A stretch of DNA of 64,000 bases from Bugula neritina (taxonomy: Eukaryota > Animalia > Bryozoa), in assembly GCA_964035545.1 (NCBI GenBank), contig OZ037773.1, positions 4,183,751 to 4,247,750 of the forward strand, in the 5' to 3' direction. The notes beneath the pieces are model-generated. The model had not been told where the DNA came from and made no database searches. It saw nothing but the letters and a program-made list of their open reading frames with translations. The position numbers were made by a program, and so were the translations under genes. Positions 1-64,000 of this stretch are shown piece after piece; positions within the stretch are counted from its first letter, which is position 1, and each line of letters starts with the position of its first letter.

Positions 1-450
1 CTATCTGCATTTTCTATACTGCTTTTAATAATTTTTGCTGTATGTAGGTTTAATTTTTATTTATTTGTTTTTAGGAACTTGGCTACAGAAAACAAAAGTT
101 TCAAGATAAGCAAAGAACTTACACATGGTGTAGATTTCAAGCAATTCAAGCATGCTAAAATTTGAAACTTTAAATTTAAATTATAATCCAAGCATGTCAA
201 AAGATTGAAGAATGTAAAAATTAAAAATAAGTTAATGTGCAATATTTCAATAAAATAAAGATCCAAAAACTAAATTGAATTTAAATCTTCACTATATCTA
301 TAATAATATATTTTCTGACTAGAAAAAATTATGTATACTTATAGGAATTATAGATATTATTACTATATGCAAATCATGTATGAAGTCAATTGAAAAAAGA
401 CTATTAATTTGAAATAAAGTCGTAGTTAAGTAACCACCCTATACATACAA
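1..450 (+). repeat. Duplicate of the 3' flank of Ig gene A (matches ~9250-9695)
   Basis: Colinear near-identity, e.g. ctgcattttctatactgctttt, ggaacttggctacagaaaaca, agcaaagaacttacacatggtgta and taaccacccta occur in both places. Confidence 0.85.
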
Positions 451-454
451 TATA

Positions 455-602
<148 letters not shown>

Positions 603-1269
603 TTATGTGTGTTAAAGACACACAGCTGCCTGCTAAAAAGTCAGTTACAAGTCACAAAAAAGCCGGACGAATACTTTGAGATTGGAACACATACTAAAAG
701 TATTAAAAACTGAAATTGAAACAACTTGTAAACCTTTGAACCAAAATTGGTTTAATTTTGATTAAACAAGTAGTTTAAGGTAATGTTTTTACTATTTGGC
801 ACTCATCCAGTTGATTTTGATGATATTTTCTGATACAGAAGAAGTTATATCAATTCGAGCAGACGCCAAATAATCAAACAATCATCTACCTAAAATAGAC
901 ACAAGGACTACAAAATAAACCTGCATGGAAACATAGCGGAGAAAAAGGAAAATGGGACTAAACGCATTAAAGTGTCAAAAACTCTGGCTATTGTTTTAGT
1001 GGGGCAAAGTGACAGATATAAAGTGAAAGCTTATACAATTGGCTAAAAAGTTGTACTAGAATTTCATACATGGCACGGCATAAAAATACAGAGCTTACTC
1101 GAGAAAACTTCCACATTTTAACTTCTGCAGATATACTTCTGAAAACTAAACTTTTCCCCCATCTCCTCCTTCAAATCCTCTAAAGTAAAACTTCCTTCTG
1201 TTTGCAATTGATTTAAGTACAGTTAGTTAATGTAGAGAAAAAATAAATCTTTCACATCTACTAACTATT

Positions 1270-1480
1270 TCATTACTGGTTGCAGGTCCTTCTATACCAG
1301 AGACAGTAACGATGTCGTTAGTTTATGAACTTTCAGATATTTCTTTCTTTCAAATCCACAACTGTATATTGCATTGTCTCTTTATCAGCTTGATATTGTA
1401 TCTGTAAGATTATCAGCTCTGACATCTATTAGATAATTAGTGATTTGTATATACATCTGATGAACTCAGAAAACTGCATG
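1270..1480 (-). pseudogene. Decayed Ig domain-1 exon relic
   Basis: Reverse complement contains ttacagatacaatatcaagctgataaaga, matching the LQLQYQAD K-coding segment of exon 2 of A/B and the relics at ~10.2 and ~22.5 kb. Confidence 0.55.
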
Positions 1481-3057
1481 TCATATTTGTAAATGTTTAT
1501 CTGTGATTATGCTAGTGTCCAGTCTGTTTGGCGATTTTGCTTTTTTGCTTTCTTGTGTGTTCTCCAAACTAAAAGAACCACTATGAACTTAACCATCCTT
1601 TCATCTATTTCACGGTCTGTCTCTCTAACACCACTGATATCATGGATATCATTTTCATCTTTTTTCCTGGTGAATGCTTGATGTAATGCAGCTTAAATGG
1701 AAAACACATCCAGGTGACTTGGTGATGTTACTTGTAACTAAAGGCGGTTTTTTTTATTTCAAATCTGTACAGAGAACAAAGAGCAAGCAATGGTTCCGGC
1801 AGCCAATTTGAATAGCCTGAACCCTTCTGATTCTGAATCCCAACCCACTAGTTCAGTTTGGGAATCTAAATTACTATCAAACTTTGAGGGTTTTGCCATG
1901 TAAAAACTGAGTATAGTGCCTGTAACATATTTCTATTTATATTTTCCTAATTAGTATCAACATTGTCAATAATTGTGTTTTTGATGATTTAATTTTTTCA
2001 TGGTTGCCTTTATTGAACTATGTATAGGTTTTATAAGTTTCATATTCATATTTAACAATTTCAATAATTTTGAATAGATGTTTTTTAATTAATATTTAAT
2101 TTTCTCTTCACTACTGTGCTTTAACTTATGCTACATATGTATGCACATTGTGATAAAGTTGAATAATAAAGTCAATTATGATAAGAAGGCTAAAATGAAT
2201 TTATTAATCATCTCACAGATCACACTGCATGCAAATACACAAATACTAACTTCATAGCCATCTTTAATGGACAAAGGTGAGCTATAGGGTCATAGTGGCA
2301 GACAACAGAGCCACGAGTCAGTAACCATGTGTATACAGAACATACAGTGTTACTAGAGCATATCATATAACAGCTTACCTGTAGGAGTATATGCAGTTCA
2401 TAACAATATTTACATACACATTCTAGTAAACTAAATCTGATTGATCTTGAAGTAAATTACAAAAAATGTATAATTTAATACTTTTTGTATTTTCAAATGC
2501 ATATACATTGTTTGTAGAAAATATTGTACTTTAACAACTGATTCACAAATTTTTAACCAATTGCAGTTCACATTTATTCTTTAGCTAGTACAGCCAATGT
2601 TTTCAGACTATCCCCCTCCCCGTATTCACACGTTAGTATCCTATGTCGTAACTGCAAATTTTAGCCATTTTTGTCAACATTTGGGCTGAGTCATATCTCG
2701 GTATATGTTGCGGCTTTATTATTTTGGAACATACAAGGGAAGGATTTTAAATATGTTTGATAAGAACAGCTGATAATGAGAGAATGACTCCTAATTGACA
2801 CCAATATTGTGTAATCTATAAAATTATTATTTGCAAACAATATAAAATCAAATATATAACAATGTTGCATTGTTGAATATTTTAAAAAAAAAATTTCTTA
2901 TGATTCCATACATTCTTTACATCACAAAACAAAACAGCTTCATAGACATCACAAAATTAAGTTTCTTCTATAAAAGTCTCTAGATTCTAAATAACTCTAA
3001 GTTAGATACTCATCTACTACTGTATATAGGCAGGACCTTTAACTACTCACAATTACT

Positions 3058-6000
3058 ATGATGTTATATCTCAGCTATCTGATGTGTTTGTTTATCCGTA
3101 TTTCCGGTATGTGATGTTTTACAGTACTTATCGAACTCAAAATACAAATATAACAAAATGATTATGCAATCATATTTTAGAAAATACATTACAGCCAATT
3201 TGCGTTAATGATAGTTTTTCTAATGCAAACAATAAACAAAATAGCTGCAAAATTAGTGAATGTAAGTCTAAGATGTCTCATCTAGAGTTTATTTACCAAA
3301 CCACTGAGTAGAAGCTTACCATAGAAACTCACACAGCGTTATAGATTATTTGTACCAATCAATGATGTTTCTTCTATGGAGTTGGTCATGATGTAGGTTC
3401 CAAGTTTAATATTTCCATGTGTACAAAAAGTAAAGCTAGAAAGGCTTCAGATTTTAGTTTGACCAATAGGATAAATGCATTATATTACACCCTAATGCAA
3501 TTTTTATCAATGCTTTGTTTATTTCTTTTCTATGTTATACAAAACAACATCAAAACACTGTTGCCACCGCTATAACATATAAAAGCAGCAAAACACTGTA
3601 TATTTATCTCATGACTTTACCTTTATTATTTTCTTCAGTTAGGATTGTCAATCTGCGTAGGTTTTATTCAATATCTTTATAGTAAGTTTTATGATGTCTT
3701 GCAAAAAAAAGGCAACATGCAGTAGTGGACAGTTATATAGAAAACTACTTTAAAAATAATAAACTGTAAATAATTTTTACATTCAGCTAAACCATCTGCA
3801 CTCATAGACTACAATCCTGGGAATGGACCAGAGGTATATAAAGATAAGAATATAGCTGTATTCTGTGTGGCATCTGGCTATACGGATTTGAGAAGCTTAC
3901 AGCTACAATATCAATCTGATATAGAAGACAAGGTTTACAGCACTGGATGTACTCGAAGTAGTGGAGATGACACTGTGTGGGTTGCTTCATCAACCCCAGA
4001 CATAGCTACGATACCTGGTATAAAAAGACTTGGCATTAGTGATGCAGACTGTGGATATGCTAGCGAGTCTGATGTATTATCTTTTCTTTTTCAATTCACA
4101 ATAACTGAGTCAACAACTGGAGGGAGTTTTTCCTGTAAAGGGGTTGAAGGAGGTGCCGGAGAAATTTCTTCCTCAGAAGTACCAGTAGATGTCAAAGGTC
4201 ATTATTTTCAAGTTTTAGTTGAAACAAGCAATGGGTATAAAAAAGGATTATGAATGATGTATTACGCAAGCATTCAAATTTCATAAAACAAGTGCTTTCT
4301 TGACTCTTTACATAAAAATTTCCATTGGGTTAATTTATTTAATATAAAGAAAAGCTTTGTAATGTTTAATAAATTGTCGCATACAGTGTTGTTTGTTAAG
4401 GCAAATATTTCTAATTTATGAAATATTACTTGAAAGAAACTTAAAAATATTTTAACAGACCATTGATGCAGTCAATGTATTCTAAATTTGTCAAGCTTTA
4501 AGGCGCAATAAAGATCTTTTTTAAAAACCACATGTTCTACAGTTTCCACCTGAATAAATGCAACCATATGTTTTTTTGTGGAAATCAATCATCGAATGAG
4601 TTCGGTTGTTGCAAAGAAGATCAAGGTTTGCAATTTGAACTGCCAAAGCTAAAACTACAATTTTGACATTCATCTGATCGCTATTTAAAATTGCTAATCT
4701 TTTAAATTTTTGCTTTACAGTTGGTCCTCCGAGTTTGATTCTTAATGCATCTGATGCAGTAGAAGGTGAAGTTCTAAACTTTAGCTGTGAGTCCAGAGAT
4801 GCTAAGCCTGTCTCAGAATATGAGTACAGTAAGTAGAAGGTTTTTTACGTTTTTATTCTATTGTATCAAATTGACCGAAATAATTTGGCTACATATTTAT
4901 ATAAGTTTTTTACTATATAATTGTCTGCTCCCACCATCAACAGAAAAACTGTTGAAAACTAGCACTAAAACAAATAAAATTTTGTTGAGCGTGTTAGTCT
5001 AATGTTGCGCATTTATGCATTCACAACTTTTAGTCAAAATATATACATTTGACCTAGTTGAAATTTGCATTGTAAAAGCCACTGTCAAAATTGCTGTACC
5101 GTGTGATTAATTAATCAGCCTATATCAGATTAATAATCAAAAGAACTAATAACTCAGCGTAGATATGAGTATTTGATCATTACTTTGTATATAATCATAT
5201 GAGCAACATTTTCACGATTATACTTTCTCTTTTATGCTGTCAACCTTTTGAAGGGGCATCAACTATCGATTGAGTGAGTCGTGTTTCACTATTAGAAAAT
5301 CAGTTTCCGCATCAATATGATTTTAACGAGTTTTAGTAAAACTATGAAGGGGTAATATTGTAGTGGGCAGTAGAGCGTAAGGCCACGCGCTCACTAACCA
5401 CTCATCATTAAAACACGTGATTACCCTCCCCCCTCGGCAAAGTAGAAAGGCTTCAGGACATCATTTTAGATATATAACAGTTAGAGCGTGATGCTGATTG
5501 TGATAAGATAGTTGTTTTATATATGTGTGTTATTAAACTTGTGTTACTTTTGCTCGCTACTTAGTGTATTAAATAAACCTTCTTCCCTCTTGATTACTCG
5601 TCTGATGTCTAGCAATGCAACGTGGATAATTACAGTATATACGAATCCCAATACTCAATATAATTGTGAAAATTATAACAATATTCATCAGCATATACAA
5701 TAACACAACTTTATACACATATCATTGGCTAACAGTCAAATGTAAATAGCTTTGGTACAGAAAACTTTTCCACTTACCTTAAAGAATCCCTGACACACTT
5801 CACTTATGCAGTAATAAAATAAGCTTACATATATTAGTTTTTATCTACAGACTGCTTTGAGATTGTATGCCTAAACAAGTTTGTTTTATAATAAAATTTG
5901 TGCCAGTATGTGCTAAAAAGATTTGGAACTTCCAATGCCTTACTGACTACGTTTTAGGCCAGCATTGACTTTACTGCAACTATAAAACTTATACTAATTA

Positions 6001-8450
6001 GAGGTATATTTCAATGCATGCTATAGTTAGCTTCTGCACCAGGCAGCTTTATCATTGAGATGGTCTGAATGTTTAAACTTTGAACTAGAAGCATACAACC
6101 TCAAAGCAGTTTCTAGATGAAAACTAAAATATATAAAAATATTTTAGTACTACACAAGTTAAGTGCGACAGGAATTCTTTAAGCTTATATACATCCTTTG
6201 CCTTATACAATATGCTCTGCTTTTCTCACTGGCAGATAAACAATTTACATAGTTATTGGTACAACTCTGATCATGCCACAAGCTCATTAGGATGATCAGC
6301 ATCCTCTATTTCTAATGAACTTAATTATTTGAATGCAATGTAATTTCAGAAGTGAATAACCAGTCAGTCTCTTCGCCTACCTATATTCCTGAGAAAACAG
6401 ACAGGGATGGAGTGTTGATATCATGTAGAGATATCGTTCATACAAACTGGAAAGATGGAAATACCGAAACTTCAGTTTTGCTTATGCCTAAATGTAAGTA
6501 GACATGCATGCAGACTACTGTTGAGTTTAAAAGTGATTGGGTGTGATTAAAAATGGTAGGAAGCTTTATAATTGCAATAACTGCAAACAGAAATTGAAGG
6601 GTGAACAAGCCAACCATCATGCTAAACATACTTCCTAACTGTAGGTTTTATTACTATATTGTACCAGCACAAAAAAACTTTAATATTTTTTTATTGTCAT
6701 GTTCATAGACATCGATGTAAAATCGGAAACAAAAAGTGCAATAGTACTACAAGTGATGACTGAAGATGGCGCTGTAGAAGTAGACTGTGATCCACATGTT
6801 ACAGGAAACCCAAAACCAACCATCTTCTTCTGGGTACGAAACGGGACTGAACAATCAGAAGAGACAAATAACAAGTTACTCCTGACTGCACAGACTGCTG
6901 GTACCAAAGAAACAGTAATGTGTACTGCTGGAAATTCTCTGGGTTTGTCCTTTAAAATGTTGCATTACTTTTAAATAAACTATAGTGACAATTGACATCA
7001 CTATTGTATTTCAAAGCAGATTTTCAGCTTGACTCAAAGAAAAGCTGCATTTCTATATTTATGTGAGAACAGCAAACTATATTACAAAAGGTTTGATGAA
7101 TTATCAAAGTCGAATTTGATGCTATATACTTTTATAGTTAATGTGTAACATTATATAATACTATCATCAGGGTTTATACGTTACATCTCCTAATATATAG
7201 CATCGTTTTATTTGTAACAGGAAACTTATATAGTATATCAAAGCTGTTAGCCAGTGCACTTCAGTTATCTCATTACAGGAAAGAATGTGACTGTAACATG
7301 GCTTATAGAATGGAATATCGTGACTACCATAGCAGGTAAGAAAGTTATATACTTTTTAAAAACAATATTGATGCAGCAAGCAGTAAAATGATTATTATAT
7401 AGTGCTATTTAGATCACCTGGCATTTCATATAATATGAGCATTGATAGAATGCTGCTAGTTTCTCATATTGCAGATAGTATATGTAGCGTGTGACATCCT
7501 ATATAATAGTACCATCACTAGCTAGTTAGTGTAAAAGATATCACGACAGGCTATATATTCCATTAGATAGTATCATACAAGATTATGTAGTTTAATTATC
7601 TCTCTACAGAGAAGGATGTGACTGTATCCATGAATACGGAATCCAACGGCGTGACAGCTATAACAGGTGAGCGTTTTAGACTGTTCACAGTTTGATCACA
7701 AACATTTAGCTTCTTGAAAGCTTATATATTGTCGCATTAAGTTATTTCCTAGGCAGTAAATATTGACATCACAAACAATATATATCTTTGGTGAAAAAGC
7801 ACAACTTCTGAACGCATCTTTTCATCAGTATATTTGTATTCAGTGGAATATTTGTAAGAAATAACAATTTCTCTCAGTTTCCAGTAAATAACCATGCAAT
7901 GCTGCTTATCTCAAATATAGTGTTACTATAATAAGTGACTGTGGATGCTTCTGCATTTACATATGTTGTGTTCACTTGCAAAAGTAAAGTACTCAATTAT
8001 AAACAAAGTGTAGAAAAGAGAAGTACGCTAATTTACAGCAACTTTTCATCGCCACCAATTCCAAAGTTAAGTTCTTTTTAACTGCATTTAATCAATCAGT
8101 CTTCTTAAGCTGCTGTGAAAACTAAATACTCTTTAATCTAATGAAAGTTGAGTAAGAAATTGGCTGACCAAACTTTATATTATAGGCAGTGAGAAAAATT
8201 AGTATAATTGCATCTTAAAGTTATAGTCAAATAGCACCCAAGTTTTCGCACAATTATCATGCCATATAATCAAGTTAAAAAGAGATTACTTTATATCTGT
8301 CTTTTCCGCTTTGCAGAAAAAAGTCTGAATTCATCAACAGAAATCAAAGAGCAAGTTGATAGTGAGAATAAATCTCAAAGCAACCTGATGGCAGGCTACA
8401 GCTTGTTATCTATCATCATCCTATTCCTTTGGAACTGTATTTTAATCTAA
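3058..8450 (+). CDS. Ig-superfamily cell-surface protein, copy A (signal peptide, 3 Ig-like domains, predicted GPI signal)
   Basis: Phase-1 GT/AG exons join in one open frame: 3058-3106 (MMLYLSYLMCLFIRIS), 3787-4197, 4721-4828, 6350-6493, 6709-6942, 7279-7335, 7610-7666, 8317-8450. Ig-like motifs: LNFSCESRDAKP, DCDPHVTGNPKPTIFFW...VMCTAGNSLG. Ends in a hydrophobic tail (YSLLSIIILFLWNCILI*) with no cytoplasmic part. TATA-like TATAAAAG near 2968. Confidence 0.8.
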
Positions 8451-9715
8451 GTTCCGTATATTTTGCAACAAAAGACAAGTTTGAAGAAGGTATCTAGTTG
8501 TATTTTGCAAGTTTTAATAGAGCAATTTGTTGATTAAATTACAATCAGCTGAACAAGCATGGTTGAAAAACATAAATATGAGGGCAAAGGATCGCAAAAT
8601 TCCCTTATGAATACTAATATAAAATATGTCACTTGATGTATATATCAGAAACGCAAGCATTGCTTTTATAGAAAAGAACATTTAAGTTTTGAAATGTGAG
8701 CCATGAACACCAAAAGTTTTCATAACTGTTTGAGGTATTTTGAAGTTTTAAAAGTATATCAGTGTGTCGTAGCATAGGTCATGCAGTCAGGATTAAAACT
8801 AAAATATATATATGAATATATTGTATGTAAATACACTTATAACTTATGCAAGCTATTTTATATAGACTTGTAATACTTTATTAATATAAAAGTGTTAAAA
8901 TATTCATATGACTTGAAAATTTTAAAGTTTTTAAAATTTATATCAATTGACCATTTTTGCATCATAGAAACTTTGTCAATGCTTTAAAGTAAAAAACACA
9001 TACCATCTATAAAACAAATGAACAATTGCGGAATATTTATTTGATGAAGCTATCAGTGTATTCTAATTTGGAATAAACAAAATAGAACTCATTAGCTATG
9101 CAAGTCACACACTGGCTTTTCAATTAAACATTGTGTTTTATAGAACAAAACACACGAGATAGTTATACAATAAGAAAACCATAAAACTCTTTTCATCTTT
9201 TGGTAAAATATTTAGTATAGTGTTGAAAATTTCATAAAAGTATGGTATAGCTGCATTTTCTATACTGCTTTTAATTTTTCTTGTATGTGGGTTTAATTTT
9301 TATTCATTTGGTTTCAGGAACTTGGCTACAGAAAACAGAAGTTTAAGAAGCAAAGAACTTACACATGGTGTAAACTTTAATTAAAGCAATTCAAAAATGT
9401 TGAAATCCAAAACTTTAAATTTAAATTATAATTCAAGCATGTCCAAATTGAAGAATGTAAAAATTAAAGATAAGTTATTGCGTAATATTTCAATGGAATA
9501 AAGATCCAAAAAAAAATTAAATTGAAAGCTCTACTTATACTATAATAATATATTTTCTATCTAGAAACATTTATCTACTTACGTTAATAATAGATATTAT
9601 TACTATATGCAAATCATGTATAAAGTCAATTGAGACAAAACTCGATTAATTTGAAATAAAGTCTTAGTTAACTAACCACCCTACATGCAATATAAATATA
9701 CAAGGATGTTAAAAG

Positions 9716-12125
9716 TGAACCGAGTTGAGAGACAGCTAATAGTCTACAACATGCAGTAGATACTAATGACATCAAAGCGTTGTATGGGGCACTACAGGAA
9801 GTGTATACGCTTCTTAAACAAAAATCTCAACTCAGCTCGCAGCTCTACATGGCAGTGCAGTACTAGAATGGAAGTTAGAAGTAGTCAACATTTTTGTTAA
9901 ATACTTTGATCAACTACTGAAGATAATAGGCACTGCATTTCAGTTGTACACCTTATAACTACATATATTTGTCTTACTTAGAATCAAGTATTGTGAACAA
10001 CTGAACATGTACAGGAAAGGGAGTTTAACAGACGTACGGTTTTATGTATTCAGTATAGGTGCTATACATTCAGTATATGTCTTTTAAATTAATTTTTTGT
10101 ACTGATAGTTTAAAGTTAAGACTTGCTGAATTTAATTGAAACATCTTATGCTTAGAACAAACATCTACAAATATGACATGCAGTTTTTGAGTTTACCAGA
10201 TTCAGAGTATATATACAAATCACTAATGCATCAGAGGTCAGTGAGCTGATTTACAGATACAATATCAAGCTGATTGAGACAGTACAGTTTATATGTGAAA
10301 ATGAAATAAGATATTTGCCAAAGTTAATCAATTAACAACATTGTTGCTGTCTCTGATATAGAAGGACCTGCAACCAGTAATGAAATATGTAGCTCAGTTG
10401 GCAAACCTAGCTGAAGGATTTAATCTTTCTCTACAACTAAGTGTAGTTGAGCCAATTGCAGACAGAAGAAAGTTTCGCTGTAGAGAATTTAAAAGAGGAG
10501 ATGTGGAAATTGTTCTGTTTTCGGAACTATCGCAAGAAGTATCATGAAGGGTTCCTCAACTAAGCTTTATATTTTGATGCTGTGACGTTTTATCAGAGTA
10601 TAGTCAAACATTTTAGCTGTCTTCCAATTCTCATTTTATACTTTTGTCCTACCAAAATAGTAATGAGAGATTTTGGCATTTCTTGTATTTTTACTTCTTT
10701 TTTTTCTGTAGTTTTATGCAGTTTATGTTGTAGTTTTAGTGTATCATCACACTTGATTAAGCTGATCCAGCAGTTTCAAATTGGGATGGACAAAGCACAT
10801 ATATCAAGCAAAGGCCAGCTGTCACTACCATTTACCTTCAATGATGGAGGAACGCAAGGCTGTGTTCTTGCGTCTATAACATTATTTAGCATATACTTCG
10901 CGGCGGTACTTGATGAAGCATTCTCTGACACTACCTAAGACATCTACCTGCAACCCATACCTGGTGCTAATTTAGTCTACTTTGCTTTTTTCAAATTTAA
11001 GAGTCGTGCACAATTGACTACGATTTGTGAATTGATGTACGCGGATGACACAGCACTAATAGCACACGTCTTGAAGGATATGAAAGTGATTGCATTAAAC
11101 TTTGCTAAAGCTGCTTGTTGCAGTGGCTTTTTGGCAGCTTTCCAAAAATCATTGTGTAACGAAAGCTATTTGTGAAAGCTTTCGCGATAGCTATTTACTG
11201 ACAGTTTTTGGTAGATGAGTCAGTGTAGCTCAGTTTTCCTCCTACTAAAGATGCAGGCAATCTATACTTAATTGTCAAAATAATTGTAAGTATCAAGTAT
11301 TATTTATCTTTTGTTTTGAACTTCATTAACTAAATGTTTTGTCAGCTATGTAATTAATGTTAAGTTAACAATATGTTTGTAATTTTCATGGTTATAGGTT
11401 ACAGTAAAGTACAATATGAGTATGAGTTTAAGTATGAATGAAGTCTAACTTAGAAAATATACTGTTGGCAATAGACAAAAATAGAGTTGTGGCCTGCATC
11501 TGTGTCCTCCATTTATTCACCCTTCATTAAGTGAATCACAATACATAGGCATCCTTGCCAAACAGCTGACGCAGCAACAACTATCAGCTGATACAGTAAC
11601 CACTATCGGCTGTCACACTGCTCATGACTTTAGATCGTGTATAAATATGCGTAAAACAAAGGTGAAGTACCAACCATGTGCACATACAACTAAAAGATCT
11701 GGGAATATTCAAAGTGAGGACCACCGCTCGAGAATGTAAACAGGTTTACATACCTTGGCAGCACGATTACCCATAGCGGGAATCCAAACACTGAACTACA
11801 AACTGGAATGTGTAAAGCTTCAGTTGCATTTGGGAGATCAGGAGAAAAACTCTGGAGCAACAATGGTATTACAATCAGAGTAAAATGTCAAGTCTACAGA
11901 GCTATTGTTCTGACCACCCTACTATACGGCTCAGAGACTTGGACGCTGTACAAACCTTAAGTTAGAAAACTCAACAGCTTTATGATTAACTAGTTAAGGT
12001 CCATCGTGAAAGTTGAATGGTGGCAAAAAATCCTCAACACTGAAATTCTGCAACATAGAAAGTTAACACCAATATATGATCAAGTAGTAATTTGTAACGT
12101 TAAATAGGCGGGTCACGTATCCATA
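9716..12125 (+). mobile_element. Fragmented RTE-clade LINE remnants (interrupted)
   Basis: Pieces translate as SLQHAVDTNDIKALYGALQEVY (~9740), GTQGCVLAS.TLFSIYFAAVL (~10850), ELMYADDTALIAH (~11030), and YLGSTIT / KASVAFGR / VYRAIVLTTLLYGSETWTLY (11750-11950). These are RTE/BovB-type RT motifs with stops and frameshifts. Confidence 0.8.
10170..10560 (+). pseudogene. Decayed Ig domain-1 exon relic
   Basis: ttacagatacaatatcaagctgat and cttt ctctacaactaagtgtagttgagccaattgca...tgtagagaattt..aggagga resemble the start and the FSCKGVEGG end of exon 2; stops and frameshifts are present. Confidence 0.6.
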
Positions 12126-12644
12126 GTTGTTTTCGACTGACTGCTTATAGTGAGTGATTGATAGTAAATAAATAAAGACCAGGTGCAATCAAATCAGAAA
12201 AGTTTTGATATATTAGATGTGCCCTATCCAGTGGCCCACTGTACCCCTTTACCAGGATGCAATGCAACTTAATTAATACCAAAATTTATTAGAATCTACA
12301 AAAGTTATATATGTATACATATGTTATTTATTTGTCTTCTTTATTTTTTTAGTACTTTTTATACAGATTTTTATAACTTTATCGATACCAAAGTTTATTA
12401 AGACTTGTACAGAACTTTGGGATTGTGTCTGTAACCTTACTTTCTGTTATATAACATATATTAATACTATGTTAAAGAGTAAATATAATTCCACAATCTT
12501 GAGCAAATGACTGAGATTATTGTATATACTTTTTCTTGCTTAGTAAGACAAAAAAATACAGTCAACAAAAATGTTCATTAAGATTTGTACAACGCAATTG
12601 GATATCTTCTTTAAACTTGTCTTTGGTTACAAAATATACGAAAC

Positions 12645-15600
12645 CTAAATTAAAATACAGTTCCAAAGAGATAAGAAGATGACAACTGATAAACTGCAGC
12701 GAGCCACCAGGTTGCTTTGATAGTTAGTCTCAGCATTATTGGAACTTGTCTCTGAATCGCTCTGCCATTCTACATGCCATGTTACAGTCACATTCTTTTC
12801 TGAAGAGAAATAATTAAAGTATATAGTCTGTCAGCTACTTTCTTACAAATAATCTGTTATACAAGATGACTATACTTGCTAATTAGTAATGTTGTTGTAC
12901 AATATGATTCAAAGTAGTATATTGAATATGTAATCTGAAATTGATGACCGAGTGAACACAGCGTTATAGAATTCGCTATTTCTACACAAATGCAGCATCT
13001 ATAAATGGTATTATGCTCTGCCTACGCTTTTGTCTCAAGCAAAAGATATTCAAGATTATTAATAACACTATAATGCTACTTATTGTGAATCTGCTCAGAA
13101 TTTCGAGATATTGTATTAGTAGTCTTGTCAACAATATAACATTTTAAAAGACATACCAATAGAGTTTCCAGCAATACACATCACTGTTTCATTGGTATCA
13201 GCTGTCTGTGCAGTCAAGTTTAGTCTATGATTCATCTCTTCCAACTGTGTAACTCCTTCTCGTACCCAGAAGTACATGGACGGTTTTGGGTTTCCTGTAA
13301 CATGTAGATCACAGTCTAGTTCTACATCACCATCTTCAGTCATCACTTGTATTGCAATTGGATTTTCTACTTCTAATTTTACATCGATGTCTATAAACAT
13401 GATAATGAAAAACCTAATGCAACAGTAGGAGATTTTAGTATAGCTGACATATGGAGGTTTGCAGGTATTTTTGTATGCATTCATCTCATCTCATCTCATC
13501 TAATTAATCTCACTCGGAGCGCTTTGGCTCCTTTATCGAGATGCAGTGGTGTATGAACAATTGTTTAAATTATCAGTAGTAAGGAAGAAAACCATTTTGT
13601 CTACGAGATAAGAATATAGTTAATTATGCTTTGATTCAAAGCTCAATAGCTAGCTACTGCCAGGAGAGAAAAAAAAGGAAAAAAAAATAAAAAAGTAAAT
13701 AAATAAATAAATATACACCGCACAGCTTCAGATGATATAAAGCAGAGTCGGTGTAAAGTGCTTATAATCAGTTAGGCAAAGCAGCTAGAATCATTAGAAA
13801 AGTTTATGTATGCGATGTTTATATGAATGTTTGGCAGTTTTGGTATTGATATTGCCCTTAATAGCACCATGTCTGGTATTGTGAGACTCTGCAAAATGAA
13901 GGGAGAACCGGTCTTGGTCTATAGCGGCACTACCAGAAAGCATACGAAAGTACATTTTTTGGTCTGCATTATCACGTCTTTGTGCAAGGCTATCCCAATT
14001 AGAATTTGTCATGAGCTCAGTTATATGATCTCGTTTTCTCTTACAGAATGTCCACCTGAAGGCTTTTCTATTTATACCTTCTATGATGTTGATGTTTTTC
14101 AATTTAAATGGAGACCAGGTGTGGGTCGCAAATTCTAGTATAGGGCGACAGACTGTTTTATAAGCTATGGCTCTGGTTTTACTTTTAGCCTTTTTTAGAC
14201 AGCGCATCAGCATGTGTAATAATTTATTAGCTTTTGAGCAAATGTTTATTATATGTTGATCGAATGACAGTTTATTATCAATCGTGACACCAAGGTATAA
14301 TACTTTGTCAACACATTGTAAGGGGTCATTATTCATGCTGTATTGAGACACTAGAGGATTTACAGTGGAGCGTTGAATTGTCATATGCTCACATTTATTT
14401 ATATTGAACTTCATCTGAGAACTGTCTGCCCAAGTTATAAGATGGTCTAAGTCATTCTGAAATAAACTAGAATCAGCAGGTGTTGTGATTGGTTTGTACA
14501 ACAAGGAATCATCTGCATATAGTTTAAGCTTGCTGTTGGCTACCACAGAGTGCATGTCATTTATGTACACATTAAATAACAATGGTCCTAATACACTGCC
14601 TTGGGGCACTCCTGAGGTCACATGTCTAGTGGCCGATTTGACGTTGTTGACACAGACTGAAAGAAGACGGCTCTGAAGCCATGAAAAAATCCACTTGACA
14701 GTTTTATCAGCTATTCCGATATTTAGCAGTTTAACCTGTAGTTTATGGTGCGACACAACGTCAAAGGCCTTTGAAAAATCCAAGACAGCGAGGTCTACCG
14801 GTATCATTTCGTCGAAAAAATCTATAAATTCACTCACGGTATTCAGCAACTGAGTATCGCAGCCATGATTTGTCCTGAAGCCATGTTGGTGTGGATAAAA
14901 CAGGTCATTTGATTCGAGGAAACAGTTGATATTATGTGATACGATATGCTCGAAGATTTTGGATATGATAGAAGTGAGTGATATTGGCCTGTAATTCAGC
15001 GGGTCTGTACGACTTCCTTTCTTGAAGATCGGTACAATGTTTGCTGTTTTCCAGTCTTGTGGTGTCTGAGATGTATCGTAAAAGTACTGAAAAACCTTTG
15101 TTAGGGGCTCATATATATAATGTGCAAGATATTTTAGAAGTGCAGGAGAAAGTTCATCTGGGCCAGCACCTTTTCGTGGATCGAGTTTGGTGAGCTGTGT
15201 TAGGACTCCCCGAGGATCAAATTGTATAGGGGATGATATAGTTTGAGGTGGAATGCAGGGAGGGATATTACCATCATCAATGGAAAACACAGAAGCAAAG
15301 GAGTCCGCAAAAGATTCAGCTATAGCAGTATTGTTGTTAGGGGGGATGTTGTCTAGTTGACATACAGTATTTGAGCTGCCCTTTTTACTTGCTATGAACC
15401 GATAAAGAGGTTTTGAATCACCCTGCTCTAATGTATTGCATATGTGTTTGTTTATATAATTATTATAGTCCCTGTTACACAATTTCTTGCAGTACCGGGA
15501 CTGGGTGGCATGTTTTAAAATGTTGTGCGGGGTGCGATCGTTAAGGCAAGCTAGGTGGAGGTGTTTTCTTTTTCTGATCTCACTTTTAGTTTCTTGGGAT

Positions 15601-18600
15601 ATCCAGAGTTCTGATTTTTTCTTTCTAAATTTGTATGGGATATTGGAATGTGCTACCTGAAGTATTCCAGATTTGAGATTATGCCATAACTGTTCAGCGC
15701 TACATTTCTTAGAGATATCTGAGGTGATTTTACAATGTAGGGAGTAACAGTCCACGGTGATGTTCGTTATGTCTGCCTTTTCAAATTGCCAATATGGTTT
15801 TGGTTTGGTTAAGGATGCTGTCCTTTTAATAACATTATCCGCCAACACATTGAAATTGATAATAAAATGGTCAGAGCAGGATGACTCAACTCGGGGGTTA
15901 GTGGTAGTTACATTTGTAACAACTAGATCAAGCGTATTACCTTTGTCGTGAGTAGGTTTATTGATAGCCTGAGAAAGATTATTCGAAATTATAAAATCTA
16001 CGAACAATTGATGCAAGTTAGTTTCTCTTGTTGTTTTAAGTACAGGCCTGCTACTATCATTCCAGTCAATGTCAGGTAGGTTAAAATCCCCAACCATAAC
16101 AATGTTCGGATTGGTTTGATCATAATACCAATTTACTATATCTTCTACTTGTTTTATACAGGGTCTACGGTAATAGCATGCAATAGTGAAAGAATATCCA
16201 CAGATTGATAAGTCAAGGGCAATGATTTCCCCAGGGTGTGAGGCATTGATTCTACTAACAACAAAGGGACATTTATTGGATAGGCCTATAAGGACTCCAC
16301 CTCCACGTCCTAGTCCGTCAGTTCGGTCACGCCGGTACAGGGTGTAGTCCCTGGATAACTCATTATCGGAAACTGATGAATCTAGTTTTGTTTCACATAA
16401 GCAAAAGATATCTGGCGATTGCTGATCTAATAGCATGGAGAGTTCATGGATTTTACCCCTGATACCATTACAATTCCAAGATATTACTTTTAACTCTTTT
16501 TGTTCTGCCATGATAGTTGAGTTGGACAGGTTAGTTAGCATTAGAGTGGTAATGTCCAGCTGTGTTTTTATCAGTTATGGTGTTAGTCTCGCTGGGGTCC
16601 CGGAGAGATTCTGAAGCAATATTATCAGAGTCATGGGCAAACTTGGACCAGCGGTCTGACCTGGATGTTTTAGACTTGGAGTAAATAGAGCCATTTCTTA
16701 CTTGAAACATTTTGTCTGAGTGAGTTGCTTTTAATTCGTCCCTCAGTTTTCTAAGTTTATAGTCACGGTCACGCTCTTCAGGAGATAGGTCTGGTGTACA
16801 AAATGTGGATGCTTTATTTTCCCAGGTGTTGTATCTATACATAAAATCATTTTTATTCATCTCAGAATTAAAGGTGGCTTTAACTGGTCTTATTTTGTCA
16901 GAGTTGGGGAGGTTCATGTTACGTCTACCTAGTCTAGAGAATTTTAACAGAGACTCATGATTGAAACTTAGAATATCACATATTTCCATAATCTCTTCCA
17001 TGGTATTGTTATTCTCTTTTAGGCCATGTATGATAGCACTATGGGCACGCTCTTCCTTCTCTTTTCGTTTCAGTTGGGATTGGGCATTGGTTTCCAATCT
17101 TTTGACAGTTTGTTTGATTTCAGTAAACCAGGGTTCTGTGTTATCGGGCTTGATTGTCTCAGATTTGGTCAGTTTGATATTCTCACAGACAAGATCTTGG
17201 ACAGAATCCATTTTAGTTTCTATTTGAGCAAGAGATTTTTTAATTTCATCACCGCTGATGTAATCACTGAGCGTGGGCTCACATGTCTGGCAATACCATT
17301 TCAAGCCAGATCTAGAAAACAGTTTGGTGATATCTATAGATCGATTTAGGTCCTTCCAGTCTGGTAGACAGTTGGTATGTGTCGATCTCGAACAGAGACA
17401 GCACTCAAGACTGGGTTTATTATATGTTGACATTGTGCATAATGTGCATGCATTAGAGCTCCCCGAGGTTGAACTAGTACGAGCACTCTGACCACCAGAC
17501 TCCTTACCAGCCATTGCAGGTGTTTACAGACCAAGAATAGGTGTCAGATCAGATAGGTAAATAATTTACTCTAAAGCAGTCACTGAAAAAAAAAAAAAAA
17601 AAATAACTAAATAATTTACTCTAAAGTAGTCACTGTCTAGTGACTCAGAAAAATACTGACAACTGCGACAACTGAACTCAGTGACAACTGAACTCAAATC
17701 AACTCTAAAGCAGTCACTGAAAAAAAAAATAAAATAAAAAAAAAAAATAACTAAATAATTTACTCTAAAGTAGTCACTGTCTAGTGACTCAGAAAAATAC
17801 TGACAACTGCGACAACTGAACTCAGTGACAACTGAACTCAAATCAACTCTAAAGCAGTCACTGAAAAAAAAATAAAATAAAAAAAAAAAAATAACTAAAT
17901 AATTTACTCTAAAGTAGTCACTGTCTAGTGACTCAGAAAAATACTGAAAACAAAGATGAAAACATTTTGTGTTTTCAGCTAGAAAGTATTGTAATTATAT
18001 GCAACCTAAACATATAATGCATTTTAAATCTTATTGGGAAGTTTAAAATTTTATATCAATTTCTTTAAACTTCATAACAAATATTAGCAGAGTCTTAACA
18101 ACTTGCAAAAGCTCAGCAGCTAATATTTAAATCATAAAGAACTAGTAAAAACTAATTTACCAATTCAACTGTCTGTATATCGATAGATGTCCAAAAATGT
18201 ATGGTCTATAATGAATGTATGCTTTATGTTATAATATGTTATATTTTTAAGGTTTGTCTACTTTAAACCCTTAGTTTCTTTTACTTAGTGTTGCACATGC
18301 GTATATTGTATAGTTTTCTTTTAAGTGTAGTGATTCATAATAAAACAGCTCCGATTATCGAATAATACATACAACACTTTATATAATTTACTATAGTTAT
18401 AATATTGGTTTAGATTCTTACTTACATTTAGGCTTGAGCAGCACTGAAGTTTCAGTATTTCCATCTTTCCAGTTTGTATGAATAATATCTCTACATGATA
18501 TCAACACTCCATCTCTGTCTGTTTTCTCAGGAATATAGGTAGGTGGAGAAATTGACTGGCTATTCACTTCTGAAGTTACATTGCATCAAAATCAATAAAT

Positions 18601-20766
18601 TCTTAGGAAATAGACCATACAATAGTGCATCTAAGGTATTTTAAATGCATGTAAGTTTAAGCATGACCATGATCATAGTTGTACCAATCACTATGTGAGT
18701 TGTTTGATGACCAATGAACAGAGCAGAGCTTAATATATATAAGACAGCAAATGTAGAAACATAAGACAAGTGAAAAAAGTATTTTGTACCAAAGCTATTT
18801 ACATTTAAATGTTAGCCAATGATATTTGTATAAATTTGTGTTAATACTTCTGCAGAAAAAGCACCCCTTCAAAGTTACACTAAGACCCGTTGAAGTCATG
18901 TTCATATGGAATCTCATTTTCTAATACTGAAATATGACTCACTTAATTGGTATTTGATGCTTTTTAAAATGCAATCAGATATTAAAGTTGACAGCATAAA
19001 TGAGAAAGCATAATTGAGAAAGTGTAACACATATAATTAAAAACAAAAGTCATAACTGAGTTCCCATATCTACACTGAGGTATTGGTTCTTTTGAATAAT
19101 ATTCTGAAATCGACTGAAACAAAAAGAGTTTGACGAGTGGCTTTTACGATGCAAATTTTAACTATAAGCCAAATTGAATTTCGAACTGAAAATTTGCAAA
19201 GTTAGACTAAAACACGTGATAAAATAAATTAGTTCTAGTTTCTACCAGTTTTACTGTTGATTGTGAGATCAGAAAACTACATAAGAAAAAGCTTTTGCGA
19301 ACTTATCATAACCAAACTATTTTAGCTAATAATATAATAGACTAAAACATGTATAGTACACCTTGTACTTACTGTACTCATACACTGAGATAGGCTTAGC
19401 ATCTCTGGACTCACAGCTAAAGTTTAGAACTTCACCTTCTACTGCATCAGATGCATTGAGAATCAAACTTTGAGGACCAACTGTAAAGCAAAAGAGGGCA
19501 GTTTTAAAAAGTCATCAAATGAATGTCAAATCTTAACTTTTTTTCCATGGAGAACATCTGGCTATATTTACTTTGGTTGAAGGTATAAAAAATGCGTCTT
19601 TCAAAAATAATCTTAACTCCTGTAACATGAAGCTTAAAGAATGTAAGATATTATATATTATAGCCGCAATGCAAATGAATCAAAAATGCATCAATGGTCT
19701 TTCAAAGTATCTTTAAAAAAATTAGGTTTATTTCAAGTAAGCTTTTATAAATTAAAATTATTTGTATTCACAAGCAACACTATATGCAACAGTTCATTAA
19801 AATCTATATAGTATTTTTTGTATTAAATAAATTAATTTATTGGAAATTACTATATGTAAAGGGGTCAGAAAGCACTTGTTTTTATAAAAGTTGAATGCTT
19901 GTATAATTTTTAACCTTTTTACACCATGTTGCTTGTTTCAACTAAAATCTGAAAATAATGACCTTTGACATCTACTGATACTTCCGAGGAAGAAATTTCT
20001 CTGACACCTCCTTCAACCCCTTTACAGGAAAACGTGCCTCCAATTGTTGAATCAGTTATCATTAATCGAATAATAAAAGATAATTCATAAGACCCACTAT
20101 AAGCATGTTCACATTGTGCACCACTAACGCTAAGTCCTTCAATACCAGACACATTAGCAATGTCTGGGGTTGATGAAGCAACCCATGCAGTGCCATGTCC
20201 ACTACTTCGGGTACATCCAGTGCTGTAAACCTCACTATCTTTATCAGCTTGATATTGTAGCTGTAAGCTTCTCAAATCTACATAGCCAAATGCATAACAG
20301 AGGATGTCTATATTCTTATCTTTATATAAGTCTGGTTGACCCGGAGAATTGTAGTCTAGGAGTGTAGATGGGTCAGCTGAATGTGAGAAAATATTTACTG
20401 TTTATTATTCTTATCAAATTAGTTTTTCATATAACTGTCCACTACTGTTAGTTTTTTATGAAAAACTTCATGAAAGTGACTCAATGAGTTATAAAAAGTT
20501 AGAATAAAACCTAGGCAGATTGAGAACCCTAACCAATGAAAATAATAGAAGTAAACTCATATGAGATACATGCAGCACTTTGCTGATTTCGTTTGTTATA
20601 GCCTGACAACAGTTTTATGATGCTCTTTTGTATGACAGAAAAGAAATAAACAGAAGCATTGATGAAGACCACATTAGGGTGTAATAGAATGTGTTTATTT
20701 TATTGTTTATTTTATTGTTTATTTTATTGGTCAAATCTAAATCCTATGATCTAGCTTTACTTTTTG

Positions 20767-20797
<31 letters not shown>

Positions 20798-21221
20798 ACG
20801 CACACGCACACGCACGCACGCACACACACATACACACACATACCTACACACAAGTCCAGACGAAACGTTTTAGACAAACATTTACTAGTTTCAGCTATTT
20901 TTTTTTGTAATTTGCATCAGAAAAACTATATCAATAACACAAATTGGCTAAAATGTATCTGCTAATATACGATTGCATAGTCACTATGTTTCCATCATTG
21001 TATTTAGATTTTTCTTTGGTGTTTGAAAACAGTTACAAAGAATATGTCACAAAAATAGTAAATGCATGCATATTGCAACCACAACCTAATTCATTTACAT
21101 AATGTGCAATCATGGAAATACAGTCTATTTGTATTTCGAGTAATTTGATAGGTACTGTAAAACATCACATACCTGAAATACAAGTAAACAAACACATCAG
21201 ATAGCTGAGATATAATATCAT
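12645..21221 (-). CDS. Ig-superfamily cell-surface protein, copy B (inverted paralogue of A)
   Basis: Exons on - strand: 21173-21221, 19963-20376, 19373-19480, 18426-18569, 13157-13390, 12645-12799. Lengths 49/414/108/144/234 match A (49/411/108/144/234). Frame is open; ends CSLSVVIFLSLWNCILI*. Confidence 0.8.
13794..16541 (-). CDS. LINE ORF2: APE endonuclease + reverse transcriptase
   Basis: 915 aa open frame; SWNCNG, GDFN, SDH (endonuclease); YRPISLT, QHGFR, DFSKAFD, PQGSVLGP, YADD, YLGV (RT). Confidence 0.97.
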   Translation of the reverse strand: MLTNLSNSTIMAEQKELKVISWNCNGIRGKIHELSMLLDQQSPDIFCLCETKLDSSVSDNELSRDYTLYRRDRTDGLGRGGGVLIGLSNKCPFVVSRINASHPGEIIALDLSICGYSFTIACYYRRPCIKQVEDIVNWYYDQTNPNIVMVGDFNLPDIDWNDSSRPVLKTTRETNLHQLFVDFIISNNLSQAINKPTHDKGNTLDLVVTNVTTTNPRVESSCSDHFIINFNVLADNVIKRTASLTKPKPYWQFEKADITNITVDCYSLHCKITSDISKKCSAEQLWHNLKSGILQVAHSNIPYKFRKKKSELWISQETKSEIRKRKHLHLACLNDRTPHNILKHATQSRYCKKLCNRDYNNYINKHICNTLEQGDSKPLYRFIASKKGSSNTVCQLDNIPPNNNTAIAESFADSFASVFSIDDGNIPPCIPPQTISSPIQFDPRGVLTQLTKLDPRKGAGPDELSPALLKYLAHYIYEPLTKVFQYFYDTSQTPQDWKTANIVPIFKKGSRTDPLNYRPISLTSIISKIFEHIVSHNINCFLESNDLFYPHQHGFRTNHGCDTQLLNTVSEFIDFFDEMIPVDLAVLDFSKAFDVVSHHKLQVKLLNIGIADKTVKWIFSWLQSRLLSVCVNNVKSATRHVTSGVPQGSVLGPLLFNVYINDMHSVVANSKLKLYADDSLLYKPITTPADSSLFQNDLDHLITWADSSQMKFNINKCEHMTIQRSTVNPLVSQYSMNNDPLQCVDKVLYLGVTIDNKLSFDQHIINICSKANKLLHMLMRCLKKAKSKTRAIAYKTVCRPILEFATHTWSPFKLKNINIIEGINRKAFRWTFCKRKRDHITELMTNSNWDSLAQRRDNADQKMYFRMLSGSAAIDQDRFSLHFAESHNTRHGAIKGNINTKTAKHSYKHRIHKLF
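16531..17514 (-). CDS. LINE ORF1 with N-terminal PHD finger
   Basis: C4HC3 pattern CTLC..CCLC..H..C..WYCQTC, a coiled-coil region, then IIHGLKE..RLG..RPVK..DLSPEER typical of CR1/L2 ORF1. Confidence 0.88.
   Translation of the reverse strand: MAGKESGGQSARTSSTSGSSNACTLCTMSTYNKPSLECCLCSRSTHTNCLPDWKDLNRSIDITKLFSRSGLKWYCQTCEPTLSDYISGDEIKKSLAQIETKMDSVQDLVCENIKLTKSETIKPDNTEPWFTEIKQTVKRLETNAQSQLKRKEKEERAHSAIIHGLKENNNTMEEIMEICDILSFNHESLLKFSRLGRRNMNLPNSDKIRPVKATFNSEMNKNDFMYRYNTWENKASTFCTPDLSPEERDRDYKLRKLRDELKATHSDKMFQVRNGSIYSKSKTSRSDRWSKFAHDSDNIASESLRDPSETNTITDKNTAGHYHSNAN
17558..17947 (-). repeat. 144-bp tandem repeat (~2.7 copies) in LINE 5' UTR
   Basis: taactaaataatttactctaaagtagtcactgtctagtg recurs at 17604, 17748 and 17892. 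Confidence 0.9.
20767..20851. repeat. (CA)n/(CACACG)n microsatellite in intron 1 of Ig gene B
   Basis: Directly visible. Confidence 0.95.
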
Positions 21222-21569
21222 AGTGATAGTGAGTAGTTAAAGGTCCTGCCTATATTTAGTAGCACATGAGTCTCTAACTTAGAGTCATCCCAGAATCTAC
21301 AGATTCTCATAGTATAAGAAACTTATTGTGATGTTTAAAAAGCTGTATTGTTTTGTTACTTAAAGAATGCATGGAATATTGTAGGAAATAGTTTAAACAA
21401 TCTTCAACAATACAACATTGTTAAATTTTTAATTCTATGTTGCTTGTAAATAATAATTTTATAACTTTCACAATATTTGTGTCAATTAAGGGTTATCTTC
21501 CCATTAGCAGTTGTACTTGTCAAACATTTTTAAAATCATTTTCTTGCATGTTGAAAAATAATAAAACTG

Positions 21570-22260
21570 GATGTGTACAGATTTGAAATCAAAAACATCG
21601 CCTTCAGTTGCAAGTAACATCACCAAGTCACCTGGGTGTGTTTTTTCATTCAAGCTGCGTTACATCAGGCATTCACCAGGAAAAAACATTACAATGATAT
21701 CCGTGACACTGCAGTGGTGTGAGGGGGGCAGACCGCAAGACAGATGATAGGATGGTCAAGTCCAGAGTGGTTTTTTCAGTTTGAAGAACACACAAGAAAA
21801 CAAAGTCTATACCACTAAGCAGACTAGACACTAGGAGGAGCACAGAAAACTAAAACGGAGTTTAAATTGGAGAAAGAAATGAGCTAGGCACTAAAAGACC
21901 ACAACAACTTTGAATATATGAATCTGTGAGCACAGTAGAAACTCTCAAAACAAAAGTGTACAAAACAACACAAATGTGTCCTAACTTTCTAAGTGCAAAG
22001 ACTAAGACTGGTTTAATCAAACAAAATAACAGCTAGCTGATTTGCTAGAGCAACCAAGCAATGCAAGGAATAATATGCTACAGACAAGTAAATACACTAG
22101 GCTAGGTACTAAGACATCATATCACTGAGTGGGTGACTAAAGGAATTGTATACGCTTCTTAAACCAAATTGATGCAACTTAGCTCGAAGTTCTACATGGC
22201 AGTACAGTTCTAGAGAGAAAGTTGGAAGTAGTGAACAATTTTGTTTACCATTTTAATCAA
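21570..22260 (+). mobile_element. RTE LINE endonuclease/linker remnant; inverted copy at ~1500-1775
   Basis: FTRKKHYNDIRDTAVV*..ADRKTDDRMVK resembles the RTE endonuclease C-terminus (D.TDH.LV). The reverse complement of 1500-1775 matches 21575-21830, and 22140-22260 matches 9795-9920. Confidence 0.65.
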
Positions 22261-22499
22261 CTGCTGAATTTCTGTTGTTAACATGACTACACAAATGATC
22301 TTGTTTGTAGTCAAGTGTTGTGTGCAAGTAAACATCCACAGGAGAGAGTTGAGCAGACATACTATTTTCTTTGTTTAATTGTTGCTATATTCAGTTTATG
22401 TGTCTTTTAAACGAAATATTTTGCACTAATGGTTAATATTAGTTAAAACTTTCTCAAATTTTCTAATTAAAAACACTTAATGTTTAGGACAAGCATTTA

Positions 22500-22900
22500 C
22501 AGATATGACATGCAGTTTTCTGAGTTCAGCAGATGTATATTATACAAATTGCTAATGCATCAAGAAGTTAGTGAGCTGATAATATTACAGATACAATATC
22601 AAGCTGATTGAAACAGTACAGTCTAGATGTGAAAATGAATGAAGATATTTAAAAAAAGATTATTCAATTAACTACATTGTTTCTGTCTTTGGTATAGGAG
22701 GACCTGTGACCAGTGATGAAATATTTAGCTCAGTTGGCAAACCTAGCTGAAGGATTTAATCTTTCTCTACAACTAACTGTAGTTAAGCCAATTGCAAACA
22801 GAAGAACGTTTTACTGTAGAGGTTTTGAAGGAGGAGATGTAAGAAATGTTTTGTGTTTAGAAGTGTCTTAAGAGGTAACAGGGAAGTTGCGTCGACTAAC
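22500..22900 (+). pseudogene. Decayed Ig domain-1 exon relic (paralogous to 10170-10560)
   Basis: Translates in part as FNLSLQLTVVKPIANRRTFYCRGFEGGDV, compared with LSFLFQFTITESTTGGSFSCKGVEGGAG in A; frame is disrupted. Confidence 0.6.
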
Positions 22901-22942
22901 TTCTACATTTCTATATGCTCTGATGTTTTACCAAGTTGAGGT

Positions 22943-23044
<102 letters not shown>

Positions 23045-24032
23045 CCGAGTGTTTATATTACATTTTATATAGATATATATAAAATGTAAAATAAATACTC
23101 ACTTTGAATTACTAATGCCAGAAGATGTGTAATCAGCCTGTACGTGCCTCATGTAAACGATAAGCAGGCTACCAATAACAAAGAGAGAAAATTCTCTAGT
23201 TTAAAAGCTGCTTTTTAAATGTCGACTTTGTGTAAGTAACTACAGAGGAGTATATCACATTACATGCTGCCAATGCTAAGCCCATCGCTGCTACTTTAAA
23301 AGTTTATTAGAATTTTAATACTTTGCAACTTCTTAATATTATTTAGTTAATTAGCCTTCATAAATACGAAATGCAAACAGCTATAAGAAATGTCACCAAC
23401 TATTGACTCATGTTACAGGTATATTTCTAAAAATATACATGCTACACCACTGCCTACATGGTAAATGAACTTGGTTTACCTATCAAGAAAAGACCATGTT
23501 ATACAATGTTTACTTTTACTAACAATAATGTATTTCAATATGAAATAACATGTAATAATACTACAAGTTTAATGATAAGTGGATTGAGCATCTTTTAGGT
23601 ATTATGATAATGTTTTAGCAACAGTTAAAAATAAAGTTATTAGCAATTAAATTCTTACAAAGTGCATTGATCAACAGAGTTAACAGTAAATAAAGATGTG
23701 GAAGAAAAAATAGAAAAATATAAAATGACTAGAACTTTCCGAGAGATAAACGATTTAACTTCTTTGATTGCTACAGAAGTTGACTAGCCAGAGTATTTCA
23801 GTGTATGGTGCAGCACAAATAGCAGCTACCAAGTGGTTGTATAAACATAACTATCTAGATTTCACCGTTGAATATACATTTAATACAGTTATATGTTTGT
23901 AAATGCACCAAAATGTGGCTATATAGCATCATACCTTACATATAATGAATGCATAAAATATGTGATATGTCTATATTGTTTATTTTACTGTGACTTCACG
24001 GAAACCATCTTCTTTTCTAGAAGCAGTCTATA

Positions 24033-27000
24033 CTACGACATCTTTCGCTTATTATTGGAGAATAATTTTCCCAGCTTATTCTTGCAGTCATCAATAGCCA
24101 CATTCAACTTGTTATACACCCACAACCTGGCATCATCATTGCAGGTGTTGAAGAAATATTTCTCCTGCAATACAAAATAATAAATAAAAGAACATGTATT
24201 AAAATATTAATATACTATTACAATTACTATACATATTACAATAAGCTGATTACATAAAATCTACAAGCGATTTGGAGTTAGCTCTGACAAAATTAGCCAA
24301 CAAAAAATTCAAGAGAAATCATTTCGAAGAATATGGATCATCGAATGAATAAACATGAAACTGAGGAGAATGAAAGCACATGGAAGTACCTTGATTGCAA
24401 TGCCACCACCTGCCAGCAGTATGCCGACTATACGACCTATGAACCCTCCCCAGAAAGAGCCAAACACCGCACCAATGGCAGGAAGTGGAATCAGTAATTG
24501 ACCAATCATAGCGCCGAGAGTTGTAAAGGTCAAGGAAAACACGCTTCCTGTGATAGCTTTATCCTAACAAAGTAAACCAGACAAGAACAATGAAGATAAG
24601 ATACCAGCAACAAGTAACAATGTAATCGTATTTGTAATATGCTCTAACTGTACTTATACTATACTCTAGCTATACTTGTACTTTACTCTAACTGTACTTA
24701 TACTATACTCTAACTGTACTTATACTATACTCTAGCTATACTTATACTATACTCTAGCTATACTTGTACTATACTCTAGCTATACTTAAACTATACTCTA
24801 ACTGTACTAATACTATACTCTAGCTGTACTAAAAAACTTTAGCAGAATTGCAATGAGAAATACATTGAAATTATATAAAATGTATTGAAATTTCCATAAT
24901 TTGATGGTCATAAGTGTGTGATGTACAAGTTGCATGGAGATGGACTTACTTTGGCGTTGTTGTAGTCACGAGTGCTCATGGTGCCCTTGGACATGTGGTA
25001 CTTCCAGTCTAGAATACGGAATGTGAGAAAGGCAGCTTCCACAGGAGATGTCCAACCTAACGCAATGAGAACACAACTCTTAAAGGTTAGCTGATATTAA
25101 AGAGCCCCTGACATGTTACAGTAGTCATGGGTTACCAAAACACTCATATCTTAGCTACTATCTACATACTGTTTTAGGGTTGTATGCCTAAACAATTTTG
25201 TTACATGAATACACTTTTTGCACACATGTCTTGAATTGACTTAGAACTTCCCCATCGATTGCAAATAAGAGTTTCAACAGACTGTGAAGTTTGCAGTGGT
25301 AAAACAAATAGTAATTAATGCTGACTTTCATAGCATGCTGGTCTTAGTTGCTGCAACACGCAGGCACACACCACTGAGAGAGAATAAACTATAAAGGAGA
25401 ATGGTCATCTGCAAGCAACCAGAAATCCTAAACTCTAACGTAATTCGGGATATGTGCTCACAAAATTTAGAATGTAAATGAAAATTTATAAGTAAGTTAC
25501 AGCATGTCATTAGAAGTAGGTTACAGCATGTCATTAGAAGTCGGTTACAGCATGTCATTAGAAGTCGGTTACAGCATGTAAGTAGAAGTAGGTTACAGCA
25601 TGTAAGTAGAAGTAGGTTACAGTATGTAAGTAGAAGTAGGTTAGAGTATGTAAGTAGAAGTAGGTTACAGCATGTAAGTAGAAGTAGGTTACAGTATGTA
25701 AGTAGAAGTAGGTTAGAGTATGTAAGTAGAAGTAGGTTACAGCATGTAAGTAGAAGTAGGTTACAGTATGTAAGTAGAAGTAGGTTAGAGTATGCAAGTA
25801 GAAGTAGGTTACAGCATGTAAGTAGAAGTAGGTTACAGCATGTAAGTAGAAGTAGGTTACAGCATGTCAGTAGAAGTAGGTTACAGCATGTAAGTAGAAG
25901 TAGGTTAGAGTATGCAAGTAGAAGTAAGTTACAGCATGTAAGTAGAAGTAGGTTACAGCATGTAAGTAGAAGTAGGTTACAGCATGTAAGTAGAAGTAGG
26001 TTACAGAATGTCAGTAGAAGTAGGTTACAGCATGTAAGTAGAAGTAGGTTACAGCATGTAAGTAGAAGTAGGTTACAGCATGTAAGTAGAAGTAGGTTAC
26101 AGCATGTCAGTAGAAGTAGGTTACAGCATGTAAGTAAAAGTAAGTTACAGCATGTCAGTAGAAGTAGGTTACAGCATGTAAGTAGAAGTAGGTTACAGTA
26201 TGTAAGTAGAAGTAGGTTACAGTATGTAAGTAGAAGTAGGTTACAGTATGTAAGTAGAAGTAGGTTACAGCATGTAAGTAGAAGTAGGTTAGAGTATGCA
26301 AGTAGAAGTAGGTTACAGCATGTAAGTAGAAGTAGGTTACAGCATGTCAGTAAAAGTAAGTTACAGCATGTAAGTAGAAGTAGGTTACAGCATGTAAGTA
26401 GAAGTAGGTTACAGCATGTAAGTAGAAGTAGGTTACAGAATGTCAGTAGAAGTAGGTTACAGCATGTAAGTAGAAGTAGGTTACAGTATGTAAGTAGAAG
26501 TAGGTTACAGCATGTCAGTAAAAGTAAGTTACAGCATGTCAGTAGAAGTAGGTTACAGCATGTCAGTAGAAGTAGGTTACAGCATGTAAGTAGAAGTAGG
26601 TTACAGTATGTAAGTAGAAGTAGGTTAGAGTATGCAAGTAGAAGTAGGTTACAGCATGTAAGTAGAAGTAGGTTACAGCATGTCAGTAAAAGTAAGTTAC
26701 AGCATGTAAGTAGAAGTAGGTTACAGCATGTAAGTAGAAGTAGGTTACAGCATGTAAGTAGAAGTAGGTTACAGAATGTCAGTAGAAGTAGGTTACAGCA
26801 TGTAAGTAGAAGTAGGTTACAGTATGTAAGTAGAAGTAGGTTACAGCATGTCAGTAAAAGTAAGTTACAGCATGTCAGTAGAAGTAGGTTACAGCATGTC
26901 AGTAGAAGTAGGTTACAGCATGTAAGTAGAAGTAGGTTACAGTATGTAAGTAGAAGTAGGTTACAGCATGTAAGTAGAAGTAGGTTACAGCATGTAAATA

Positions 27001-30000
27001 GAAGTAGGTTACAGCATGTCAGTAAAAGTAAGTTACAGCATGTAAGTAGAAGTAGGTTACAGTATGTAAGTAGAAGTAGGTTACAGTATGTAAGTAGAAG
27101 TAGGTTAGAGTATGCAAGTAGAAGTAGGTTACAGCATGTAAGTAGAAGTAGGTTACAGCATGTCAGTAAAAGTAAGTTACAGCATGTAAGTAGAAGTAGG
27201 TTACAGCATGTAAGTAGAAGTAGGTTACAGTATGTAAGTAGAAGTAGGTTACAGTATGTAAGTAAAAGTAGGTTACAGTATGTAAGTAGAAGTAGGTTAC
27301 AGTATGTAAGTAGAAGTAGGTTAGAGTATGCAAGTAGAAGTAGGTTACAGCATGTAAGTAGAAGTAGGTTACAGTATGTAAGTAGAAGTAGGTTACAGCA
27401 TGTCAGTAAAAGTAAGTTACAGCATGTAAGTAGAAGTAGGTTACAGCATGTAAGTAGAAGTAGGTTACAGCATGTAAGTAGAAGTAGGTTACAGTATGTA
27501 AGTAGAAGTAGGTTACAGCATGTAAGTAGAAGTAGGTTACAGTATGTAAGTAGAAGTAGGTTACAGTATGTAAGTAGAAGTAGGTTAGAGTATGCAAGTA
27601 GAAGTAGGTTACAGCATGTAAGTAGAAGTAGGTTAGAGTAAGTCACGTGTACCGAATGTAGCTGCCCCAGTGCTGAGTATACTGGCCACACTTGCAGACG
27701 CCGTGTGCTGTACCAGTCTGGCAGAGTTCTGCAACACCAACTGCTCCACTCCCATTGTTATGCCATACAACAACTCCTTACATAACTTCATTGACATCCT
27801 ACACAATAGTATATTATATTACACATCCAACTAAATAAAACAGGAGTGGAGGTCAATTAGCAAAAGTCAATATAATTTTTTTTACAATTTTTTTTCAAAA
27901 ATATGATGGAATTTTGTTGAAAGCTTCACCAATATTTACCCCAAAAAACTACATGCAGTAATGAAACTACTGTTGTAGTGGCATATTGTTGCTGATGCAT
28001 ATAGTTATAGTCTGCGGTATAATGCCTATGTGATCAAGCACTGATAGAAGTTGTACAGCCTAACAATAGTAGGTATAGCATACAGTTATAAACTATTATG
28101 GCTATACCTAGCCTAGAATGTAGAGAATCTCAAGGCACTGATCACTTAGAACTTGACTAGCTGATGAGTAACTTAACTACGATGAACAGCAATTATTTCG
28201 AAATATAATTCAAACTCTATTATAAAGATGACATGAGTTTACCAGATGAGTCTAATATGTCTCACCTGGCGCCGATATTTGGGAGTTCGTCTACCATGGC
28301 CGCTACGACCTTCTCTGAGACATTAGCCGTGTCGTACTGCTGGCAATGAGGGGTACCGGTCAACGCCCATCTATAAATAAACACTGCGGAAGTCATAACA
28401 AACTAAACTGATATGTGAGAACCTCATGGAATGCTGCAAACCCACCAACAGAAAGTTAATCTAGTAAACAGTGTTGTTTAACGAGTTGAATTGATATATT
28501 TATTTACAGCGACACAACAAAATAATGTGAGCTCGTGTCTACATATCTTTTATTCTCTTCAACTAAACTTACATTAAGAGTTGTCTTCTGAAATACATTC
28601 ACTCACACAATTTTACTGTTGGTATTTTACAGGAAATTTGTTCCACTTTAACTACCAAAACTCATGCTAAACTTAAGAGCTATTTCTGTAAAGCCGTCAT
28701 GATCGTTGCTATAACATCTCGTAAAACACGACATTCAAGCAAACACAAACCCCAGCTAAATATATAAAAGACAGCTTGTATAAACCTACACGATGCCTTA
28801 ATAAACATTACAATGCATAATTTTTCTATTCCTGTTCATGGCATAAAAGTAACTAAACAAGCTTAATTTTGAAAATGTTCAAATTAACGATTTGTCAAAC
28901 AAGCAACTCAAAATATTAAAAAAGAGAGCAAAACTTTTTATTGTCACAACTCTCATGACATCACAAATAACACAACGCAACCTTATGCTAATGTTGAACT
29001 ACCGATTTCCCGCCATTAAACATACAAGCCTGCAACAAGCTACGATATAGAATATGAGATAAATAGAACAAGTATTGAAGCATCATTAAAATGTTCTGCA
29101 TTTTTATATCACCAAGAAAGAGTGAAATCTGCCAACTTTATTTTGCATAAATAAATTTCACTTTGGTTAAATAATTCCTAAATAATGCCATTTTTTAGAA
29201 ATTGTCACCTCATGTTACAAAATATGTGTTCACATTGTACAGAAAGCATAATAAATGGAATCAGTGAATCTCGAACTTTCTAATCTTACAAAAAGTTGTT
29301 AAGCAGCAGAAAATCTTTAAGCTGACAAAAGGTGAACTTAAAACAGAAAGCAAAGCAACAAAGGTGATGCAACTCTATAGAAACCGAGATATTACCGAAC
29401 CATACAAGGGAAGGAGAAAACACTGAAACAAACAATATAAAATATTAATAATAGTAATGTAAGATACATGCACTGACTAATTTTTATTATAATCAACAGT
29501 ATATAGAATAGAATAGAGTGCAGAGAAAAGCTACATTCATGCTGTGAGAATGAGTCATTGCTTACATAAAAAAACTGTTCAACAACTAAGCTTTACCATT
29601 AAACTGGATAGATCGGCACTTACTGACACTTCTTGACACTCATAGGCACTCACTGACACCTACTGTCACTCACTGACACTCATCCACACTCACTGAAATT
29701 TATCCGCACTCGCTGGCGCTTACTGACACTCAGTGACAGGTGTCACAACAAAAACTGTGAATATATCTATTGTTTAGAGCCACTTACGGAGGTTTTTAAA
29801 ACCTTAGTCAGTAAATATTTTTAAATTTAACCTCAGATATAAATACTTTATTAATTTGTGAGACGGACAGACAGACATAATGCCTGCTGCTGAGTCAAGT
29901 ACCTCACAAAATGTTCACAGTTGTTGTACGTTATGCCATATCTGTTCTCCCCAATTCGGCCTCTCGCTCTCTCCACGATGCCGTCAATCACGTTGCTGTC

Positions 30001-32284
30001 GGTGGGGTAGCCAGGGTCAGCCACGTAGTACAAGTTATTCGGAATGTCAAAGTAATGAGAGTCTTTAAGCTCTACACTTTCTTCAAACACCTGTGACACC
30101 ATGTCACCATGTAGTTTATCTGACAACTAGTCATGATGTCAGCCAGAGTGGAAAGGTTTGATTAGGTTAACTTACATTTCTCCATTACTGCAGCTAAGAT
30201 CACTTGGTAATGTTCAACTAATTCTAAGTATGCTAGCAAGCAATGTTAGTGAAAACAAGAACAAGTTCTTATCGGCAAAACATTTTACCCAACATAATAT
30301 TTCAGTATATTACCATTGCATATCGTTTAGCTTAATATAATATTATAGCATAGACAATATAATATTATATTATATATACAATAATAATAATATATTATAT
30401 ATATGTGATATAATAGTATATATAATAAATTATCATATTATATATAACATAGCATGCACAAATATTAGGGAATCGCGTCAAAATAGTCTTTTCAATAACA
30501 TATTGGTTTGGAAAGTTGCAGTGAAAAATTTACAGGCTTGCAATGAAAACTTGGAATGCATGCTTTTGAGTCTCTACAGAAAATTTAGGAGCAGTAGTCG
30601 AGAAATTAAGATAGCCTAAGTTCTTTAATTTTATTAAACAATTTTGGTTTGGGGTCCGGGTTGAAATTCTCCCAAGAACATAACTCCTTTTGCTACATTT
30701 CTAATCTGGAACACAGGCCTTTTTTCAATTTCTCCATTACTGCACCTACCTCTTACAGAATACTTTATCCACAAACAAGCATAATAACATATTAGTACAA
30801 GCATGCATTTACATTACCAGCATATGAATATCACATTTAATTACTGACTGAATATATTATTAAGTGGCTGTTGAATTTTAAAGCAAAGTGACTTACGTGA
30901 CCAAATATTTTAGATCCACTTTTTAGAAACACCCCAGCTTCTCCGTTATAATGAATGATGAATACTTGACTGTGTTTTATTTCTACAAAATTGAAATTCA
31001 GTAAAACAGTAGCAGCCCTAACTCAGTAGTAAACATTTACTGATGAATAGTCAAAATTATACTGTTTAGTAGAGGCTGACAAATCACACATCAGTGAAAT
31101 AACAAGTAGTAAAGCCACAAGAAATAGGTAGATTTTCACACAGACGCAACTTTACTTTCAGGTAATGAAACTACAAAATAATGTATTTGTAAACATTTAT
31201 CTACCAATAATATATTCCTAGACCTAAATTTAACCCATATTCCCTAGTGAGACCACATATATAACAGAGACACTGCTGGTTACATTGCTCTGCTTTATTG
31301 GAATGGCAGCTCCTGATAACGAATTTGTAGTTGTGGTTTGCATGAACTCATGATTGTGGTCTCATTCAATGCGACATGAATGAAAAATCCATTCCCATAA
31401 TGCAAAGCTTGGAAACTTAGTGATAGGCAAGTCAGACAAGATATGTCAATGATGACTCATGAGACAATGACATCAACATAAACAGCGGGTAGAGGTCAAA
31501 GTACAAACTATATATATATCCTATATCCTATAGACAAAGCATGTTATCTGAAATCATATCAATATAATACAACATTAAAACACTTGATTAACCACTAATT
31601 GTTTGTTTGTCACGAGAGAAACTATTCAAATGGAATATAAAGGAGATAATATGAAATATTGCGCAATAAAATGTACTTTGAACTTTGGAGACACTGGTAG
31701 CTGGGAGAGTTGGTTAGTTGATGTATGTCCTAACCTATACTTTACATCAACATCAGAAATTTATATAATAATTTGTTGCTGGGGGGGGGGGGGTTCAACA
31801 CACCATAATTGCTGTTTATAATATTAGAGATCAACTGCTATTAAAACAAACCCTAGATATCAATGTGACAAATCAAAGTCATCTATATAATATTATTGTG
31901 AAACAAAACATAGAATAATGGCCTAGTATTGGTTCAACTAGAAACACATTACTGTATTGGGGAGGGTAGGTACAGCAATGTAGAAATTGGGAAACGCCTC
32001 TGTTCTCCAGTAGATGAAAAATACATATGCTTTTGTGAGAATCTTAACTCACGCCCCAAAACAGAATATATAAACACAATTAAAGACCCAAATTCCATGA
32101 CTGCACTTGAATAGATTGGGACAGAATAGTGAATTACTTGGTCACCTGATATAAGAAAGTGATGAAAGAGATAGAAGCCAAGATACTTTCTCCTGATAGC
32201 ATAATGTTGTCCTACTTTAAGGGTGGCCCGAAACTTCCCCCAATCTGTTACTTTATATGAATGTTTTGGTTCCCGGGTTGTATC
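24033..32284 (-). CDS. LRAT/PLAAT (HRASLS-like, permuted NlpC/P60) protein with C-terminal hydrophobic glycine-zipper; 5' exons unresolved
   Basis: Phase-consistent exons 32146-32284, 30897-30982, 29903-30090, 28266-28370, 27653-27798, 24950-25056, 24390-24563, 24033-24164. Motifs: YLFHHFLI, IIHYNG, IVERARGRIGENRYGITYNNCEHFVRWALTG; tail GAMIGQLLIPLPAIGAVFGSFWGGFIG. Candidate upstream exons near 33140-33238 and 33525-33661. Confidence 0.85.
24640..24830. repeat. ~22-bp minisatellite (tactatactctagctatacttg-like)
   Basis: About 8 imperfect direct copies, intronic. Confidence 0.85.
25487..27641. repeat. 24-bp minisatellite, ~90 units (agtagaagtaggttacagcatgta)
   Basis: Directly visible; lies in the LRAT intron 25057-27652. 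Confidence 0.98.
29617..29737. repeat. Degenerate ~11-bp repeat (cactcactga)
   Basis: About 10 imperfect copies in an LRAT intron. Confidence 0.7.
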
Positions 32285-34250
32285 CTGTAACAAGGAGATT
32301 GAACAACCTACAATGCTTTAGATTTTACATAATGAAATCTTTCTTCAGAAGAATTCGGCTATCCCTTCTACACTTATGTACAATTATATTATTATCATAT
32401 TACAATTATATGCCGCCCGATCAGTAAGTGACGAAGAAGGGTGAGAAAAAATAAATATCATATTGCATTCAATTATATGATTAAAATTATATTATATTGA
32501 ATTATATGATTGGTACAATATTTCGCTACACTTAATTAACAATTACTACATTTATTACAATTATATTCAGTTACATGATTTTATTATATTTATCACAAGC
32601 ATTATATAATCACTATTATAATTATTTTATTACCGTTACAATCATTAGTTTATATTATACTTTATTGCAGTTGTTTGAGTCCTGAGTATTAAGTCATTGG
32701 CTGAATAAAATGCAAAAGAAAACCAGAAACGAATTGCTATGATGTCTCTCAGGGTGCTTCTCATAAAACTTAAAGTTACAAATCAATGAGTTGAAACTCA
32801 ACATTTTTTGAACTCGAGTGACACAAGTGTATAATCTAAAAATAATATAACCTGTGTTCTACAAGCAAATACTCTGTTCTCATCAAAATTACAAGTCACA
32901 TCCCAAACAAAATTAGTAAAAAAATTGACATACTTAGGTTATTTAAATATTTCAGGTATTCAACCCAACATATTGAACCAATGACATTATAGGGAAATTT
33001 GATAACCTATTACTTGGTTAACTCAATGCAATTCAGACTACATTTCTCACCTTTCTATACCATACTGATAGTTATATATTTGCTCCAAAATATATATAAC
33101 AATTTGTCATTGTATTCAACTTCTGTATTTATCACTTACTATGAGGTCAGCTCCTAGTTGAACATTAGCGTGTACTGCTCGGGGAGGTAACTTGTATTTC
33201 TTCCGAACACTTGATTTTCTTGTATATTTTCTGTACAGTCTGAGTTGAAAAATAACGTAAATTAACATAAAATTAATAAACTAAAACTCACTAAATATTT
33301 ACCAATAAAATTATTAAAATTTAAGTTATTATGAGTAGCAGAAGAAAAATTATCATAGCATGTTTGTGAAAGAACGCAAACATTCATTTTAAAGACGACT
33401 AACATTTGAATATGAAAGACAGGTAAACTATTTACATTCAAGCAATGGTAATAGATGAAATTAAACATGGAGAAATTATTTTTATAATAAATAAATAAGT
33501 CATAATTTAGCACAAGTAACTTGCCTGAACTTCCAAATAGAAGAGAACAGCTTTGCTATAGACATAATGGCAATGAAAACTAAAATGTTCCAGATGATTT
33601 CGTCCTTGAATCCACTCGATTTTATTTCTGTTAGAGGCCATTTCTCTACCATCTTGAGAATCTGTAAAATATTAAACATATAATCATCTATATTTAGAAC
33701 CGACTTATATATAACAAATCTGCCACATGGCGAACCAAAGACAAAAGTTTTAACTGAATATACTGGGTTCTTTTCATTTTACTAATCATACTTTTATTAT
33801 TTCTACTTTTGTACTTGTAGTGTTGAACTCAGCAAGATTGTGTATTACTGAGTAAACATACAATGAAAACAAGTATAACATAAAAATCAGTCAGCGTCCT
33901 TACACTAACATAAGAGTGACTATCAACATCACTTTATGAATAGACTATCATTATGATAAAAATAATAACAGCATGATACTTGTTTTCTCTGAATTACATG
34001 CGAAAAGAAATTCATATATACTCATAATTATAATAATATAAACAGTTTGATTCAGATTACATTTACTTACAGTTACACTATAAAAATAAAACTAATAGTA
34101 ATACCAATACTAATAGGATAAGGAAAAGGCAAGCTTTTTCAAAATGGAAATGGAAATAAAAAGCCAAGCCCACTGGTAAAGTGGAAGACTTAGAGCCGAA
34201 CACTGAAGTCGACCTCAGCCTGAGCCCTAGGGCTACTGCTAGAGCCTAAA

Positions 34251-34399
34251 ATAACTTTAACAATCAGTATAAGAATCACAATGAGTTTCAATGACAACCA
34301 GTACGAGTATCACACTCACAGTGATTCACTGTGAGTGTGATACTCATACTGGTTGTCAGTGAAACTCATTGTGATTCTTATACTAATTCTTAAAGTTAT
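34251..34399. repeat. 149-bp near-perfect palindrome (74-bp arms, 1-nt centre at 34325)
   Basis: ataactttaa...tatcacactcacagtga-t-tcactgtgagtgtgata...ttaaagttat; only a few mismatches. Confidence 0.92.
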
Positions 34400-36318
34400 T
34401 CTAGTGAATAACTATAGGTATAACTATAACTATAAGCACTAGCATGCAACTACTACTAGTACTAGTACTACAGCTAACTTTAACTCTTAAACTTAGTTTA
34501 ACTAGCAATAACATTAAGAGTCACTTAATCTTAATCTTATAGTTATTAACACTAACTCTAGTAAACTCAGTAAAGTACTAGTATTTTCAATTTTCATTAT
34601 TTGCTCAACTCAAGTTCAAGTTGAAGTTCGACGATTATGATTATTACTATTAGTATTAGTCATTCAAATTCAATGTCATTATGATTATGATTACCACTAT
34701 CAGTATCAGCCTCATTATTCCAAAAGGTTGGGTTAAACTTATAAAATGATAAACCATGAATTACACGGCCAGCCTGAGTATCTAGATGTTGAACCAAACG
34801 ACTAGCTAGGGTTTAAATATTATATTTATATGTACTATATAATATCTCTGAAGATTAGCCCGTTAGGCGCTCACACCGGGAACTCATCAATAGCTATGAA
34901 CTCGCTTGGAGCAGCATTGGTTTGGGGTGAATAAGTGCAGTTGTTAAAGGGGTGGAGACAACTATGTCAGCAAATAGCCAAATACTCTACGTAGTCACCC
35001 CTAACCCAGTGCTCCTTATGAAGGCTTTTTTATCACATAATTTCTTAACCTGGGCTCCAGGAAGCTTCTACACAAAATATAAGTTACCGCTTTCTCTATT
35101 TACGTGTTTTAAATAACTAGAACGCTACTAATTTAATGTACCCATTTCATTCACTTGTTACAGCTTCTTTGTCAATTCTTATTGGACCCAAGTGACAGCG
35201 CTAACAATTAAATCTCCAATAAAACTCTCAACCATTCTTGATGAAATTACAACTTTTTTTAGTTTCATGTTTATGTTAAAATAAAATTTGTATATCACTA
35301 CAAGTTGAGTGAAAATATTTGACTGTATGGTTTATAGTATCTTATTTATTTTTAATTTGTTGTTTCATGAAAGTAAAACTAGAAATAAATTATAAATATT
35401 AAATATAAATTAAAATAGTAATACTTAAGAGTTAAGACCAAGTCTCAAACAAAGCCTAATCAGAGTAATCACTACTACTACTAATACTAATGACTAATAG
35501 TAATCAGTAATTAGTAGTTATTAAAAGTAAAAGTCAATCTAAGACTAATAGTAATAGTAATACTTATAGTTATACTCTTACTATAATTAGAAGTATTAGT
35601 AGTTAAGTCATAGTTATACTAATACTCACTAATGACTGTAAGTGTAACTGTAATGAGTAATGACTGATGAATAATGTCTATCATTATGATCTATAACTAT
35701 AAGTATCATTATCAGTATGAGTGTATCAGTTTGAGATTGAGTATCAGTGTGAGTATCACTGTAATCGCCATCGTCAAGGTATAAACACACCTTGACTCAA
35801 GAGACTTAAAGTTGACTTTATGTATGATACTGATGTACTATTGATTAAATCAATGTTAATAATACATAATGAGAATAATAATGTTTTAATTTGAGAGATC
35901 TCATGCAATTACGTTCGAATTGGTAGAAGTCTAGTATTAGTATTACTATTAGTCAATTCCTATAATAATTAATTATAGCATAATGATAAGTATTACTGTA
36001 ACTATTAACCTTAGTACTAGTAGAAATTAGTGCATAATGATAAGTATCTAACAGTTTAAAAATGTATAAAGATGATAATTTGTAACTATTTTCTAGTTGA
36101 TGTTCACACTTAGCTATACTAAATGAGCATAACTATTTACTGTTGAATTTGAATTGTCTTTAGTTGTTGATGAATTATTATAAATTGTTTCGGAACATTG
36201 GATTCATCATCATTTTGTTGAAAGTTTTTATGTATATCACTGTGCCAATTTACTTACATTACAAATTACATTACAAATCATTATAAATCTTGTAGGTTTG
36301 ATGAAACTATGAACAAGC

Positions 36319-39300
36319 ATGAAATATAGTATGCAATGGCAGGTTGTCTTTGTAGTAATCAGCATCAGTTTCTTTCTCAACATCTACATGTTCACATTTC
36401 TTCTCTATCCAGCTACGAGCAGGAACAACCATGGTAAGGCTTGGTATATATTATTTTTTGTCATTTTATGTTGGGACAAATGTAGTAATACGCACGTGTC
36501 ATAAATAATAGCAGGTATGTTTTATACTTAGTTGTTTTGTATGATGTTAGTTTTGCTAGCTGTTATTAAAAGATTGCATGAGATAAAGTTTATTTAAAAT
36601 TAGCTTTGTTTGTTAGTTAATTAGTTAGTTAGTTAGTTGGTGTTAATTGCTGTGTTGGTTTGAGTCATTTTTAACTACCATCCGTTTTAGTTTAGTTGAA
36701 CAAAAATTCTTCTCCGATGTAGATTTAAATATTTTTAATTTAGTTGCAGATGGAAAGTCCTTGGATAAAAATAAACAAAATCAGCTGACTTTAGTTATTC
36801 TTATCATGACAGCTCCTGGTAATCAAGGTATTTGTAGTCATCAGTATATTTGTATGTCACTTGTATATTTATCTACAAATATTATGCTTGATTTGTAATG
36901 GAAATTAGGTGATCAATTCATAATGCCATTCTCATTTTGTCGAATTTTTATATAGCTGAAAAGCAGATTTTAATTGACCACATTATGGACAGAGAAAGAA
37001 TTTAAGTATGCTATAATTAGTTTATAATTAGTTTTGTGGTTGTACAAAATTTGGCTTTTTTTATATCAGTGACTGCCATGAAAAATTCAATTGCATCTGG
37101 CTTAATTAATGGTCAGATTTGTTTAACTTCAGTCAATCTGAATCATTGCATATTTGACAGTTAGAAGAGATGCTATTCGACAAACTTGGGCTTCCAAACT
37201 ACCCTCTGCCCAATCACGGGTTTACTTTGTTTTGGGCTCTCAAAACTTGGACAAGGTGTTGCTCAGAAATGTTTTCTCAGAACAACAAATTAATGCTGAC
37301 ATGATTATTTTAGGCAACATCAAAGTGAGTAGCTTGCTTTTTGAAATCTTACAGAGTTTGTAAAATATTTTTTAAATGATTTTCCGTTGTTTGCTAAGAG
37401 GCATCAAAAGTATTAATTACTGGCATTTGTAAATAATATCCGTAAAATTGAAAAAATTGTAGGCTACTAGTTTATAGTCTATTTCAAGGCTCAATCACCA
37501 GCAACAACTTTTTGAAAGTAGTAAATTATAATTCTTCAATTTTTTTATATCATTTCATTTTTATTGTTAGAAATAAGTTTATTTTCAGGATTCTTATTTC
37601 AAGTTGACTGAGAAGATAGTAGAAGGTATTTCAGTTGTGTTGGAGAGACATAATGTTACATATATCATGAAGTGTGATGATGATACATTCATAGACAGTG
37701 TGAAGCTGTTTGAAAAACTAAACACTTTACCTGCTTCTAAACTGTACTGGGGCTATTTTACAGGTAAAGAGAAAATGTGATTTTGTTTCACATTGATTGC
37801 TAGTTCTAAAAATTAGTATTCTCATATTAAAAATTTAGCTGTCAAAGTATGAAATTGAGTAGTTTTATGGGACTTTGTTCTTTTAATGTGATTAGAATTT
37901 GTGCAAAGGTTTTTGCAACTTTATTAGGTATATACAAGTAAGAAGTTAATTTTTGCACCTGTTACATAAACAAGTATAAATAACTACAGCTAAACATTGT
38001 TTACATATTTCAACCAACTACTGAAACTATGTAATAATTTGTTTTTAGCCTGATATTATTACTATTGTTAATGTCATATTCGTTTACTACTTCGAATTTT
38101 GTTTTAATTCTAGTTTTATTGTGATTAAAAAGCCAGTATAGGAAATTGTGCATTCTTCAATCAGGAGCTGCTCGTGTGAAGACTCAGGGTCAGTGGGCGG
38201 AGCCTAACTATCACCTTTGTGACAGATACTTGCCGTACGCTAGAGGTGGGGGTTATGTGTTGACACAAGATTTAGCTCAGTATATTCTGACTAATAGAAA
38301 CCTTCTGCAGACGTACAACAGTGAAGATGTGACTATAGGTGAGTCATTTTACTACTATAGGTGAGTCATCTTACTGATATAGGTGAGTCATTTTACTACT
38401 ATAGGTGAGTCATTTTACTACTATAGGTGAGTCATTATTCTACTATAGGTGAATCATTATTCTACTATAGGTGAGCCATTTTACTACTATAGGTGAGTCA
38501 TTATACTTCTATTGCTTGGGAGCATCCGTGGTTTAGGGGTTAGAGCTTTGGCCTAATAAACACGAAGTTGTGGTTTCAAACCGCAGTAAGACCATTGGTG
38601 ATGTTAGGAAGAGCATCCAGTCATAATAACTTATGTGCCACATTTGAGTAAGTTCTTATCCTGCTTTTAAAAAACCTTTACCATCAGGGGTGACTACAAG
38701 CTCATGTGAGTTCTTTATTATATTACTATAGCTCAATACAGGAGGTAACTACTTGACTTTGTGATTACTATTATAGGTTAGAATAAAACCGTCTATGGCT
38801 TGGCTCAGGTTTGTATAGTCAGCTAAAATCAGTGGTAGAATATCAGACATTTTTTTCAATCAATACCTTAAGAAAGGAGTTGTTAAGTTAGAATTGTTCT
38901 TTTTCATTATATTGCTTAGTGTATTTCATAGCACTTCTAACTCAAATAGCACTATTTTTTAATCTTTTGTAAGTATTTTCACTTGCCTCAGAAATGTGTA
39001 CCTTTATTTTGGAGTTATGCTTACATGCTAAGTGATTTAGTGACAACATTACTTATATTTTCATTTCATCATAAAATTAGTGAAAAGGTTAAAAATATAA
39101 AATTGAGTGATAAAATATTAAATTAGTAATAGACAGATTGCAATTAAAACATGATATTATATTCCTTACACCTCACTGCATAAATTATATTTCATGTGCC
39201 CACAAGTACGTAATTTACTCATAAACAAGCATATCAGGTCACTTGGTATGTAACATAAGAATATAATAAATTTAAGACAATAAATTCTTTTAAAAAGTAT

Positions 39301-42300
39301 GCATGAAATACATAATAAGCTTGCGTATGTTTAACATAATTTTTCTTTTGTTTTTTAGTTCAAAAATGAAAATTTTAAGTTTTACATCATATAGCATAAA
39401 CTACGTCAGCATTTGTCCACTCATCATTGGTGTGAAATTTTACTGCAAGCTTTCCCACTGTGTCTGAAGCACTTTGAGCATTGAAAACTTATATCTCAGA
39501 GTGCAGTCAATCTGGGGCTGTTGCTTGTCAAGCATTCTGCCACGGTCACCAATGACTAAGATTTTGGTTATATTTGCTATTGTCTTCTGAGCTATTCCCT
39601 CTATCCACCCATCTGTCATACTCTCTGCACAGAGTGCCAGCTTATTCCAACCTTTGCTGTTGAAGTATTCATAGACCTCACCTATGTTTGCGCTGTCGGG
39701 TGTAGCTGTATCCCTTTGACTTTCACACTCATCTATCATTCGTCTCTTAAACTCTCCCGCAAAGGTTTTATATTGACTCATTGCTTTGTGTAATTCCTTC
39801 ACTGCCTCACAGAAGTACTGAATCAGGAAAGAACCCTTCATTTCTACCCAACTACTGTGATTTTCAATACATGCATGTATAATGTACGTATCAGAACCAA
39901 TGGGTATGTATTTGTCAGGGTTGATTTTGTTGTCTAGCATTTTCCTTATTTTGTTTGATAAAGAAAGACGTCTTATATCTTCTGCACTGTCTGCGACAAC
40001 CAGCATTCTGTTACCACGACAAGTCTGGATTAGAAATATTTTGGGTATACTTCTGAACTTTACGCTATCTTGAATTTTCTCCACCACATCCTTTTTAACA
40101 TCACGAAGGTGACAGCTTCCATGATAACTGTGATCAGCTTCCCTTGATTGACTGTTACAACAGGCTGGGCTTATTTCAGATTCTGCCAAAAAAAATTTGC
40201 CGTTCTCCAGGCCATGGGACATTAGAACGAACAATAGGAAGTCGTATCTTTGCTCATCTGGTCTTTCTTCTAGCAGATTGTCAATGAAGACATCAAATTG
40301 GTGTTGTGATTCAGTATCTTTAAGGCATGTAAGGTTTTGTCCAAGAAGAAGGTTCTGGTCACTGTCATCCAAATTGAATGTCTCTTTCAGTATTTGTTCA
40401 TCTTTTTCATACTCTAGTTTGTCATTTCCATACCAACGAAGACTATCATGGATGTAGCGGAAAGAAGAGTTCCTTACTATCACAAACAGTCCTTTGTTTT
40501 TGATTTCATATTCTGATTGAGCTTTTCTAGAGCTCTTGTAGTAACGTACTTGTAGCTGCCCTAAAGCATCATCATTAGTATCTTTTTCTTCAGCAGCAGT
40601 ATTGGCACTGGCTACAAATAGTTAGATTCAGATATACTTGGTTACTGAAATTAGCAAGTGTTTCCAGAATGACTTTATTTTAATTAAATTTTATTGATTA
40701 TAAATGTTTCTTTTTAAATTATCAAATTGAATATTTTTCAGAGTCAATTACAGAGGTTCTAGATTATAAATTTAACAAAAGAAGTTGTGTTCAACTCACG
40801 TCCCAAACTAAAGTTTAACAAAAATTTAAAGAACATAGGCTATCTCAATTTCTCCACTAAATGGAAGTCAACTATAGAGAGTTCATATTCACTGAAAACG
40901 TATTCTTGATACTAATGAAAAGGTTAACTTTATATTTGAAAGAAATAAATAGCTTACTTAATGTTGGATCAGCAGTTGAATGGTGTCCTTGGTCATCCAA
41001 AGAAGTATTATTTGAAGCCATGTTGTTTAGTAGAAGCAGACTACTAGCAGTGCCCACTCTTTACAAAATGCTACTGATGAAAGTGTGTGGTATAGCAATA
41101 ACTAAGTTACATATTGCCTAATAGTACACATATACATCCTGGTACCATCAAGGAAGTGGGTATAAATTGCACAAGTCATGGAACAAATATTTGTCATGAT
41201 GCTAAATCACCAGTGAAACAAAGAGTAATTAATATTTTGAAATGAGATACAGTATTGCAGCAAACGACTTTTGAAGGTATGAGTCATAGAATTATTTCAC
41301 GCGAACTGTGGGGGAGATAACTTTCTGCTATGCAGCCTTAGTTTATAGTAAGCTAATAGCTAGAAGACTGCATTGAGTCGACTGGGGAAAATTATAGCTG
41401 TGCATATTTTTTGGCGTTGCAGATAAAATACATGTTATATATAATTACTGCTGTTTAAATAAAAGCTAAACGACATAATTTTAAAAGTCACGATTCATTA
41501 AGCAATAAATAGATTTCCAAAATGAATCATTATACTTATTTTGAGAGGGAAGAAAAAGAGAATGCGCAAAATAAAGTATATTTTGATTTTTCCCCTAATA
41601 ACATCCTTCTGCATTTTTGGGCTGTTTCTAGTCATTTTGTTTTCTTTTATAATTGCAATGTTGACAGTCGCAGATAATTCCTAAAGCCAAATATTGTTTA
41701 GTAAGACAAAACTTTCACTGTCAAACTGAGGTTGATGCTCAACTATACGAGCCCTTGCATGATGTTGAAAGGAAAGTAGCATAATATACATTTATATAAT
41801 TTGGGATCAATAAACAAAAATATTAAGCAAGTTCTGGCCGTAGCTGTTTTATTTTAAGTTAAAATCAAAGCCTTTCTATGACTTGGCACAGGTTTGTATA
41901 TTCAGCTAAAATCAGTGGTAGAATAATTATATGAAAAAATTTTTTCAAACAACACCTTAAGAATAGAGTTGTGTTAACTTGTTAAGTTAGAATTGTTCTG
42001 TTTATTATATTGCTTAGTGTATTTCATCGCACTTCTAACTCAAATAGCACTATTTTGTTATCTTCTGTAAGTATTTTCACTTGCCTCCAAAATGTGTACC
42101 TTTATTTTGGAGTTATGCTTACATGCTAAGTGATTTATTGACAACATTACTTATATATTCCTTTCATCATAAGATTGGTGAAAGGGTTAAAAATATAAAG
42201 TTGAGGGATAAAATATTAAATTAGTGATAGACAGATTGCAATTAAAACATGATATTATATTCCTTACACTTCACAGCATAAGTTATATTTCATGTGCCCA

Positions 42301-45300
42301 CAAGTACATAATTTACTCATAAACAAGCATATCAAGTCCCTTGGTATGTAACATAAGAATATAATACAATTAAGACAATATATTCTTATAAAAGTCTGCA
42401 TGAAATATATAATAAGCTTTCGTATGTTTAACATAATCTATTTTTCAATTTTTCAATTGGAACATGAAAAATTTAAGTTTTTCATCATATAGCATAAACT
42501 ACGTCAGCATTTGTCCACCCATCATTGGTGTGAAATTTTACTGCAAGCTTTCCCACTGTGTCTGAAGCACTTTGAGCATTGAGAACTTATATCTCAGAGT
42601 GCAGTCAATCTGGGGCTGTTGCTTGTCGAACACTCTGCCACGGTCACCAATGACTAGAATTTTGGTTATATTTGCTATTGTCTTCTGAGCTATTCCCTCT
42701 ATCCACCCATCTGTCATACTCTCTGCACACAGTGCCAGCTTATTCCAACCTTTGCTGTTGAAGTATTCGTAGACCTCACCTATGTTTGCGCTGTCGGGTG
42801 TAGCTGTATCTCTTTGACTTTCACACTCATCTATCATTTGTCTCTTAAACTCTCCCGCAAAGGTTTTATATTGACTCATTGCTGCGTGTAATTCCTTTAC
42901 TGCCTCACAGAAGTGCTGAATCAGGAAAGAACCTTTCATTTCTACCCAACTACTGTGATCTTCAATACATGCATGTATAATGTACGTATCAGAACCAATG
43001 GGTATGTATTTGTCAGGGTTGATTTTGTTGTCTAGCATTTTCCTTATTTTGTTTGATAAAGAAAAACGTCTTATATCTTCATCTTCTACACTGTCTGCGA
43101 CAACCAGCATTCTGTCACCATGGCAAGTCTGGATCAGAAATATTTTGGGTATACTTCTGAACTTTGCGCTATCTTGAATTTTCTCCACCACATCCTTTTT
43201 AACATCACGAAGGTGACAGCTTCCATGATAACTGTGATCAGCTTCCCTTGATTCACTGTTACAACAGGCTGGGCTTTCTTCAGATTCTGCCAAAAAGAAT
43301 TTGCCATTCTCCAGGCCATAGGACATTAGTACAAACAATAGGAAGTCGTATGTTTGCTCATCCGGTCTTTCTTCTAGCAGATTGTCAATGAAGACATCAA
43401 ACTGGTTTTGTAGTTTAGTGTCTTTTTGGCATGTAAGGTTTTGGCCAAGAAGAAGATTCTGGGCGCTGTCATCCAAATTGAATGTCTCTTTTAGTATTTG
43501 TTCATCTTTTTCATTCTCTAGTTTCTCATTTTCATACCACCAAAGACTATCATGGATGTAGTGGAAAGAAGAGTTCCTTACTATCACAAACAGTCCTTTG
43601 TTTTTGATTTCATATTCTGATTGAGCTTTTCTAGAGTTTTTGTAGTAACGTACCAATAACTGCCTTAAAGTATCATCATTAGTACCTTTTTCTTCAGCAG
43701 CAGTATTGGCACTGGCTACAAATAGCTAGATTCAGATATACTTGGTTACTGAAATTTGCAAGTGTTTCCAGAATGACTTAATTTTAATTAAATTTTATTG
43801 ATTATAAATGTTTCTTTTTAAATTATCAAGTTGAACATTTTTCAGAGTCAATTACAGAGATTCTAGATTATAAATTTAACAAAAGAAGTTGTGTTCAACC
43901 CACGTCCCAAACTAAAGTTTAACAAAAGTTTAAAGAACATAAGCTATCTTATTTTCTCCACTAAAAGTAAATGGAAGTCAACTACAGAGAGTTCATACTC
44001 ACTGAAAACGTATTCTTGATACTAATAAAAAAGTTAATTTTATATTTGAAAGAAATAAATATCTTACTTAATGTTGGATCAGCAGTTGAATGATGTCCTT
44101 GGTCATCCAAAGAAGTATTATTTGAAGCCATGTTGTTTAGTATAAGCAGGCTACTAGCAGTGCTCACTCTTCACAAAGTGCTACCAATGAAAGTGTGTGG
44201 TATAGCAATAACAAAGTTACATATTGCCTAATAGTACACATATACATCCTGGTACCATCAAAGAAGTGGGTATAAATTACACAAGTCATGGAGCAAATAT
44301 TTGTCATGAGGCTAAATCACCAGTGAAACAAAGAGTAATTAACATTTTGAAATGAGGTACAGTATTGCAGCAAACAACTTTTGAAGGTATGAGTCATAGA
44401 ATTATTTCACGCGAACTGTGGGGGAGACAACCTTCTGCTATGCAGTTTTAGTTTATAGTACTAGCTAAAGGACTAAATTGAGTCGAATGGGAAAAATTAT
44501 AGCTGTGCATGTTTTTTAGTGCTGAACTTAAAATATTTTATATATAGTTCCTGCTGTTTGTTGAAATAATAGAAGCCAAACAACATAATTTAAAAACAAT
44601 GGTGATTTACTTATAGAAAACAGGAATAAATATATTTACAAAATAAATGTTGATCATTATATCTATTTTGAGATTAAAAACATAAAGAAATATATTTTAA
44701 TTTTCTCCTTATAACATGCTTCTGTACTTTTGGGCTTTTTCTAGTTATTTTGTTTTCCTTTTATAATTACAATATTGACAGTCCCAGATAATACCTAAAG
44801 CCAAATATTGTTTAGTAAGACAAAACTTTCACTGTCAAACTGAGGTTGATGCTCAACTATACAAGCCCTTGCATGATGCTGAAAGGAAAGTAGCGTAATA
44901 TACATTTATATAATTTGGGATCAATACACAAAAATATTAAGCAAGTTCTGACCGTAGCTGTTTTATTTTAAGTTAAAATAAAAGCCTTTCTATGACTTAG
45001 CCTTTGAAGAGCTTTCAGTCATAATAACTTCTGTGCCATATTTGAGTAAGTTCTTATCCCGCTTTTAAAAAACCTTTACCATCAGGGGTAACTACAAGCT
45101 CATGTGAGTTCTTTATTATATTACTATAGCTCAACACAGGAGGTAACTACTTGACTTTATGTGATGACTATTAAATTATAGGTTAGAATAAAACCGTCTA
45201 TGACTTGGCTCAGATTTGTATAGTCAGCTAAAATCAGTGGTAGAATATAAGACATTTTTTTCATCAACACTTTAAGAAAGGAGTTGTGTTAACTTGTTAA

Positions 45301-48300
45301 GTTAGCATTGTTCTGTTCATTATAGCCTATTGCTTAGTGTATTTCTAACTCTAACTTCTAACTCAAATAGCACTATTTTGTAATCTTCTGTAAGTATTTT
45401 CACTTGCCTCCAAAATGTGTACCTTTATTTTGGAGTTATGCTTACATGCTAAGTGATGTAGTGACAACATTACTTATATTTTCGTTTCATCATAAGATTG
45501 GCGAAAGGGTTAAGCATATAAAATTGAGGGATAAAATATTAAATTAGTGATAGACAGATTGCAATTAAAACATGATATTATATTCCTTACACCTCACTGC
45601 ATACATTATATTCCATGTGCCCACAAGTACATAATTTAGTCATAAACAAGCATATCAAGTCCCTTGGTATGTAAAATAAGAGTACAATACAATTAAGACA
45701 ATATATTATTATAAAAAGTATGCATGAAATATATAATAAGCTTTCGTATGTTTAACATAATCTATTTTTCAATTTTTCAATTTTTCAATTGGAACATGAA
45801 AAATTTAAGTTTTTCATCATATAGCATAAACTACGTCAGCATTTGTCCACCCATCATTGGTGTGAAATTTTACTGCAAGCTTTCCCACTGTGTCTGAAGC
45901 ACTTTGAGCATTGAGAACTTATATCTCAGAGTGCAGTCAATCTGGGGCTGTTGCTTGTCGAACACTCTGCCACGGTCACCAATGACTAGAATTTTGGTTA
46001 TATTTGCTATTGTCTTCTGAGCTATTCCCTCTATCCACCCATCTGTCATACTCTCTGCACAGAGTGCCAGCTTATTCCAACCTTTGCTGTTGAAGTATTC
46101 GTAGACCTCACCTATGTTTGCGCTGTCAGGTGTAGCTGTATCCCTTTGACTTTCACACTCATCTGTCATTCGTCTCTTAAACTCTCCCACAAAGGTTTTA
46201 TATTGACTCATTGCTGCGTGTAATTCCTTCACTGCCTCACAGAAGCGCTGAATCAGGAAAGAACCCTTTTTTTCTACCCAACTACTGTGATTTTCAATAC
46301 ATGCATGTATAATGTACGTATCAGAACCAATGGGTATGTATTTGTCAGGGTTGATTTTGTTGTCTAGCAATTTTCTTATTTTGTTTGATAAAGAAAACCG
46401 TCTTATATCTTCTGCACTGCTTGTGACAAACCGCATTCTGTCACCATGGCAAGTCTGGATTAGAAATATTTTGGGTATACTTCTGAACTTTGCGCTATCT
46501 TGAATTTTCTCCACTACATCCTTTTTAACATCACGAAGGTGACAGCTTCCATGATAACTGTGATCAGCTTTCCTTGATTCACTGTTACAACAGGCTGGGC
46601 TTTCTTCAGATTCTGCCAAAAAGAATTTGCCATTCTCCAGGCTATAGGACATTAGTACAAACAATAGGAAATCGTATGTTTGCTCATCTGGTCTTTCTTC
46701 TAGCAGATTATCAATGAAGACATCAAACTGGTTTTGTGGTTCAGTGTCTTTAAGGCATGTAAGGTTTTGTCCAAGAAGAAGATTCTGGTCACTGTCATCC
46801 AAATTGAATGTCTCTTTTAGTATTTGTTCATCTTCTTCAGTCTCTAGTTTCTCATTTCCATACCACCAAAGACTATCATGGACATAGCGGAAAGAGGAGT
46901 TCCTTACTATCACAAACAGTCCTTTGTTTTTGATTTCATATTCTGATTGAGCTTTTCTAGAGTTTTTGTAGTAACGTACCAATAACTGCCTTAAAGTATC
47001 ATCATTAGTACCTTTTTCTTCAGCAGCAGTATTGGCACTGGCTACAAATAGCAAGATTCAGATATACTTGGTTACTGAAATTAGCAAGTGTTTCCAGAAT
47101 GACTTTATTTTAATTAAATTTTATTGATTATAAATGTTTCTTTTTAAATTATCAAGTTGAATATTTTTCAGAGTCAATTAGAGAGATTCTAGATTATAAA
47201 TTTAACTAAAGAAGTTGTGTTCAACCCACGTCCCAAACCAAAGTTTAACAAAAATTTAAAGAACATAGGCTATGTCAATCTCTCCACTACTGCTCTTAAA
47301 TGGAAGTCAACTGCAGAGAGTTCATATTCACCAAAAACGTATTCTTGATATTAATGAAAAAGTTAATTTTATATTTGAAAGAAATAAATATCTTACTTAA
47401 TGTTGGATCAGCAGTTGAATGCTGTCCTTGGTCATCCAAAGAAGTATTATTTGAAGCCATGTTGTTTAGTAGAAGCAGACTACTAGCAGTGCTCACTCTT
47501 TACAAAATGCTACCAATGAAAGTGTGTGGTATAGCAAAAGCTAAGTTACATATTGCCTAATAGTACACATATACATCCTGGTACCATCAAGGAAGTGGGT
47601 ATAGATTGCACAAGTCATGGAGCAAATATTTGTCATGAGGCTAAATCACCAGTGAAACAAAGAGTAATTAACATTTTGAAATGAGATACAGCACTGCAGC
47701 AAATAACTTTTGAAGGTATGAGTCATAGAATTATTTCACGCGAACTGTGGGGGAGATAACTTACTGCTATGCAGTTTTAGTTTATATTAAGCTAATAGCT
47801 AGAAGACTACATTGAGTCGACTGGGGAAAAGTATAGCTGTGCATATTTTTTGGCGTTGCAGATAAAATACATGTTATATATAATTACTGCTGTTCAAATA
47901 AAAGCTAAACGACATAATTTAAAAAGTTACGTTTCCATAAAAAATAAATAGATTTCCAAAATGAATCATTATACTTATTTAGAGAGTAAAGAAAAAAAGA
48001 ATGCGCAAAATAAAGTATATTTTTATTTTTCCCCTAATAACATGCTTCTGTATTTTTGGGCTGTTTCTAGTTATTTTGTTTTCCTTTTATAATTGCAATG
48101 TTGACAGCAGTCGCAGATAATTCCTAAAGCCAAATATTGTTTAGTAAGACAAAACTTTCACTGTCAAACTGAGGTTGATGCTCAACTATCCAAGCCCTTG
48201 CATGATTTTGAAAGGAAAGTAGCATAATATACATTTATATAATTTGGGATCAATACACAAAAATATTAAGCAAGTTCTGACCGTAGCTGTTTTATTTTAA

Positions 48301-49203
48301 AAGTCAAATTTTGATGATGTAAATATAAGCTGTTCTAAAATCAAGTTACATAAAATATATTTGGTAATTAATGATTTTTTCAAGTTGTTTACTGTTTACG
48401 CTCTGTTTCTCAATTCTGTTTGACACCATATGTAAACCTAAAAATTGTTGCATATCAGCTAGTGACATTCAACAATTGTGAATTGACTCTTCAATGTTCA
48501 GTGGGAATGGTGGAAGGATATCATGTTTGAGCATTTCTGCTTTTCCTTCGTTGTGCAGAATATTTCAAGCTCTTCATAACATCATGTGGATTAGTACCAA
48601 TAAGTTTCAATCTGCCCTATCAAACAAACAGGTGGCAGAAACTTTTAACTAAATTGATTGTCAATGTAATATATTTCACTGGTATTGTTATAATATCAAT
48701 CAGAGCTGTTCAATAATTTAAATTAGTGGCTGTGAATCACTCATCCTTGTTATTGTCATCATCTGTGTGCAATAAACATTAAGTTCCTGCTAATCAGCTC
48801 ATATTTATATTTCACAATATGTATGTTTCAATCATGGTTATTAGTACTTCTACTTAATAAGCATGATCCCTTGTTATTTTCTGGAAATTAACCATCTCTC
48901 TATGCTACATGCCGCTAACACTAAATTATTAGTAAAGTTACTTAATTGATTTTTACAGGAGTATGGCTAGCACCTCTCGATATAACTCGACTTCATGACG
49001 TTGGCTTTGATACTGAGGCTAAATCTAGAGGATGTTTAAATCACCATATTGTCAGTCATAAGCAGACGGTGAATGACATGACGTCAAAGCATGAGTCACT
49101 AGAGAGCACTGGAAGGTTGTGTGCTCATGAAGTCGTATATAAGAAAGAGTATATATACAATTGGGACGTTCCACCCAGTCAATGCTGTACTGTTAAGACA
49201 TAG
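36319..49203 (+). CDS. B3GALT6: Beta-1,3-galactosyltransferase 6 (GT31; GAG linker galactosyltransferase II)
   Basis: Exons 36319-36433, 36744(or 36750)-36827, 37161-37324, 37589-37763, 38165-38338, 48959-49203. N-terminal TM; RRDAIRQTW, KLTEK, KCDDDTF, LYWGYF, LCDRYLPYARGGGYVL, SEDVTIGVWLAP, FDTEAKSRGC, YNWDVPPSQCC. Confidence 0.92.
38331..38502 (+). repeat. 22-bp tandem repeat containing the B3GALT6 exon-5 donor (8 copies)
   Basis: TATAG|GTGA at 38339, 38361, 38383, 38405, 38427, 38449, 38471 and 38493. Confidence 0.92.
38518..38712 (+). mobile_element. tRNA-derived SINE
   Basis: A-box-like TGGTTTAGGGG, B-box-like GGTTTCAAACC; core ggtgatgttaggaagagcatccagtcata is shared with the copy at 58376; its 3' half is duplicated at ~45008-45112. 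Confidence 0.75.
39440..41021 (-). CDS. Caspase-like protein copy 1 (C14 fold; His-Cys dyad intact), 411 aa
   Basis: Exon 1 40958-41021 (MASNNTSLDD...PTL) splices in phase 1 to exon 2 39440-40611. Motifs KNKGLFVIVRN, FLLFVLMSHG, PKIFLIQTCRG, IPIGSD, GSFLIQYFCE, KQQPQIDCTLRYKF. Confidence 0.9.
42538..44131 (-). CDS. Caspase-like protein copy 2, predicted inactive (SHG->SYG, QTCRG->QTCHG)
   Basis: Exons 44068-44131 and 42538-43715; frame open, splice sites intact. Confidence 0.87.
45870..47460 (-). CDS. Caspase-like protein copy 3, predicted inactive (SHG->SYS, QTCRG->QTCHG)
   Basis: Exons 47397-47460 and 45870-47041; frame open, splice sites intact. Confidence 0.87.
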
Positions 49204-50271
49204 CTTTCTATATTATATTTATATATATGACTTCTATATTATATTTATACATATAATTTTTTTTATTTTTGTACGCCACTATATACCTAATGAAGTCTTA
49301 TATGCTTTTAATAATCAAACATTTGAATAGAAAGTATACTGTATTTTCTGTATAGAACCTGACATTCCCCATTAGTTCAAAGGGTAGGTTCAGTAAATTG
49401 GAAAAAGTTTTCTCCTAGATAAGAAATATTGTTCAAAGAAGAGCTTTATATACATTTTAGGAGTTTAAGCTTATACACTTAAAATTAGTGATGACAATTG
49501 AAGAACTTACACTATTGCCGATAGTCCACATTACTGAACTTAAATGTAGGTTCAATTGGCTTCTAAAGTGGTCCATTAGATGTTAATTTTATGTAAAGAT
49601 ACTTCAAAGACTTTGTATCATCATACTAATGAGTGTCATCTGAAATTACCATTTTCTACAAGACTACTAGAATTTTCTTGTGGAAACATCACTATAAACC
49701 TGACCTCCCTTGGGGTTTGTGCAATACCTAGTCCGTATGAGTATTCTAATGTTACAGCTGAATCCAGCCTCAATGCCAGTCTGCATTATTAATGCTTCCT
49801 GCGTTGGTTAATATTTTAATAGCAAATCTCAAGAGAAGCATATTTAACATCTCAGGTTGCACCAATCGGGAATTCTCTGTTCATGTATAAGTAGAACAAC
49901 AATTGTCATATCGATTTATTTTATTAAAGATGCATGATGCAGAATAATATAATCAGTAGGCATAGTTCATAATATAATAATATAATAATATAGTTCATAC
50001 TATATCTTATTTATGAACTTGAAGAATTTATTAAACATGTGGCTGTTGTCTTGATGAGGAATATAAATGGCATTCGGTGCTCATATGTTTTATTTAAATA
50101 AAAAACAGACTGCTTTGTTTTTGTTCGAATAAAAATCATAAATAATATATTTTCAAAAGTTATTTACTTTTTTCTCGACGAAAGAGCACATGTGTACTTA
50201 GAACAAAAAACAAAACATTGACTGATATTTTATAAGACAAAAATATTACTTTCAGGTTGCACCTAGTCATT

Positions 50272-50408
50272 AGAGTCTGTTAATCAATCTATAAGAGTCT
50301 GTTAATCAGTCTATAAGAGTCTGTTAATGAGTCTATAAGAGTCTGTTAATCAGTCTTTAAGAGTCTGTTAATCAGTCTATAAGAGTCTGTTAATCAGTCT
50401 ATAAGAGC
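50272..50408. repeat. 22-bp tandem repeat (~6 copies, taagagtctgttaatcagtcta) overlapping the peptide gene stop codon
   Basis: Directly visible; the unit includes CTCTTATAG on the - strand. Confidence 0.9.
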
Positions 50409-51448
50409 CGGGCAAAGTCTAGACAGCCATTCAAATCTTCAAGGCGTTCAGCTTCTGTCAGTGAAGAATCTTTTTCAGAGTTTATAAACTTCTCTCGGCA
50501 CATCTGAATAAACTGCAACAAATAAAAGTTTAACTTTGAAGTTATGCAATCTCTGTAACACCATATACTGCTGTTGCTATTACTACATAATATATGACAG
50601 TTCCAAATGTAGTTTTTGTAATGTTATACTATTCTTGTTTTACTCAATACACCAATATTAATTCTTTTGGCATTTTCACATCTATTCTGCAGCTGAAGGA
50701 AATCTTTTAAAAACTGAACTTTGGTATTTTAAAAAGTTCAAAGTTCAAACTTAATGCAATAATCATAACAAAACAAAAGCTTTTACTGATAAAACTTTTG
50801 GTCATAAAATATTAAAACTGTTGTTAGACTAAACTGAAAAGTTTGTTTAACTATTGCAGTTGTTTGAACAACATGGAGCTTCCAATCTGTATAATGACTA
50901 ATATCGCTTATAAATTTCAGACATAATATCAACAACTATCGTCAACAGTATGCATATTGATGCTATCAAATCCGTTAGCTTTAATAGTTCTCTGACTCGC
51001 TTAGTCAATTTTACTATTAGACAAAATATCCTTCTCAAATTAATATTAAATGTGTTGGCTCTGAAAATATATCAATTTTACTGGCATCTCAGCAAACTCT
51101 TGCATCTACTTCAAATCAAAATATATAAAATATTTACGAAATTTGATCAGCATAGGTCAACACGCTACGATTTCACTTTTCATTGCAAAAGTATTAATCC
51201 AAATACATTTTAACAGAGATTTTTATGCTATCAAACAAATAGTTTATATATCACCACAGTGGAAATTTTATACGGTATAGACAAGATACCTTATGCTGTG
51301 GAGAATTCATTTCTATGGGGTCTTCAGCCTCACCCCCATATCTCTTCTGTAGAAAACTTTTAAAACTCTGAGAAGGCAGACATTTTACAGTGTTACTCAG
51401 CAACGCTACAGCAATTAAGCAGAACAAAAGCTTAGCATATCTAGCCAT
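50399..51448 (-). CDS. 90-aa secreted prepropeptide (neuropeptide/hormone-like), family not recognised
   Basis: Exons 51290-51448 (53 codons, AAG|GTATCT) and 50399-50512 (TTGCAG| 38 codons): MARYAKLLFCLIAVALLSNTVKC-LPSQSFKSFLQ-KR-YGGEAEDPIEMNSPQHKFIQMCREKFINSEKDSSLTEAERLEDLNGCLDFARLL*. Confidence 0.72.
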
Positions 51449-52803
51449 TGCAGCCCTGTATAATAACTTGTACCAAACTAGTGTTCTATCATTCATTTTA
51501 CCATCGTTTATATATGTTCTATTGTAACAGCAATTAACTATTAATGTAAACCAGCAATAGTAAAATTCTATCAAATGATATTGGTATTTTATGGGTATGC
51601 CTGAGCAGCCTTTCGTAATCGCATCACCCAACATTCAAAAGAACTGCAAGACACGCCCATTGCGCTTGGGGATACGGACACACCCTTCAGGTCAATATAG
51701 TTCTGTCCATCAAATATTTCTTGGTAGAAAATAACCAAGTCCAGCAATAAATAGGGGAACTTTATACCAGAAGCTGGTTGCTGCAATTAATAAACATTAA
51801 ATGCATGCATCTTAAAATTGTTACAATTTCATATTATTGAAAATGAAACAGATGATATTGTAAAACCACACTGCAAGCATCTATTCTGTTCAAAGCCTGG
51901 CAATATAAATGAAAAAGAGCAAAATTTCCCGGGACAAACTAAATCCATTATTTTAGTGTGATTTCTATCTTCATCTTTTACTGAAGCAATAAATATATTC
52001 ACTTATAAGAAGAACTGCATATACAATTATCAATACTATAATAAATATATGTTGATATGCCAAACATGTTACTTGCAGTTTACTAGGCTGAGTAGCCAAA
52101 TTCATGATAACTATAGGAATATATTATCACTCTCCAAAGCATAGTAACTGCTCAGTGTGTATATTTGATGTTCAACTAGAAGCTATAACTACTAAAACTA
52201 TAGTTCAGAAATGCCACATAGACTATTCAAACTTTAGTCTAAAAATGCATTCAGCTCCTGTTTATTAACATGTTAATACATAATACTAAATATGTTGTAT
52301 AATATATTACATATGTTTATATAATATATTACTATGCAAAATATTATATACATATAATATTTTATAGTATATATAAATTATACAAGGTGATATACTTATT
52401 TGTGCAGTACACTACTATGCAATATTATGAAATGCTCTCAGCATTACTATAAGAGCTTTTTGCTAAAGTATTGGAAGTTATGCCCTAATTGTTGTTTATG
52501 GTAGATGCACGCTATACTATAGCCAAAGCATATGACTTATAAAATATAATGTTTGAAAATTAAAATATTACTTAGTTTTATTGGGCATATAATATTATGA
52601 ATTTTTAATATATTAAATTCCAGAGAATGCAGAAAAACACAAACATAAATATAATAAGTAAGTAATGTAATATTATATTATAAAAATAACAAACAGAACA
52701 AATTTTAGAATGGGTCGTAAAACTAACATGATATTTACAAGGTCAGATGTGATAGTTTGAAAGAAGCACATCTTTGATTCATAGAACAAACTACACCAAG
52801 TTT

Positions 52804-59858
<7,055 letters not shown>

Positions 59859-60366
59859 TGTTTGAATTGACTATAAAACATGTTATTGTACAAAATTACT
59901 GCATATAAACTGAGTGTCCATAGGTATGTTCCATTTGGTATTCATATATTTATATGTTATGTATCAGCAGTTGCAAAACTAATCTTCCAATAAAATCTTC
60001 TGTATAAATAAACACAGAATGAGCTGAAAAAATTTGTAACTGTCAATAGATAAAATTTTTTTGGTTCTGCCAGCATGCGAAGTAAATTAAAATAAATTAG
60101 TAATTAAACATTCTTACACAATTAAAATAATATCAAATTAAATATTCTTATATTTGTTTATTGCATTAAAATAGAATTAGGAATTTTTACTTTTGTGACT
60201 TTTATGATTTCATTTTGAGAGCACATATTTTTAGTGGTTTTCTCGAAATGTTCTTCGGTTACTTATGCTTGAAAAAATCTTAAAGTTAGCAACCAAAATT
60301 TCAACACATAGCTTAATTTTCAAGTGTAAACATTACACAAAAACTTTTCATAATTGATATCTGAAA

Positions 60367-60380
60367 CTTTCCATGGTAAC
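60367..60380. promoter_or_regulatory. Second X-box-like site
   Basis: CTTTCCATGGTAAC, one mismatch from GTTNCCATGGNAAC, ~500 bp upstream of the TCTE1 ATG. Confidence 0.55.
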
Positions 60381-61378
60381 AAAACAGTGCAACAACACCA
60401 TTAATAAGACAGGTTAGTTCAAAAGTGGTATATAATACATACGCAGTGAAAAATCAGAAGAAATGACTGTTTCTATTATTTTAATAAAGAAAATAGTTCA
60501 AATTACTTAATTTGTAATCAAAAGTCAACTAAATATAGCCTAATCTATTTTATTGAACATAAAATTAATTGTGAACATGGCAATATTTTTACAAAAAGAA
60601 AACTATTAATTTCTTATGATGACAGATAGTAGTAGACTTATCAGTATGATGTAGAGTATTGACCTAGTGTTAAAAAGCCTTTTGGTACTCAACTTAATTC
60701 TATGCATAATAAGAAAACTTAAATTTGACAAAACTAGTGATTTAATGTAACAATTGCATGCACTTTAGAATTTAGACAAAAATGCTTTATATGCAACTTT
60801 TATTTCTGCTGCATGCACGATGTTTTAGGTAAAAATTAGTAAATACTTTATCTTCTATAATTAATCTATTTTAATATTATAACATTGTACTATATGTATA
60901 ATGTAGGTGATGCGAGATACATAAGAAAGATTGAATCATATTGATATTGATTGTTTAGATTTCCTACACAAAAACATAATAAAGCTATAATTCAATTAGC
61001 AAGCAATAAAATAAACTTTTACAATTAACTTTTTAAAATATAGATGTTAGTATGTATATCATTATTGATTTGTTTACCACTATTAATATTGTGACGATCA
61101 TAAATATTATTATGATGTTGATTAATTATTATCAAATTTATTTCTACTTAATCTTATACTTAAAGTTAGAGTTGCCACCATCATGATAATAATGATTTCT
61201 TTACATTCACTTCAACATATTCAGTTAAAACTAATTTAAGTAATTTAAACTCCAAGGTTAATTTTTAAATCGTAAAAATAAGCAACTAGTGAAATTACCA
61301 GCCACAACACAACTTCAAACAAAAGCACATCAATTGTAAGAATCCGAAACTGAATTCAACCTGAACTATAGTATTGAA

Positions 61379-61392
61379 GTCACCATGACAAC
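61379..61392. promoter_or_regulatory. RFX X-box upstream of TCTE1
   Basis: GTCACCATGACAAC fits GTHNYYATRRNAAC; lies 5' of a motile-cilia gene. Confidence 0.65.
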
Positions 61393-64000
61393 GCGCAAGC
61401 GCATAAAACGTCCTTGACCAGAAGTTACAAACTACAGCTACAACTATCTCTCGTTTTAACCTATTCAAATGAAAAATTATCTTTTTTAAATGATATATTT
61501 TCGAGCCTAGACGTCAAAAATGAATGAAGAAATGACAACGGAAAACATTACCAAAAAATAATAATATATTGTTGGAACATAGGTTATCTGTCTTGCAGCT
61601 CACGGTACCGCCCATTTGCGACGTATACTAGTTTCCGGTACTTACTGCTACTAGAATTAGTTTCATGAGGCTGATTTGCTGCAAAGGATTTCACCTGTCA
61701 ACTGGGAACTATTAGTATTAGTGTTATCTATTCAGGTGTTTTCAAGTATTTCACTTCAATGCGCACTGAAGTTTATATATTTTGAACTTTTGTGATATCT
61801 GGATTGGCAAAGGTAATTGTTTTTCCTTGAAACTTCTAAGATTCGAATAAATTCAAATTCAAATTTAAATACAAATTGTTTAACTTAAAATTAAACTTTA
61901 ATTTTATAACACTTTGTCTTTGAGCTGGACTTTGACTTAGAATTGGAGTTAGTGATTAGTTTTTCAGAAACTATATCTATTGGTATTACTAATAGTGATA
62001 TTTTATCAACTATTTAGTATTAACTATAACTCTGGGTATAACTAAACTAAATTTAAAAATAATACTTGGTATTGATCTTATAATAAATAATATTATTTAA
62101 TTATATTGATAATATTAATACTATGACTATTACCTATTGGCTATTAGTCAGATCAAATCAGATTAATTATTCTTGATGAGCGCCTCTGGCTCTTAACAGG
62201 GGTATATTGCGCAAGAACTCTTCACTTTGAATTTAATATATTTTTTATATACCTACAATTTTAGCTTGAATTTCGTCTTTTTTTTCCTTTCCCTTCCTTC
62301 TCTTTATTCTCTAAACACTGCAACTTGTCGACATCATTTTTTATTACTACTACAGATTACTAGTAGTACTACTACTATTACTACTACTAGTGTTACTAGT
62401 ACTGAATCTTAAACTTAAAGACAAAGTGAATGTTTATCTGCCAGTGTCACTGTCAGTGTGCCAATAGGCTACTACTTAAAATACGACTATCACTTATAGT
62501 TATTTGTGATAAATATAGTAAGACCTAGTGGTAACTGCTATAAGTACAAATTTCACTGCAACTACAAATAGTAATACTACTAGTACTCTTATTATTAGTC
62601 ACTCTACACTCAGTCTTAAAATATGAGTAATGAGCAGAGTACTACTACTAGTATTATTTAGATTTACTTTAAGTATAGTAGTATTAGTACTATAAAATAT
62701 TAGATAGTCTTCAACTTCAAGTCATAGTAATGCTGATAGTAATGAGAGACACACATGATTTAGTGCTATTTCTAGATCTAGTATAAAAGATAGTAAATTG
62801 TCATTATCATATTTATAGGCTTAATTAGTAATACTTGTATTGACAGTCAACATTTAGCTACTGAGTATCAATGTTATCACCATGAGTATAATTATTGTTA
62901 CTATTAATATTAGGCCAACTATTTGCTTAGTGTAGAATTAGTGTTGTAACTCCAAGTTAAAGCAGGTAAACTGAATGTATCTTGTTACATGCTAAGGTTA
63001 ATATATATTCATACTTATGCCATTATTAACAATATTCATTCTTTTCAATAGTTGAATTTGATAACAAATAATAATATGCCATAAAAATGGTTAAATTTAG
63101 GTTAAATTTTCTTTTAGTAGGCTGCTAATTTTCATAATTTCAATTTGACTATTTCCTTGTGATTTATTTATGTTGTGGTTTTAAATAGTTCTGGACCATT
63201 AGTATATTTAATAAGTTAGATGAGAGGGTATTCTCACTGACTCAGTCAGAGTCACACTCATTCGGTCTGCACACTTTAGAAATCTGACGTTTAGTAGCCT
63301 ATAGCTTCAATGTAAATGTAGTATTCAAATGATAAGGCATACACCATGCAGGTAGGACGTGATTCAACATAAGCATCAATTGTTCACAAAAGTAGTTGGT
63401 TAATAATAAAATCTTGTTGTAAAGAAATTCCTGTGTCAAAGGAAGAAGGAAAATATTTTCAAAATGGTTTGCTAACCAGTACTAAATATTTTGTGATTTA
63501 AATGCAAAAATCTTACTGCAAAGAACAGTAGCAATTTTTTTCTTGTTTGCTAAAAGCATTGCTTCACACACCATTTCAGTTTTTTTCTCCAGTAAAGAAA
63601 ATGTTAGCTTTAGGCTTTCTTAAAACATTTAATTTCGTGATTATTCAAGTTCTACATTATGGGTAACATTGATTAGGGTTCTACTTGTGCTCTGTACTAA
63701 TTTTTATAAGTGTGAAGTATAGATAAGACCGTTTGGAATTGTTGATAAGACTGTATTTGCCTCCCCCAAGTTATTAGATTTTATTATGGCTTTTTGCTAT
63801 CCGCAGCTTGCTTTCGATTTAAGCGCTTTATTATATATGGTGGTCTCACTTTTTATTATAATGATAAACTTTATTAGCTTGATTTTCCATTTATATTATT
63901 TTTGCTTAAAGTTGATCGAAAAGCTTCACAAAATATTTAAAATATTAAAAAAAGCTTAAAGCAGTTGTAAAATAATCCTGTAAAGCTTTAGAAAATCATA

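Follow-up and report, generated by a model that had tools for sequence, protein, structure and literature searches.

The locus described here raises the question of whether two caspase-like genes that have lost their catalytic histidine, lying in tandem with a copy that keeps it, are retained as protein-coding pseudo-proteases or are young duplicates on the way to becoming pseudogenes. We examined this in a window of 64,000 nucleotides from the bryozoan Bugula neritina (contig OZ037773.1), and all positions below are those of the window.

Structure of the tandem array

The array consists of three units on the minus strand, 3.1-3.3 kb apiece, each made up of one intact two-exon gene with its intron, about 0.8 kb of upstream DNA and about 0.7 kb of downstream DNA. 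The units are direct repeats with blocks that are 93-99% identical, and their start-to-start spacing is about 3.10 and 3.33 kb. The features are as follows:

38600..48340, tandem array; three units at about 38600-41860, 41860-44975 and 44976-48340
39440..40611, minus strand, copy 1 (W1) exon 2 and stop codon; caspase-like domain with SHG at 40211-40219 and QTCRG at 40013-40027
40103..40162, minus strand, copy 1 Cys/His-rich insert (CC..H..C..R), between the catalytic His and Cys
40958..41021, minus strand, copy 1 exon 1; ATG, 21 codons and 1 nt; donor GTAAGC; intron of 346 nt
42538..43715, minus strand, copy 2 (W2) exon 2; SYG at 43315-43323, QTCHG at 43117-43131
44068..44131, minus strand, copy 2 exon 1; donor GTAAGA; intron of 352 nt
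45870..47041, minus strand, copy 3 (W3) exon 2; SYS at 46641-46649, QTCHG at 46443-46457
47397..47460, minus strand, copy 3 exon 1; donor GTAAGA; intron of 355 nt

The gene products are 411 aa (copies 1 and 3) and 413 aa (copy 2) long, and protein identity to copy 1 is 91-92% for copies 2 and 3. All three genes have a GT-AG intron with a GTAAG donor and a TTTGTAG acceptor, none contains an internal stop, and the copy 1 gene model matches that of the NCBI proteins P0001/P0002. Translation and the gene models bear out the original prediction of three intact reading frames in tandem with the motifs listed above. Its observation that copies 2 and 3 keep their reading frames and splice sites despite many substitutions also holds, as does the 6-nt in-frame indel, which is an insertion in copy 2 (Glu-Asp, near 43081-43086). 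Copies 2 and 3 do not differ in the last 180 nt of their coding sequences, a stretch that gene conversion may have produced.

By translation, the motifs are SHG/QTCRG in copy 1, SYG/QTCHG in copy 2 and SYS/QTCHG in copy 3. In a profile alignment to caspase-3 (E 9e-17), LMSHG falls on LLSHG and IQTCRG on IQACRG, and together with pairwise alignments this identifies SHG and QTCRG as the counterparts of the catalytic His and Cys motifs of caspase-3 and caspase-7; the alignment and the fold described below agree with the earlier reading of the SHG histidine as the catalytic one. Copy 1 has the full dyad of His and Cys. In copies 2 and 3 the His is replaced by Tyr (CAT to TAT, codons at 43318-43320 and 46644-46646) while the Cys is retained, and the Arg beside the catalytic Cys is replaced by His (CGT to CAT); copy 3 has a further Gly to Ser change in its SHG-type motif (G155S). 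A catalytic residue is missing from an otherwise complete caspase domain in both copies, and from established caspase enzymology we infer that they have lost activity.

Fold and family

The proteins match Pfam PF00656 above its gathering score (E 3e-10 to 4e-9, 37-41 bits against a cut-off of 21.4). An AF2 model (pLDDT 77.5, pTM 0.81) found its best Foldseek matches in caspase-7, -3 and -8, with probability 1.0 and TM 0.70-0.77 on the target, and these proteins made up the best 50 matches throughout (TM 0.67-0.77 on the target). The complex of caspase-8 with c-FLIP(L) (3h11) was among the matches. On this modelling, copies 1-3 have the caspase/hemoglobinase fold of animal caspases (MEROPS C14A), with p20-like and p10-like parts.

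The named members of the family to which the three proteins belong come exclusively from bryozoans. The Cys/His-rich insert is specific to the family and found in all three copies, and the family also bears a long helical insertion. The intersubunit linker (exon 2 residues 199-225), the part whose cleavage activates animal caspases, is predicted to be disordered and differs between the copies. The aspartate specificity of caspases is set by arginines of the S1 pocket, R64 and R207 in caspase-3 and R179 and R341 in caspase-1. Both are absent from this family, with R64 of caspase-3 replaced by Lys (DKLEY) and R207 (SWR) by Val (SWV) in the profile alignment, while the Gln of QxCRG is retained. 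With both S1 arginines missing family-wide, Asp specificity is improbable even for copy 1. The original prediction treated copy 1 as the active member; it has the SHG/QTCRG dyad, but its S1 positions set it apart from typical active caspases, and protease activity is a prediction for every copy.

All family members presumed to be active have the SHG histidine. The family also includes an old, well supported clade without His and Cys that persists in other bryozoans (P0014, P0020, P0021, P0025, P0027, P0029, P0031 and P0048, two of them from Watersipora subatra), which indicates that dead family members can be retained. When P0029 was used to search this genome for a member of that clade, the only matches were the five members already known from it. 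Neither bryozoan caspases nor this caspase-like family turned up as the subject of a paper in our literature search, and a survey of lophotrochozoan apoptosis does not mention bryozoans (PMC11463336). As far as the searched literature shows, the family is undescribed to date, and it would widen the picture of lophotrochozoan caspase-like proteases.

Origin of the altered motifs

For comparison we used the syntenic contigs of the public B. neritina assembly GCA_010799875.2, which carry one or two copies at this locus. All three copies found there in total are SHG/QTCRG, and both motifs are also intact in the two distant paralogues in the genome studied here. As His is present in all of these genes, the Tyr is the derived state, which agrees with the lineage-specific character that the original prediction gave to the module. 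Parsimony places both H154Y and R220H on the stem common to copies 2 and 3, where they make up 2 of the 4 nonsynonymous changes. By this reconstruction, the two replacements are derived in the lineage of this genome and predate the split of copies 2 and 3. We considered recent gene conversion as the source of the common Tyr and rejected it, as copies 2 and 3 differ from each other within 25 nt or less on either side of both codons.

Haplotypes and lineages have between 1 and 3 copies, suggesting that the extra copies may be dispensable. The locus is most likely a young tandem array of divergent caspase-fold (peptidase C14) genes whose copy number varies.

Expression and selection since the duplication

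The strongest alternative to retention is redundancy: copies 2 and 3 would be young duplicates whose function went with the His-to-Tyr change and which are drifting towards pseudogenes, still intact because little time has passed. The sequencing runs examined gave no proof that either copy is expressed, as drifting duplicates would allow. Runs X1, X2 and X5 are DNA-like, with introns and intergenic DNA covered, and our search of sequencing runs returned none recorded as RNA for this lineage. Run X8, which is labelled as RNA-seq, yielded a contig that spans the splice of exon 1 to exon 2 (47041/47397). The sequence flanking this joint does not distinguish copies 1-3 from each other or from the copy of the related lineage, and the contig is therefore no evidence for expression of copies 2 and 3. 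The remaining X8 pieces are short and match His-type copies from the related lineage just as well or better, and the spliced contig probably derives from that lineage. No copy-specific transcript evidence for copies 2 and 3 was found in the runs examined, and a word-index protein search returned only three Bugula proteins, all from the NCBI assembly and none transcript-derived for the Tyr copies.

The pattern of divergence argues against simple drift. Between copies 2 and 3, nonsynonymous divergence (2.6%) is half that of the flanking non-coding DNA (5.2%; Fisher p=0.0027), while synonymous divergence (7.0%) is on par with the flanks. The ratio of nonsynonymous to synonymous counts on the tips leading to copies 2 and 3 does not differ from that of the His-bearing copy 1 (p=0.76), and start codons and splice sites are preserved in both. 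The coding sequence has a single in-frame indel and none that breaks the frame, whereas 1.5 kb of non-coding flank has 8 of the frame-breaking kind. This contrast is overstated and we have down-weighted it, since a single divergent, AT-rich block upstream in unit 2 accounts for most of the flank indels. The dN/dS check proposed with the original prediction gave purifying signs with a marginal outcome: omega between copies 2 and 3 is 0.51, not significantly under 1 in a codon-model likelihood ratio test (p=0.052), and these selection estimates rest on two sequences only.

Several other observations fit drifting duplicates. With 43 substitutions between copies 2 and 3, the chance of having gained no stop is roughly estimated at 0.15. 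The array is polymorphic, with 1, 2 or 3 copies, and H154Y, R220H and G155S all fall in catalytic motifs, as expected once the active site is freed from constraint. We consider drift quite plausible, if short of an even chance. Taken together, the sequence comparisons moderately favour retained pseudo-proteases over decaying duplicates and are suggestive of purifying selection that was retained after copies 2 and 3 lost the His.

A possible retained pseudo-protease and its proposed partner

The explanation that we prefer is that one member of the array in this lineage changed its catalytic His to Tyr and the Arg next to its Cys to His, and that copies 2 and 3 arose by later duplication of this altered member. 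The two would still be protein-coding but catalytically dead or crippled, subject to relaxed purifying selection like that on the His-bearing copies, and would pair with copy 1 or with one another and so modulate the activity of copy 1 by inhibition or activation. As caspase-fold proteins act as dimers, joined in animal caspases through the C-terminal strand, and the C-terminal strand region is identical in all three copies, pairing and modulation would be the most likely role. Complex prediction, which the original prediction had named as a check on its idea of heterodimers, lends weak support to pairing between copies 1 and 2: the score was 0.58 against 0.00 for the best of three controls. 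In calibration, 51 of 78 solved complexes reached that mark, as did 2 of 108 mismatched pairs, but those passing at 0.60 or under were only 5 of the 78 solved complexes and all 4 mismatches that passed. Contact agreement between runs was at least 70% and partner pLDDT at least 61, and the predictor may simply be reproducing solved caspase dimers.

We give this explanation as a whole, from birth by loss of the His through duplication and selection to modulation by pairing, about an even chance. Its most specific form is doubtful, though it may still prove correct: copies 2 and 3 would be a pseudo-protease caught just after its birth from a live member of a bryozoan-specific family that is not Asp-specific, in one cryptic lineage of the B. 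neritina complex, selected, duplicated again and modulating a live neighbour that is 92% identical.

Copies 2 and 3 might instead still be active with an altered mechanism or specificity, the new His of QTCHG or some other residue serving as general base. R220H does place a His beside the retained nucleophile, it arose with H154Y on one short branch where the two account for half of the nonsynonymous changes, and the family is already atypical in its S1 pocket. However, the residue following the catalytic Cys in caspase structures is directed at the dimer interface, away from the active site, proteases of clan CD generally depend on His, and the SHG histidine is present in every presumed active relative, all of which makes an altered enzyme improbable.

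It is very improbable that the His-less codons or the three-copy array are artefacts of sequencing or assembly, such as collapsed or duplicated haplotypes, because the units differ by 3.5-9% over their full length, flanks included, inside a multi-megabase contig, two independent codons in two motifs are altered in both copies, and contigs of the DNA-like run X1, from the same lineage, are 98-100% identical to sequence specific to the units of copies 2 and 3, no differing letters being reported at either Tyr codon, even though X1 is perhaps the assembly's own source, exact coverage of the two codons is not listed and Logan contigs drop rare variants.

Comparison with known systems

Dead paralogues that regulate live proteases are already well known, c-FLIP and mosquito CASPS18 among them, but nearly all such examples are old and the first steps of their origin are no longer visible. 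At this locus the dead and live copies adjoin and differ by about 8% in protein sequence, and a sister lineage has live copies only. Should expression and selection of copies 2 and 3 be borne out, the birth of a pseudoenzyme could be studied here in a tractable case, and the His-only sister lineage would supply a natural before-and-after pair for the step from dead enzyme to regulator. If they are merely decaying duplicates, the locus is an ordinary one.

The vertebrate c-FLIP(L), with caspase-8 and caspase-10, is similarly a caspase-fold paralogue that was duplicated near active genes and is without catalytic residues. It heterodimerises with an active protease, whereas binding and function are proposals for the bryozoan copies. 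Cys and His are both gone from c-FLIP, which also has tandem DED prodomains, while copies 2 and 3 have lost only the His, have no recognisable prodomain and are about 92% identical to the live copy. In C. elegans, the inactive caspase homologues CSP-3 and CSP-2 restrain an active caspase; CSP-3 is truncated to a small-subunit-like protein, unlike the full-length copies 2 and 3.

In Aedes aegypti, the incompetent caspase CASPS18 (decoy) is co-expressed with its active paralogue CASPS19 and is considered an enhancer (summarised in PMC4840389). This is likewise a lineage-specific set of paralogues with a catalytically incompetent member, but the mosquito proteins are Decay-type effector caspases with experimental support, and the bryozoan family lacks the S1 arginines and is known from sequence. 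Cyanobacterial pseudo-orthocaspases have Tyr and Ser in place of the His/Cys dyad and are nevertheless conserved (PMC6426788). They share with copies 2 and 3 the change of the catalytic His to Tyr in a C14 fold, and differ in being prokaryotic and ancient, in having also lost the Cys and in not lying in tandem with a near-identical active copy.

A further comparison is with the old His/Cys-less clade of bryozoans, which was not found in this genome. It belongs to the same family and has the same fold-defining motifs and Cys/His-rich insert, and its members have been retained along long branches. Its loss of both dyad residues (e.g. LMSAG / IQTVSG) was independent and ancient, in contrast to the recent loss of the His alone in copies 2 and 3. 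If these copies are indeed a newborn pseudo-protease, they would repeat on a small scale the ancient origin of that clade.

Array structure and gene models

The window is eukaryotic, AT-rich DNA (GC ~0.29-0.39), and at ~38600-48340 it carries three direct repeat units with blocks that are 93-99% identical and start-to-start spacings of ~3.10 and 3.33 kb. Each unit contains a long minus-strand ORF matching Pfam Peptidase_C14 (E 3e-10 to 4e-9; 37-41 bits, cut-off 21.4). We rebuilt two-exon models for these genes, referred to as copies 1-3, using two public Bugula neritina proteins (P0001 and P0002, from GCA_010799875.2) as guides.

Gene models and translated motifs of the three copies
Copy 1: minus strand, exon 1 41021-40958, exon 2 40611-39440, 411 aa; SHG (TCC CAT GGC) 40211-40219, QTCRG 40013-40027
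Copy 2: minus strand, exon 1 44131-44068, exon 2 43715-42538, 413 aa; SYG 43315-43323, QTCHG 43117-43131
Copy 3: minus strand, exon 1 47460-47397, exon 2 47041-45870, 411 aa; SYS 46641-46649, QTCHG 46443-46457

Each model starts with an ATG, contains a 346-355 nt intron bounded by a GTAAG donor and a TTTGTAG acceptor, and is free of internal stops; copy 2 has in addition an in-frame Glu-Asp insertion. Translation and gene models bear out in every detail the original prediction of a three-copy array in which one gene has SHG and QTCRG and two have SYG or SYS and QTCHG, with intact ORFs and splice sites and an in-frame indel.

The units are mosaics. The upstream block of unit 2 (44435-44811) is 15-18% diverged from its counterparts in the other two units, between which divergence is only 4-7%, and the promoter region of copy 2 may differ from those of the other copies. 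The last ~180 coding nt of copies 2 and 3 (42538-42720 and 45870-46052) are identical, the remainder differing by 3.5%; these identical 3' ends are probably a short gene-conversion tract.

A bryozoan caspase-like family

Searching 1.84 billion representatives with HMMER gave 48 relatives, of which the named ones come from Bugula and the cheilostome bryozoan Watersipora subatra and the remainder from metagenome or run assemblies. An AlphaFold2 model built from the family alignment is confident (pLDDT 77.5, pTM 0.81) and shows a long helical insertion in the small-subunit part; the PDB structures that match it best are without exception caspase-7, -3 and -8 (probability 1.0; TM 0.67-0.77 normalised on the target). 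The family profile matches caspase-3 (E 9e-17) with LMSHG on LLSHG and IQTCRG on IQACRG, an alignment that identifies SHG and QTCRG as the catalytic-dyad motifs. Both Asp-binding arginines of the S1 pocket are missing family-wide, with caspase-3 R64 replaced by Lys and R207 (SWR) by Val (SWV), which suggests that the specificity of the family, His-bearing members included, is probably not Asp-directed. In copy 1 the S1-equivalent segments are DKLEY and SWVE in exon 2 (39440-40611), the Lys being variable across the family. The family thus falls outside the strictly defined Asp-specific caspases. The description of copy 1 as a caspase holds for its fold and aligned dyad motifs and fails at the S1 arginines and strict Asp-specific membership; it has the caspase fold and an unbroken dyad but is probably not specific for Asp.

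Between the His and the Cys lies a ~20-residue Cys/His-rich insert (40103-40162 in copy 1) with an almost invariant C-C..H..C..R pattern. It is present in all members, in live and dead clades and at the corresponding sites of copies 2 and 3, is not found in classical caspases, and is a possible structural metal site.

Most family members keep both His and Cys. One old clade (support 100/99) has lost the two residues (e.g. LMSAG / IQTVSG) and keeps the other family motifs; it comprises eight representatives (P0014, P0020, P0021, P0025, P0027, P0029, P0031 and P0048), two of them annotated W. subatra proteins. A search of the window's genome for a member of this clade found none. Dead members of this caspase-like family can evidently persist for a long time.

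Synteny and copy number

Among 5.8 billion clusters, the only close proteins are three hypothetical B. neritina proteins from GCA_010799875.2, which share 91%, 87% and 47% identity with copy 1. The public contigs encoding the Bugula relatives are syntenic with the window at only 78-90% DNA identity, which indicates that the window belongs to another lineage within the B. neritina complex or to a very close relative. In the public assembly the locus lies in two haplotigs, L006 and L007 (VXIV02000658.1 and VXIV02002620.1), with flanks 92-94% identical to one another; one has a single copy and the other two, and array copy number therefore varies from 1 to 3. In the two-copy haplotig, ~3.5 kb of unrelated DNA separates the copies. 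On the syntenic contig, the caspase-like gene is annotated antisense within a Galactosyl_T (PF01762) gene in the public assembly, and by synteny the whole window array lies in an intron of that gene (~36000-49300, plus strand).

Codons 37-48 (5' end of exon 2, e.g. 40480-40520 in copy 1) occur as ..GQLQ..KSS and ..RQLL..KNS types, both common to the two Bugula lineages; in the array, copy 1 is of the kind seen in the two-copy haplotig, and the other two copies are of the kind seen in the one-copy haplotig. There are hints of at least two paralogue types older than the lineage split and partly homogenised later. The only other family members in the window's genome are a tandem pair at a distance of ~4.8 Mb on the window's contig (L004 and L005; G000:C9:9044204-9045301 and 9050283-9051389), 49% identical and orthologues of the third public protein, P0003.

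Origin of the His loss

SHG/QTCRG is present in 3/3 copies of the public syntenic locus, and SHG and VQTCRG are intact in both distant paralogues. Parsimony places H154Y (CAT -> TAT) and R220H (CGT -> CAT, a CpG transition) on the stem of copies 2 and 3 (the Tyr copies), where they are two of the four nonsynonymous changes; copy 3 adds G155S in SHG, which brings the changes in the two catalytic motifs to three. Recent gene conversion as the source of the shared Tyr was ruled out, since differences between copies 2 and 3 flank each changed codon on either side at a distance of no more than 25 nt, and the shared state was therefore inherited.

Tests of selection on copies 2 and 3

Pairwise codon-model omega is 0.30-0.53 over all pairs. 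Copies 2 and 3 diverged after the His loss, and between them omega is 0.51, with a marginal likelihood-ratio test against 1 (p=0.052). The neutral yardstick was the units' own flanking and intronic sequence, minus a single divergent block upstream in unit 2.

Divergence between copies 2 and 3
Nonsynonymous: 2.6%
Non-coding: 5.2% (Fisher p=0.0027 against nonsynonymous)
Synonymous: 7.0% (no difference from non-coding)

Nonsynonymous to synonymous changes number 7:7 on the copy 1 tip, 8:8 plus an indel on copy 2, 12:8 on copy 3 and 4:4 on the stem of copies 2 and 3, and the Tyr-copy tips are no different from copy 1 (p=0.76). Between units 2 and 3 there are 12 non-coding indels (8 of frame-breaking length) and one in-frame indel in the CDS, a contrast that is overstated because the AT-rich divergent block holds most of the non-coding ones. 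Taken as a whole, these comparisons, among them the dN/dS analysis proposed with the original prediction, favour relaxed purifying selection still acting on the Tyr copies; they cover two sequences and include one marginal test. The main rival reading, that they are young redundant duplicates drifting to pseudogenes, sits easily with the marginal omega test and poorly with the nonsynonymous deficit; we consider it a serious possibility, somewhat short of even.

Predicted pairing with copy 1

In complex prediction, copy 1 with copy 2 scored 0.58 and the best of three controls 0.00, with runs agreeing in at least 70% of contacts and partner pLDDT of at least 61. In calibration the mark was reached by 51/78 solved complexes and 2/108 mismatched pairs; only 5/78 solved complexes reached it at 0.60 or below, as did every one of the 4 passing mismatches. 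The prediction exceeds its controls and weakly suggests a heterodimer; because caspase dimers have already been solved, the score may also come from memorisation of the family by the predictor. The best reading, to which we give roughly even chances, is that copies 2 and 3 are retained, dead or crippled pseudo-proteases that probably act by pairing with copy 1. That they are still-active enzymes with a relocated base seems improbable.

Sequencing runs and splicing

Public runs were compared with copies 2 and 3 at ≥98% identity. An assembly artefact is very improbable. Run X1, which behaves as DNA of the window's lineage and may be the source of the assembly itself, reported no alternative letters at the Tyr codons. 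X2 and X5 are DNA-like, and a search among the runs for RNA of the window's lineage found none. X8 carries an RNA-seq label and stems from a symbiont-metagenome study of 2016. One of its contigs contains, at high depth, precisely the joint predicted at 47041/47397 (plus strand CT..AC; gene strand GT..AG). The flanks of this joint are identical in copies 1-3 and the related lineage's copy, and the remaining X8 pieces fit that lineage's His-type (SHG-keeping) copies equally well or better. In a Bugula sample, then, the family is transcribed and its splicing matches the models; the joint does not discriminate among the copies, the Tyr copies included.

Comparison with known pseudoenzymes

The array would be of value for showing pseudoenzyme evolution at a very early stage, and a second value would lie in the surrounding, undescribed bryozoan caspase-like family. 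Similar phenomena are c-FLIP with caspase-8/-10, mosquito CASPS18 with CASPS19 (PMC4840389), nematode CSP-3, and the cyanobacterial Tyr/Ser pseudo-orthocaspases (PMC6426788). Compared with these, the bryozoan case is very young, its copies 2 and 3 have lost only the His, and it belongs to a family without the S1 arginines.

What the first reader, a model, noticed from the sequence alone, without database searches (positions are those of the whole stretch)
39440..40611. Caspase fold without the Asp-specificity arginines and with a large small-subunit insertion
Seen: the usual S-W-R...GS-W-FIQ loop reads SSWVEMKGSFLIQ (R->V) in copies 1 and 2 and SSWVEKKGSFLIQ in copy 3. The R-x-G-T-x-x-D segment reads GNDKLEYEKD with no Arg. 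There is roughly 50-60 aa extra between FCEAVKE and KQQP, a Cys/His-rich insert after the His (PACCNS..HSYHGSCH), and only a short prodomain (no CARD/DED). Known: caspase-1 Arg179 and Arg341 bind P1 Asp. Inference: copy 1 is a non-aspartase caspase of unknown specificity, or is itself weakly active.
Basis: partly seen in the sequence, partly recalled or inferred. Interest (0 to 1): 0.75.

Follow-up and report, generated by a model that had tools for sequence, protein, structure and literature searches.

The report
Divergent bryozoan caspase lacking S1 arginines
A bryozoan (moss animal) gene encodes a caspase-type protease that keeps its catalytic residues but lacks the two arginines that make caspases cut after aspartate. 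It belongs to a family named so far only in bryozoans and also carries a zinc-finger-like insert, so its cutting specificity is probably unusual but is untested.

Summary
Window 39440-40611 (minus strand) is exon 2 of a two-exon, 411-aa gene. Its model has a caspase fold (Z about 22 to caspase-8/3/7/6).

**Active site.** His (SHG) and Cys (QTCRG) are kept. A profile-profile alignment puts Val at the Arg341 position and Lys, not Arg, at the Arg179 position.

**Two inserts without a caspase counterpart:**
- About 20 aa with a Cys-Cys...His...Cys pattern, just after the catalytic His.
- About 56 aa, predicted helical, between helices alpha4 and alpha5.

**These are family traits, not decay.** In 31 relatives, none has Arg at either position. 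The 341 position is Val in 26 of 31. Gln283 is kept in 30 of 31. The Cys/His set and one Arg (R169) are almost invariant. The only named members are uncharacterized proteins of the bryozoans Bugula neritina and Watersipora subatra.

**Constraint and expression.** dN/dS is 0.23-0.37. The predicted splice appears in RNA-seq contigs, but these come from another strain's orthologue.

**Most likely reading:** a working caspase-fold protease with a rebuilt, non-basic S1 pocket, hence probably no strict Asp specificity, plus a probable structural zinc site. Activity, specificity and metal binding are untested.

The scan had already noted this array (s1-441655). I class it as a new variant of a known kind, of moderate interest.

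The parts
40958..41021 (-). Exon 1 of copy 1: ATG plus 21 codons and the first base of codon 22. It encodes the disordered N-terminus.
   Evidence: Sequence read. ATG and GT donor located. The N-terminus is the same as in the annotated B. neritina protein P0001.
40612..40957 (-). Phase-1 intron, 346 nt, GT..AG.
   Evidence: A joint from 40611 to 40958 that skips 346 nt (CT..AC on the plus strand) is seen in contigs of RNA-seq runs X1 and X2. Donor and acceptor printed.
39440..40611 (-). Exon 2 of copy 1: 389 full codons plus the stop. It holds the whole caspase domain. The full protein is 411 aa.
   Evidence: - Open frame.
- Pfam PF00656: E 3e-10, 40.6 bits against a cut-off of 21.4.
- AF2 model: pLDDT 77, pTM 0.79.
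- Structure match: Z 21-22 to caspases.
40421..40444 (-). Extra residues 56-63 in the L1 loop (SLRWYGND). Trp59 is conserved in the family. Position 58 is hypervariable.
   Evidence: hhalign leaves this stretch unmatched. Trp is present in 20 of 31 members. Position 58 reads R/W/W/C/H/H/D/D across eight close copies.
40400..40420 (-). KLEYEKD, the counterpart of the caspase R-x-G-T-x-x-D segment. Lys64 sits at the Arg179-equivalent position.
   Evidence: hhalign column pairing. Across the family this position is K 8, E 8, T 3, P 3 and others, with no Arg.
40211..40222 (-). MSHG: catalytic His132 (His154 of the full protein) and the oxyanion-hole Gly.
   Evidence: Copies 2 and 3 read SYG and SYS here.
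40103..40168 (-). Family-specific insert after the catalytic His (residues 148-167). It has the pattern Cys-Cys...His...Cys-His and is followed by the invariant Arg169. Probable structural metal (zinc) site.
   Evidence: No counterpart in ordinary caspases.

Conservation:
- C150: 31 of 31.
- A second Cys: 29 of 31, spaced as CC, CxC, Cx2C or Cx4C.
- H160: 27 of 31.
- C166: 30 of 31.
- R169: 31 of 31.

These residues are kept even in members that have lost the catalytic residues. Zinc binding is an inference.
40013..40027 (-). QTCRG: catalytic Cys197 (Cys219 of the full protein) and Gln195, the Gln283 equivalent.
   Evidence: Gln is kept in 30 of 31 family members.
39902..40012 (-). [quoted passage not shown] In copy 1 it contains VVAD-S.
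   Evidence: Modelled with low confidence for residues 204-216. The Asp site is not conserved even among close paralogues.
39845..39853 (-). S-W-V in loop L3. Val255 (Val277 of the full protein) takes the place of Arg341.
   Evidence: Across the family this position is V 26, A 2, L 1, I 1 and one gap, out of 31.
39608..39775 (-). Insertion of about 56 aa in the small subunit (residues 279-334), between helices alpha4 and alpha5. Predicted helical.
   Evidence: Unmatched in hhalign. AF2 places helices at 261-297, 309-318 and 328-332, with pLDDT 49-69 in the insert.
42538..44131 (-). Copy 2 (paralogue). Same two-exon structure, with His132 changed to Tyr and CRG changed to CHG.
45870..47460 (-). 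Copy 3 (paralogue). Same two-exon structure, reading SYS and CHG at the catalytic motifs.

Best explanation
Copy 1 is a real two-exon gene of a bryozoan in the Bugula neritina complex. It encodes a 411-aa single-domain protein with the caspase fold, and it belongs to a distinct caspase clade whose only named members are bryozoan proteins.

**Kept machinery.** The clade keeps the catalytic parts: His in SHG, Cys in Q-x-C-R-G, the Gly of the oxyanion hole, and the Gln283 equivalent.

**Rebuilt S1 pocket.** The pocket that reads the residue before the cut is different from other caspases.
- The Arg341 position is an aliphatic residue, Val in copy 1.
- The Arg179 position is not conserved, Lys in copy 1.
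- An extra L1 segment carries a conserved Trp.

The S1 set (variable / Gln / Val) matches neither caspases (Arg / Gln / Arg) nor meta- and paracaspases (Leu / Asp / Asp-Glu). I therefore infer an active cysteine protease whose P1 preference is not the strict Asp of caspases. Which residue it prefers is unknown.

**First insert.** Just after the catalytic His there is a conserved set of Cys, Cys, His and Cys, followed by an invariant Arg. I infer that this forms a small structural metal-binding (zinc) knuckle. From my recollection of the caspase fold, it sits on the hairpin that borders the prime side of the cleft.

**Second insert.** About 56 helical residues lie between alpha4 and alpha5. By fold topology this is on the face away from the active site.

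**Prodomain and activation.** There is no CARD or DED, so recruitment to a death-fold platform is not expected. How the protein is activated is unknown.

**Shown:** gene model, fold, residue substitutions, family conservation and selective constraint.

**Inferred:** catalytic activity, altered specificity, zinc binding, and the positions of the inserts relative to the cleft.
For: **Gene model**
- ATG at 41021, GT..AG intron at 40957-40612, open frame to 39440.
- The N-terminus is identical to that of the annotated protein P0001.
- The splice joint 40611/40958 is present in RNA-seq contigs.

**Fold**
- Pfam PF00656 scores above its cut-off.
- The AF2 model has pTM 0.79.
- Foldseek top hits are caspase-7, -3 and -8 at E about 3e-13.
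- VIA-align gives Z 21-22, about 220 aligned residues and rmsd 3.0-3.6 Å.

**S1 residues**
- The reference S1 sets for caspases and meta/paracaspases are from PMC2064784.

**Catalytic residues look selected for.** His and Cys are kept together in 24 of 31 members and lost together in 7. Six of those 7 form one clade.

**Constraint**
- dN/dS is 0.23 against the syntenic orthologue P0001 and 0.28-0.34 against copies 2 and 3.
- The excess of synonymous changes has p = 1e-8 to 8e-5.

**Distinct clade.** The family separates from 17 other caspases on a branch with SH-aLRT 99.

**Taxa.** The only named members are from Bugula neritina and Watersipora subatra.
Against: - No enzymatic data exist.
I also could not check whether the three Cys and the His converge on one point.
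- Copy 1 has Lys at the Arg179 position and keeps Gln283, so some affinity for acidic P1 residues could remain.
- Copy 1's linker contains VVAD-S, which looks like a caspase-type processing site, although it is not conserved.
- Two sister copies 3 kb away have lost the catalytic His without visibly faster protein evolution. The fold may therefore have a use that does not need catalysis.
- The RNA contigs are 95-97% identical to copy 1 and carry another strain's letters. Expression of this particular copy is not shown.
Confidence: 0.5

Rival explanations
1. It is still an acid-directed caspase that cuts after Asp or Glu. Lys64 at the Arg179 position, Gln195 and perhaps another basic residue brought in by the inserts (the invariant Arg169, or Arg58 of copy 1) make up for the lost Arg341. 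The result would be weaker or relaxed Asp/Glu specificity.
For: - Lys aligns with Arg179 in copy 1 and in 8 of 31 family members.
- Gln283 is conserved.
- Arg169 is invariant.
- Copy 1's linker has VVAD-S.
Against: - The Arg179 position is Glu in 8 of 31 members and Thr or Pro in 6. The clade therefore does not select for a base there.
- Arg169 is also invariant in the catalytically dead members, which points to a structural role.
- Arg58 is unique to copy 1.
- The VVAD site is absent from close paralogues.
- From my knowledge of caspase biochemistry, not from a paper read here: mutating either S1 arginine in known caspases abolishes activity on Asp substrates.
Confidence: 0.2
2. Despite its intact dyad, copy 1 acts mainly as a non-catalytic partner. 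It would be a scaffold or regulator that pairs with other members of this genome's very large caspase repertoire, as c-FLIP pairs with caspase-8.
For: - Sister copies 2 and 3 lost His132 and changed CRG to CHG, yet keep open frames with dN/dS about 0.35.
- The family contains an old catalytically dead clade that keeps the Cys/His insert and Arg169.
- The genome has at least 177 Peptidase_C14 matches.
Against: - His, Cys, the oxyanion Gly, Gln283 and the whole SHG / QxCRG context are conserved in 24 of 31 members, across branches of 0.5-1 changes per site. This is hard to explain without selection for catalysis.
- There is no evidence of any partner.
- The dimer prediction gave no verdict.
Confidence: 0.17
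3. Copy 1 is a young duplicate on its way to becoming a pseudogene, and the odd S1 residues are decay.
For: It lies in a tandem array with two copies that have lost the catalytic His. No copy-specific transcript was shown.
Against: - The same S1 residues and inserts occur in all 31 family members, including another bryozoan genus.
- The frame and splice sites are intact.
- dN/dS is 0.23 against the syntenic orthologue, with p = 1e-8.
Confidence: 0.03

Closest known systems
Animal caspases without a death-fold prodomain (caspase-3, -6 and -7; MEROPS family C14A)
   Same: - Same fold: Z 21-22, about 220 of about 235 residues aligned.
- SHG His, Q-x-C-R-G Cys and Gln283.
- The S-W dipeptide before position 341, the GS-[FW]-x-I-Q start of alpha4 and the K-Q-x-P ... 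S-T-L end motif.
- A short prodomain without CARD or DED.
- Best sequence hits in the PDB are caspase-6 and caspase-7.
   Different: - Arg341 is replaced by Val, and Arg179 by Lys in copy 1 (variable across the family).
- There are extra L1 residues with a conserved Trp.
- There is a Cys/His insert of about 20 aa after the catalytic His, and an insert of about 56 aa between alpha4 and alpha5.
- No conserved Asp processing site is present in the linker.
- Structure-based sequence identity is only about 20%, and the PDB sequence E-values are 1e-5 to 5e-3.
Metacaspases and paracaspases (C14B, e.g. AtMC9, MALT1)
   Same: They share the caspase/haemoglobinase fold, and they too lack the two S1 arginines.
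   Different: Those families have an acidic S1 pocket: Asp at the 283 position and Asp or Glu at the 341 position (PMC2064784). This protein keeps Gln at 283 and has Val at 341. Its best sequence and structure matches are animal caspases.
Mollusc caspases with single S1 or S3 substitutions (Mytilus galloprovincialis caspase-2 and caspase-3/7-4)
   Same: These lophotrochozoan caspases have Arg341 substituted (PMC3037946). A missing Arg341 alone is therefore not unprecedented.
   Different: In those proteins Arg179 is conserved. The paper reports no Cys/His insert or alpha4-alpha5 insert, and the substitutions are isolated cases rather than a conserved clade trait.
Pseudocaspases such as c-FLIP
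   Same: Copies 2 and 3 next door, and one old subclade of the family, have lost catalytic residues while keeping the fold.
   Different: Copy 1 keeps His, Cys, the oxyanion Gly and Gln283.

Membership tests
Caspase family (Pfam Peptidase_C14 / MEROPS C14A) | Sequence match to the family model above the curated threshold | tested here: met
   PF00656 gives E 3e-10 and 40.6 bits against a cut-off of 21.4. The match covers only profile positions 60-211.
Caspase family (Pfam Peptidase_C14 / MEROPS C14A) | Caspase/haemoglobinase fold with large- and small-subunit parts | tested here: met
   The AF2 model (pTM 0.79) matches caspase-8, -3, -7 and -6 at Z 21-22 across model residues about 26-383. Foldseek gives E about 3e-13.
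Caspase family (Pfam Peptidase_C14 / MEROPS C14A) | Catalytic His (SHG) and Cys (QACxG) dyad | tested here: met
   MSHG lies at 40211-40222 and QTCRG at 40013-40027. Both align to the caspase motifs.
Caspase family (Pfam Peptidase_C14 / MEROPS C14A) | Basic S1 pocket made of Arg179, Gln283 and Arg341 | tested here: not met
   The aligned residues are Lys64, Gln195 and Val255. Across the family, no member of 31 has Arg at either position. This is tested by alignment only, not on coordinates.
Caspase family (Pfam Peptidase_C14 / MEROPS C14A) | Cleavage after Asp | not testable with these tools
   This needs recombinant enzyme and substrate profiling.
Caspase family (Pfam Peptidase_C14 / MEROPS C14A) | Asp processing site in the linker between subunits | tested here: inconclusive
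   Copy 1 has VVAD-S. Close paralogues read VVTD-S, VRTK-S or lack the segment, and the wider family has no conserved Asp there.
Metacaspase / paracaspase (C14B) | Acidic S1 pocket: Asp at the 283 position and Asp or Glu at the 341 position | tested here: not met
   The residues are Gln195 and Val255. The criterion is taken from PMC2064784.
Pseudocaspase (c-FLIP-like) | Loss of the catalytic Cys and/or His | tested here: not met
   Copy 1 keeps both. Copies 2 and 3 have lost His132.
Initiator or inflammatory caspases | CARD or DED prodomain | tested here: not met
   Pfam finds only PF00656 in the exon-2 product and in the full-length orthologue P0001. The N-terminal roughly 50 residues are modelled as disordered.

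The most novel reading that the evidence does not exclude
Bryozoans carry a third kind of S1 pocket within protease family C14: a neutral or hydrophobic pocket made of an aliphatic residue at the Arg341 position, a conserved Trp in a lengthened L1 loop, and the retained Gln. This would give a P1 preference that is neither Asp (caspases) nor Arg/Lys (meta- and paracaspases). It would be coupled to a structural Cys-Cys-His-Cys zinc knuckle beside the catalytic His, which shapes or gates the prime side of the cleft. An old catalytically dead sister clade, and young dead copies such as copies 2 and 3, would serve as partners or regulators.
Probability: 0.3. Interest if true: 0.75.

Novelty: new variant of a known kind. 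Interest (0 to 1): 0.55.

Why it matters
Strict cleavage after aspartate defines caspases and is set by Arg179, Gln283 and Arg341. This clade is conserved and under selection, keeps the catalytic dyad, and has replaced both arginines with uncharged or variable residues. It would therefore be a natural test of how P1 specificity evolves in clan CD proteases. It could also yield a protease with a new specificity.

The nearly invariant Cys/His insert next to the catalytic His would be, as far as I know, the first built-in metal site in a caspase domain. That suggests redox or zinc control.

The family also bears on what the very large bryozoan caspase repertoire does. The proteins are currently annotated only as hypothetical or uncharacterized, and my searches found no paper that describes them.

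Tried and rejected
**Homodimer prediction.** Complex prediction on residues 29-389 in two copies gave no verdict: 0.42 against a control at 0.25. I do not use it as evidence either way.

**Model coordinates.** They are not exposed. I could not measure distances in the S1 pocket or between the Cys/His ligands.

**Copy-specific expression.** The runs that could be laid hold contigs only 95-97% identical to copy 1, with letters of another strain's orthologues (P0001/P0002-like). They show the splice and a retained His codon, but not expression of this copy.

**Word-based protein search.** It found only the three B. neritina proteins. With the family profile it added only one unnamed protein. The wider family came from the exhaustive profile search.

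**Origin of the unnamed members.**
- Sample accessions gave no paper.
- One sample label begins with 'BRYA'.
- P0010 is not in this genome.
- Their taxa remain unknown.

**Other checks.**
- The ESM Atlas searches by features and by shape returned only ordinary caspases.
- I found no papers on bryozoan caspases of this kind.
- I considered and rejected Arg58 (SLRWY) as the true Arg179 equivalent. It lies in the unmatched L1 insertion and is not conserved even among 90%-identical copies.

**Limits I kept to.**
- The joined two-exon protein was not sent to any search or fold. All searches used exon 2 by reference, which is 389 of the 411 residues. Exon 1 (21 codons) is too short to search.
- Read laying was given 1,801 letters.
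Full report
**What is there.** The window is AT-rich animal DNA. It is contig C9:4183751-4247750 of a 216-Mb genome. The closest database proteins are three hypothetical proteins of the bryozoan Bugula neritina, at 91%, 87% and 46% identity. Earlier notes of this scan also place the genome in the B. neritina complex.

- The ATG is at 41021.
- Exon 1 ends at 40958.
- A 346-nt GT..AG phase-1 intron spans 40957-40612.
- Exon 2 runs to the stop at 39440-39442.

The product is 411 aa and starts exactly like the annotated orthologue P0001. A contig joint from 40611 to 40958, with CT..AC ends on the plus strand, is present in two RNA-seq runs of one sample. These contigs are only 95-97% identical to copy 1 and carry letters typical of the other assembly's orthologues. 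They prove the splice and the transcription of a His-bearing orthologue, not of this copy.

The gene is the first of three tandem copies spaced 3.1-3.3 kb apart. Two more distant paralogues lie at 9.04 Mb on the same contig.

**Check of the observation.** All quoted motifs are present.
- Pfam reports only Peptidase_C14, above its threshold.
- phmmer and a family profile hit caspase-6 and caspase-7 in the PDB, and they pair S-W-V with the S-W-R / S-H-R of those enzymes.
- A profile-profile alignment of 31 family members against 12 ordinary caspases gives probability 99.8% and E 2e-29.

That alignment pairs Val255 with the Arg341 equivalent and Lys64 (in KLEYEKD) with the Arg179 equivalent. It also pairs SHG with SHG, QTCRG with QACRG, and the C-terminal KQQP...TLR with K-x-x-P...STL. 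It leaves three stretches unmatched:
- eight L1 residues (56-63);
- about 23 residues after SHG;
- about 57 residues between alpha4 and alpha5.

Residue numbers are those of the exon-2 product. Add 22 for the full protein.

**Fold.** An AlphaFold2 model built on the family alignment has mean pLDDT 77 and pTM 0.79.
- It has a confident core and a disordered N-terminus.
- Confidence is low in the inter-subunit linker (204-216).
- Confidence is 49-69 in the helical small-subunit insert.
- Foldseek's best hits are caspase-7, -3 and -8 at E about 3e-13.
- VIA-align gives Z 21-22 with about 220 aligned residues at rmsd 3.0-3.6 Å for caspase-8, -3, -7 and -6. These are effectively tied.
- The ESM Atlas returns only ordinary caspases, which cover about 235 of the 389 residues.

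**A family, not an accident.** An exhaustive profile search found 40 cluster representatives at E < 1e-10. Many of them cover the full length. In an alignment of 31 members:

| Position | Count in 31 members |
|---|---|
| Arg179 equivalent | Arg 0; K 8, E 8, T 3, P 3, others |
| Arg341 equivalent | Arg 0; V 26, A 2, L 1, I 1, one gap |
| Gln283 equivalent | Gln 30 |
| Catalytic His and Cys | kept together in 24, lost together in 7 |
| C150 in the insert | 31 |
| Second Cys (CC, CxC, Cx2C or Cx4C) | 29 |
| H160 | 27 |
| C166 | 30 |
| Arg169 after the insert | 31 |

A quick maximum-likelihood tree separates the family from 17 other caspase sequences by a branch with SH-aLRT 99. It also groups six of the seven catalytically dead members in one clade. 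The comparison set was chosen by the search itself and holds no named references, so the parent caspase lineage is not resolved.

The named members are only B. neritina proteins (EB796_004839, _017609, _002175) and five 'uncharacterized' proteins of another cheilostome bryozoan, Watersipora subatra. The rest come from unnamed ENA and Logan assemblies.

This genome has five family genes among at least 177 Peptidase_C14 matches.

**Constraint.** Nei-Gojobori dN/dS values are:
- 0.23 between copy 1 and its syntenic orthologue P0001, which also lies beside or inside a galactosyltransferase gene;
- 0.28-0.34 between copy 1 and copies 2 and 3;
- 0.20-0.51 for the other close pairs compared, whose dS is not saturated.

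The excess of synonymous differences is highly significant, with p = 1e-8 for copy 1 against P0001. Lineage-specific changes are few: 7 non-synonymous and 7 synonymous on copy 1. They do not distinguish copy 1 from copies 2 and 3.

**How it most likely works.** According to PMC2064784, caspases form a basic S1 pocket from Arg179, Gln283 and Arg341. Meta- and paracaspases form an acidic one, with Leu, Asp and Asp/Glu at the same positions. This clade has variable / Gln / Val, a third arrangement.

The catalytic apparatus is conserved over long branches, and its parts are lost only together. The simplest reading is therefore an active cysteine protease whose P1 recognition no longer depends on a pair of arginines, and so is probably not a strict aspartase. 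Which residue it prefers cannot be derived here. The conserved aliphatic residue and the conserved Trp of the lengthened L1 loop suggest a less polar pocket. The conserved Asp70 six residues after the 179 position, which meta- and paracaspases and gingipain R use to bind P1 Arg, leaves a basic P1 possible.

The Cys-Cys...His...Cys set has variable spacing between the first two Cys, and it survives in dead members. That fits a structural metal site better than a catalytic role. From my recollection of caspase-3 and caspase-1 structures, not measured here, it lies at the tip of the hairpin that follows the catalytic His and borders the S1' side.

The alpha4-alpha5 insert should lie on the face opposite the active site by fold topology. 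Watersipora-type members carry a further insert of more than 100 aa in the L4 region.

**Rivals.**
- Residual Asp/Glu specificity through Lys64 and Gln195: 0.2.
- A mainly non-catalytic partner role, suggested by the neighbouring His-less copies and the old dead clade: 0.17.
- Pseudogene decay: 0.03.

**Comparison and novelty.** Substitution of Arg341 alone has been reported in two Mytilus caspases, with Arg179 retained (PMC3037946). I found no paper on this bryozoan clade, on loss of both arginines as a conserved clade trait, or on a Cys/His insert in a caspase domain. I cannot exclude papers outside the searchable library.

The protein meets the fold, dyad and Pfam criteria of caspases but fails the S1 criterion. 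It fails the acidic-pocket criterion of meta- and paracaspases. I class it as a new variant of a known kind.

**Limits.**
- The dimer prediction gave no verdict.
- The joined two-exon protein was not submitted to any search or fold; exon 2 was used by reference throughout.

Noticed in passing
window 37154-38364 and 48946-49203 (+ strand), around the array at 39440-47460: Exon-like ORFs of a beta-1,3-galactosyltransferase-like gene lie on the opposite strand, on both sides of the three-copy caspase array. The array therefore seems to sit inside an intron of about 10.6 kb of that gene. In assembly GCA_010799875.2 the orthologue P0001 is likewise nested in a Galactosyl_T gene (L006). The naming of the window's own ORFs rests on their sequence by eye and on that annotated neighbour; I ran no family scan on them.
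   Followed up: partly
window 42538-44131 and 45870-47460 (- strand): Copies 2 and 3 share the derived changes His132Tyr and Arg198His (CRG to CHG). Copy 3 also has Gly133Ser. Their frames and splice sites are intact, and dN/dS between them is about 0.35. The two tandem P0002-type genes of the other B. neritina assembly keep SHG and CRG (L007), so the loss is recent.
   Followed up: partly
window 40826-40859 (inside the intron of copy 1): A stretch of about 34 nt has very high contig depth in all four laid runs: up to about 51,000 in X2, and 190-270 in X3 and X4. The contigs run on into unrelated sequence on both sides. It looks like a short element shared with many abundant transcripts or repeats. 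It is unexplained.
   Followed up: no
L004 1408-2601 and L005 1441-2625 (G000:C9 about 9.044 and 9.050 Mb): Two further family paralogues lie 6 kb apart and are about 49% identical to copy 1. Both keep SHG and QTCRG, have Val at the Arg341 position, and have Thr or Pro at the Arg179 position.
   Followed up: partly
L021 377-1333 (G000:C4:5000976-5001932, - strand): The best Peptidase_C14 match in the genome shows the opposite pattern. It keeps both S1 arginines (R-H-G-V-E-H-D and S-W-R-R) but has D-A-S-F-G in place of QACRG, so it has no catalytic Cys.
   Followed up: no
proteins P0015, P0022, P0029, P0030, P0031, P0043 (P0030 = Watersipora subatra XP_067942608): This is a well-supported subclade of the family (SH-aLRT 99) that has lost both His and Cys. 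It keeps the Cys/His insert, Arg169, Gln283 and the aliphatic 341 residue, so it looks like an old pseudoenzyme lineage.
   Followed up: partly
proteins P0011-P0014, P0016-P0018, P0020 (several from Watersipora subatra): These members carry an additional insert of 100 aa or more between helix alpha5 and the KQQP motif. That is the L4 loop, which forms the S4 side of the cleft in ordinary caspases.
   Followed up: no
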